Made by a program: the position numbers and the translations under genes. The notes under the pieces are model-generated. The model was not told where the DNA came from. It worked only from the letters and a program-made list of their open reading frames with translations, and did no database searches. From Torpedo marmorata (lineage: Eukaryota): a stretch of DNA of 64,000 bases. The stretch is from NCBI GenBank assembly GCA_977017645.1, contig OZ360223.1:221154001-221218000 (forward strand). The letters run 5' to 3'. Below, one piece after another: positions 1 through 64,000 of this stretch; position 1 is the first letter of the stretch; each line of letters opens with the position of its first letter.

Positions 1-250
1 AAATCAATTTTCACCTCTCCTCTTATCATATCAAATTAACACCTTTTGTTGGCCTGGACTCCTCCCCCAGCTAGTCTTGTCTTTATTCAGACATCTTCCT
101 GTTCTTTGCTTATTCCTTGAAGAAGGGCTCTGGCCCGAAACGTCAGTAATATATCTTTACCTCCTATGGACGCTGAGACCAACTGAGTTCCTCCAGCATT
201 TCTGTGCGTTTTTACTACAACCACAGCGTCTGTAGACTTTCGTGTTTCAC
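1..250 (+). mobile_element. Penelope-like element 3' tail remnant with hammerhead-like motif
   Basis: TTGAAGA-AGGGCTCTGGCCC-GAAACGTC at 117-144. The tail that follows (ctgagttcctccagcattt...tctgtagacttt) matches the one after the GIY-YIG ORF at 60039-60899. Confidence 0.7.
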
Positions 251-842
251 AGCTTCTCAATGTCAAGCAAAGATGGCTAATTGATGTTGATCCCTCACCC
301 CAAAAAGAGTCCTTGATGAGATTTACCAGAGAGGTTCTGGAACTAATGGACTTTAGCTACAAGGTTGTCGAGTCATACAGCAGGGACACAGGCCCTTCAG
401 CTCACCATCTCCACAAAGTGCCCATCTACATTAATCCCACTTTTCAAGGCCCGAAGTCTTTCATGCCATGGCATTTCTAGTGTTTATTCAAGTATTTTGA
501 GCTGGTACTGTCCAACTAGTGGAAGTGGTCCTGTAATCTGGTTTGGGAGCTGGCTTCAGGGCTCAGATGTAGCAACAAGGACTAATAATACATTTCCAAA
601 TTTGAACAGAATGCATCTAGAAGAGGAACTCTTAGTTCTCATGCACCTGCGCCCTTCCCCTTCAATTTCATGGAGGGCAGAATATTAAAGGTGCAGTTGG
701 TAAGTAATTGCATTTTATAGAAGGTACATGCGGCTCTCATGGTACAATGGCAGTAGAGGAAATAAATATTTAGGAAGGTGAATTGGGTATTAATCAGGTG
801 GGCTACTCTGTCCAAGATAACTTTGAGTATTGTTGAGTATTG

Positions 843-957
843 CTCCGGTTTCCTCCCACCCTTCAAAACGTACGGGGGTTATAGGTTAATTGGGTGGCAC
901 GAGCTCGTGGGCCGGAAGGACCTGTTACCATGCTGTATGTCTAAATTTAAATTTTAA
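843..957 (+). mobile_element. 5'-truncated HE1-like tRNA SINE fragment
   Basis: ctccggtttcctcccacc...ctgttaccatgctgtatgtctaaatttaaa matches the reverse complement of the SINE at 26831-27062. Confidence 0.65.
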
Positions 958-1310
958 ACATTTTTAAATTACTCCAATCTCCCTCGGTGATTGATAGAAA
1001 GGCTGTGGCTTTACTAAACAAGAATTAAATGGATGGCATCAATTCTCTAACATACAAAATCTTACACAAGGTCAGAGGAATAAGAATGGAAAATGAACAA
1101 TCAACATTTGAAATCCAGATTACATGATAAAAGGTTTCATGCTTTTCAGCACATTTTATTTTTAATTTCTGGGATACTAGTTGAAAACTATGTCATCCCA
1201 CATTTCACAAAGTCAGAACTTGATCATCAGAAGACCTTTATCAACTTATTAAATCGAAGATAAACTCAGAAGGTCTCAGATATGAAATCCAACTCGTTAA
1301 AGTGAGTTAA

Positions 1311-1500
1311 AACCCCACCCCTACCCCCCACCATTTTGTTTGGACGCCTGTCGGCATTTTTCCACACCTTAACGAAGGGCTCAAGGCTGAAACGTTGGTT
1401 ATGCATCTTTGCTATATAAAGTACACTGTTTGACCTGCTGAGCTTCTCCAGCATTATGTTTTTACTTCAACCACGGTGTCTGCAGACTTTCGTGCTTTAC
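1311..1500 (+). mobile_element. Penelope-like element 3' tail remnant
   Basis: gaagggctcaaggctgaaacgttggttatg...tgacctgctgagcttctccagcat...ccacggtgtctgcagactttcg is close to the reverse complement of 60045-60182. Confidence 0.7.
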
Positions 1501-1684
1501 TTCATTAAAGTGAGTTTTGCCTTCATAACGGCAGTTTAGATTATAATCAAAAACTTTAACTGCACTCCCATTAGACAAAGTCACTTAAACCAAATGAATC
1601 TATCTGATCCTGCTATCCTACCATATCACACCCATCAAACCAATGCGCCGCTCAACAGTATGACCTTTAACAGCATTTATTTAC

Positions 1685-2890
1685 TGTTACGTACTAAACC
1701 AGCAGCAATGGTTTCATGACTTGTTCATGACAATAAATTCCGATAAATTCTGATTCTGGTAATTACCAAGACAATGGTATCTTCAAAAACAACAATTTTT
1801 ATTAATAACTATTAATAACATAACACTTCTTACTTAACTCTAACTTAACCCCACTATGCGCAAATATATATATTTGTGTGTGTGTGACAAAACCCAAACC
1901 ATTACAGTTTAAGCTTAATTCTGGAGATGATTTTAAATTATTGCATCAATAAAATCTCAGTCTCAGAAAGCTTTTGTGTTGAAACTCAGTCTTTACTGCT
2001 GTTCAAAAGCAATTATGGAGTAAGTGTGAGGCATCAGACTTCTCAAAACTCACAAATTTCTTGTAGAGTAGTTTTCAAAGAATTCTTTCTTCATACAAAT
2101 GATTTCCCCTCTTGCATGGAGGTTTCAGAACTTGTTTTTCTTCCACGATGATTTCACAAACCCAGGCAAGGGTTTCATGAAGTGCCATGGAGAAATGGAC
2201 ACAGCAGAACTGCCCTCTCTCTTAAAGAGACAGTCGGAAGTGGTCATTCTCTTTCGAAAGCCACTTATTCTGTGTTCTCCTTTGACCAGGAGTAACACTT
2301 AACAGTACCTTCTCTGGTTACTGTATTTCAATCCTGTATTACTTACAGGATGGCCAAGCAACTGCTTCTATCCTGTGTGATTTACAGGAATGTAAGGCGT
2401 CTTCTTCTGGTTTCAAAATGTCTGTTTTTCAGTAATATATTCTCTCAAAATGTCTTTAATCAAGTGACATGACATCATTTCTGTCTTTGAAGTTATAATG
2501 CTTTCTTCAAAAGTATGAATCATAAGCCCAGGACTCCGGCCTGTCTGCGCAGGTCATTGAAGAACTTGCTCATTTGAACAGATGCCATCTCTCAGCACAC
2601 ATTGTCTTAATTTCAATTCTAAAAACATAGGTAATGAACAGATGGTCTCTTGTTTTGACCAGCAATCCTTCTTGAGTACTTCAGTGTTATGGCTGTTTAC
2701 ATAGCTTCCACTGAACAATGGATTTATAGACAAACGGTCTCTTGAGATCTGCCAGCTTCCATTTCAAAGGACTCTGAGTATAATTGTGTGTCTGTAAAAT
2801 GTAAATGTATGTATATGTCCCTCCAGCCCACTTATTCCCTTACTAAAAAAATATATAATAACTAAAGATTAATAACACAAATCCGTCACA
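1685..2890 (-). mobile_element. Solo LTR (Gypsy/Gmr1-like) with 4-bp TSD
   Basis: Termini TGTTAC...GTCACA, flanked by TTAC at 1681-1684 and 2891-2894. Shares blocks (aaaccagca, ccccacta, accattacagt, GT run) with the LTRs at 55944 and 61691. Confidence 0.75.
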
Positions 2891-2894
2891 TTAC

Positions 2895-3065
2895 CTTTGG
2901 TGATATTAAGTTCCTTCACAGTGTAGCCCTCCCGTAATCTTACAGACACCACACTGGTAAGGTCTGCATGCACCTCATTCTCAGCATGCTTCTTTCGTCT
3001 CAAGGCCAGTGCTGGATTACTGCTGGCAGACACGAGGTGTTCATTGAACAATTTGTGCTGAGACA
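2895..3065 (-). CDS. SZT2: SZT2 (KICSTOR subunit) coding exon 9
   Basis: (V)[35 protein letters not shown]...[14 protein letters not shown]; AG/GT boundaries; 171 nt. Confidence 0.95.
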
Positions 3066-3168
3066 CTAGGTTTAAAGAAAAAAAAAACAACAAATTAAAA
3101 TTAAACAGTCAAACGCCTAATAGAACTAAATAGGTAAACACCCTATAAACCTTTGTCGATATACTTGC

Positions 3169-3379
3169 CACAGTAATACTCTGGGTTCATGGACTCTCCA
3201 TGTCTCAAGAAGCTGTACAACAAGAACGCTTTGTGATACGCATTCATGTTCAGGTTATTTTCAGTAATTTCTGGGTATGTGGACATGTAAGAGCCAAATG
3301 TGGCCATGGCAATAAACTTCATGAGCTCCAAGTTGGGTACATAACCAAAGCTGCAGTCATACGAGTACACACCTCCAAC
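3169..3379 (-). CDS. SZT2: SZT2 coding exon 8 (GC donor)
   Basis: [31 protein letters not shown]...NPEYYC; 211 nt; donor reads G|gcaagt. Confidence 0.93.
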
Positions 3380-3462
3380 CTGCAAAAACCACAGCAAGGT
3401 TTATAGCACACAGAACAACCTGCCATATCGAGGTGAAAAGTTTCAGTTTAAAAAAAAATCAC

Positions 3463-3569
3463 CTGGATAAAAGAACAGGCAATCATGCCACAGCGTAGTT
3501 GGTTTAACAACGTTTCACATACTCCAATATCTGGTACACTTGTTACACCATCAGTAATGATTATAATAC
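3463..3569 (-). CDS. SZT2: SZT2 coding exon 7
   Basis: (G)[35 protein letters not shown]; AG/GT; 107 nt. Confidence 0.95.
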
Positions 3570-4454
3570 CTACAAAAGAAGCAAATCCATTCAGTGAGAA
3601 CATTACAAATCCTTTGCTGAAAAATGAACTATTACTTTGTTATCCATTTCTGGCTCAGGGATCAGCGAGGGATCACTGTTTGATAATCATCTAAAATGTT
3701 CATAATCGCAAAAACTAAAACAAAAATAAAGTTCAGGTGAAGGTCCAATGTAACTTTTCATTGCAAATTACAGGCAAAGATAATTCTTCATATTCATTTT
3801 GTGAAACTCAAGGATCCAACACATTTTATTTCAGCTTGGATCAATCTGGCAGCCATCATTTACTGTTCAAATATCATTCCATTGTTCATGATGGAAAATT
3901 AGCAGTTTGCATTCAATGTTCACATGAGCAAGACCACTGAATTTGGCCACTATAAACATAAAATTTCCTCTTGCTCTATTGAAGATTTAAGGAGATCTCA
4001 ACCTTCCAGGTTTAGCATTCATTGTTGTTTTTCTATTCTTCAGGTTTTCTCTCACGTGAACCATTTCCTCTGGAACAAACTGACAAGCCCTGCCATTCTT
4101 AAGGCAGCATTAACGACATTTTCAGAGTTTATCCCTCCCTGCCAACATGCCTATCACAATAGGAATCCAAGATTATGTACCAGATAACCACTCTGGCACA
4201 CGACTATAAGGGGCGCCGGGCAATTTCTGCTGATGGCAAATCATTGTCTGCCTTACAGTAGACTAAATGAATTTGTGTAATATTACATTTGTTTTGTTAC
4301 ATGACAATAAAAGAATCTTGACTAAAAGAAATCAATTGATGAAGCAGAGATCTGAAGTAAACAATATCTTATTTATGGGACTTCTAGGAAGCAATTGATT
4401 GCTTTTGGATTTAAACAGTAGGAAAAAAAAGAGACACCACTGGCAATTACTAAC

Positions 4455-4617
4455 CTGCACTGGAATTGGATGGCAGTAACTGAAGTGCAAGAATACCATT
4501 GCGGATCATATTGACAAGCCCCATATCTGATGTTACCATGGAAAAAGCCATCTTCCGTGAAGGCTGATCATAAAAAACATCAGCACTATCACCTTGGGAT
4601 AAAGTCGACCGATCAGA
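4455..4617 (-). CDS. SZT2: SZT2 coding exon 6
   Basis: SDRSTLSQGDSADVFYDQPSRKMAFSMVTSDMGLVNMIRNGILALQLLPSNSSA; AG/GT; phases fit neighbouring exons. Confidence 0.9.
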
Positions 4618-5016
4618 CTGCAATTTCAGGAGAAAAAAAATTAGATTTGTAAAACAGCTTGGAGCAGCTAGCTAAATAAAAGCAAAACTCAGATTGTTTT
4701 AAAAGATATTTGTGATAATTTTTTTTAAAAAAAACATGCAGCTCTCAATGACATCAAAACCAAAGATGATGGCATGATCCAACTTTGGCTCCAGAGCCCA
4801 GGAGGTCCAGTTAACTGCCTCATTTTGTATTCCCAGTGAAAATTAACATGCAGATTAGAAAGGTAAACAACATACTGAAGTATAACAGGCCCTTTGCTAT
4901 ACCAAAGTACAATTGTCACCTCTTACTTTAGACTCTCCAACACTGTCAATCAGCACAAAAAATAACAAGACCATACGAGGCTATGACGCTCATTCTCATC
5001 CTCCTTAGATACTGAC

Positions 5017-5148
5017 CTGTGCTTTGGGCTTGTAATGTTGTTGAAGAACTTCAGCTACATTGTTTTCAAATGCTCGCAATTGCTGATAGATATTCTGGTG
5101 GAAAGTTTCTAAATTGGCTTGATCCAACAGACAGCCTTGAACTAGAAC
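5017..5148 (-). CDS. SZT2: SZT2 coding exon 5
   Basis: VLVQGCLLDQANLETFHQNIYQQLRAFENNVAEVLQQHYKPKAQ; AG/GT; 132 nt. Confidence 0.95.
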
Positions 5149-6367
5149 CTATAGCAAAAGACAATGACAAATTCAGTTGTAAGAATATTTTCTACATGCT
5201 CATATAAGCAGACATAATATAATCAGCAGAGATGGGATAAACTTATGTAACAATGGGTAATTATTTATTCTGGCCATTACATTTTTGTATAACTATATGT
5301 GTCTTATGCTATTAAAAGGAGAGAAACAATCTATAAATGAAATGCTCCACATGCTTAAAATCCGAAAAGAAAACAGAAAATGCTGGAAATATTTAGCAAG
5401 CCAAGCAGCATCTGTGTAGAGTTAACATTTCAGGTTGATATCCTTGCTTTTAAAATGGACATGTCAGAACTAAAACAAGTTTGAAGTGGCAGACTAAGGG
5501 GAAAGCAGCAGCAAAGAAAGGGAGGGTATATAATAGGGTGAAGACTGATAGATTGAGTAACACAAGTAGTAGAGGTGGCAGCTGAGAGAAGTAATAGGAG
5601 TAATTTTTCACCATCTCTGGAGGAGCTATACATGGATGACAAATAAAATCCAAAATTACCAGAAATAAACTGAACACGAAAAGCGCTAGATGCAAAGGTG
5701 TAAACGAATGATCCAAAATTAGAGAATTGCCCAACGCAAGCTCGGAGAATTGTACGTTATCTTCCAATTAGCATGTTACCCTCACCTGCACTGAACAATG
5801 ATTTCAACAACTTCAGATTAAAAGCCATTCTAGCCTTTTATTTCACTTTTTAGTGTTCAACTTTTTCTCTCTCCTTTTTTGGTGACTTCCGATTTCATCA
5901 TCTGCAGATATACCTATAGTAATTCACTAGTCTTTACCAACTTTCCACCACCACCACGTGTGTCACTCAACCTCACACACTATCTTATCACAGTCCTCCC
6001 CTTCTCTCTGCAACAAAAAAAACTTTTTATTTCTCACTTTTCCCAGTTTTGGATAATAGTTATTCACCTGAAACTCTATCTCTCGGCACAGATCTTGTGT
6101 GACCTGCTGAGAACTTTTCTCATGATACATTTTCATGTGAGAAATTATCCAAACTGAAATGGGTAATCTGCTCCAATTTGTTGGACCGATAACTGGCTCC
6201 CTTAACTAAAGAAGAGCATAAGAAATAAAAGGACATGGTCATTTGGCCTCTTGAGCCTGCTCTGCCATTCAATAAGAACAAGACTAATTGTATAAACATA
6301 ATAAATCATCTTTGAACAGGCAGCCTCAGGCAAGGTAAAACAGTCTTAAAAATTAAGAAGTGCCTAC

Positions 6368-6538
6368 CTGGTGAGTTTGAAGTCCAATGATGGAAGAATA
6401 AGCAAGGATTGTAATGAAGATCTCTGGCTGAAACACTATGTCTGTACCTGGGACCTTAAACGGATGCAGCAATTCCACTAAACACCTCGAGAGTGCGTGA
6501 AATACTTCATCAAAAATCAGCTCACCAGTGGAATCATC
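6368..6538 (-). CDS. SZT2: SZT2 coding exon 4
   Basis: [20 protein letters not shown]...[12 protein letters not shown]; AG/GT; 171 nt. Confidence 0.96.
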
Positions 6539-8908
6539 CTGAGGAAGAAACAAAAATATTCATTTAATTTGAGAAATAAATGTTCAAAAAGAGAAAAAAT
6601 AGCCTTTAAAGGTCAATGATTTGTTTCAAATATGTTCTTATTATGCACAAAATAACAAGCACAATTGAAAAGAAAGAAAATCTCAGATCAATAAAGAACC
6701 TTTCACCTCCCCTACGTTACTTTGTAGCCCAAAATTGTGTCAATACCTCAAAAGCACATCAAAGAAACTACTTTGGAACATCCTCAAAGGGAGCAAAAAC
6801 AAATATACAACTGCAAATGTCTTTTTCTTCCTTTCTTAATTTTTTTCAGAACTTCGGTTGATACCTTTGTAGTGTTAAAATCACATTTTAAAAGTTTGTC
6901 CTTTTTTTGAATCCTTCTAGTCTGATCCCTCCCTATTTCAGTGGCTGTCCAGTGCCTCAAATTATCTGCACTTCAATTGAATTTAATTGCTCCCACATTG
7001 GCAATCATTCCCACAACTCTGGAAATTAAAAAAAACCCTGCAGATGCTGGAAATCTGAAATAAAACAAATGCTGGAAATACTCTGCACGTCAGATTCCTT
7101 CTGTGGAAAGACAAAGTTAATACTTCAGGTCAAAGACCCTTCATTCTGACTTGCTGAACAACTCCAGCATTTCACTAATCCAACCTGTTCACTACCTCCC
7201 TTTCTTTCAATACAATAAAGCTTAAACCCCATTTTTCTGATTAAGCTTGTGATCATCTGACCAGATATCTTCTCATGTGGTTCAGCATCAGTTCTATTTT
7301 TTATAATAGTATTATTCTTATATTTGCAAATACAGAACAGTCATTACTGTCAGATATTATATACTGCAAACAAAATGTGTGATATGCATGTTTTAGGAGG
7401 GCAGTTGATGGCAGACAAATTTTTGAGAAATTGCCACCATAATTTTCCCTATTATAGTAAGTAATATAGTAAGAACATTTTTTTATTAGGCAGCCCTTAC
7501 TTTCATTTGTTATCTGACGGAAAACATTATGGGGCATGGACATTCTTTCAATATTAATGTGGAGCTTGAATCACGGACCCAGGAGAACAATTAACATACA
7601 AGCAAACAGACAAAATAAACTTATTCACAGAGTAATCATATGGAACCATAAACTTAAGAAATGGTTATTAAATTTTAAAAGTAAGCATTTTTATTTTAGC
7701 ACTGAGTTTGTTGAATTTCTCATCTTTGATAAGTAGATTGCTTTTAATACATTCTTAATGGAGGAAGGGAGTTGTAAAACCTTTGGACTGTTCAGATTTT
7801 AGAGATTCTATTCTGTTTGGTCATCATATGCATAAATAACCACTCAACATGAAAACAACATCAAAAATAACCACACAACATGATGCAAAACTGGGCGACG
7901 TGCAAAGTTCTACATTCACATAAAAACATGATTTTATTTGGAAGTCAGGCAGGGTCAAAGCTGCAAAATATCTCTTCTCAACCAAATATAACAATGTGCC
8001 ATTATTGAAGGATGTTCAAGGTAGTAAAACAACCCAAGGAATTTCAATGGGATGTGACAAAACCAAACTTGGCACTGATGTTAGGACAAGTGATTTAAAC
8101 TGAGATGGAGGAGATAAGTTTCAAAGAAATCTATAAGCCAACATCATAAAGGACTCCCATTTCCCTGGTCACAACCCCTTCTCACTGATACCTTCAGGAA
8201 GAAGGTACAGAAACCTGAAGTCTGGCATCTAAAGGTTCAAGAACAGTTTCCCCCTCCCCCCCCCCAATGGCTACTCGGCTCTTGAACCTTTCCTTAATCC
8301 CCCAACCATAAACTACTCTGGCGCCACAAAAATTCCTGTCTGCACTATTGAAACAACACTTATTTTTTCTTGCAATAATTACAACTGAAAATATTTATTA
8401 TCTATCTATCTTCTATATTTATTATCTCTTTATAAGATTGGAGTGTTTTTTTTTAAACAAAAATACCTACTTGGCTGCAGCAAGTAAAGCTTAGGAGCAT
8501 ACACACATTGTACTTATATGTATGACATATGTATGAGAGAAAGAAAATGGAGGGTTATGGGCTCTGAGGGAGGGAAGGGTTAGGTTGATGTGGAGTAAGT
8601 TTACAAAGGTTGGCACAACATCGCAGGTCAAAGGGCCCGACCTGTGCTGTACTCCTATATACAAGCAGCAAGGAGAAGTTTAGGGATTTGTCAACAGGAT
8701 AGAAGAAAGAACAATATGTATAAAGACCCCTTTTCACATCAATGAAGGACAGGCGACTCACTGTAGAAAAACCTGTGGAACATCCATCACTCATAAAAAG
8801 ATGTCTATCGACTGCATGAAACTTGACAAACATCAGACAGTAATATCTTGGAAATTAACAAAGCCCAGACATCATTCATATAGACTCAAAGCAACTTCAG
8901 AAAAACTA

Positions 8909-11900
8909 CCGTTTGTACTCGTGTCGAGTTTTTTGGACCAATTTTTCAGGTCAAATTTAGGGGGGGTCGACTTTTACACGGGTCATACTTTTGACCGCGG
9001 TACGTACTTGTGTCGCTCAAGGCGTCAGGAGCTCGGATGGCCGGGACCAGGTGGTGAGTCCACGTTCGGGATGTCGGAAGCTCGGATAGGTGGGCGGCTG
9101 GGGCCTAGGAGAGAGTCTGTGGCCACAGCGTCGGGAGCTTGGATGGGCGGCCAGGGCGAGGGTCCACAGTTGGGGAGTCGGGAGCTCCGGTGGGCGGGGG
9201 TCCGGAGCGAGGATTCACAGTCGGGGCAGTGGGGGGTCAGGCCAAAATTTAGGGGGGGGTCGACTTTTACACGGGTCATACGGAAAACACACTATTTTTG
9301 GGCCAAAAACGGAGGGGGGTCAACTATTACACGATCATTCTTTGAAAAGTAATAAATTTACCAGCTTCAAAACAATCATTTATTTTCTTAATTCCTTTTT
9401 GAAACCAAATTTTAAATAATTGATTATTAACAGTAAATGGAATAAGTTCATTTTGATATAGAGGCATTTTTGGAGAAATCGATCCTTTTCCTCCTATTTC
9501 CTTATCCACTCTTCCATATTTCTAGCAAATGTTTAAAGATAGGAGAGTTTTTCCTTCTTGTCGATATTAATTTAGAATTCCATTTATAAATAACTTCTTC
9601 TTTGGATTCTTCTCCTATATTATTTAATTCTATTCTAATCCAGGCGGAAGATTTAGTTAAATCAAAAAGTTCATTAACAAATTTTAATTGAGCTGCTTTA
9701 TAATAATTTTGAAAGTTAGGAAGTTGTAAACCACCCATTTCATAGTTCCAAGTTAATTTCTCTATACCTACCCTAGCCAACTTTCCTTTCCACAAAAACT
9801 TCCTAATAATTGAGTTTAGATCTTTAAAAAATTTTTGAGGAATTTCATAAGGAATTGATTGAAAAAGATATTGAATTCTTGGAAAAACATTCATTTTAAT
9901 ACAATTTACCCTTCCCATTAAAGTTATAGGTAAATCCTTCCAACTCTCTAAATCTTTTTTAATTTTCATAAACAATGGTAAATAATTTAATTTATATAAA
10001 TTAACTAATTTTGTATCAATCTTTATTCCCAAATATTTAATTCCTTCTTTTGACCATTTAAATTGTGTAATTTCTTTACATTTACTATAATCCCCTTGCG
10101 TTAATGCCATAATTTCACTTTTATCAGAATTAATCTTATAACCAGATATTTCCCCATATTCTCTCAATAAAGCAGTCAATTGTACTAAAGAAGTAATAGG
10201 TTTTGTCATGTATATCAATACATCATCTGCAAATAAACTAATTTTATGCTCTTCCCTTCCAACTTTAATACCTACAATCGTAACATCTTGTCTAACTAAT
10301 TCTGCCAAAGGTTCTATCGCTAAAGTAAACAATGCTGGTGACAAAGGTCATCCTTGTCTAGTTGACCTTGTCAGAGGGAATCTTGAAGAAATTTGTCCAT
10401 TTGTAACTACTTTAGCAGATGGTTCTTTATATATAGTTTTAATCCAGTTAATAAATGTAGTTCCAAAACCAAATTTTTCCAATACCTTAAATAAAAAATT
10501 CCACTCTAATCTATCAAAAGCCTTTTCAGCATCTAACATTAATACTAATGGTAAATCTTCCTTCTTTTTATGCAGATTAATTAAACTAATTAATCTAGCT
10601 ATATTATCTTTTGAATATCTATTTTTAATAAAACCAGCTTGATCTACATGGATTAAATCTGGTAGATAATTAGCCATTCTATTTGCTAAAATTTTTGCCA
10701 TTATCTTATAATCCACATTTAACAATGAAATAGGTGTACATGATTCTGTTTTCAACACATCTCTATCTTTTTTAGGTATAACTGTAATTATTGCATTTGA
10801 AAATGTATCCGATAACGAATGTGTTTTCGTAATTTGTTTCAACACATCCATATACAGAGGTATCAATAGATCTTTAAACTCCTTATAAAATTCTAATGGA
10901 AAACCATCTTCCCCTGGAGATTTACTACTCGTTAAAGAAGAACCTCATTAACTTCCCTCATTGAGAAAGGCGAGTCCAAAAATTCCTTACTTTGAATATT
11001 TAATCTAGGTAACTTAATTTTAGATAAAAATCTATTAATTTTAGAATCATCTTGATCAATCTGAGGTTTATATAAATTCAAATAATAATCTTTAAAAGAA
11101 TCATTTATTTCTCGAGGTTTATACGTTATTTCCTTAGAATTCTTTTTTTTTTTTAAATAGCATTTATAGCTGGTAAATTTATTACTTTTCAAAGAATGAA
11201 AGATAAATTTAATATAATGGATAATACACTTTTTGCTTATTACCAAATTAGAGCATTTTTGGTTGGGAAATTAGGTTATAGCTTGACTTTACTAAGGCAG
11301 AATGAATTAGAATTATTAGTTACTAAGGGAGATGTAAATAAATTTATTTCTCAAATGTATAGATTGTTTCAGAGAAAAATTCCTAAAGTAGGAATTCATA
11401 AATCAAGATTAAAGTGGGAATTAGATTTAAATGTAACAATAGATGAAGATCATTGGAAAGAATTATGTAAACTAAGTATGACGAAGATTATTAATGTTAG
11501 ATATAGACTAGTACAATATAATTTTTTTCATCAATTATATTTAACACCTAAAAAGTTAAAGAAATTCAATGCGACATTATCAGGTTTATGTTTTAGATGT
11601 AATAGAGAGGAAGGTTCTTTTGTACATTCTACATGGTTTTGTCCAAAAGTTTATGATTTTTGGTTGAAAGTTTAAAAAAATTTAGACAAAGTATTAAAAA
11701 TTACATTCCCAATGGACCCTATGATATTTCTGTTTGGAGATATTAAAAAAGTTAGTATTAAGATTAAATTAAATATGTATCAAATAGAATTTTTGCAAAT
11801 TGCTTTAGCTGTTTCAAAGAAATGTATTGCTATTACTTGAAAATCTGATGTAGATTTAGGGTTAGAAAGATGGCATGCAGAACTTCGTTCATGTATGCCA

Positions 11901-12766
11901 CTTGAAAAAATTACTTACAATTTACGTAATAAATACCATTTCTTTTTGAAAATATGGAGCCCATATATGAAGGTTGTTGTTTTAAGGATTTGAAGATCTC
12001 TGGACATCGGATCTGACTGGCGAACCTAACCTCCATAATAAAATTAGTTTATAGATGTATTTTTTAGATTGACATTCTCCTTATTCTCTCTTTTTCTTTC
12101 TTTTTTATTTTTATTTTAGTAGATTAGTAGGGATGGGAGAGTTAGGGAGGGGAGGGTGGGTGAAAATGTATCACAAGTATTTTGTTAATTTTATATTTTA
12201 CCTTATGTATTTTGTGATTTAAAATTTTAAATAAAATATTTTTTAAAAAGATGAGATTAAATATGTATCAAATAGAATTTTTGCGAATTGCTTTAGCTGT
12301 TTCTAAGAAATGCATTGCTATTACATGGAAGTCTGATGTAGATTTAGGGTTAGAGAGATGGCATGCAGAACTTTGTTCATGTATACCACTTGAAAAAATT
12401 ACTTATAATTTACGTAATAAGTATCATTTCTTTTTGAAAATATGGAGCCCATATATTAAAACTGTTGGTTTAAGGATGTGAAGATCTCTGGATATCAGAT
12501 CTGACTGGCGAACCTATCTTCCACAATAAAATCAGTTTATAGTTCTTTTTTAGATTGACATTCTCCTTACTCTATCTTTCTCTTTCCTTCTTTCTTTCTT
12601 TTTATTTTAGTAGATTAGTAGGGGTGGGAGGGTTAGGGAGGGGAGGGAGGGGGGTGAAAATGTATCACATGTATTTTGATAATTTCATATTTTATTTTAT
12701 GTATTTTGTGATTAAAAAATTTTAAATAATTTTTTTTTTTTAAAAACTATTACACGATCATATAGG
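8909..12766. mobile_element. Tc1/mariner-pogo-type MITE (TA TSD) split by an L1 insertion
   Basis: Termini TA|CCGTTTGTACTCGTGT ... ACACGATCATATAGG|TA. Internal direct repeats aaatttagggggggtcgacttttacacgggtcatac at ~8954 and ~9246. Confidence 0.6.
9339..12744 (+). mobile_element. L1-clade LINE, 5'-truncated, 5'-inverted, duplicated 3' end
   Basis: RT motifs (LDAEKAFDR, TRQG, LFADD, YLG) on minus at 9339-11167. ORF2 C-terminus with Cys/His motif (CFRC..HSTWFCP) on plus from 11169. 17-bp TSD AACTATTACACGATCAT at 9322 and 12745. Confidence 0.9.
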
Positions 12767-13056
12767 TATAGTTTGAATAATCCAATGAACAATTATTTCC
12801 ATACAAATGACAATGGCAGGATTCAACAAGACATTTTACGTACAAAATACTGAAGCAACTAATTTTAAAGAATCATATTAAATTATTCTGATTAGCAATT
12901 ATATGAACTTTTATTTGCTACAAAAAACATAGGAAAGGTACGTTACAAGCATTTATAATCTGTTATTAACAAAAGTATCAAACTTGAACTGTTGATTAAG
13001 TTCCTAATGCTAATTCAAATGCAGTTATCTGACTTCCAAATATGACAATTACTTAC

Positions 13057-13230
13057 CACAATCCCAGTGGATGGACTGAGATCCAATTCAATAACAAAAC
13101 GATATCGCTGAGCAAGAAAGGTAATGTGGGTTGATGGTACTAATTGGTAAGCGTGAGCAGGAACAGGTTCACCCTGCTGCCAGCCTTTCGGTAGGACACT
13201 GAAAATATCCAGTTCATTCTTGGTGTTGAG
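13057..13230 (-). CDS. SZT2: SZT2 coding exon 3
   Basis: [24 protein letters not shown]...[21 protein letters not shown]; AG/GT; 174 nt. Confidence 0.95.
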
Positions 13231-14035
13231 CTATGAAAAAAAAAAATCAATGGCACAAAGTACTGCTGTTGGAACATGTGCTTAATTCATTTATTTTTAA
13301 TATAAAATACAATTCCATCTTTCCTTCAGAAAGTAAGAACTTTGGTGTAAAACTGGCAATTATCAAATAAATTACAACATGTGAGAACTCTTTAATCACC
13401 TACCTGGAAGCAACAGTAACAAAACAATCAGAAGAGTTTTTATTACAACTTAACACAAAAAGCAGAATGAGAAATTCCTGTTGTGAGATTTACCATGGTG
13501 AAATTCTCTCATTTAATGTAACAGGAAGCTTCACAATATACAGTTAAACTCTGATAATCTGGCATCCTCGTGACTTTGGCAGTGCCACACTAATAGACTG
13601 ATATTCACACTAATATTCTTACTGATACCACAATGCACTTAAATGCTGGTCCTGGGGCACCAGTGAGTTTAACAAGATCAATGGAAATCGGGTCCTGGCA
13701 AGTTTAAAGGGAGTGTGGGTAACAGAAGTAGGCGAGTCACATGCTGAACTATCTGAACTTCCAAGCAATCATACTTCTGCACCACATCATACTTTCTGCC
13801 GTTACATTCTGATTATATTCTCGCTAATAGAGAAATTCCCCCCCCCACAACCAATCCCCAGAATTCTGAAGCAAAGAGTGAAGAGATTAACCGAAGATTT
13901 TGCATAGTTCACGATGTAAAATTGATTTACCATAGAAGTTACCATATTTTATGAGTATCTTTATATTAAATAGCTAAATTTCAACTTGTGTCACAACAAA
14001 TTTAGTATGTACTGAGTGAGTACTAAAACAATGTA

Positions 14036-14415
14036 ATGCATCATCAAGGATCCACACCACCCAGCACACACTCTGTTCTCACTGCTACCATCAGGAAAGA
14101 GGTATAGGTGCCACAAGACTGGCACCACCAGGTTCAGGAACAGCTGCTACCCCTCCACCATCAGACACCTCAACAATAAACTCAATCAGGGACTCATTTA
14201 AGGACTCTTACTTTTGCAATTTATTGTTTGTTTTTTTCCTCTCTGTATTGCACAGTCAGTTGTTTACAGTTCTTTCTTTGTTTACACGTATACACTGTGT
14301 ACAGTTTTTTGTGCACTACCAATAAGAGATAATTCTGCCTCGCCCGCATGAAAAAGAATCTCAGGGTTGTATGTGATGTCATGTATGTACTCTGACAATA
14401 AATATGTAATCTGAA
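14036..14415 (+). mobile_element. Rex1/Babar-like LINE 3' fragment
   Basis: Near-identical to 36458-36840 (IIKDPHHPAH...RFRNSCYPSTIR plus 3' UTR). Confidence 0.8.
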
Positions 14416-14558
14416 TTATCAGTCCATGTTAGTTGATCTCAGGAGAATAAATATGCCCAGAATATCCGAGTTGGTGACAGACAGAAATAATGTCAGGTAT
14501 CACATTCTATTAAACAAATCCCACCTTCCCCTAATCCAGTCCCAGTCTTTTCACTCAC

Positions 14559-14684
14559 CAGCTCTGACTGAGACGTCGGTCGAATGCTTTGATTGAGTTT
14601 GCTGAGAAACCAAGCTAATCGCACATTACGGGAAATTCGATATTCCTTTTTCATAAGCAGGTAAACCTGCCCTGCTTCTTCCAC
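14559..14684 (-). CDS. SZT2: SZT2 coding exon 2
   Basis: [42 protein letters not shown]; AG/GT; 126 nt. Confidence 0.96.
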
Positions 14685-15559
14685 CTGTAAAAAAAATAAT
14701 ATCCAGGTAAATACCGTAGAACATGACAAATCTCCCTGGAGCACAAGAAATCCCACAAAAACACTGGCCTATTTCTCCCCCCAACGAGGCCAGGACTTAT
14801 TTGTTACCCAATTCCTTTTATCCAGCTTCAGCCCACATCCCTAAATATAAAAGGAATTTAAAATTAACGATCTACTTCAAATCAAGTGCTAGTTGCAGAG
14901 ATAATTCCACATTTCTACCATCCTTTACTGACAGAGATGTTTCCAAGATGCAATCTTGGAAAGTCTGGCTGTTATTTTTAGACGTCCTTTGTGCAAGATT
15001 CTCCAACATGAAAAATAGGTTCTCCTTCATACTACTTTCAATATAAAATAACATTCCTTAAGATCATAACTATTTTCTTAACTCTCTTAAATTTATGGAA
15101 GTATTATTTGAAGTATTTTTCAAACTAACTCTTGATAATGCCATACGAGCCAATGAGTAGGAGGTGAGGCAAAGAATTTCTTACAGTCTACAGGAAGCAA
15201 CATACAAAGACTGGAGGAACACAGCAAGTCAGGCAGTATTCATGGAAAGCAATAGAAAGTTGATGTTTAAGCCTGAATACCCTTCATCAGGAATGGCAAA
15301 AACTGGGCAGACACCTGTATAAAATGGTGGGGGCGTGGGAAGCACAGGCAAGTGACAGGTACATACAGGTGGGAGGTGGAAGAAAGTTAAGAGATGACGG
15401 GGAAAGATCAGAGGGCTAAGAAAGGTGCAGTCTAATAGCAGGAAGGGAGCAAGCAAGGTTAATTTATTCAGAACTTTGAGGAACTTCTTTTTAGCTCCAT
15501 TCCCTTTTGTGGATTTTTAGGAAATGATTGCAAAAAGCACTATGCCTGTCCAACTTTTG

Positions 15560-15912
15560 TGTACGCCGCCAACCACGACTCAGATCGTGTACATGCCGCC
15601 AACCTCGACCCTGACCACGTGTATGCCGCCAAACGCGACCCTGACCGTGTCTACGCCATGAACCGTGACCCTAATCGTGTGTCCACCCCATGAACCATGA
15701 CCCTAAGTGTGCACGCCGTGAACCGTGACCCTAACCGTGCGCACACCGTGACCCTAACCGTGCGCACACCGTGACCCTAACCGTGCGCACACCGTGACCC
15801 TAACCGTGCGCACACCGTGACCCTAACCGTGCGCACACCGTGACCCTAACCGTGCGCACACCGTGACCCTAACCGTGCGCACACCGTGACCCTAACCGTG
15901 CGCACACCGTGA
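15560..15912. repeat. 23-bp minisatellite (CCGTGACCCTAACCGTGCGCACA)n
   Basis: 8 perfect units at 15723-15906, with degenerate units upstream. Confidence 0.95.
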
Positions 15913-15959
15913 ACCATTTCCCCATTCTCTGTCCACCCTGTACCGTTTCCTCCACCTTC

Positions 15960-16470
15960 TGTACCCCCAGCCATTTCTGCCACCCTCTGTACCCACTATA
16001 CCGTTCCCCCACCCTCTGTACCCCCTATGCCGTTCCCTCCCACCGTCTGTACCCCCATGCCATTCCCTTCCACCGTCTGTACCCCCATGCCGTTCCCTCC
16101 CACCGTCTGTACCCCCATGCCGTTCCCTTCCACCGTCTGTACCCCCATGCCGTTCCCTCCCACCGTCTGTACCCCCATGCCGTTCCCTCCCACCCTCTGT
16201 ACCCCCCATCCTCTGTACCCCCTATGCCGTTCCTCCTACCGTGTCCCCCCACCGTGTCCCCCCTGTAACGTTCCCCCACCCTCTTGTCCCCCCTGTAAAG
16301 TTCCCCCACCCTCTTGTCCCCCCTGTAAAGTTCCCCCACCCTCTTGTCCCCCCTGTAACGTTCCCCCACCCTCGTTCCCCCTGTAACGTTCCCCCACCCT
16401 CGTTCCCCCTTTAACGTTCCCCCACCCTCTTGTCCCCCTTGTAACGTTCCCCCACTCTCTTGTTCCCCCC
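15960..16470. repeat. Two adjacent C-rich ~30-bp minisatellites
   Basis: CCGTTCCCTCCCACCGTCTGTACCCCCATG units (~16000-16210) and CCCTGTAAAGTTCCCCCACCCTCTTGTCCC units (~16250-16470). Confidence 0.95.
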
Positions 16471-16581
16471 TGCACCATCCTCCCCACCCTGTGTGCCCCG
16501 TCCCCTCGCCGTGTCCCGATTCCGGGCCACGCAGTGTTTATGCACCGTGCCTGGGACAGTCCACACCCAACCCAGCCTCAC

Positions 16582-16608
16582 CTCCGAGTCTCTCTCTCCG
16601 CCGGACAT
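16582..16608 (-). CDS. SZT2: SZT2 coding exon 1
   Basis: MSGGERDSE|gtgagg; 27-nt phase-0 exon that joins VEEAGQV, comparable to human MASERPEPE|VEEAGQV. Confidence 0.88.
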
Positions 16609-16777
16609 GTTCGGTGCCCGTTCTCATGCCAGGACCTCCGCCCGACGCCTACCTTCACCACACAGGGTCGCGACGAATCATCCAAACCTGCAGCTGCTTC
16701 CTGACCCCCGACCTTCGCCCCTGGAGACGGAAGCGGAAGCCCAGGGGCGGCAGTTTCCGGCTCGGGCGGTGGAGACG
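16609..16777. promoter_or_regulatory. Bidirectional CpG-rich promoter shared by SZT2 and MED8
   Basis: 169 bp between divergent ATGs. Tandem ETS/GABPA-type CGGAAGCGGAAG at 16728-16739, TTCCGG at 16755, GC boxes at 16744 and 16764. Confidence 0.85.
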
Positions 16778-16783
16778 ATGCAG
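16778..16783 (+). CDS. MED8: MED8 coding exon 1 (MQ)
   Basis: ATGCAG|gtgagg; joins exon 2 in frame. Confidence 0.88.
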
Positions 16784-17084
16784 GTGAGGAGGGAGCTGGA
16801 AACTTTCTTCTCCTGGGCTTGGAAAAACGGGTGAAGATTGCGGGTGGAGAACCTCTGCCGCTGTTTTATTGTCTTGAAGAAAGATTAGAGTAACAGCTTT
16901 CATGTGTTCAGCACTTACAACACAGGAAGGTCCATGTGCGTGATATCTGCCTGCAACCATCTCAATAACTCAGACCATGTCACAGGACGGGGTGTTATGA
17001 TCAACAGCTAGGTTATAAATTGGGTTTGAATGAGCTTCCTCTAAGAGGAAGAAGTATCTCAGAGGTTTAGGAAAAGAATTTAGC

Positions 17085-17868
17085 TTTGGAGGCGTTGCAG
17101 AGGGATTGAATTTAAGAGCAGGGAGGTTATGCTGCAACTGTACAAGATACTGGTGAGACTGCATCTGGAGTACTGCGTGCAGTTCTGGTCTCCTTACTTG
17201 AGGAAGGATGTACTGGTTTTGGAGGCGGTACAGAGGAGGTTCACCAGGTTGATTCCAGAGATGAAGGGGTTAGCCTATGAGGAGAGATTGAGTCGTCTGT
17301 GACTGTACTCACTGGAATTTAGAAGAATGAGAGGGAATCTTGTAGAAATGCGTAAAATTATGAAAGGCATAGATAAGAGAGGAAGGTAAGTTGTTTCCAT
17401 TGGTGGGGGAGACATTGCCTCAAGATTCAGGATAGTAGATTTAGGATAGAGATAAGGAAGAACTGCTTTTCCCAAAGGGTGGTGAACCTGTGGAATTTGC
17501 TGCCTCAGTAAATATATTTAAGACAAGGTTGGATAGATTTTAGCCTGGTAGGGGTATTAAGCCTGTGGACTCCCATGTCCCTGTTTTCAGGGACTACCAA
17601 CTAGCGCATATACTCTGTGTCCCCGTTTTCTGCGACTGGTTTTATACCCAACCACCAGCTGGATCGTACTGGTGTTCCTACTATAGTTTATCCATGGACC
17701 CAGTATGAAAGGTTAAAAATAGCCAGAGTCCAAAGTGTTAAGGGATATGGGGAAAAGGCAAGGTAGGTGGAGATGAGCCTATCATCAGATCAGCCATGAT
17801 CTCATTGAATGGCGGAGCAGGCTTGACGGGCCTGATGGCCTATTCCTGCTCCTAATTCTTTTGTTCTT
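17085..17868 (+). mobile_element. CR1/HER1-like LINE 3' fragment
   Basis: LYKILVRLHLEYCVQFWSP... RT C-terminus plus 3' UTR. Confidence 0.85.
17561..17737. mobile_element. piggyBac-like MITE
   Basis: Interrupts the CR1 at TTAA, duplicated at 17557-17560 and 17738-17741. Imperfect TIRs gcctgtggactc / gagtccaaagtg. Confidence 0.7.
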
Positions 17869-20167
17869 GTGAATCCCAATACCTGGACCTCAGGCAGCCT
17901 TTTGTCCTCTGGTGGAGCGAATGAAGTCAGTGAGGATCAAGAGGCCAGAACTGGAAGAATAGAGATAGCTTGGGGGTGGGGATATAACAGAGAGAGAGGG
18001 AATAGATGGGGAGAGCAATTTGAGGACAAGGATATGTATTTGCTTTTTCAGAGAAGGGTGTTACATTCCATGCTTATAAAGTGTTCTGCTGTACAATGGG
18101 GACATTCCATTGCAGATTGTGTGATCTCGTTGCACAATTCCTCAGTTCAACCCACAAGAGGGTCCCTCAGCTTTCAATTGCCTGTCACTTTAATCCACCA
18201 TCCCAATCTGACCTATCTGTCTTACAATTGTAAGTTTGGAAAACGGCACCTCATTTGCCACCTGGGCAATATTGCAGCCTTCGGGACTCAACATTCAGAT
18301 AATTCACTGGTTTGTTTCAGAGCTGGCAATGTCTGCCGTAATGTTCTCCATCTATCAGATTAATGAGCATGGAAACAGGCCATTCCACCCTTCATCCCTA
18401 CTGACCAAGTTGTCCACCTTCGCCAGTCCCATTTGCCTGTGTTTGGACCATCTCTCTTGAAACCTTTCCTATCCATGTACTTGAAAAAGAAAATCTGCAG
18501 TTGCTGAGGTCCAGTGCAAAGCACTAAAGTGCCAGAGAAACTCAGCAGGTCACACAGCATCCATAGAAAGTGAAAGGTAGTCGAAGTTTCGGGCCTGAGT
18601 CCTTCACTCCTGAACCATTCTTCGCTCCTCAGGAGTTTAGAAGGACCCTAGCCCGAAACATCGACTTCCTTTTACTTTCTATGGACGTTGCATAACCTGT
18701 TAAGTTTCTCCAGCACTTTTATGTACTGCACTAACCAAGTATTTGTCTAAATGTCTTTTAAACATTATAATGTCCCCACTTCCTCTGGCAACTCCTTCAA
18801 TGTACCAATCATCCGGAAAAGGTAAATACTTGTTTAAATCTCGTCGGGGACTGTGAGAACGGGACTCTGAAAGAGAGGAGGAGTGTTTGAAAAGCACTGG
18901 GTTTGGTTAATTCTCTCCATTGGATAATTAGCTATAGCTCAAGCGGAGCGGCCATTGTGTGAGTAGCCCAGTGTTGGAGTGGGAATTTGAGGCTTTGACT
19001 CGAGAGGCTTCAGTGAGCAGAGACTGGGGGGTAGTGGCGTAGTGAGGTAAGGAAAGGTCAAGTTTTTCTTTTTCCTATTTAATAGACAGTGGGAATGGCA
19101 GCTAGGTAAGGGACATGCTACTCTTGTAAAATGTGGATCGTCAGGGAAGCCAACAGCATCCTGATGACTTCATCTGTGAGAAATGCAACCAACTGCAGCT
19201 TCTTAGAAACTGTTTGGGAATTGGAGCTGCAGTTGGATGAACTGCAGATCATTCGAGAGGCTGAGGGGGTAATAGACAGGAGTTACAGGGATACAATCAC
19301 ACCGAGGAGGCAAGACAAAGGTAGCTGGGTGACAGTCAGGAGAGGGAATGGGAATAGGCAGTCAGTGCAGGGTACCCCTGTGGCCATTCCCCTGAGCAAC
19401 AAGTATACCGCTTTGGATACTGCTGGGGGGTGTTAACCAATCTGGGCAAGGCAGTAGCCAAACCAATAGCACCGTAGTTGGCTCTGAGCCTCAGAAGGGA
19501 AGGGTGAAGTCAGGCAGAGCAAAAGTCATAGGGGACTCGATAGGGGAACAGATAGGAGATTCTGAGGCCACAAGAAACTCCAGGATAGTATGTTGCCTCC
19601 CAGGTGCTCGGGTCCAGGATGTCTCTGAGAGGGTGCAGAATATTCTTAAGGGGAGTGTGAATAGTCAGAGATCATGGTACATTTTGGTGCCAATGACATA
19701 GGCAGAAGTGGGGTAGAGGTCCTACAAAGTATGTTTAGGGAGTTAGGAAGGAGGCTGAAGAGCAGGACCTCCAAGATGGTAATCTTGGGATTACTCCCGA
19801 TGCCACAAGCTAGGGAAGGTCAGAACAGGAAGTTAGTGCAGACAAATAAGTGACTGAAGAGATGGTGCAGGGGGCAGGGTTTCAAGTTCTTGAATCATTG
19901 GAACCTTTTCTGGGGAAGGTGAGACCTGTACAAGTGGGACGTGTTGCACCTGAACTCAAGGGGAACCAATATCCTGGTAATGTTATGGTAGTCATGGGGG
20001 ATTTTAACATGCAAGTGGTTGGGAAAATGAGGTTGGGACTGGATCTCGAGAGAGAATTTGTAGAATGCCTACAAGATGGCTTTTTAGAGCAGCATGTTGA
20101 TGAGCCCACAAGGGGATCGGCTGTACTGGATTGGGTGTTGTGTAATGCACCTGAGGTGATTAGAGAG

Positions 20168-20526
20168 CAGTGGCTTTCAAACTGCCCCCCGAAACTCACA
20201 TTCCACCTTAAACAATCCCTATGCCATAAATGCTCTGTGATTAGTAAGGGATTACTTAAAGTGGTATGTGAGTGGGAAGGGAAGGTTGAGAACCACTATA
20301 GACCCAATTGTTACTGAAATATTTTGCTTGAGAAAAATTGTCATTGGCCCATTTCCTTTGGAGTTATGAAACCATGTACATAACGAGTCAATTAGGTATG
20401 ATTAAAACAGTGGTTTTCAAACTCACATACCACCTTAAGCAATCCCTTACTAATCACAGAGCACTTATGGCATAGGGATTGCTTAAAGTGGAATGTGAGT
20501 TTAGGGGGGCAGTTTGAAAACCACTG
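20168..20526 (-). mobile_element. Composite hAT-like MITE, copy 1
   Basis: CAGTGG...CCACTG TIRs; two inverted arms around a central segment; reverse complement of 23065-23438. Confidence 0.85.
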
Positions 20527-20574
20527 GAATAAAGGAACCATAAAGGGGCAGTGATCATAGTATTCAGTTCAATT

Positions 20575-21260
20575 CAAGATTCAATTTCTTTTTGCCTGCT
20601 GCAAGGCAGACAGATTCGCCACTGGCAGAAATTGCCTAAGCGCCTCTAACATTCCTTACAGACAGAGAAAGAGAAGCAAAAGAAAGTCCCCCCAGAGTTA
20701 CCGAGTGTCCAGCCACACAGAGTCCAGTCCAAACCATCGGCATCCCGAGCTCCAGACCCGAACCTCCAACACGGTCAGGTCGCCCTCGGCACCCCCTCGC
20801 ATCCCGGTTCCGATACCTGGTACTCCTCCAGCCAGTTCGAGCTAGCCTCCAGCAGTCCGCAGCCCGGCGTGAGTCCCCCGACAGCAGTCTCCAGCAGCCC
20901 ACAGCCTCCACGGGTTCCTCGCCTCGAGTCGCCAGCAGCCCGCCGCATGCACTGGTCCTTCAGCCTCAGATCCCCTCACCGGTCCACTGCCCTGGTCACC
21001 GTCCCGTGGGACGTCTCCTCCGCTTCTTCTCAGACGGGGGTGATGTTCCCGTCCTCTGGTGCCCTGCTCCAGTCCTCCGCTTCCCCGGAATCTGCAGCCC
21101 CTCGTGGCTGCTGCCGGTTAAAAGGCGCTGCCATCTTGGGCGCAGACCCCGTGGTCGCGGGATCTTAAATAAAACCACCGTCGGCTCCTTTAAAGGGCCG
21201 TTCAAAGCCCGTGCGGAACCGACGGTAGTCGACTGGGCGGCTGGACCCCGCGGGAGATTT
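20575..21260 (-). mobile_element. GC/CpG-rich non-coding retroelement with LINE-type tail
   Basis: Interrupts the CR1. Its minus-strand 3' end ggcaatttctgcc...tgtctgccttgcagcaggcaaaaag...gaatcttgaa resembles the tail at 4210-4322. Confidence 0.55.
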
Positions 21261-21736
21261 AACAAGGAGAAACTAAAGTCAGATGTGTCGGTATTTCAGT
21301 GAAGGGAATTACAGTAGCATGAGAGAGGAACTGGTCAAAGTGAAAGAGGCACTAGTAGGGAAGATGGCAGAGCAGCAATGGATTCAATTTCTGCAAGAAA
21401 TGAGGAAGGTGCAGGATAAATACATACCAAAAGAGAGGTAATATTCAAATGATAAAATGTCACCACTGGTTGACAAGGGAAGTCAATGCCAAGGTAAAAG
21501 CAAAAGAGAGGGCATACAAGGAAGCAAAAATTAGTGGGAAGATAGAGGATTGGGAAGTTTTCAAAAACTTAACTGAAGGTAACTAAAAATCTCAGAGAGA
21601 AAAGATGAAGTATGAAAGTAGGCTAGCAAATAATATTAAAGAGGAAACAAAAAAGCTTCTTCAAGTACATAAAGAGTAAAAGAGAGGTGGGAGTAGATAT
21701 AGGACCAGGAGAAAATGAAGCTGCAGAAATAATAAT

Positions 21737-22366
21737 CAGATTTATTGTCATAGTGGGGAGGGTTTTGCCAGTAATGTCCTGGGCTGTGTCCACTACCTTT
21801 TGGAGGGCTTTACGCTCTGGGGTATTGGTGTTCTCATACCAGACCATGATGCAGCCGGTCAGCATACTTTCCACCACACATCTGTAGAAATTTGCCAGGG
21901 TTTCTGGTGTCATACCAAACCTCTGCAAGCTCCTGAGGAAGTAGAGGCGCTAACGTGCTTTCTTCACGATGCCATTGGTGTGTTGGGTCCAGGAAAGATC
22001 CTCCGAGATAGTGACTCCCAAGAACCTAAATTTGCTCACCCTCTCCACCTCTGATCCCCCAATGATCACTGGATTGTATACCTCTGGTTTCCTTTCCTGA
22101 AGTCAACAATCAGCTCCTTAGTTTTGGTGACATTGAGTGCAAGGTTGTTTCTGGTGCACCATTCAGCCAGGTTTTCAATCTCCATCCTGTATGCTGACTC
22201 ATCCCCTTCCTTTATTGTCATACCGAGCTACACAGTCGTAGGTGTAAAGTGAGTAGAGCAGGGGGCTAAGAACACAGCCCTGTGGTGCTCCGGTACTGAT
22301 GGAGATTGTGAAGGAGAAGTTCTTACCAGTCTTCACTGATTGTGGTCTGGAGGTGAGTATTTTGAA
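21737..22366 (-). mobile_element. Rex1/Babar-like LINE fragment
   Basis: [22 protein letters not shown]; reverse complement of 35760-36420. Confidence 0.85.
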
Positions 22367-23064
22367 ATGAGTATTTTGCATCAGTCTTCACTGTGGAAGA
22401 CATTAGCAGTGTTCCAGATGTCAAAGGGCATCAGGGAAGGGAAGCGAGTACAGTTACTATTCCAAGGGAGAAGGTGCTCAGAAAGCTGAATGGTCTAAGG
22501 GTGGATAAGTCTTCTGGACCAGATGGATTGCCCCCTCGAGTTCTGAAAGAAGTAGTGGTAGAGGTTGTGGAGGCATTGGTAATGATCTTTCAGGAATTTT
22601 GGTATGGTACCAGCGGACTGGATGTCACCCCACTATTCAATAAGGAAGGGAAGCACCAGAAAGGAAATTATATACCATTGTAGAGGCCTGGTCATTGGGT
22701 GTATTTAAGGCTGAGATTAATAGGTTCTTGATTAGGCAGGAAATCAAAGGTTATGGGATGAACGCCTGGCATTGGGGCTGAGTGGGAAAAATGGATTAGC
22801 TCATGATTAAATGGCAGGGCAGACTTGATGGGCTGAATGGTCTATTTCTGCTGCTATGTCTTATGGTCTTATCCTCAATCTTTCCCCTCTTAAATCCCTG
22901 CCTTCTTGGTTTAGACTCCTGCCCTGTGACCTACTTTATTAACTCGTATATTTTCTCCAGATATACTGCCTAATCTGCTGTGCATTTCAAAACAGCTTTG
23001 ATGTACATTTCACAATGTTAGCATATCCCTTTGTGTTTATTCTCTCTAACTGGTTCATCTAATC

Positions 23065-23438
23065 CAGTGGTTTTCAAACTGCCCCCCTAAACTCACATTC
23101 CACTTTAAGCAATCCCTATGCCATAAGTGCTCTGTGATTAGTAAGGGATTGCTTAAAGTGGTATGTGAGTGGAAAGAAAAAGTTTGAAAACCACTGTTTT
23201 AATCGTACCTAATTGACTCGTTATGTGCACGGTTTCATAACTCCAAAGGAAATAGGCCAATGACAATTTTTCTCAAGCAAAATATTTCAGTAACAATTGG
23301 GTCTAGAGCAGTGGTTCTCAACCTTCCCTTCCCACTCACATACCACCTTAAGCAATCCCTTACTAATTACAGAGCACTTATGGCATAGGGATTGCTTAAG
23401 GTGGAATGTGAGTTTAGGGGGCAGTTTGAAAACCACTG
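23065..23438 (+). mobile_element. Composite hAT-like MITE, copy 2
   Basis: TIRs CAGTGGTTTTCAAACTGCCCCC; imperfect 8-bp TSD ATCTAATC/GTCTAATT. Confidence 0.85.
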
Positions 23439-24950
23439 GTCTAATTGGCAAGTTTGCAAACAATCTTGTTCAGTTTTCAGGAGTTTCCCTTTGAGGTCAC
23501 AAATAGTCTTTATATTGATCCCAAATATTGGGAAGACACCTTGGAATTTTCCCTACTCTTCACAGTGATGTGGATTTGTTTACAACTGACGTGGCCTTTT
23601 TTTAAATAGCACCTCTGTTATAATATCTACTATATTTTAGCATTGCTAAAAGCTTTGATTTTGGACTTGGATCCACAAGCTGACTCAGGCAACCACCGAG
23701 CCAAAGCTCACAGGCACTTTAAACAAATTGAATCATTTGCAGTGTAAATAAAATTGTGCAGAATTTTAGTAAATATTGGTGATGTGATGACTATAAATTG
23801 TAAAACTGTTACATCTACGTGAATGGGATTTTTCAGACTGAAAATTATCAGAAAGTTTCAAGTTTTTATATAAAAATTTCATTGATTTTCCAAAGTTTGA
23901 CAGGAGTGCTGGCAAACAGAATCATAGAATTGTACTGGCTCCAAAGGTGGCCTTTCAGTCCACCAAATCACGTGGCTTCTATTCGAACAATCCTATCAAT
24001 CCCATCATCCATTCTTTCTCTCTGTCGACATAAACCTTTTGTTCTCAATTAGCTAACCTCTCTAAGACAGAGGTAGAAGATATCATTGCTTGAATTATTG
24101 CTACACAAGCCATTTCATGTCACCTAATGTGATCTGAACATAGAAGGCCTTGGTCCAATGGCGAGGAAATCCAAGATGATTGCAGACCAGACTTGGCGGC
24201 ACACATTTTGCTCTCACGTGCTTCGACACACAGACACTCTTTTTAACCGTGCACAAATAAACAATCTCACCCACACCTCAGCCGTCTCCTCCCACCAACC
24301 CTTCCTGACATGATCTTGTACCCCTCCATCAACTTTCTTCTCAAACTCCTTTCTCCAGCCAATGTTGTAGCTGAAATCCTTAATTCTTGGAATTGACTCC
24401 AGTGAATCTTTTCTAGAATATTCCTCGAACTTCCATCTTTAATAAAAAACATTTAAAATTTTATTTACAACATGATAGAAGCCAATTCCAACCATTGAGA
24501 ACCATGCCTCCCAATTACATCCAGTTAACCTTAGTTGTAGTAACAGAAAAACAAGGTTACACCTGAAGAGAGGAAACAAAATGAGTAATTTTTTAAGGAG
24601 ACATTGGGAATCGTTGCAGAAGTTTATATATGTTTGGTTTCTGTGAATGAGGGAACTATGCAAGATGCATTGGACATGCTTAGGGTTACTAATTGAAATT
24701 AGAATAACGAATGGCATCAAGGCCTTTGGCCAACGTGGAACGCCATTTGGTGGCATTGTCATTGCTACATCTAGAAGCATTTGGCACTCGGGTTAGGTGG
24801 TATATCTTGCCCCCAATGTTTAGAGGCATTTTGAATTACCAGGACTGCTTGAACCTACTCTTATAATGCCAAAAAGGAAATTGCTCACTGGAATTGAACC
24901 TTTGTAAAAATTCAACATTTTATTCAAAGTTTAATGTTCACTTTTCTCAG

Positions 24951-25072
24951 CCACAAGAAGAAAAGCAGTTGGAGGCATCGGTGGATGCAATTATCAGCCG
25001 TGTGGCCGATCTGAAGAACTCTTTGGCTGCTTTCATCCTGAAATTAGAGAATGAATTTGATCGAATGAACTG
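24951..25072 (+). CDS. MED8: MED8 coding exon 2
   Basis: [40 protein letters not shown](W); AG/GT. Confidence 0.96.
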
Positions 25073-25436
25073 GTATGATGCCCGTTTGGAAAAACATGGT
25101 TTCTTCTCTCTCTCATTCCTCTAATTCTTTTAAAAGTACCACACAACTCCAGAAATTGGCATTCCAATTGGAAGAACTCCTGAGTGTGAGAAATAGGAAA
25201 TTAGAATTAATCTCTGGGTTGAGGTTATTGAATTTTAGTTGGGCTTATTCCAGCAACCAACCCAAGTTTCAACTACAATATTCCTGCTTGTTGCAGCACC
25301 TTGAAGGGAGTTTCTTCCTGTTGATTCAACTATTAGATTAAAGATAAAAATGATTTTTTGCTTTACCCATGGGTTGTGGGATGTGGCCACAGAAACAGCT
25401 TACCAGTTGCATGGGGTTGTATATTATCCTGTAATG

Positions 25437-25733
25437 CAGGGATGGCCAAACTATTTTGGTTGTGGGCATATGCAGAAAAATATAAGGAGTCACAGGCCAA
25501 ACAATATTAAGCCAAGCAGTTTTCAACCAATGTTGGCTCTTTTATCAGGCCGTTTAAAGCCTGTACAGAGCTGACCGTAGTCGGACTGGGCGGCTGAACC
25601 CCGCGCAGGAGCGCAGAGACTTCGCTCTCCGCGGGTCCGCACTAGCGGCAGCGCTGCTTTTTTTTTTAACAGGCCACTTAAAAATGAGCAACAGGCCGCA
25701 GTTGGCCCGGGGGCCGTAGTTTGGCCACCCCTG
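25437..25733. mobile_element. hAT-like MITE
   Basis: TIRs CAGGGATGGCCAAACTA / TAGTTTGGCCACCCCTG; imperfect 8-bp TSD CTGTAATG/CTGTTAGG. Confidence 0.75.
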
Positions 25734-26514
25734 CTGTTAGGTGTATCTTGCATGGGCAGGAGTGACATCCAGATGTGCTCTATTCTGACCAGCCTTTTTC
25801 TTGAAATTTTACCCTTTTTTAATCACTGACAAACTTTATATCAGCCCAGTTATCCTGAACACATTGGGATAACTCCTACATTTAAAATAAGCCAAATGCT
25901 AGAAATCTGAAATAAAAATACAAAATGCCAGAAATACTTAACAGGACAACAGGACAGGCAGCATCTGCGGAAAGAAAATCAAACTAAATGTTTCAGTAAC
26001 TGATGAACTGACATGCTCGCTGTTTCTCTGTGGGTGCTGCACTGTTTTGGGATGAAGATGCTAGACTGCTTATCAACATTGTTTTTAGTTAACCAGGCAG
26101 GAGTCTGCTCATCTTGATCTTTACATATGTCCTTATTTCTCCCTTTATTTTTTGCAAAGAGGTCACAAAACTTACTTTCTCGTCATAGAATTGAGAAGGA
26201 ACAGTTCCTTGACTGAGTTTTGCTCAGGAGTTAGAAGTTGTATAATTAATATTAGAACCATTGATGTAAGCGAGATACAGCCTGCAAAATGTAATCGCAA
26301 ACAGTAATCAGTCTAGTTTCTATTTCCAGGCTATTTAAGATCCCTACTGTGACCATGTAGTTTCTGTTCCTCATAAAGAGCGGTCTTGGCTTGTATAGCT
26401 AAATTTTGTGATGTAGATATATGTGTATAAATAGTATGAGAGTCAGTTCTTGATTATATCAGTTGTTCCTGTACTAACCATGTATCCTCTTACTATGGCT
26501 CACTACTCCCTAAC

Positions 26515-27710
26515 ATTAATGATCTGGAAGAGGGGACAGAATGTAGTGTATCTAAGTTCACTGATGACACTAAATTGAGTGGAAAAGCAAATGGTGCAGA
26601 AGATACGGAGAGTCTTCAGAGAGATATGAATAGGTTAAGTGAGTGGCCAAGGGTCTGGCAGATGGAGTACAATGTGAGGTTATCCACGTTGGAAGGAAAA
26701 ATGGAAGATCAAATTATTATTTAAATGGAAAGCAATTGCATCATGTTGCCGTGTAGAAGGACTTAGGAATGCTTGTGCATGAAGTGCAAAAGGTTGCAGG
26801 TGCAGCAGGCTATCAAGAAGGCAAAAGGAATTTTAAATTTAGACATACAGCATGGTAACAGGCCCTTTCGGCCCACGATTGATCTACACCCCTGGTACTT
26901 TTTTTTAAAAGGGTGGGATGAAACCGGAGCCCCCGGGTAAATTCCATGCAGATACAGGGAGAACGTACAAACTCCTAACAGACAGCGCGGGATTCGAACC
27001 CCGGTCCCGATCGCTGGCGCTGTAACAGCGTTGCACTAACTGCTGTGCTAACCGTGCAGCCCATAAATGTTAGCCTTTATTGCTAGAAGGATTGAATTTA
27101 GGAGCAGGGAGATTATGCTGCAGCTGTACAAGTTATTGGTGAGGCTGCATCTGGAGTACTGCGTGCAGTTCTGGTCTCCTTACTTGAGGAAGGGTGTACT
27201 GGCTTTGGAGGTGGTGCAGAGGATGTTCACCAGGTTGATTCCAGAGATGAAGGGGTTAGTTTATGAGGAGAGATTGAGTCGTCTGGGACTGTACTCGCTG
27301 GAATTTAGAAGAATGAGCGGGGATCTTATAGAAACATAAAATTATGAAATGCATAGATAAGATAGAGGTAAGTAAGTTGTTCCCATTGGTGGGGGAGACG
27401 AGAACTAGGGGACATAGCCTCAGGATTAAGGGTAGTAGATTTAGGACATGGATGAGGAGTAACTGCTTTTCCCAGAGGGTGGTGAATCTATGGAATTCAC
27501 TGTCCATTGAAGCAGTAACGGCTACCTCAGTAAAATATATTTAAGACAAGGTTGGATTGATTTTACATAGTAGGGGGATTAAGGGATATGCAGAAAAGGC
27601 AGGTAGGTGGAGATGAGCCTATCATCAGATCAGCCATGATCTCATTGAATGGCAGAGCAGGCACAACGGGCCATATGACCTACTCCTGCTCTTATTTATG
27701 TTCTTATGTT
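26515..27710 (+). mobile_element. CR1/HER1-like LINE 3' fragment
   Basis: KFTDDTKL, LVRLHLEYCVQFWSPY, RGHSL and SQRVVNLWN motifs; short-repeat tail. Confidence 0.88.
26831..27062 (-). mobile_element. tRNA-derived SINE (HE1/V-SINE-like)
   Basis: Minus strand has an A-box-like head and B box GGTTCGAATCCC, a core ggagtttgtacgttctccc and a LINE-type tail. Inserted in the CR1. Confidence 0.8.
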
Positions 27711-27848
27711 TTGACCTTCCCTTTTGATTAATTCTCTACATGCACAAAAACATCTTGCTATGTTCTCTCCAAATTCAGTTGTCTTTCCTATCTGATATGA
27801 AGTTTGTGCACCTGCCTTTGTCTGACTTGTCCTGCATCTATTTGACAG

Positions 27849-27993
27849 GCCCTCAGTCTTGGATAATTTTGCCCTGGTTTCTGGGCAGCTGAACACCTTG
27901 AACAAGCTCCTAAAGAATGATAAAACACCGCTTCTACGAAATCAGGTCATTATTCCGCTGCTGCTTTCTCCTGACCGTGACGATGAATTGATG
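27849..27993 (+). CDS. MED8: MED8 coding exon 3
   Basis: [48 protein letters not shown]; 145 nt. Confidence 0.96.
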
Positions 27994-29797
27994 GTATGTC
28001 ATGAATCCAATTGCATCTACCACATTATATTACTTGAGCCAGGGATTTCTCAAATGAAATTCTTGAACAGTATGATTCTCTGTGGATTAAGAATGGTGAC
28101 AATTTGTAATTATGTGAGAAATGCAGAGGCAATCGAACTCCTGCTGTATTCTGGGATGACTTGCAGAATACGTCAATGCTGAACAAGTAATTTATAGGAG
28201 TTTTATATACTCTCTTTTTCCAAAAAAAATGTAGTGTGGAAAGCTATCTGAAAGTGATGCAGTATAATAGCCGAGGAAATGGGATGGGTTGATGCCTTAA
28301 TAACAAAAGTGAAATGAACGTTATTTATCTTCATAGCAGTGACATTCATCCAGGTTAAAATTAGAAAGATGTGACACAAAAGCAAAATACTGCAGATATT
28401 GGAATATACAAAAAAATCAGAGAATTCCAGAAAAAAATGGCATGTTATGCAGATGAAAAATTAATATTTCAGATTGATGACCTTTCATCGGAACATTGAC
28501 CTGAAAATTTAACACTTTCTTTCCACGGATGTTGCATAATTTGTTGAGTATTTCAAGAGGAGATTTCACCCTGATGCATCTTTCAGGAAGGGATTATGTA
28601 ACAAAATGCTTCTCAAAACCACCTTTAATAGGTGGTTGTTCACAATCTTAACAAGGGAATTGTTGATTCTGAGATTCTGTAGTTCACTCTGTATGCAGGC
28701 AGTGCAAGATTATATTTTACCTGGTGATAGCTTCCACAAGTGGCTGCACTGTTAATCTTACAAATTCATACAACCCTGCTGTGATAATTCTGTTTGCGGT
28801 AAAGTACTTTCTATAAATTATACGAGGTTCTCATTATATTTTCAGTCTTGAAAGGTGAAAAATATTAAGTGCTGTGCCAACTCCATATAGCTAAATTAAT
28901 TATTTAGTTGCAATTAAATGATTTATAGAGGCAAACAATATACATTATAGAAAGCAAATTTAATCTAGAATAGCTACTTAAGATTCACCTCTTTTCCTCT
29001 TGATGCAAAGTACTTTGGCACATGTTCCTGTGCATGAGCAGCATCACAGAAATGTGAGCTACCATTATGAACCAAAACCTTGCATAGCAGATGCTGGAAA
29101 CATGGAAATAAAGCAAAAGGCACTGAAAATACTCAGTAGGTGACCTTCAAGCTCATCATCCTGAAAGTTTAACTATTCCTCTTTTCATGAATACTGCCTG
29201 ATGTGCTGAGTTTTTCCAGCATTTTCTGTTTTCTGAAGATTTACCCGTACTCCTGGAACCTTCTTGTTGGTACAGTAAAACCCCTGGTATCCGGCACCTA
29301 TGGGGATTGGTAGATGCCAGATAAGTATTTTCCAGTTGCTTGAGACTTAATCTTACAATGCCTCACTAAAACACCTGCTTACACTGAACAAACTTCACTT
29401 GCATGAATATTGTACAGGTGTGGGCGATCATGTCTCTCCATCCATCACGGTCTCTGACCCTCCGAATTGTAGTTGTTGCCTCCCCTGTTTCTAACCACGA
29501 TGTTAATCCATCTATCATTTTCATTCTCTGTCCGTCTCTGCTTCTTTTTCCTTCCAGCTTTCCAGTTGTAACTAAATGTTCTAATGTATCTCTTCGCATG
29601 ATGTGTCCAAAGAATTTTGATTGCTGTTTTCTGATTCTTTTAAGTAATGTACGTTTTGTTTTCGTTCTTTGTAGAACTTCTTCGTTTGTTATCCTGTCCG
29701 TATATGATATGCATTGCATTCTTCTGAGAAACCACATCTCTGCTGCATTGATTCTTTTTTCCATTGCATTTGTGATGGTCCACGACTCGCAACCATA

Positions 29798-30337
29798 CAG
29801 TGAAACCCCGATTTAACGCAAATTCGGATATAACGCGATTACAGCACCAATAGCCTGAATACAACTGGGATTGTCTGATCTCAGAAGCTAAGCAGGCACA
29901 GGACTGGTCAGTACTTGGAGGGGAGACCGCCAAGGAACACCAGGTGCTATAGGTTTCTGTGAGGGGTGCTGGACAAAATAGCGACCCTCTGTCTACCTTA
30001 CAGTAGACAAAAATTAAAGAATTTCATGTATGTTACATTCTAAATGTAGTATTACGTGACAATAATGGAACCTTTACCCTTTATGAGTCATTGGACCTGC
30101 TGATCAGCCTGCGCCGTCTGCCCGGGCTCCCAGCAGGAGCGGGGGCATCAGGCTCCCGGATTAATTTAAAATGCATACAAAATAACTGGGATGTTCCAAA
30201 TAAAGGAGAAATGGAAATAATGTAGGTATGCAAATTAAACAGGGAAATACAGTGAAACCCCGATTTAGCGCGACCCCGCTTTTTTCGCAATGAGATTTTA
30301 TGGACCCCAACGATCACGTTATAACGGGGTTTCACTG
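29798..30337. mobile_element. Tigger/pogo-type MITE inside the RTE
   Basis: TA|CAGTGAAACCCCG ... CGGGGTTTCACTG|TA splits the RTE reading frame at LMY|GCESW. An extra internal TIR copy sits at ~30250. Confidence 0.85.
29844..30083 (+). mobile_element. 5S rRNA-derived SINE (SINE3-type), copy 1
   Basis: GTCTGATCTCAGAAGCTAAGCAGG...CTGGTCAGTACTTGGAGGGGAGACCGCC...GGTGCTATAGG is 5S-like, followed by an unrelated ~130-nt tail ending in CCTTTA repeats. Confidence 0.88.
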
Positions 30338-32728
30338 TACATCAATATAGGAAGAATGTAGCATCTGAGAGTTCTAAGGCGGATGTCAATTGCTATTTTC
30401 TTGTTTGTTAGGATGTTTCTCATTTCTATAAATGCTGTTCTTGCCATTGCTATTCTTGCTTTTATGTCTATTTCGAATTTGCCATCAGATGTTACCCATG
30501 ATCCAAGGTACTTGAAGTTGTGAACTTCTTTCAGGATTTCATTTCCCAATATGATCCTACAATTTGGAATATCAGGTTTCTTTACTTCAGTTTTCTTTTT
30601 GTTTAAAGTTAGGCCAAGTCTTTCGCTCTCTGTTGATGGTAGATACTAATTTCTGTAAATTTACTTCACTGTTTGCTATCAGTACTGTATCATCTGCATA
30701 GCGGAGGTTGTTGATATTGTGTCCTCCTATACTTATTCCAGGTAGGTCTTGTATGGTTCTCATGATGTTTTCACTCTACAGGGAGAACAGAGCATGAATA
30801 TATAAACCTTAAATGCATTTTACTTTATTTTCAGTGATATTCTTTGAAAACGTTTAACCCTCGCTACATCTGCAGGTTCCTCCTCCTCCACGGAGCCGCT
30901 CGAAAGACGAACAATAACATGAGAGATAATTACCCCCCTCCCCCAAGTTTACAGATAAAGCCTCTGACCGGACAGCATCAACCAGCTCTTTATCCTGGGC
31001 CACGCCATTGCTGTTTCACACAACTTTATTCAAACAGCTGCTAAGACCAAAGCACGACCAAGGCACACCACTGGCTGAATATTTGCTCCCATCTTCATCA
31101 AAGGTTTATGTGTTACCTCAGATAACATTTACTTTTACAATTTTTAAACTTAGGTATTTTTTACCTATTATTTTATTCTTATTTTTTAATTTATTTTTCT
31201 CAGTTGTTTTGCTGGGTGCTTGAGGATGCAGGTTGCTTGAATTCCAGATACCAGAGGTTTTACTGTATCTAATGATGACACCATTTTTTAAGAAGTGAAA
31301 ATCAGTTGCTGCAGCAAATGAAAACATATGCATCCAATTTAGAATACAAGTCTTTAATTATATTTCCACTCCTTATTCTTCGACCAAATCACATCACATT
31401 TCTTTGTTAAAATACACCTGCAGTATGTTACCCCACTGCAACAGACAGATCAGTGTCCATGTTGTCTAACACTTCCAATGTGTGCAAGTTGCAGAATTGT
31501 TCCCTTTCCATCCAAGTCATGAATATTTAACAAGAAAAAGAGTGGCCTTTGTACAACCTGTGTGCAGTTGAGAGGCACCCAACCAACCACTATTTTATCT
31601 CATCTCCAAGTAAATTTCATACCAATGGAGCATTATATGGATACCATTATTTATTCCATTGCCTTCAGTTTTTGCTTGCCGAGCTGTTGTGTGGTATTTT
31701 ACTAAATGCCTTTTACCTTATCTTTGCCATGTTCTAGACTCGGAAGTGATGAGAGGGGAGATGCGAGAAATGCATGGGCAGGCTCAAAGGTTCTGTCTGC
31801 GATGGTAGAGCAGAAGTTGCAGTTCAGGAAGCAGGAACAAGTTTGATCTGTGCGCAGTCTCATCAGAATAGATACAATGAAGACAAGGATTTGGTTGCAT
31901 GGAATGGGCAAGGTGGAAGGAAATATCATCAAGATAGCTTAGGGAGTCTAGGGGTTTTAATGGATATTTGTCACGAAGCTACTCCCAGACTCAGAAATAG
32001 AGAGATCTAGAATAAAAAGAAAAGGACCATGTGAAGGTGTAAACAGGGTGGAAGTTAGCAGCAAAATTTATGAAATTACTGAGTTCTGCATGGATGAAAG
32101 AAGTAGCAACAACACAAAAATAAATATACCAGATAAAAGATTCAGAAAGGAAGCTTGAGTGGTAGTGAGGTAAACAAGAAAATCTGTAAATGCTGGGATC
32201 TAATGCAATAAACAAAAGTACTGGAGAAATTCAGCAGGTCACACAGCATCCATAGAAAGAAAAAGGCAGTCGACATTTTGGGCCTGAGCCCTTCTTCAGA
32301 AGTGGTAGTGAAACTGTTTTACTTAGTTAAATATAATTTGTGTGATAATAAATTTATTTATTATCAGGTAAATTTGTTTATTATCTAGGTACAGATTTAT
32401 GTTCTCTCGTATTATTATTTTAACAGCTTTTCCATCACTGAAGTTAGACTGACTGGTCTGTACTTGGGTTTATTCTTATAATCCTTTTTGAACAAAGATA
32501 CATCACTTGTAATTCTCAGGAGGCTTAGAAGTTTATGACCAGTACCTCTGCAATTTCCACCCTTACTTCTCTTACCAACCTGGGAAGATTGCTGTCCAAA
32601 CGTGGTGTATTTTTGTAGTTTTAATTTTCTTCCAAAATTAAATAAAACTACTTTTACTCAAGGGAAGTGCAAGTGTTAGCAATGTTTCAACAACCGTAAC
32701 TTTGCTGATTCGTGCCTTCCTTTCATAG

Positions 32729-32869
32729 AAACTAACAGAGGGTCGAGTTCCAGTTTTCAGTCATGAGGTGGTTCCAGATCATCTCCGAACAAAACCAGAT
32801 CCAGAAGTTGAAGAACAGGAAAAGCAACTGAGTGCAGACGCAGCACGTTTGGCACCTGATGTAGCTCAG
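32729..32869 (+). CDS. MED8: MED8 coding exon 4
   Basis: [47 protein letters not shown]; 141 nt. Confidence 0.97.
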
Positions 32870-35044
32870 GTAAAGCATTATTTGCATTTAGAAGTATAAT
32901 TTGCTTATAATGAAGACAAATTAAAATAGAAGTGGCTCCCTTCAAGCAGACAATGACAGCTAAAGAAATAAGAGGCAGTTGAAATGGTAAACGTGTCTGA
33001 TGTATTCAATCAAATAATGTTACATCCTATAAGGACCAATGCAGATGACCTGATACAGTTGAGAAAAAAATGATTTTGCCACTTTATTTCCATGGATTGA
33101 GGATTGGTTAATGGATAGAAAATAGAATAGAAATAAATGGATATTTTTCTTTTGTGGTGGGCAGGCTATAAATACAGAAATGCTGCATGCATTGGTTTGA
33201 GAAAGATTGTGAAGGGGAGTTGCTGTTGGAGGGGATGATAACATGCCAAAGCAACACAGCAGGTGAATTTAAGCTCTGAAAGTTTGGTAATCAAAATTGA
33301 CTTTGTCTCTTATTATTTTTTAACATGAATCCTTGAATTGAATGAAAGGCTAGTCTGGAGGAGTGGGGAAGGCAGATTGGACAGTGAATTTTAATAGAAA
33401 ATCGATGTTATTGTAAAGGAGGAATTTACAGGTTTGCGACGAAAGAACATGGTACTGGGACCCTACTCTTCAGGAATGTGGAGAGAAATATCAAGAGGAG
33501 GGGAAAGGTTAGAATCTATTATTAGAAAGTGATAGCAGGATGTGGAAAACAGTAATGAGATTGGTCACTCGACATGGATTTATGAAAGGGAAAGGATGGT
33601 GCTGACCTGCTGTGATCCTCTGGCATTTTGTGTGTTGTTCCAGTTTTACACCAGCTGTAGTCTCTCTTAGTTAGGTCATTTTTGGGTTTGGAGGATGTGA
33701 TTAGTGGGATGCTGCAAGAAATCAGCACTAGGGCCCAGCTTTTCACAATCTACATCAATGAGTGGAACAAAGGGCTAAGTGTAATGATCCAATTTTGTTG
33801 ACAACAGGAAGCTGTAAAGGAGCAAGGACAGAGCAAATGGAAAATCTTGTGGAAAAATGTAAGCAAAGTGGAGTACTTTTCAAATGGTGGAGTTTGAACG
33901 GTGTTGGTGTCTGAAAGAACCTGGGTCCTTTCGCATACATTTGACTGAAAATGATAAGCAGGTTCAACAAACAATTCAGAAGCCAAAAGAATAGTAGGAT
34001 TATATTTGCCACCTTTCAATACTTGGAATGTTGGAATTGTGGGCTGCAGATCCTCAAGTCCTGGGGACAATTTGGCTTTCAGTCCCATTAATTACTCCAA
34101 CAGTACTTTTTATGTAATTTTTCTTTTAGCCACTTTAGACATTTTACAAAGGCAAAGATGTCTGACTGCAATTAAATAGAGTCCTGGAACAATATATAGC
34201 TGTAAATCTATAGTTAGGCCCTCGCCTCCATGTCCGTTTCCTCTTCAAAATCCGAGTAAGCCAAGTAATTTAAGCCTGTGGAATAGATGGCGAACCTCCG
34301 TTTCTTTTTTTTTCTATTTCAACTTTTTCTTATTCCATTCTTTTCTTTCTTTTGGGGGGAAGTGGGTGGGTGGGTTTTTCTTTCTTTTTTTTTCCTTTAG
34401 TATAATAGTCAACATATATCAGTTGTTTAATATGAATATTATATTTGATGATGTATTGCTTTTGTTATTGATACTATGTTTGGCTTTAAAATATATAAAT
34501 AAAATATTCCAAAAAAAATACAGCCCTGGTGAGACTGGATCAGAAATATTGTATACAGACCTGGTCATCTGACATAAGGAAATGATTACTTATGATAGAA
34601 AGAATGCAACAAAGGTTTACAAAATTTATTTCTAAAATTGGTGGTGGGATGACTGATCCACTTAGGATGGATTAGGCAGGCCAGACTCTGTCTGAATTCC
34701 CTAGAGATTAGAAGAATGAGAGGCAATTTCATTGAAACAGTTCTTATGGGCTTCACAGAGTAGATGCAGGAAGATGTTCTCCTGGCTGCAGTATCTAGCA
34801 CAAGGGCCATTCAGGATAGGAGGAGAAGAAATTCCTTCAACCAGAGGGTAGCGAGTCTTTTGAAATCAACTCATGGCAGCTGTGAAGGTTCAGTCGCTGA
34901 AAAGATACTTGACAGAGACCAGTAGAATTTTGATTATTAAGGTAATCGAAGGATATTAGGTAAATGCAGAAAAGTGCCACTGAGGTAAAATATGAACTAC
35001 AATCTTATTAAATGGTGGGGCAGGCACAAGGGGCTAAATGGCCC

Positions 35045-36840
35045 ACTTATACTTGGCTCTACACAAAGCCCTGGAGCACCTGGACACCAAAGATGCATTC
35101 ATCAGGATGCTCTTTATCGACTACATTTCGGCATTTAACACCATCATCCCCTCAAAACTGATCAGCAAACTCCAAGACCTGGACTCAACACCCCACTGTG
35201 TTCCTAATCCTTTTCTTGCCCTGTTTGGAACAAGTAAGCCAACTGGCTTGAATTTGTCTGGACTACAATCCCGTGTAGTTGCCTTTGCTCTCCTTATTGC
35301 TAGAAGAGCTATATTAGTGAGATGGAAAGATGCTGTCCCTCTTACGCATATTCAGTGGCTATCTGATGTGATGGCATGCCTGACTTTAGAAAATATTAGA
35401 TGTTCTACTACTGAAATGAATTTAACTTTATAAGTTTATGGGGTCCTTTTCTTGATTATTTTCATAATTTGTAAGATTATTTAGATCCCGTTTTGTGGTT
35501 TGGTTGTTTTCCCTTTTACAGTAGTGGAACACATGTTCAACCAATAACTTCACAAGGGAGGGGTTAGATTATTAGTATAATTTTTACATGTTGTGTCTTT
35601 TTTCTGTTTTGTCTTTTTCAATGTATCATAGGTTATTTATAGCCATATGTAATTGTATATCTACTTTGTTGGATAATTATTCTTATTATTATTACCTATG
35701 TATGATTTACTTATAAAACTCAATAAAAATATTGAAAGAGAGAACACCCCACTGTGTAATTGGATCATGAATTTCCTCACCTCCATACCACAATCAGTGA
35801 GGATTGGTAAGAACGTCTCTTTCACAATCTCAATCAGTACCGGAGCACCACAGGGCTGCATTCTTCGCCCCCAGCTGTACTCACTTTACACCTACGACTG
35901 TGTGGCTCGGTACGACAATAACACCATCTACAAATTTGCCAACGATACCACTGTAGTGGGTTGTATAAAGAAAGGCGATGAGTCAGCATACAGGATGGAG
36001 ATTGAAAACTTGACTGAATGGTGCACTAACTCAATGTCACCAAAACTAAGGAGCTGATTGTTGACTTCAGGAAGGGAAAACCAGAGGTGTACGATCCAGT
36101 GATCATTGGGGGATCAGGGTGGAGAGGGTGAGCAAATTTAAGTTCTTGGGAGTCACTATCGGAGGATCTTTCTTGGACCCAACACACTAATGGCATCGTG
36201 AAGAAAGCACGTCAGCGCCTCTACTTCCTCAGGAGTTTGCAGAGCTTTGGTATTACATCAGAAACCCTGGCAAATTTTTACAGATGTGTTGTGGAAAGTG
36301 TGCTGACCGGCTGGATCACGCTCTGGTATTGGGGACACCAATACCCCTGAGCGTAAAGCCCTCCAAAAGGTAGTGGACACAGCCCAGGACATCACAGGCA
36401 AAACCCTCCCCACTATCAAGAACATCTACAGGGAACGCTGCCGTCGGAGAGCAGCAGCAATCATCAAAGATCCACACCACCCAGCACACACTATGTTCTT
36501 GCTGCTGCCATCAGAAAAGAGGTATAGGTGCCACAGGACTCGCACCACCAGGTTCAGGAACAGCTGCTACCCTTCCACCATCAGACTCTTCAACAATAAA
36601 CTCAATCAGGGACTCATTTAGCTACTCTACTTGTGCACTTTATTGATTTTTTTAAATTCCCTGTATTGCAGTCAGTTTGTTTACATTCGTTATCTGTTTA
36701 CAGCTCTTTATTTGTTTACATGTGTACAGTTCTCTTTTGCACTACCAATAAGTGGTAATTCTGCCTCGCCCGCAAGAAAAATCTCAGGGTTGTATGTGAT
36801 GTCATGTATGTACTCTGACAATAAATCTGAAATCTGAATT
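35045..36840 (+). mobile_element. Rex1/Babar-like LINE, 5'-truncated
   Basis: [22 protein letters not shown] and [10 protein letters not shown] motifs; tail (atctga)n. Confidence 0.88.
35202..35742 (+). mobile_element. L1-clade 3' fragment inserted in the Rex1
   Basis: [11 protein letters not shown]...[13 protein letters not shown]-terminus, AATAAA tail. 15-bp TSD AACACCCCACTGTGT at 35187 and 35743. Confidence 0.8.
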
Positions 36841-37029
36841 TGTTTACTTTTTATGTGAAGCTCTAATCTAGTTTTTATTTTAATCAATTTCCATTCCAGA
36901 ACCATCAGTTATTTCTACCCATTTATGTCGACCTTGTACTGCTTATAACAAGTATCGTTTTAAAAGTGAAGGACACAAACTAAATGTAAAATGTCAAGGT
37001 TACCATGGAGTTAATCTGTTGATCTACTG

Positions 37030-37235
37030 CAGCCATTCTCAACCTTTTTTTGGCTGTGGCCCCCTTAGGGCTCTGCTCAAAGTTTATGGGCCCTCTTTCC
37101 TGTGAAACAGTCAAGTTTAGTTGGTTTCTTCCATGCTTCTCTCCTTTCGACTACATAAAAAAATATTTTTATGATTTCAGTCCGTGGCCGCTCTTAAATG
37201 TGCTGTGCCCCCCCCCCCCTAGTTGAGAATGGCTG
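37030..37235. mobile_element. hAT-like MITE
   Basis: TIRs CAGCCATTCTCAAC / GTTGAGAATGGCTG; perfect 8-bp TSD ATCTACTG. Confidence 0.9.
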
Positions 37236-37293
37236 ATCTACTGAGCATGTTCTGTTTCAGCATTATTTTACTAATTTATTGCTACCATTGCAG

Positions 37294-37381
37294 AAATACG
37301 TCCAGTCTATGAACAAAATGTGCAGCAACCTACTCGACAAACTCAACAACACCCGGGAGGAGCGCGAGACTGAGGGTGGAG
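37294..37381 (+). CDS. MED8: MED8 coding exon 5
   Basis: [29 protein letters not shown]; AG/GT. Confidence 0.95.
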
Positions 37382-38155
37382 GTATGCAACAGACAATAGA
37401 CTGTTTTTGTTTCAATCCATTTTTATAAGTTTGAAAAATGCTTTGAAATCGCCAAGAAACATAGCAGAAGAATTAAATTATTCTGCTAGTAATGTTGAAC
37501 CTTAATACAAACCTCATGCCTGAATTGTAATATTTTATATTGTCCATCTACATGCTAATGGAATCTTGTAAAAAGTAACATCTGTGCCCTGTTGCATCTC
37601 CCACCATCCTTAGTATTAGTTTCAGAAATAAAAGTCCCTGAAGTACGTCATGATAATCTGGTAAATTCAGCCTGTTAATGTGAACTGTGGCCCTTTGGGC
37701 TAAATATCAGCAATTGGTTATTGTTTTTCTCCAATACGCTCTGCCCTCATCAAATTATGAGTAAGGAGACAGAAAATGGAATCCATTTCCTAATGACTAT
37801 AACTGTACTTAGTATTTTATTTTCATAAAAGCACTATTTTCTTCTGTATCTTCAGGTTTTATAGATAGTGCTTAGTTGAATACAACTGTTTGCAGAATTA
37901 AAACTTGCACGGTATGGGATTCATTGACAGAAAGACTGAATCTGCTTTACAAAAATCCAAGTGTCATGGATGGAACATCCTCACCAGAGGCCCTTTTGCC
38001 CTCCAGACCTTGCTGCTAGATTCTGGGTTATGGGAATCAATTCCAGGAAGATGAGGACTTGACCAGCAAGATCTGACCAATTATAACATTGTTGAGGTAT
38101 TTAATAGTAACAAGAACTTGCAGTATTTGCACTTGCAATGTTTCTTTTCTTTCAG

Positions 38156-38401
38156 CCTTGCGGCAGAACAAACAGACCTTTAATCCAGCTGATACAAATG
38201 CTCTAGTGGCAGCAATTGGATTTGGAAAAGGATTATCCAAACCTATCAGACAACAGACCCAAGTTGGGCCGGCCTCTTCAGGTCAATCTGTACCAGGTGG
38301 TGGCCTACAGGGAGGTCCAAGCCTTGCACAGGTGACAATTCAAAGTGGGCCAAGCCAACAAGGAATACCTGGACAGGTTCCATCACAGCAAGGTCAGCCA
38401 G
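38156..38401 (+). CDS. MED8: MED8 coding exon 6
   Basis: (A)LRQNKQTFNPADTNALVAAIGFGKGLS...QQGQP; AG/GT. Confidence 0.95.
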
Positions 38402-39107
38402 GTAAGCAGTGAAAATACTGGACCAGTATTCCCTTTCGATTGTGTTGCCAGAAAGTTATATATTTACCATTGAAGTGGTCATTTCGGCCTTATGAACCTT
38501 CATAATACAAATCAAAACTATGCTCATCATCTTTAAAGCCTCAGTTGGATCAACTCAAAATTTATGAACTATCTTTTAGGACCTCCAAAAGCATTTTGCA
38601 ACTAAAAGAGCAGCATTAGACAGTAATTTCTGTTTTAAGATTAACACTTTTTTTACTCTGCGCATTCCTATAATAATGTGATACATAACCTAATATATTT
38701 CAGCAACATTAATACCTATTTGAGTGATGTTGGCTATGTACAGGTTAGAGATTAAAATAGGAAGACTATGAGGGAAACATTCTTTCATAAATGGGAATAC
38801 ACTTGTAGAGTAAGATACCAAGGAAAGCAGTAAAATTTTGTCAGGGCAACACAGCATGGAAATAGGCCCTTTGACCTAATGTCCATGCCAACAAGTTGCT
38901 CATCTGAGCAAGTTCCATTTGCCTGCATCTGGTCCATATTGCTCTCAACCATTTCTATCCAAGCATCTATCATTTATTAGTTAAAGTGCTCTATTTCTAT
39001 TCAATTAAATTTCCTTTATTTTTGCAGAATTCCATCTGCAACTGAATAATTTTATAGATTACAAGTTTAAGTGTTTATTCCAGTTTTATATTTTCTCTTT
39101 TTTCCAG

Positions 39108-39172
39108 GTAAAATGCCAAGTACCATAAAAACTAACATCAAGTCTGCGTCAATGCATCCATATCAGAGATGA
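39108..39172 (+). CDS. MED8: MED8 last coding exon
   Basis: (G)[20 protein letters not shown]; spliced CDS is 813 nt, 270 aa. Confidence 0.97.
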
Positions 39173-39739
39173 GCTCTGAGGCAGGAACCTTTGTCACAAT
39201 TGACATATTTAGTGCAAGGAACAACTTGAGATGGGTCAACTTTGTTAGTTTGAAGGCTCTTTAAAATGTAAGCATTAGTATATTTTTAAAACTTGATTCA
39301 TTAATTCAAGTTCACTCCACCTGAAATGGCACATTGCTATTTAAAGACAACACATATGTAAGGCACTGCTGAACCTTGAAAGGATTCTTACAAGAAACCT
39401 TCAGTGTGTAGCTTTTCTTATTATTCACAGCATCCCTTTGATCACTAAATCTGTGGATTCCAAGGAATAGATTTCTTGAAATTATCTTTAATGTCATTTC
39501 AGTTTTTTGGAGTGGTTAGCAATTACAAATGTTTGGCCAGTTTATTTGTGTATGTCTTGTGTATAATTGATTTTTCATCATGTGAAACTATTTTTGCATT
39601 TTAAAGCTGTTAAAGATACACCTAAACATTACCATTTAATACCCATTGAGATGGTTTCCCTATTTTTAAAATCTATTATTTATAATGGTCTTTTTTTAAA
39701 CAATATGATCTAGTAATGTTGTATATAACCATTGGTTTT

Positions 39740-39745
39740 AATAAA
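39740..39745 (+). terminator. Candidate MED8 polyadenylation signal
   Basis: AATAAA about 570 nt after the stop, in an AT-rich UTR, followed by a T/GT-rich tract. Confidence 0.55.
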
Positions 39746-42470
39746 TAACTTATTTTCACACTTTCTTCTGTGCTTTGATGCCCATTCACACAAATAGCTT
39801 AAAACATACCTATTCCAAAAAGTATTCATTTTGTAAAAACAATCACCCTTTCCCCCACCTTGGCTCTCCAGACTAACTTGTTTTTCTTTGTTTGACAATG
39901 AATTCAAAGCCTAAAGCAATACACGTATCTCTTTCCACAGGTTCTGCTGAACTTGCTGAGTTTCGTCAACATTGTTTTTATTTCATATTTCCAACATCTG
40001 TAGTTTTAACTTTTATATAATAATCTTCTGACTTCAATTTGACCTGAAAAGTAATGCATGCTATGAATGTTTTAAAATTATTTGAAACCAGCACTTCCAC
40101 AAGGATACAAGACGAAGTCCTGCCATTTGTTAGCTTCATGGCAGTAAGCCTACTATATTATCACATGGCTATGAAAACTTCCTGGATACAAATTTGGGAT
40201 TGTGCTTTGTACATTATAATAGTGCTAAATTTCAATATGCTTCATTGATTGTAAAACACATTGGGACTTTCTGAAAGGGAAGTGAATTTCTATAAATGTT
40301 TTATTTTGGTAGAATATTAACTCTATTTAAGGCAGCAGCCCAGGCAATCTCATGAAAAGAGTTTTAAGCAATTTTTATGCAATCACATTTTGTCCATATT
40401 CACTAATCCTATTTGCCTGCCTAATTAAGTGACCAGACAATTTTAACTATGTATGATTCCATGTTTCAGCATCCATCATGTTGGGGACTGCTTTAATCAT
40501 ATTTAAAAGAGTCATCTAATCATTTGGACATATGACTGTCTGCAATTAAAACTTATATGTTCACTTCTCAGTGGGGAGTTCCAAGATTAGGACAGCAATG
40601 ATGAAAGAATGGTGAGTTATTTCCAAATCACAATGGTCTGCAATTTTTTTGTGGGAGCTACAAGTTAGGCTGGAAACCATTTGTAAGTGACAAGTCTTCC
40701 CACTTGTACACTGTCCTTCTCAGTGGGAAATGTGAAGGGTTCGGGAGGTCTCTAAGAAGTATTAACAGATGAAGTGGCAGACAACACATCCATAATACAA
40801 TATTGCAAGTTAAGCAAACTGATTTGAATAATGCCCAGCTTCTTGAATGTTGCTGGAGCTGTGAAAGTGGAGATTACATCACCCAACCTACGTGTTTCGT
40901 TGATGGTGGAAAGAATTGAGTCATGCTGCGACTCACTCTCCTGTGTTTTGCTAACAAAAAAATGGCCTCTCTCTTTGCTGGGACAATAATCCAAGTTCTG
41001 TGTACTCAATTATGCCATCTTAAAAGATTCTAGTCTTATTTTTAAAAGGAGAATGGGTGACCTGAGCATTCCGCAAAATGTTTATCAATTAAACTGGATT
41101 TATTTTTTTAATTGAGATAATGTGGCAGGAAAGTAGCCAGCAGAAGAGTAGTGCAGTTTCCAAAGACAAAAAGGTGGCAAATGTCTGACACCATTGTTGT
41201 AGAGAAGCAGCAGTTATTGAGGTATTTTATTAACAGAGACATTGAATACAAGAGCAGGGAGTAATTGAATTTAGAGAAAAGATTGGCTAGATTTTGCTGG
41301 AGAAAGGGTGTCTGAGGTGTACATGATGGAAAGGCCAAGCTAACATCTCTTCATCCCGTTTCTTTAATAGATATATCAACGCTCGTGAAGGGTAGAACCA
41401 TAAAACATTGCAGCTCATCTAGTCTGTGCCTAACTGTTATTCTACCTAGACCCACTGACCTGCACTCAGTCCATCGCCCTCCATACCCCTCCCATCCATG
41501 TACCTGACCAAATTTTTCGTAAATGTGAAAATTGAGTCAGCATTCACCACTTCAGCTGGCAGCTTGTTCCTCAATCCCACCACTCTGTGTGAAGAAGTTC
41601 CCCCTTAACCCATGTCCTCTGGTGTGTATCTCACCTAACCTCAGTGGAAAAAGCTGACTTGCATTTACTCTATCTATACCCCTATCAAATCTCCTCTCAT
41701 TTTTCTACACTCCAGGGAATGAAGTCCTTATCTGTTTAACCTTTCCCTGTAACTCAGTTCCTGAAGTCCTGGCAACATCCTAGTAAATCTTCTCTGCACT
41801 GTTTCTATCTTATTGATATCTTTCCTATAGTTAGGTGACCAAAAGTGCACACAATTCTCCAAATTTGGCCTCACCAATGTCTTACACAACTTTACCATAA
41901 CATCCTATACTCAATAGTTCGATTTATGAAGGCCAATATGCCAAAAGCCCCCTTTACAACCCCACCTGACACACCACTTTCAGGGAATTCTGTATTCCCA
42001 GATCCCTCTTTTCTATGGCCCTCCTTGGTACCTTACCATTTACCATGCATGTCCTACTTTGGTTTATCCTTCCAAAATGCAACACCTCACTTGTCTGCAT
42101 TCAATTCCATCTGCCATTTTTTAGCCTATTTTTCCAACTGGTCCAGATCCCTCTGCAAACTTTGAAAGCCCTCCTTGGTGTCCACAACGCCTCCAATCTT
42201 TGTCATCTGCAAATTTGCTAATCCAATTTACCACATTATCATCCAGATCATTGATATAGATGACAAACAACAATGGTCCCATCCCTGAGGCACACCACTA
42301 GTCACAGACCTCCAGTCTGAGAAGCAATCATCCACTACCACACTATGGCGTCTCCTGCATAGCCAATGTCGAATCCACTTTACTACCTCACCATGAATAC
42401 CAAGCGTCTGAACCTTCATGACTATCCTCCCATGTGGAAAATTATCAAAGGCCTTACTAAAGTCCATGTA

Positions 42471-42707
42471 AAGGTAAAGGTTCCATTATTGTCACATAAT
42501 ACTACATTTAGAATGTAACATACATGAAATTCTTTAATTTTTGTCTACCGTAAGGCAGACAGAGGGTCGCTATTTTGTCCAGCGCACCTCACAGAAACCT
42601 ACAGCACCTGGTGTTCCTTGGCGGTCTCCCCTCCAAGTACTGACCAGTCCTGTGCCTGCTTAGCTTCTGAGATCAGACAATCCCAGTTGTATTCAGGCTA
42701 TTGGTGC
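42471..42707 (-). mobile_element. 5S rRNA-derived SINE, copy 2
   Basis: Near-identical reverse complement of 29844-30083; interrupts the CR1 motif VV-YMDFSKAFD. Confidence 0.88.
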
Positions 42708-43050
42708 AACATCCACAGCCTTTCCTTCATCAACTTTCCTGGTAACCTTTTAAAACATCAATAAGATTGGTTAAACACGACCTACCATGCACAAAGCCAT
42801 GTTGACTATTCGTAATCAGTCCCTGGCTATCCAAATATTTGTATATCCCATCTCTAAGAACACCTTTCAATAATTTACCTGCTACTGACATCAGGCTCAC
42901 TGGCCTATAATTTCCTGGGTTAGTTTTTGAGCCTTTTTTAAACAATGGAACAACATGAGCTACCCTCCAATCCTCCACCTGTGGCTAAGGACATGTTAAA
43001 TATTTCTGCCAGGGCCCCTGTAATTTTTACACTAGCCTCCCTCAAGGTTC

Positions 43051-46000
43051 ACAAGATAAAGGAACAGAAGAGGGCCATTCGGCCTATCGAGTCTGTTCCG
43101 CAACTACACCGAGCTAAACTGTTCTCACATCTAATTCCAATTTCCGGCCTTTTCCCTTTATACCCTGACCAATCAGAGACCTATCAATCTCCTCCTTAAA
43201 ATCCCCCAAAGATCGGGCCTCCACAGCTGTGTGTGGCAACGAATTCTACAACCCTCTGGCTAAAGAAATGTCCTCATCTCTGTTCTAAATGGGTACCCTC
43301 TAATGCTTAGACTGTGCCCTCTTGTCCTGGATTCACCCACCAAGGGAAACATCTTATTTCCATCTACTCTGTCCAATCCTTTCAGTATTTGAAATATTTC
43401 TATGAGATCCCCTCTCATTCTTCTATACTCCAAAGAATACAGTCCAAGAGCCGCTAAACGTTCCTCATATGTTAGCCCTTGCATTCCAGGAATCATCCTG
43501 GTAAATAAATCTTCTCTGTACTCTCTCCAACATTATTACATCCCTTCTAAAATAAGGGGCCCAAAACTGCACACAGTACTCCAAATGAGGTTTCACCAGT
43601 GCCCCATAGAGCCTCATCAACACCTCTTTACTCTTATACATTATTCCTCTTGAAATGAATGCTAACATAGCATTCGCTTTCTTTACTGCCGATCCAACCT
43701 GGCGGTTAACCTTTAGGTTATCCTGCACGAGGACCCCCAAGTCCCTTTGCACTTCCGAATTTTGAATTTTCTCCCCATCCAAATAATAATCTGCCTGTTT
43801 ATTTCCTCTTCCAAAATGTACAACCATGCATTTCTCAACATTATATCTCATCTGCCATTTCTTTGCCCACTCTCCTAAGCTGTCCAGGTCTCTCTGCAAC
43901 CTTTCAATTTCTTCAACACTTTCTACTCCACCACCTATCTTGGTGTCATCCACAAACTTAGCCACAAAACCATTCAATCCATAATCTAAATCATGTATAT
44001 ACATTGTAAAAAGAAGCGGCCCTAACACCAAGCCTTGCAGAACACCACTAGTAACCGGCAACCAAACAGAACAGGATCCCTTTATTCCCACCCTTTGCTT
44101 CCTGCCTAACAGCCAATGCTCCATCCAACCTAATACCTTTCCTGTAAATCCATGCGCTCTCATCTTATTAAGCAGCCTCTTATGCAGCGCCTTATCAAAG
44201 GCCTTTTGAAAATCCAAATACACAACATCCACAGCCTCTCCCTTGTCCATCCTACATGAGATCTCCTCAAAAAATTCCAATAGGTTGGTCAGGCAGGATC
44301 TTCCCTTCATGAAACCATGCTGGCTTGGACCTATCATGTCATTCACCTCGAGGTATTTCATAACTTCGTCCTTGACGATCGACTCCAAAATCTTACCAAT
44401 AACTGATGTCAGACTAATAGTCCTTTTTTCTGCCTCCCTCCTTTCTTAATCAGCGGAACTACATTTGCAACCTTCCAATCCTCCACAATCTCCAAAGCCA
44501 TCTCCTTCAGAACCCGTGGGTGCACTTCATCCAGTCCGGGAGACTTATCTATCTTTAGTCCAATCAGCTTTCCAAGCACTATCTCCCTAACTGTACTTAA
44601 TTCTATTCCCTGCGTCCTCTGAATATCAGGTATATTCCTATTATCTTTCTCAGTGAAGACTGACGTAAAATACTCATTTAGTTCCTCTGCCATCTCTTTG
44701 TTACCCATTATAATTCCTCCGGCATCATTTTCAATCGGTCCGATATCTACCCTTGTCTCTCTTTTACTCTTTATATATTTTTAAAAAATTCTTAGTATCC
44801 TTTTGTATATTATTTGCCAACCTCCTTTCATAATTCATCTTTTCTTTCCTAATGACTTTCTTTGTCTCTTTCTGTAAGTTTTTAAAAGTTTCCCAATCCT
44901 GTTGTTTCCACTAGTTTTTGCTTCTTTGTATGCCCTCCCTTTTGCTTTTATTTTAGTCTTAACCTCTCTTGTAATCCACATTTGTGCCATTTTTCCATTC
45001 ATAATTTTCTTTTTTCTTGGAATATACTTATCCTGCACTTTCTTTATTTCTTGTAAAAATATCATCCAATTTTGCTCTGCCGTCCCTTCATCTCGCTTAC
45101 TTTTCCAGTCAACCTGGGCCAGTTCTTCTCTCATACCACTGTAATTTCCTTTGTTCCACTGAAATATTGACACACCTGATCTCAGCTTCTCCTTTTCAAA
45201 TTTGAAACTGAACTCAATCATATTGTGATCACTACTTCCTAAGGGCTCCAATACCCTTAATTCCCTAATCACCTCAGATTCATTACACATCACCCAATCC
45301 AAAACCGCTGATCCCTTGGTGGGATTATCGACAAGCTGTTCCAAAAAGCCATCCCTTAGGCATTCCACAAACTCTCCTGCAATCCAGTACCTTCCTGACT
45401 TTCCCCAATCTCCTTTCATGTTAAAATCCCCCATAATTATTTTGACATTTTCCTTCTGACACGCTTTTTCTATTAACATCTGTAACTCATAGTCCACTTC
45501 CTGCCTGCTGTTTGGGGCCTGTATATAACTGCTAATAGAGTCCTTTTACCCATACCATTTCTTAACTCAACCCATAAGGATTCTACCACATCTGACCCAA
45601 TGTCCCTCCTTTCTAGTGATTTAATATTATTGCTTACCATCAGGGCCACGCCACCCCCTCTATTTACCTGCTTATCTTTCCTATACACTGTGTTCCCTTG
45701 GCCATTCAGCTCCCAATCACATCCATCATTAAGCCATGTCTCAGTGATGGCCACAATGTCATAACTTTTAATCTGTAGCTGCACAAGAAGGTCATCTACT
45801 TTATTTCTAATGCTCTGTGCATTTAAGTACAGCACACTTAGACCAGTATCTGTCAACGATTTTGCTGTATTTCTATTGCCCTGCAAATTACCCTCTCTTT
45901 TCACCTGCCTGTCCTTGTCATTTTTGCTGCACAGTATTTTTGACTTTTTTATATATTCCTCTGTCTTGACCTTAACACCCTGGTTCCCTTCTACCCTAAT

Positions 46001-46881
46001 CTGTACTCATATTTTGATTCCCACCCCCGTCAGACTAGTTTAAACCCTCCCCAACATCTCTAGCAAACCTGCCTGCCAGGATATTGGTCCCTCTCCAGTT
46101 CAAGTGCAGCCCGTCCCTTTTGTAGAGGTCAGACCTTCCCCAGAAGAGATCCCAATTATCCACAAATCTGAACCCCTGCCCCCTGCACCAACTCTTCAAC
46201 CACGCACTCATTTTACTATGTTACTACCCTCTCTGGCGCGTGTCACAGGCAGCAATCCTGAGAATACCGCCCTTGAGGTCCTGCTTTTTAACCTCTTTCC
46301 TAACTCCCTGTATTCTCTCTTCGGGACCTCTTCCCTACTCCTATCTATGTCATTGGTCCCCACGTGGACCACAACATCTGGCTGCTCACCCTCCCCCTCC
46401 AGAATGCTATAAACGCAATCAGAGACATCCCTGACCCTGGCACCTGGGAGGCAGCATACCATCCGGGAGCCTCGATCTCATCCACAGAACTCCCTATCCA
46501 CTTTTCTAAGTAATGAGTCCACTATCACTATTGTTCTCCTCTTCTCCCCCTTTCCTTTCTGAGCCGGAGACGTGACCACCTCGACTTGTCCCTGGTAGGT
46601 CATCCCCACCTACAGTATCAAAAACGGTATAACTGTTGTTGATGGGAACAGCCACAGGGGGGCTCTACACTCTCTGTATCTTCCCCTTCCCTCTCCTTAC
46701 AATCACCCAGCTACCTGCCTCCCTCATACTCCTGTCTACCACTGCCTCTGCCTCCCTCAAGATCCGCAGTTCATCCAACTCCAGTTCCCTAACTCGGGTT
46801 GTAAGCAGCTGTAGCTGGATGCACCTTTTGCAGGTGTAGTCATTAGGGACAAGTAAGCTGTCCCAGATTTCCCACATTCCA
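43051..46881 (-). mobile_element. Near full-length CR1-like LINE (ORF1 esterase, APE endonuclease, RT), frameshifted
   Basis: ORF1 CKRC...VCCLPGAR..VHVGTND; EN LNAQS..ITETW..MGDFN..SDH; RT DFQKAFD..FVDD. 8-bp TSD CAAGGTTC at 43043 and 46882. Confidence 0.92.
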
Positions 46882-47712
46882 CAAGGTTCTAGGGAATATC
46901 TTGCCAGGCCCTGGGAATTAATCCACCCTTATTTGCTTTAAGACAGCAAGCACCTCCTCCTCTTTAATATGTATAGGTTCGATGACCTCACTGCTTGTTT
47001 TCCTTACTTCCCTCAACTCTGTGCCAGTTTCCTGAGTAAATACTGATGCAAAAAACATTTAAGATCTCTCCCATCTCTTCTGGCTCCATATGTAGCCAAA
47101 CACTCTGATCTTCAAGGGGACCAATTTTGTCCCTTACGATCCTTTTGCTCCTAATATACAGGTACTTGTAGAAATCCTTAGGATTTTCCTTCACATTGTC
47201 TGCCAAAGCAACCTCATGTCTTTTTTAGCCTTCCTGATTTCCTTAAGTTTTTTTTTATACTCCACAAGTACCTCATTTGTTCCTTGCTGCCTATACCTGC
47301 TATACACCTCTCTCTTCTTAACCAGATCCCCAATATCCCTCAAAAACCAAGGTTCCTCGTGCCTGTTAACTTTGCCTTTAATCCTGACAGGAACATACAA
47401 ACTCTGTACTCTTAAAATTTCACCTTTGAGTGCCAATCCATGCTTTCTAGATCCTTTCTCATTTCCTCAAAATTGGCCTTTCTCCAATTTAGAATCTCAA
47501 CCCAAGGCCTAGACCTATCCTTCTCCATAATTAACTTGAAACTAATGGCATTATGATCACTGGACTCAAAATGTTGCCCTACACATACTTCGGTCACCTG
47601 TCCTGCCTCATTCCCTAATAGGAGATCCAATATTGCACTCTCTCTAGTTGGTACCTCTATATATTGATTTAGAAAACTTTCCTGAACACATTTGACAAAC
47701 TCCAAGCCATCC

Positions 47713-50527
47713 ATATAACCATATAACAATTACAGCACGGAAACAGGCAATGAGGCCCTTCCAGTCCGCACCGAACCAAACATTCCTATCTAGTCCCACC
47801 TACCTGCACCCTGCCCATAACCCTCCACTTCCTTCTCATCCATATACTTGTCCAACTTTTTCTTAAATAATAAAATTGACTCTGCCGCCACTACTTCTCC
47901 CGGAAGCTCATTCCACACCGCTACCACTCTCTGAGTAAAGAAGTTCCCCCTCATGTTACCTCTAAACCTCTGCCCCTTAACTCTTAGCTCATGTCCTCTT
48001 GTTTCAATCTCTCCTATTCTTAATGGAAATAGTCTATCCACATCCACTCTGTCTATCCCTTTCATAATTTTAAATACCTCTATCAAATCCCCTCTCAACC
48101 TTCTACGCTCCAAGGAATAAAGACCTAATATGCTCAATCTCTCCTTGTACTCTAGATTCTTAAACCCAGGTAACATTCTGGTAAACCTCTGCACTCTCTC
48201 CACCTTGTTGATATCCTTCCTATAATTTGGCGACCAGAACTGCACACAGAACTCTAAATTAGGCCGCACCAAAGCCTTATATAATCTCAACATCACTTCC
48301 CAACTCCTATATTCTATGCAATGATTGATAAAGGCCAGCATACTAAAAGCCTTCTTCACCACCCTATTCACGTGAGTTTCCACCTTCAGGGAACGATGCA
48401 CCGTTATTCCTAAATCTTTCTGCTCTTCTGTATTCATCAATGCTCTCCCATTTACTACATATGTCCTGTTCTGATTCTTCTTACCAAAATGAAGCACCTC
48501 ACACTTATCAGCATTAAACTCCATCTGCCATTTTTCAGCCCACTTTTCTAAGCAGCCCAAATCCCTCTGCAATCCTTGAAAACCTTCTTCATTATCCACT
48601 ATTCCACCTATCTTAGTATCATCTGCATATTTACTAATCCAGTTTACCACCCCATCATCTAGATCATTGATATATATAACGAACAACAATGGGCCCAATA
48701 CAGATCCCTGAGGCACACCGCTGGTCACCGGCCTCCAAGCTGACAGACAATTATCCACTACCACTCTCTGGCCTCTCCCTTCCAGCCAATGTTCAATCCA
48801 TTTGACTATCTCAGAATTTATACCTAAAGACTGCACCTTCCTAACTAACCTTCCATGCGGAACCTTATCGAAGGCCTTACTGAAGTCCATATAGACAACA
48901 TCCACCGCGCTACCCTCATCCACATTCCTAGTCACCTCTTCAAAAAATTCAATCAGATTGGTCAAACAGGACCTTCCGCTCACAAATCCGTGTTGAGAGT
49001 TCCTGATCAGACCCTGTCTATCCAGATATTTATAAGTACTATCTCTGAGAACTTTCTCCATTAATTTACCTACCACAGACGTCAAACTTACAGGCCGATA
49101 ATTGCCAGGCTTCCTCCTTGAACCCTTTTTAAATAACGGAACCACATGCGCAATACGCCAATCCTCCGGCACTATCCCCATCTCTGACATTTGGAAAATC
49201 ACCGTCAGCCTCTGCTATTTCTTCGCTTACTTCTCTCAAGGTCCTGGGGAAGATCCCGTCGGGTCCCGGAGACTTATCCACCTTTATATGCCTCAAAAGC
49301 CCTAACACTACATCTTTCGTAATCCCTATATTCTCCATATTTACCCAATTTGCTTTTTTTATCTGGCATATCTCAATATCCTTCTCCTTGGTGAATACCG
49401 AAGAAAAGAAACTGTTCAATATCTCCCCCATTTCTCTAGGCTCCACACACAGTTTTCCGCTCTGATTCTCTAAGGGACCAATTTTGTCCCTCGCTTTCCT
49501 TTTACCATTAACGTATTTGTAAAAACCTTTTGGATTAATTTTCACCCTGCTTGCTATAGTCTCTTCATACCTTCTTTTAGCTTTCCGAATTCCTCTCTTA
49601 AGATTCTTTTTACATTCAATGTATTTTTCAAACATCTCCTTTCCATGCTTCTTATACTTAATGTACGCCTCCCTTTTTTTCGAACCAAGTTTCCAATATT
49701 CCTCGAAAACCACGACTCTCTCAAACCTTTTGCCCCTCCTTTTAACCTAACAGGAACATAAAGCTTTTGCACTCTCAAAATCTGATCTTTAAAAGACTTC
49801 CATCTCTCTACTACATCCTGCCCATAAAACAAATTGTCCCACTGCACACCCTGTAAGTCCCTTCGCATCTCCTCAAATCTAGCTTTTCCCCAATCAAAAA
49901 CCTCAACCCTTGGCCCTGACTTATCTCTTTCCATAATGACATTGAAGCTGATGGCATTATGATCACTGGACCCGAAGTGCTCGTCAACACAAACCTCCGT
50001 CACTTGACCTATCTCATTTGCCAACAGTAGATCCAACACTGCTCCTTCTCTGGTCAGTACCTCTACATATTGTTGTAAAAAACTATCCTGCACACATTTC
50101 ACAAACTCCAACCCATCCAGCCCTTTCACAGAATGTGTTTCCCAATCTATATGTGGAAAATTAAAATCTCCCATAATCACAACCCTGTGCTTATCACAAA
50201 TATCCACTATCTCCCTACAGATTTGCTCCTCTAGGTCTCGGTCCCCTCCAGGTGGTCTATAATACACCCCTACAAGTGTAACTTCTCCTTTCCCACTTCT
50301 CAGTTCCACCCAAATAGCCTCCGTGGACGAGCCCTCTAATCTATCCTGCCTAAGCACCGTTGTAATATTCTCCCTGACAAGCAATGCAACACCACCTCCT
50401 CTTGCTCCTCCGACTCTATCACACCTAAAGCAACGAAACCCAGGGATATTCAGCTGCCAATCACATCTCTCCTGCAACCATGTCTCACTGATGGCTACCA
50501 CCTCATACTTCCAAGTATCAATCCATA
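47713..50527 (-). mobile_element. Young 5'-truncated CR1-like LINE (EN+RT)
   Basis: ORF2 in three frames (315, 194 and 470 aa) with GVPQGSVLGP and YADD; possible TSD ATCCATA. Confidence 0.92.
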
Positions 50528-52944
50528 CCTTCTACAGTATGGGAGTCCCAGTCAATACATGGAAAGTTAAAATCTCCTATTATCACAACCTTGTTTCCTG
50601 CAGCTATCTCTCTACAGATTTACTCCTCCAATTCTCGTTGACTATTGGGCTGTCTATAATACAACTCCATTAATCTGGTCATATCTTTCCCATTGCTCAG
50701 CTCCACCAAATAGCCTCAGTAGGTGAGCCCTCTGGTCTGTCCTGCCGAGCACAGCTGTGAACCTTTCCCTGAATAGCAATGCCACTCCTCCCCCTTTCAG
50801 GTAGGATTAGAGAGAATCAAAGATTTGTTTTTCTCCCCACAAGACAGATGCATCTCCAGCATCAAGAGTAATGGAGGTAGAAACTCTTCAGATTTAAAAA
50901 GAGCTTAGTTACAGGTCGTGAAATACTACAACCTGCAACTCAAACTCTAGTGAACTTACTCCAATTATGAATGTCCTGGTGCCTCAATTGAATGGAGGAT
51001 GGTTTCTGTCCAGATAATATTGTACAAAGCAAATGCAATAATTTTCAATTTAAATCAAGCCTTAGAAACAAAATGTTTACATTTCACTACATGCCCAGAG
51101 TCTCTCCTTCACACAATGATGGCAACCTAGAGTCACTGGGGATTCAATTATTACAACATTAAACTGAAAAGAAACAAGCATCTCCCAACATCTCTCCGGT
51201 ACGGGAATTAACATAAATGAGAACCCGAAGCAAGATACCAGTGGCAACAAACTACTTTATCGGTGATTCTTGTGACAGATCATTCAAGAAACAAGTTTCC
51301 ATGGAGATTGCAGGTGCTGGAATTTCTAGCAAAAAATAAACTGCTGCGAGAACTCAGCAGTTAAGACAATGGATTCCAAACTTAGTGGCGTGGGATCCGT
51401 ATTGAAAGATAATAATATAGCCGTCAGGTGATCCCTGTTCTGCTAAATAAAAACACGTTTTGAGTTTTGAAATTGAGTTTATTTCAGTGTCAGAGAATTC
51501 CTATTGAAACTTGCTCGTGATATCATAATCCCAGAGATTTTCCTTCACTGTTTTGTTTTTACTCACGGGGATCTGTTTTAACTGTATGAACACAATTTGC
51601 AAAGAACTAAAGATGTGCCTTTACTGCTTTTCAAGTATTGTTTTAAAAACTCTCCTAATGGGAGTTCTTTGGAGTGCTATGAGCAGTTTATCCCCAAGGA
51701 TAGCTTCACATGATGCTCATCACTACAGACAGCTGGCACCCACTGCAAGGCAAAAAAAGGTGTACACAGCATAAACCTGACACCCAATTCTGTGTTATCA
51801 GGTTTTGATACTATGGAATTGTAGATGGAGGATAAAGGCTCTTCAGAACAAAGTAATAAGGAATATGTAAGAAATACTAATTAAGCACCTTTGTTTCAAT
51901 TTGCTATCTTTTTCAAAACAAAAAGATTGGCCTCTTCCTCACAACGCAGCCTAATTTTTAGCCAGAATATCTGTCTCACTCACCTGGGTCCAACCATGTC
52001 ACACTATGGAGGGATGAGAACTGCCCCTCGTTTGGCATGTTGTTCAGTCCCCGGTCATAACAGATCAATAGGAAAAGGGGTTTCTCATGGGATTCACCAC
52101 TGACAGCAAGTGAAAAAAAAATTTTAATCAACTCTCTTCCCTACCTCAAAGTTAATAAACTTTGATCCCTGCTGTATGGAAAACATTAACACTGACCAAC
52201 CAAACAGCCATTTCTTTTAAATTTGTTGTTTCCATCATTCCCAAAATATACAGCAACATCGCTGGATTCAAGCAAATAAAACTGTAAAAGATCTATTAGT
52301 ATAATGTTACATATATTGAAGACTGATGCTTTTTTAAACTGGATATTATAAATTACTGAAGACAGATCCAACCAAGTGGGCCATTTCAGAGCACTCTCAC
52401 GTAGCTTTAAACTGCACTGCATGATGGTGGCTGGAATCAACAGCGTGATGGGTTTATTATCAGCAGGTTTTTGGAGGAAGGGTTAAAAGGCAACAGATTA
52501 CACTTTTAGTTCTTTGCAGATCTGGAGGAATTATTAAATCCAACACTGGAGGATAACAGAGGTTGGAAAATTGCACATTCAACTGCTCTAACCAGAGGAC
52601 ATCGTAGGCTAGCCTCGAACGTAGGCGTTTTAGTCAAAGGTCTAGCATCTCCTCCCACGTCATGCAGTCTGCTTTACTCTCGCACTCCCCAATGCCAATT
52701 AAATAAGTGCAATGATTCCAAACAAAATCCAGACTCGATTAACCAGAAGCCCTTTGTTAATTACAGAGGATCCTTAAAACATTAGTCACGACATCTTTTC
52801 CCAGGTTAAATGCCACAGTGATTAATCGGCTGCGTGAAATTCTCAAATCAAGTTCAAAACTGGATACTTGCTGCACCCTCCCTCCTGAAAATGTTCCAAA
52901 ACACAAAAATACAACAATTGGTTTATTAAAAAGTTATTCTCCCG

Positions 52945-53229
52945 TTACTTTGTCTTTACTTTCCCATTCATCACCTCCCCGTTTTCCAGCAAGTGCCCGC
53001 CGTTTTCCATTGCCGGTTTGCCATTCTTCACGGCTTCTTTGCATTTCTGCTCCATGCTCTTGGGCAGCCTCCTGCCCTTGGTGTAAGCCTGGTACCAGAA
53101 ATTGGAGAAAAGGATAAAGAAGAAGGTTCCATACATCCACACAAGATGGATAAAGATGGGGAACTGGTAATCGCAGTGATCCATGAAGTAGTACTGGGTG
53201 ACATGCAGCGAGACAACAATAAACTGGAC
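52945..53229 (-). CDS. ELOVL1: ELOVL1 fatty acid elongase, last coding exon
   Basis: [57 protein letters not shown]...KVKTK*; C-terminal KxKxx ER-retrieval motif; synteny with MED8 and SZT2. Confidence 0.92.
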
Positions 53230-54029
53230 CTGAAAGAGAGGGAAAAGAAAGAAAATAAAAGTTAAACGGGCAGCACAACATTCACAACTGCACAGCAAGC
53301 TGACTGCAAACTGTTGAACTCAAAAGATGGGAAGTTTTTAACTGCATAATCAGCCTCATGGCTGAGGTTGAACAGAGATAACAGTCCCAATATTTTTAAC
53401 CACTTGCTATTATTTTACTGCTAAATGTTGCTCCAATGTTTGAACTGTGTATCCCTCAACGTAAAACATGACACAGTGTGTATATTCTCCATGCCAATAT
53501 TTATCCCTTGACAGCAGCAAGTGACAAAATATTAAATAATTTAATGGAGTGTCCCAAGTCATGAGAATACAAGAGAAACTTTGGAAATTTGGGAAAACAA
53601 TCTTCACATTTACAATTATCATCAGCAACGCAGTGACAGAAAGTACAATGGAAGCAGATTGAATAAAGTTGTGTAAACTCCCAAAACAGTGACAAAAAAA
53701 ACTTTTTTTCGCTATTAATGTCCAGGATCACAGAAGGCAGCAAACAACCAAGTCCACCACAGGTTCTGTCCTCCCATCCTCTGAAGACGTGTGAAGCTTT
53801 ACCTCAAAAAGGCAGCCAACATCATAAACGACCCTGGTCATAACCTCTGAAGTCCAGCACCTCAAGGTTCAAGAACAACTTTTTCCCCCCAACAACTATT
53901 AGGCTCTTGAACCTCCCCTCACTACCTTCATCATAAACACAAAAGACTGTCTGGCCTATTAAAATATTCATAATCTATCATTTTATTTTTTCTTTATCAT
54001 ACCGTAATTCAATGTATATTATTGGAGTT

Positions 54030-55943
54030 GAACATAAAAAGTAGGAACAGGAGTAGGCCAACCGGCCCATCGAGCCTGCTCCGCCATGCAATAAGATCAT
54101 GGCTGATTTGATCAATGACCTAACTCCACCTACCTGCCCTTTCCCCATATTCCCTATTCCTTTTTTATGTAAAATTCTATCCAACTGAACCTTAAATATG
54201 TTCAATGAAGCAGCCTCAACCGCTTCCCTGGGTAGAGAATTCCACAAATTCACCACTCTTTGGGAAAAACTGTTTTTCCTCATCTCTGTCCTAAATCTAC
54301 TCCCCCGAATCTTGAGGCTGTGTTCCCTAGTTTTGGTCTCACCTGTCAGTGAAAAAAACCTTCCTACCTCTATCCTATCCATCCCCTTCATAATTCTATA
54401 TGTTTCAATAAGATCTCCTCTCATTCTTCTGAACTCGAGCGAGTATAATCCCAGATGATTTAATCTTTCATCATAACTCAACCCCTTCATCTCAAGGATG
54501 AACCAAGTAAACCTCCTCTGGACTGCCTCCAAGGCCAGTATATCCTTCCTCAAATATGGAGACCAGAACTGCACACAGTACTCCAGGTGCGGTCTCACCA
54601 GTACCTTGTACAGTTGCAACATTACCTCCCTGCTCCTGAATTCAATTCCTCTAGCGATGAACGCCAACATTCCATTTGCCTTCTTAATAACCCGCTGCAC
54701 CTGCAACCCAACTTTTTGCGATTCGTGCACAAACACTCCCAAGTCCTTCTGCACAACAGCGTGCTGCAGGTTTTCACCATTTAAAATAATACTCTGCTCT
54801 TTTATTTTTCTTGCCAAAGTGGATAACCTCGCACTTACTAACATTGTACTCCATCTGCCAGACCTTTGCCCACTCACCTAACTTAACTATATCCCTCTGC
54901 AGCCTCTCCATATCCTCAGTACAATTTGCTCTTTCACTCAATTTAGTATCATCCGCAAACTTGGCTACACCACATTTTGTCCCCTCCTCCAAATCATCAT
55001 TGTAAATGATGAACAGTTGGCCCAGCACCAACCCCTGCGGCACCCCACTTACCACTGTCTGCCAATCATAAAAACACCCATTTATCCCGACTCTCTGCCT
55101 CATGTCAGACAACCAATCCTCAATCCATGCCAATATACTTCCCTGGACTCCATTCACCTGTAACTTACTGATAAGTCTCTTGTGCGGCACCTTATCAAAC
55201 GCTTTCTGGAAATCCAAATATACAACATCAACCTGTTCCCCTCTATCTACCGCACCCATTATGTCCTCAAAGAACTCTAACAAGTGTGTCAAACAAGATC
55301 TGCCCTTCCTAAACCCATGCTGCGTCTGCCTGATTGAACCCCTTCGTTCTAAATGTCTCACTATTTCATCCTTAATGACAGCTTCAAGCATTTTCCCAAC
55401 TACAGACGTTAAGCTAATTGGCCGATAGTTTCCAGTCTTCTGCCTACATCCCTTCTTAAAAAGTGGCGTGACATTTGCTGTCTTCCAATCTGCCGGGACC
55501 TGCCCAGAATCCAGAGAATTTTGGTATATGACCACCAATGCATCGACTATAACTTCTGCCAATTCCCTCAGAACCCTGGGATGCATTTCATCAGGACCAG
55601 GGGATTTGTCCGGCTTTAGTCCCATTAGTTTGTTCATCACTACCTTCTTTATAACAACTATTTTATCAAGGCCTTCACCAACATTCGCATCCCTATCTCC
55701 ACTTTTTGGCATGCTGGACGTGTCTTCCACCGTGAAGACTGACACAAAATATTTGGACAAGGCCTCGGCCATTTCCTGATTATTCAATATCAATTTCCCT
55801 TTCTCATCTTCCAAGGGTCCTATGTTAACTCTAGCCACCCTCTTCCGTTTTATATATTTATAAAAATGTTTGCTATCTTTTTATATTTTGTGCCATTTTA
55901 CCTTCATAATCCTTTCTCCCCTTTTTTATTACCCGCTTTGTTG
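54030..55943 (-). mobile_element. CR1-like LINE (RT + 3' UTR), continues at 62569-62822
   Basis: ORFs of 354 and 299 aa with DFQKAFDKVPH, GVPQG and FADD; split by the LTR element. Confidence 0.92.
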
Positions 55944-56806
55944 TGTTACAAATTCAAACCAGCAACGACAGAAGACGCAATGCAAAAGGGGTAAAATTGA
56001 AATTTATATTTATTAAAGACAAGTAAACATATAATTTCACAACAATTAACCCCACTATAACTGTCTATAAACACTATTCTTATCTAAAAGGTATGTGTGT
56101 GTAAAGCCCAGACCATTACAGTCTGTGCCCAACCCTCATGTAAAAATGGAAAAACTTCCCCAAAACCCCAGGTCAATCATAAAAATAAGTCAGTCCCAAA
56201 AGTACAGTCCACAAAAATCCACTTTCCATGTTCAGGGTCCAAATTCAGCTCTGTGCTGGCAAGAAGAACTTCTTAATGAATGTTGGAGAGAGAGACAATG
56301 ACTGTTTCAGCTTACAAATGCTTGGCCTGCTTTTCTTCTCTGATGACTTTCCCTTTTGGTAGATACACGAGGATTGTGACTCCAAATCAGTATACCACTG
56401 ATTGAGGCGTGTACTTGGATCTCACAGCCTGTCTCGCTGATCTCACGCCTGTTCTTCACAAAAGTTGTTTTAACTCGGGATTTTGCTGATACAGGAGGCC
56501 ATGTGCTATTCTCCCAGCCTTTTTTCCGGGGATGCACAAGCCTGGATTTTGCTGTGTTCTCCAGCCTTTGCAACTCCAAACACAACTGAACCTCAATGTT
56601 TTTTGCAGAGGTTTGCACCTGCTTTTGCAAAAGTGCAACAAAGTATCTCTCCACAGTCTGTCTCTCTCTGGTGTCTCTCTCTCTGAGTACAAGAAGTCCT
56701 GGGCAAGTTAACTCTTTCAGTACCAGGTCCCAGTGTGTACTCCAAAAGACTTCATCATTCCTGCTGACCGTCCGCAGTCCAAATGGTCAGTCATGGTCCA
56801 TAAACA
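55944..56806 (-). repeat. 3' LTR
   Basis: TGTTACA...TAAACA. The adjacent minus-strand purine-rich GTGGGTGGGAGG (56807-56818) fits a polypurine tract. Confidence 0.93.
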
Positions 56807-59800
56807 CCTCCCACCCACAAAGAAAATATTTTGGTCTGCAAGAACAAAATTTTGGAAATTAATTGAGGTGTCACAATATAAACAAAACCCACAATGTTCA
56901 TCCACAACCACAAAATATGAACTATTTTCATTTATAAAGTTTAGCATCTAGAAAGACAATCAGCGATTACATTATGTTTCCCTTTTATATGTGTTATTAT
57001 CAAATCATATTCTTGCAAAATTAGACTGTTAACAACCGTCGATTCTTATTTTTCATTTTACAAAGAAAAACCAATGGATTATGGCCAGTATACACTATGA
57101 GTGGTTTTTGAGCTGTACAGATATACACATCAAAGTGTTGTAGAGCCAACACAAGAGCCAACAACTCTTTTTCTATGGTTGAATAATTCCTTTGATGATC
57201 ATTGAACTTCTTCGAGAAGTAGGATACCAGATGGTCAATGTCCTCTTCGTTCTTCCTCTGTAACAGCACCACACCCACAGCTTCATCGCTGGCATCCACG
57301 GCTAAAGAAAACGGCTTTTCTAAATCAGGTGACTTAAGCACAGGTTGGTAGCATAACATGGCTTTCAATTTGACAAATGCTTCCTGGCATCCTGTCGACC
57401 ATACAAATTTTTCTCCCTTTCTAAGCCAATTTGTGAGAGGGAGCGCAAGATCAGCAAAGTTTTTACAGAACTTGCGGTAGTAGCCAATCATTCCCAAAAA
57501 CCTCCTCAGTTTTCTGACCAGTTGGAACAGGGAACTCAGAAATAGACACAACCTTGGCCTCTACTGGCGCCAACTGCCCGTCCTACAACATAACCCAGAG
57601 AATTAACAGTCCCATGACCCTCTCTGAAACTGGTTTTTTCTGTCTCCTCCTTACCCCGGTCAATAACCAGTACCTCTGGTAAATGTTCAGTCTCTGTGTG
57701 GCACCTGTTCAAAATATGGCATAATCATATTCACATGACAGACCTGTGTGTCTCGTCTGTGATTAAGTGTTTCTATGACATAGGTGACCTCATTAATTTT
57801 TTACTTAACTCTATAGGGTCCTGAAATCTAGGCCTAAGAGGATTTGAATGGATGGGAAACAGAACTAATATGTTCTCACCAGGTTTAAAAGTTTTCATCT
57901 TCGCCTTTCGATCATACCAAACCTTCATTCTCTGTTGAGTGGCCTTTAAATTCTCCTTTGCCATCTCACAAGCCCTATGCAACCGATCCTTAAATTTTGA
58001 AACATAATCTAACAGATTCAAATGCACATCACTATTAATCCATTGTTCTTTTAATAAACTTAAAGGACCTCTCACCTCATGTCCGAAAACTAACTCGAAT
58101 GGACTAAAACCAAGTGATTCTTGGACAGACTCCCTCGCTGCAAATAACAACAAATGAACCCCCTCATCCCAATCCTTTTCCTCACAACAATAGGTTCTAA
58201 TCATGTTTTTCAAAGTTGAATGGAACCGCTCCAAGGCCCCTTGACTTTCTGGATGGTACGCAGAGGATACAATCTGTTTAACTCCCAGTCTATCAACCAC
58301 TTGTTGGAAAACGCCTGACATGAAATTACTACCCTGATCTGATTGAATTTCCCTTGGCAAACCTACCAAGGTGAAAAACTTTACCATAGCCTTTACAATT
58401 GCTTTTGCTTTAATGTTTCTCAGAGGAATGGCCTCTGGAAATCTGGTGGCTGCACACATAATTGTTAACAAATACTCATTCCCCGCTTTGGTTTTGGGCA
58501 ATGGGCCAACACAGTCCACAATCACTCTCGAGAAAGGCTCACTGAAAGCAGGGATAGGTTGCATGGGTGCCACCGGGGGACCCTGATTATGTTTACCCAC
58601 CACCTGGCAAGTGTGACAGGCCCAGCAAAAGCTTACAACCTCCCTTCTCAAACTGGGCCAATAAAATTGTTTCATTATCTTCAGTATAGTTTTCTTCACC
58701 CCAAGGTGACCGCCTACTTTAGGGATCACTACCTGCTGCACTACTTCCCATTCTTCACTGGCAGGAACATCACGTGGTCTCCACTTTCTCATCAACACCC
58801 CATCGTGTTCATAATAACCCAATGGCACCTTTTTACTCTCTTCAGAGAGAACCTTATCCCTCACCTCAGCAAGATCAGGATCCTCCTTTTGCCTTGCTAT
58901 TAGCTCCTGTCGGGTTAGTGACAAATCTGTGCCTTTCGGTGTCTTATCAGTGGATGGGAGATTGCTCAACCTTTTCCAGGTGTTCGTAATTATCACTGAC
59001 TTTTTCTTTCACCAATTTATTTTCCACTGCCTTCTCTACAGTGACATATTTCTTAGACATGGCCCTGGTTATGGCGGATAAATATCAGAGTCCTTCTCTG
59101 ACTTATCAATGACTGGCTTAGTGGTCATTCGCACTGCAGGAACTATTTTACCCTCAGCCAAGTCATTGCCTAGCAACAGTGAGACTCCTTCTGCTGGCAA
59201 CTCTGATCTCACTCCTATTATAACAGGTCCTTCCACCAAGGCTGAGTCCAACACTATTTTGCGCAAAGGAATGGACTCAACATTACCCCCAATTCCTTTA
59301 ATTAAATTTGTGTCACCGGTGTCAGTAGCTTCACAAAATTCCAAGACACTATCTAACACAAGTGACTGAGCAGCTCCAGTATCTCGCAAGATTTTCACTG
59401 GAACTTGTTTTGATCCTGCCTTAACTAAAACAAAATCATCAGTCACAAAAGGTTTAAATACATCTTTAACTTTGTCAGTAAATTTATTTCCTTCCTGGGT
59501 GTTATGCCTCTTCTCACTCTGAATAAAAGCATTAGGTGTTGCATCCTTTTCTCTCTTCTTTTTCAACACTGGACAGCTTGCTAGCATATGACCAGCCTTC
59601 TTACAGTAGTGGCAAATGGGACCCGAAGTGTTTTCCCTTTTCTACTTTCCTTCATCCCTTTCCTTAACACCACTTCCAAATTTACTTTCCACTTGCTTGG
59701 GATTATCCACAGTGACCCTTTGGAAAATTCTGCCTGACGTCCACTTAGACTTGTGGGTTAAAGCATATTCATCTGCTAACTTAGCTGAATTTTGCTAAGT

Positions 59801-60038
59801 TTTCACCTCCTTTTCATCTGCCTTAATATCCTCAGGAACACACCTTTTTATCTCCTTGATTATTATCAATTCTCTCAAAGATTGTAATCATTGTTTACCG
59901 CCTTAGATGTGCACCACCAGTCAAAACACACAACCTTTTCATAGGCAAACTCTGTATAAGATTGGGTTGCTGATCTTTTTAAATTTCTAAACTTCTGTCT
60001 ATAAGCCGCTGGAACTAACTCATAAACCTGGAGTATAG

Positions 60039-60899
60039 AAAGTAAAAAACGAAAATCTGTAGACACCGTGGTTGAAGTAAAAAACACAAATGCTGGAGAA
60101 ACTCAGCAGGTCAAACAGTGTCTTTTATGTAGCAAAGGTAGAAATACATAACCGACGTTTCGGGCTTGAGCCCTTCATCAAAGTATGAGAAAATGCCGGT
60201 AGGCGTCCGAACAATAGAGTGAGGGGGGAAGGGGGGTGGCAAAGGCAGGAGATGATAGGTGGAGAAAGGAGGGAGGGGACAGCAGCAAAGAGGGGGAGGA
60301 GGGATGGCTAGGTAGCTGGAGAAAAACAGGAAGGACAGGTGAGGGGGGAGGGGAAGGGAACGACAAGCAGGTTTAGTGGAAAGCAGAAAAGTCAATGTTA
60401 ATGCCATCTGGCTGGAGAGTGCCGAGACGGAAAATGAGATGTTGTTCCTCCAATTTGCGGGTAGTCTGGGTGGGATAGTACATGAGGCCATGGACAGACA
60501 CATGTGAGTGTGGGAGTGTGACCCGGAATTGAAATGGTTGGCTACTGGGAGGTCGCTGTTGTTGCGGACGGAGAGGAGGTGCTCAGCAAAGCAGTCTCCC
60601 AATCTACGACCGGTCTCTCCAATGTAGAGAAAGCCACAAAGGGAGCACCGGATGCAGTAAATAAGTTCTCTGGATGTACAAGTGAAGTGTAGTTTCACTT
60701 GGAAGGCCTGTTTTGGGCCCTGGACCATGGTGAGGGGGGAGGTGTGGGCGCACGTGTTGCACCTCCTGCGGGCACAGGGGAAGGTGCCGGGGGTGCGATG
60801 GGTGGGGAGGGATGAGTGCACGAGTGAATCGCGGAGGAAGCGGTCCCTACGGAAGGCCGAGAGGGGAGGAGAAGGAAAAATGTGTCTGGTGGTGGGATC
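60039..60899 (-). mobile_element. Penelope-like element 3' fragment (GIY-YIG endonuclease + hammerhead-like motif) inserted in gag
   Basis: PGTFPC..RCNTC...LIYCIRCSLCGFLYIGETGRRLGDCFAEH..VANHFN. TSD GTATAG at 60033 and 60900; removing the insert restores gag KKAI|LQVYEL. Confidence 0.9.
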
Positions 60900-61668
60900 G
60901 TATAGCCTTTTTCACCGTTTCATAATCAGCAGCTTGCTCCATGGTAAGAGTAGAATAAGCTTGCTGAGCTTTTCCTTTTATTACACTTTGTAACATAAGA
61001 GACCATTGGTCTTGTGGCCATTTTAATTTCACAGCCACCTTCTCAAAATGCTGGAAGTACTTATCTATTTATGCCTCCTCAAATGGAGGAACCAACCTAA
61101 CTTCTCTACTGGACAAAAACCTCTCAACAGGATGACGAATTTGATCTTGGTGCTCTTCTTGTCTCCTCTCATTTTCCAACTTAATCTTTTCCAGCTCATA
61201 TTGCCTATTTTTCTTCTCTTTCTCTAAGTCTAATCTCTTTTGTTCCCTGACTGCCTCCAATTCTAATTTCTTTTGTTCCAATTCCCTGTCTAATTTCTTT
61301 TGTTCCAATTCCAATTTCTTTATTTCCAACTGTATGTTTTCAGAAGGTTTACCCTTGGGAAACTGCTCTAACACGCTCTCCTCAAACTTTTTTTCTTTTA
61401 TATAGTATTTGACAATTTTTCTCCCAATCTCTGCCTTTTTCATTGATGGTTTTACTGAAGCAATGCCCAACTCTGTTGCTATAGCCACTAACTGTTCCTT
61501 TTTTGCCTTTTTTAAAGTATCAGGTTCAGGTGATTCCAAAAATTTTCTTACATCCATTGTTGCTGGTTTTTCGTTACACACACACTAGCTTTTTAATTAG
61601 CTTTACAAAAGGAATGTCTTAAACCAGACTGGAATTCCTTCAATTACCAAGATGGATTTTTAATTCAA

Positions 61669-61686
61669 ATCCCAGACGAGCCCCCA
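61669..61686 (-). other. tRNA-Pro primer binding site
   Basis: TGGGGGCTCGTCTGGGAT, one mismatch to the canonical tRNA-Pro PBS TGGGGGCTCGTCCGGGAT; lies 4 nt internal to the 5' LTR. Confidence 0.9.
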
Positions 61687-61690
61687 ATTT

Positions 61691-62568
61691 TGTTACAAAT
61701 TCAAACCAGCAACGACAGAAGACGCAATGCAAAAGGGGTAAAATTGAAATTTATATTTATTAAAGACAATTAAACATATAATTTCACAACAATTAACCCC
61801 ACTATAACCGTCTATAAACACTATTCTTATCTAAAAGGTGTGTGTGTGTGTGTGTGTGTGTTTAAAGCCCAGACCATTGCAGTCTGTGCCCAACCCTCAT
61901 GTAAAAATGGAAAACCTTCCCCAAAACCCCAGGTCAGTCATAAAAATAAGTCAGTCCAAAAAGTACAGTCCACAAAAATCCACTCTCTATGTTCAGGGTC
62001 CAAATTCAGCTCTGTGTGCTGCCAAGAAGGACTTCTTAATGAATGTTAGAGAGAGACAATGACTGTTTCAGCTTACGAATGCTTGGCCTGCTTTTCTTCT
62101 CTGATGACTTTCCCTTTTGGTAGATACACGAGGATTGCGACCCCAAATCAGTATACCACTGATTGAGGCATGGACTTGGCTCTCACAGCCTGTCTCGCTG
62201 ATCTCACGCTTGTTCTTCACAAAAGTTGTTTTAACTCAGGATTTTGCTGATACAGGAGGCCATGTGCTATTCTCCCAGCCTTTTTCCCTGGGATGCACAA
62301 GCCTGGATTTTGCTGTGTTCTCCAGCCTTTGCAACTCCAAACACAACTGAACCTCAATGCTTTTTGCAGAGGTTTGCACCTGCTTTTGCAAAAGTGCAAC
62401 AAAGTATCTCTCCACAGTCTGTCTCTCTCTGGTGTCTCTCTCTCTGTGAGTACAAGAAGTCCTGGGAAAGTTAACTCTTTCAGTACCAGATCCTAGTGCG
62501 TACTCCAAAAGACTTCATCCTTCCTGCTGACCGTCCGCAGTCCAAATGGTTAGTCATGGTCCATAACA
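61691..62568 (-). repeat. 5' LTR
   Basis: TGTTACA...TAACA; direct repeat of 55944-56806 with a longer (GT)n. Confidence 0.93.
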
Positions 62569-62825
62569 GTTGTCCCTTGTTGTCTTTTAATGTTTACCCT
62601 ATCTTCCAGTTTCCCACTACTCTTTGCAACTTTGTGCACCTGAGCTTTTAATTTTATACTCTCCTTTATTTCCTTAGTTAACCACGGCTGACTCTTCCCT
62701 CTCTTGCTGCCCTTATTCTTAACTGGAATATATTTTTGTTGAGCATTGTGAAAAATCTCCTTGAAAATCTTCCACTGTTCCTCAACTGTTCTACCAACTA
62801 GCCTGTGCTCCCAGTCCACGCTCCC

Positions 62826-63335
62826 GGGATAAAGACCCGGTCTTTCCAATCTCTCCCTATAACTCAAGTCCTCCAGTCAAAGCAACATCCTGGTGAATCT
62901 CCTCTGCGCTACTTCCAACTTATTGATGTCCTTCCTTTTGCTGGGTGACCAGAACTGCACGCAGTGCTCCAAGTGTGGTCTCACCAATACCTTTTACAGC
63001 TGTGTCATTAGGTCCCAACTTTTGTACTCAATACCCTGCCAAATGAAGGCAAACATGCCAAACGCCTTTACCATCCTGTCCACCTGAGGCACTGTTTTCA
63101 TTAAACTATGCACCTGTATCTCTCGGTCTCTGTTCTACAAACTCTCCTCTACTGTGCAAGTCCTACCTTGGTTTGACTTACCAAAATGTAACACCTCACA
63201 CTTGCCAGAGTTAAATTCCATTTGCCACTCCTTGGCTCGCCTTCTCAAACGATTCAGATACTGTTATTCAGAGTTAGATATCCTTCCTCACTGTCCACTA
63301 CACCACTAATTTTGGTGTCATCTGCAAATGTATTA
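62826..63335 (-). mobile_element. Degenerate CR1-like RT fragment
   Basis: FADDTK and [15 protein letters not shown] motifs on the minus strand. Confidence 0.75.
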
Positions 63336-63826
63336 GTTGAAAGGTCAACCATTTCCTCTCAACTAATTCCCCTTATCAAGTAACAGTCTACACTAAAAGG
63401 GGGGGGGGGGCACTGCACACCCATTCCTATCATATCATGCGAGGCACCTGAATCACCCTGGACATGTTTGAGACTCACTGACACCTTCAGGTAGAAAGAA
63501 GGTTCAGAAGCCTGAAGGCCAGCACTCCAAGGTTCAAGAACTTTCCCCCCCCCCCACAAACAGCTATCAGGCTCTTGAACCTGCCCGTCCTACCCTAACA
63601 AGACCAAAGATCTGTCTGCACTATTGATTCAACACATTTTTGCAATGCAGCCAACAGTGAAGATTATTTTTTCTTCCTTTCATATTATTTTTTGTTTTCT
63701 CCTCCTGTGTTACATGTACCTGGGAAACTGCAGCATGCAAGAATTTCATTGCTCCTGTACATTGTACTTGTGTATATAACAATAAACATCATCCATTCAT
63801 CTGGATGACCAGATGGCAACACTGAC

Positions 63827-63963
63827 CAGTTGGATTGCTGTCATGTACTTTTTCCACCAGAGATACTTCTGAAACGCTGGCCCAGCTGCAGACAGACCAT
63901 AATAGAAATACATGATGATATGGATGATAGAGTTCACCATGGCGTGAAAGGATCCCATCCCAC
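63827..63963 (-). CDS. ELOVL1: ELOVL1 penultimate coding exon
   Basis: (G)[45 protein letters not shown]; AG/GT; 137 nt; joins the last exon in phase 0. Confidence 0.93.
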
Positions 63964-64000
63964 CTGCAAGAAAAACAGCCGTCATTATAACACAAAGCTC

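Follow-up and report, generated by a model that had tools for sequence, protein, structure and literature searches.

Recently amplified 5S rRNA-headed SINE family in Torpedo marmorata with a likely Rex1-clade LINE partner

SINEs headed by 5S rRNA are rare and made up 2.3% of the first SINEBase release, as given in PMC10946416. Those of the SINE3 class, such as zebrafish SINE3-1, AmnSINE1 and salmonid OS-SINE1, share a 5S head with its promoter boxes kept, a diverged upstream part (as described in PMC10886601) and a LINE-type tail. According to the account in PMC3747384, these three are DeuSINEs with CR1-group tails (CR1-4_DR, RSg-1). Pairs of tRNA- and 5S-headed SINEs on a common LINE-derived 3' part are described as CoeSINE4/CoeSINE5, HaSE1/HaSE3 and Ped-1/Ped-2, those of the coelacanth and the springhare being reported as bipartite, with LINE 5' and 3' parts (PMC5786205, PMC3747384). 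Bipartite non-autonomous LINEs, namely Bov-A, RIME and NARTc, are likewise short LINE 5'+3' units able to gain a small-RNA head; in the account of PMC5786205 the reported sources of such elements are RTE, Ingi, Vingi and R2 only, and the Repbase survey described there found no LINE 5' ends in SINE bodies other than those of RTE and Vingi. PMC3747384 tabulates a single SINE partnered by a Rex1 element (Rex1-24_NV), namely SINE2-5_NV of a sea anemone, but it has a tRNA head and a cnidarian host, and a LINE 5'-end body is not reported for it in that source. HE1 and SacSINE1 of sharks and rays, which likely share the host lineage of the element described here, differ from it in having tRNA heads, V or Deu domains and CR1-type partners (PMC3747384). 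A 5S SINE from a cartilaginous fish, or one with a Rex1 partner, is absent from the lists in PMC3747384, PMC7245038 and PMC10946416.

Here we describe a recently amplified 5S-headed SINE family of Torpedo marmorata, two copies of which lie in the window, i.e., the whole stretch of 64,000 nt that was analysed. Both stretches are members of the known class SINE3. The element is about 247 nt long and comprises a diverged 5S head, a body of 36 nt and a tail of 92 nt. This body and the Rex1-type tail set it apart from the known SINE3s as they have been described, and the 36 nt between head and tail would leave no room for a DeuSINE, CORE or V-SINE central domain. Whereas the LINE part of CoeSINE4/CoeSINE5, HaSE1/HaSE3 and Ped-1/Ped-2 is RTE, that of the present element is likely Rex1, which would be an unusual partner for a SINE3. 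Our literature search, which covered sources other than the supplementary SINE lists of PMC5786205 and PMC7245038, returned no description of this family; it may already be held in Repbase, Dfam or automatic genome libraries.

Two near-identical copies had been reported in the window by an earlier note made from the sequence, and both were found in their places (Table 1). Copies A and B differ at 7 of 238 positions (97.1% identity), and both match the Rfam 5S rRNA model RF00001 above its gathering score (48.2 and 43.6 bits). The same note had them start at one and the same nucleotide, which was wrong: copy A runs from 29840 (5S nt 4) and copy B from 42707 (nt 8), and full-length copies elsewhere (L006, L025) begin at 5S nt 1, seven bases ahead of the start that had been proposed. 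Each copy had also been described as the innermost layer of a nest. Copy A is nested in a TIR element that in turn lies within a LINE; copy B is seen embedded in the coding region of a LINE. The TIR element hosting copy A was found in other organisms' runs too.

Table 1. Positions in the window of the two SINE copies, their parts and related elements
Feature	Position	Strand	Remarks
SINE copy A, whole (element nt 4-247)	29840..30083	+	Rfam match, pairwise comparison
Copy A, 5S rRNA-derived head	29840..29955	+	25/116 positions unlike genome's 5S gene; only three T left of terminator T-run
Copy A, box A (5S nt 50-60)	29886..29896	+	Same as genome's 5S gene
Copy A, box C region (5S nt 80-97)	29916..29933	+	Three changes, T84G among them
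Copy A, body	29956..29991	+	Predicted hairpin; common to tRNA-headed sister and GC-rich clan; possibly Rex1 5' terminus
Copy A, tail	29992..30083	+	Rex1-type end; two predicted hairpins, GACAATAA at 30058 followed by short repeats of CCTTTA type
SINE copy B, whole (element nt 8-245)	42470..42707	-	Head 42596-42707, body 42560-42595, tail 42470-42559
TIR element hosting copy A	29798..30337	.	TA flanks; TIR present once more internally, at 30250
Older relative: GC-rich non-coding retroposon	20580..21207	-	3' end homologous to SINE body and tail; tail partly deleted
5'-truncated GC-rich clan copy	4230..4322	+	72% identical to SINE tail
Broken Rex1-like LINE 3' part	35677..36840	+	RT and PF09004; family B tail; end compared by the earlier note
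Second such Rex1-like LINE end	14040-14417		

In this genome of 6.2 Gb, a 21-nt pattern across the head/body junction had 18,228 exact matches, a lower bound on the number of copies. The reversed pattern, used as control, had 0 matches, and chance is thereby excluded. A DNA search gave 2,014 candidates, of which 40 were scored; every one was 97-100% identical, and they were spread over many contigs. Sixty arbitrary 10-kb stretches (600 kb) contained four near-full copies and one truncated copy, and 5 matches per 600 kb agrees with a few tens of thousands of copies. For the age estimate, 40 stretches of 10 kb were taken around junction matches listed for the beginning of contig C1. The 41 copies in them average 2.3% from their own majority (range 0.4-5.2%; 1.7% outside CpG), and 21 of them start at nt 3-7. 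Derived bases at positions 27, 47, 96 and 142 mark the subfamily to which the window copies belong. In a sample biased in favour of window-like copies, one pair agrees at every position of nt 9-232 and has unrelated flanks. The proposal of a recently active 5S-headed family is thus borne out by the high copy number and the low mean divergence. The composite structure is uniform, in single dispersed copies with unrelated flanks.

The majority head of 75 near-full copies matches the genome's 5S gene at 96 of 119 positions and differs at 23, with 13 changes in 44 positions upstream of the control region, 7 in 53 within it and 3 in 22 after it; the difference between upstream part and control region is not significant (Fisher p 0.076). 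The putative internal type-1 promoter boxes are kept, as had been claimed earlier for box A and a box C-like region: box A is unchanged from the genome's 5S gene, the intermediate element has 1 change in 6 and box C 3 in 18 nt. We consider it likely that RNA polymerase III transcribes the element from this internal promoter of the head. The head terminator is shortened to three T; copy A is devoid of a T4 run, and the first T4 downstream is at 30280. Base pairs of the head were scored with a list drawn from what we take to be the general eukaryotic 5S structure, all 36 pairs of which are valid in the genome's own gene. In copy A, 7 of 12 changed pairs are broken and two of the kept pairs are at CpG sites; selection on 5S folding was ruled out on these grounds.

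Could the copies be dispersed 5S pseudogenes, or a variant class of 5S rDNA with its spacer? The genome's 5S array is on contig C25 (47 scored loci), and the tail did not match the spacer in the 12 loci of this array that were compared (best E 0.52), so the tail is not 5S spacer as far as this one array is concerned. Stingrays are described as having two 5S rDNA classes (PMC3123226) and the comparison here is with one array, which leaves some room for such an origin. Against it, every copy seen is single with unrelated flanks, a T4 terminator is absent, changed 5S pairs are mostly broken in copy A, and the identical type of tail is found under a tRNA head and at the end of a retroposon clan. 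We therefore regard a pseudogene or rDNA origin as very improbable, and treat the copies as a SINE. In the array itself (L031-L042, 86.2-86.6 Mb), units are mostly about 3.2-3.8 kb apart, and the spacer of L031, read by eye, has apparent LINE fragments and a tRNA-like stretch.

A tRNA head was present on the SINE's own body and tail in 3 of 30 loci fetched for tail variants. For these three, ARAGORN called tRNA-Thr(TGT), tRNA-Ser (a mutated copy) and nothing, respectively, and the Rfam tRNA model matches two further sister copies. The tRNA/body junction had 1,478 exact matches, and the 13 full-length heads among 20 fetched copies are 3.2% from their own majority. Each of the two sisters, 5S-headed and tRNA-headed, has derived bases in body or tail. 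The tRNA-Thr(TGT) sister (L153-L172, L073, L095, L101) has a short leader ahead of the tRNA and occurs with two junction variants.

Over their whole length, body and tail together can be aligned with the 3' end of retroposons that are GC-rich, non-coding and about 670-900 nt long; identity is 78% to L150 and L118 and averages 74% over 20 copies. The 5S head is joined immediately after the pyrimidine tract of these elements. This clan (L114, L118, L150, L102) is abundant, includes several subfamilies and has Rex1-type tails. Judged by these alignments, the closer source of the SINE tail is the non-coding retroposon clan, rather than the LINE end with which the earlier note had compared it.

The family was also looked for in runs of other organisms, the comparison being of four runs out of 23 from 13 studies. 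Contigs listed for organisms C and E bridge the 5S/body junction, many contigs of organism B extend across head, body and tail, and the tRNA/body junction is bridged by contigs listed for B, C and E. Because the family is present in these runs as well, the term young is limited to the copies and the subfamily. In B, C and E the bases at head positions 62 and 67 are like those of 5S, a signal to which contigs of true 5S may contribute, and the body has bases resembling the clan's, which suggests that the head drifted within a SINE lineage.

Rex1 elements are described as having a single ORF with AP endonuclease and reverse transcriptase (RT), no ORF1, and a conserved 3' UTR with short repeats (PMC6274825, PMC13343379); their coverage is reported to be highest in rays (PMC13343379). 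The candidate partner LINEs of this genome fit the Rex1 clade in architecture. They have a single ORF, a 1038-codon frame from the 5' end, with RT and PF09004 above cut-off and the endonuclease below cut-off. The label Rex1 rests on this architecture rather than on a reference sequence: the 120 homologues listed did not include a named Rex1 reference, and teleost relatives are about 55-65% identical. One full-length single-ORF family is very young, its first 454 nt being 99-100% identical at 39 or more other places. The three copies fetched (L316 325-3600, L317 and L318, on contigs C30, C25 and C22) have open 1038-codon frames, which start at the fourth base of the element, and the family is probably still active.

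The end motif G(A/G)CAATAAA, which the SINE tail shares, follows 48 of 79 Rex1-like ORF ends as compared to 2 of 85 CR1-like ends, in a sample with only 2 RTE-like ends; the labels CR1, RTE and L1 on the sampled ends are our own presumption. At the level of the clade, this supports the earlier suggestion of a Rex1-like LINE as partner. The particular LINE end that had been named matches just weakly, with a local score of 49 against the SINE tail where the shuffled maximum was 45. A profile of 20 clan tails gave the SINE 36.6 bits and the best true Rex1-like end 8.0 bits (E 0.17). A DNA search with the tail and three patterns yielded copies of the SINE, truncated ones, its tRNA-headed sister and members of the clan, and nothing else. 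None of the tail candidates examined (30 of 1,703, 30 of 674, 30 of 57 and 11 of 11) proved to be an autonomous LINE whose tail matches closely. The youngest Rex1-like family has another tail repeat than the SINE and is without the first tail hairpin.

Mobilisation through a LINE from a different clade (CR1, L2 or RTE), with the tail motif convergent or inherited, would agree with vertebrate SINE3s being described as CR1-clade or RTE-dependent in PMC7245038 and PMC5786205. A specific Rex1 partner was not found in our searches, and the sampled ends included just 2 RTE-like ends and no L2-type. On the other hand, the motif is in 2 of the 85 CR1-like ends, and the clan-tail profile reports 35 of 79 Rex1-like, 6 of 88 CR1-like and 0 of 41 L1-like ends, mostly with weak scores. 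We regard another clade as improbable, and the SINE as likely copied by the reverse transcriptase of a Rex1-clade LINE.

Two unrelated observations were made on the fetched loci. In L187, the stretch directly behind a young CR1-like tail, downstream of a CR1-like ORF end, resembles what we take to be a reversed U6 snRNA. L200 (1-10000) is filled by a GC-rich tandem repeat with a 21-nt period and has very long open frames on both strands.

The 3' end of the SINE is constant, with short CCTTTA-type repeats, and the 5' ends are variable. Repeats of at least 6 nt flank 6 of 72 near-full copies as compared to 2.8 expected from shuffled flanks, in keeping with the remark that there was no obvious target site duplication. 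Empty paralogous host sites were located for 43 of 110 copies. By rough offsets, 21 of these overlap by 1-8 nt, which would reflect either microhomology with the tail or a short target duplication, the join is blunt in 3, and 19 miss 1-32 nt of the target; at the empty site of copy B (16 paralogous host matches), about 3 nt of target were lost. Zebrafish L2 has been described with blunt joins, target truncation and microhomology (PMC2666801). One position of a LINE was hit twice by independent SINE insertions, in paralogous LINE copies at window position 42469 and in L025. At three loci, two of them duplicates of one event, a fold-back or inversion is placed at the first tail hairpin: L256 has at about 1430-1600 a palindromic insertion with two tails folded back at this hairpin, and L257 and L258 have a copy with an internal inversion there, doubled by local duplication. 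These loci suggest that the first tail hairpin forms during copying.

Full-length Rex1-like elements open with two short blocks, GGCGCC and GGCGAC-T(C/T)T(C/T)TG, 6-10 nt apart. These blocks follow one another in the same order in the SINE and clan bodies, and stop at the point where the tail hairpin begins. As scan motif we used the two-block 5' terminus of the young Rex1-like family, which had been located from the ORF rather than by the motif. In 600 kb, 48 sites scored at least 15/19: 28 belong to one satellite, 8 (the top site included) are SINE or clan bodies, 3 are another position in the clan, 1 is a mini-element and 8 are unrelated. The body is the best or tied best motif site in 14 of 22 clan elements, which are mutually related. 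Deletion copies of Rex1 with joined 5' and 3' ends also occur: in L293 and L320 the first ~70 nt of family B are joined to the family B 3' end (90-97% and 72-92%). In L115 6480-6585 (+) and L310 4660-4770 (-), units of ~100-110 nt have a Rex1-type start joined directly to a GACAATAA-type or similar LINE-type end. The clan copies L322 and L324, chosen by pattern, retain an ATG-bearing start.

The body could also be read as just a part of the longer clan 3' region of a SINE3 with a Rex1-type tail, its likeness to the Rex1 5' end being chance among short GC-rich motifs. The bodies of the window copies match LINE 5' ends no better than shuffles (87-460 of 1,000), and LINE termini were absent among the best 60 matches listed for a profile of 19 clan bodies, which was not biased by the motif. 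The same shuffle test gave 3-104 of 1,000 for the tRNA sister and 14-229 for the independently chosen L150; its best cases (L174, L102, L221) were selected by the motif itself. The motif is also non-specific, as 15 of 30 fetched matches were an unrelated GC-rich repeat, and the clan has a weaker version about 111 nt upstream. What speaks against chance is the enrichment of bodies among the top motif sites, the exact stop of the motif at the start of the tail hairpin, the direct joining of the same kind of start to a LINE-type end in L115 and L310, and the ATG-bearing start of the two pattern-picked clan copies. We hold a chance likeness to be possible though rather doubtful, and lean slightly towards the body being the 5' terminus of a Rex1 LINE, with body and tail forming a putative minimal 5'+3' Rex1 unit. 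Two candidates for a Rex1 start were rejected. The closest-looking family with the 5' motif proved to be an unrelated repeat inside an apparent LTR element, a label that is our assumption, and L310 is an element of ~110 nt with a separate LINE piece behind it.

Taken as a whole, we are fairly confident that the copies represent a dispersed SINE of 5S head, body and tail that is likely transcribed by polymerase III and likely moved by the reverse transcriptase of a Rex1-clade LINE. Its 5S head may have been joined by template switch to the last ~128 nt of a GC-rich clan member. Polymerase III would pass the shortened terminator and stop at a T-run in the flank, the Rex1 ORF protein would bind the tail hairpins, and priming would take place at a nick, with the tail repeat paired there to a few bases of the target. 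A further scenario, which we put forward tentatively and at somewhat less than an even chance, is that Rex1 spawns minimal units (a 5' terminus of ~30 nt with 70-90 nt of 3' end), and that such a unit, borne by the clan, captured 5S and tRNA-Thr heads, giving rise to the first Rex1-mobilised 5S SINE. If true, the 128-nt body and tail would define cis-signals of Rex1. If the proposed origin of the body is true, Rex1 would be the third source of LINE 5' ends in SINE bodies, after RTE and Vingi. The 5S/tRNA pair on one tail offers a clean natural comparison of two promoter types, and tens of thousands of young insertions, partly common to other organisms, would be useful presence/absence markers.
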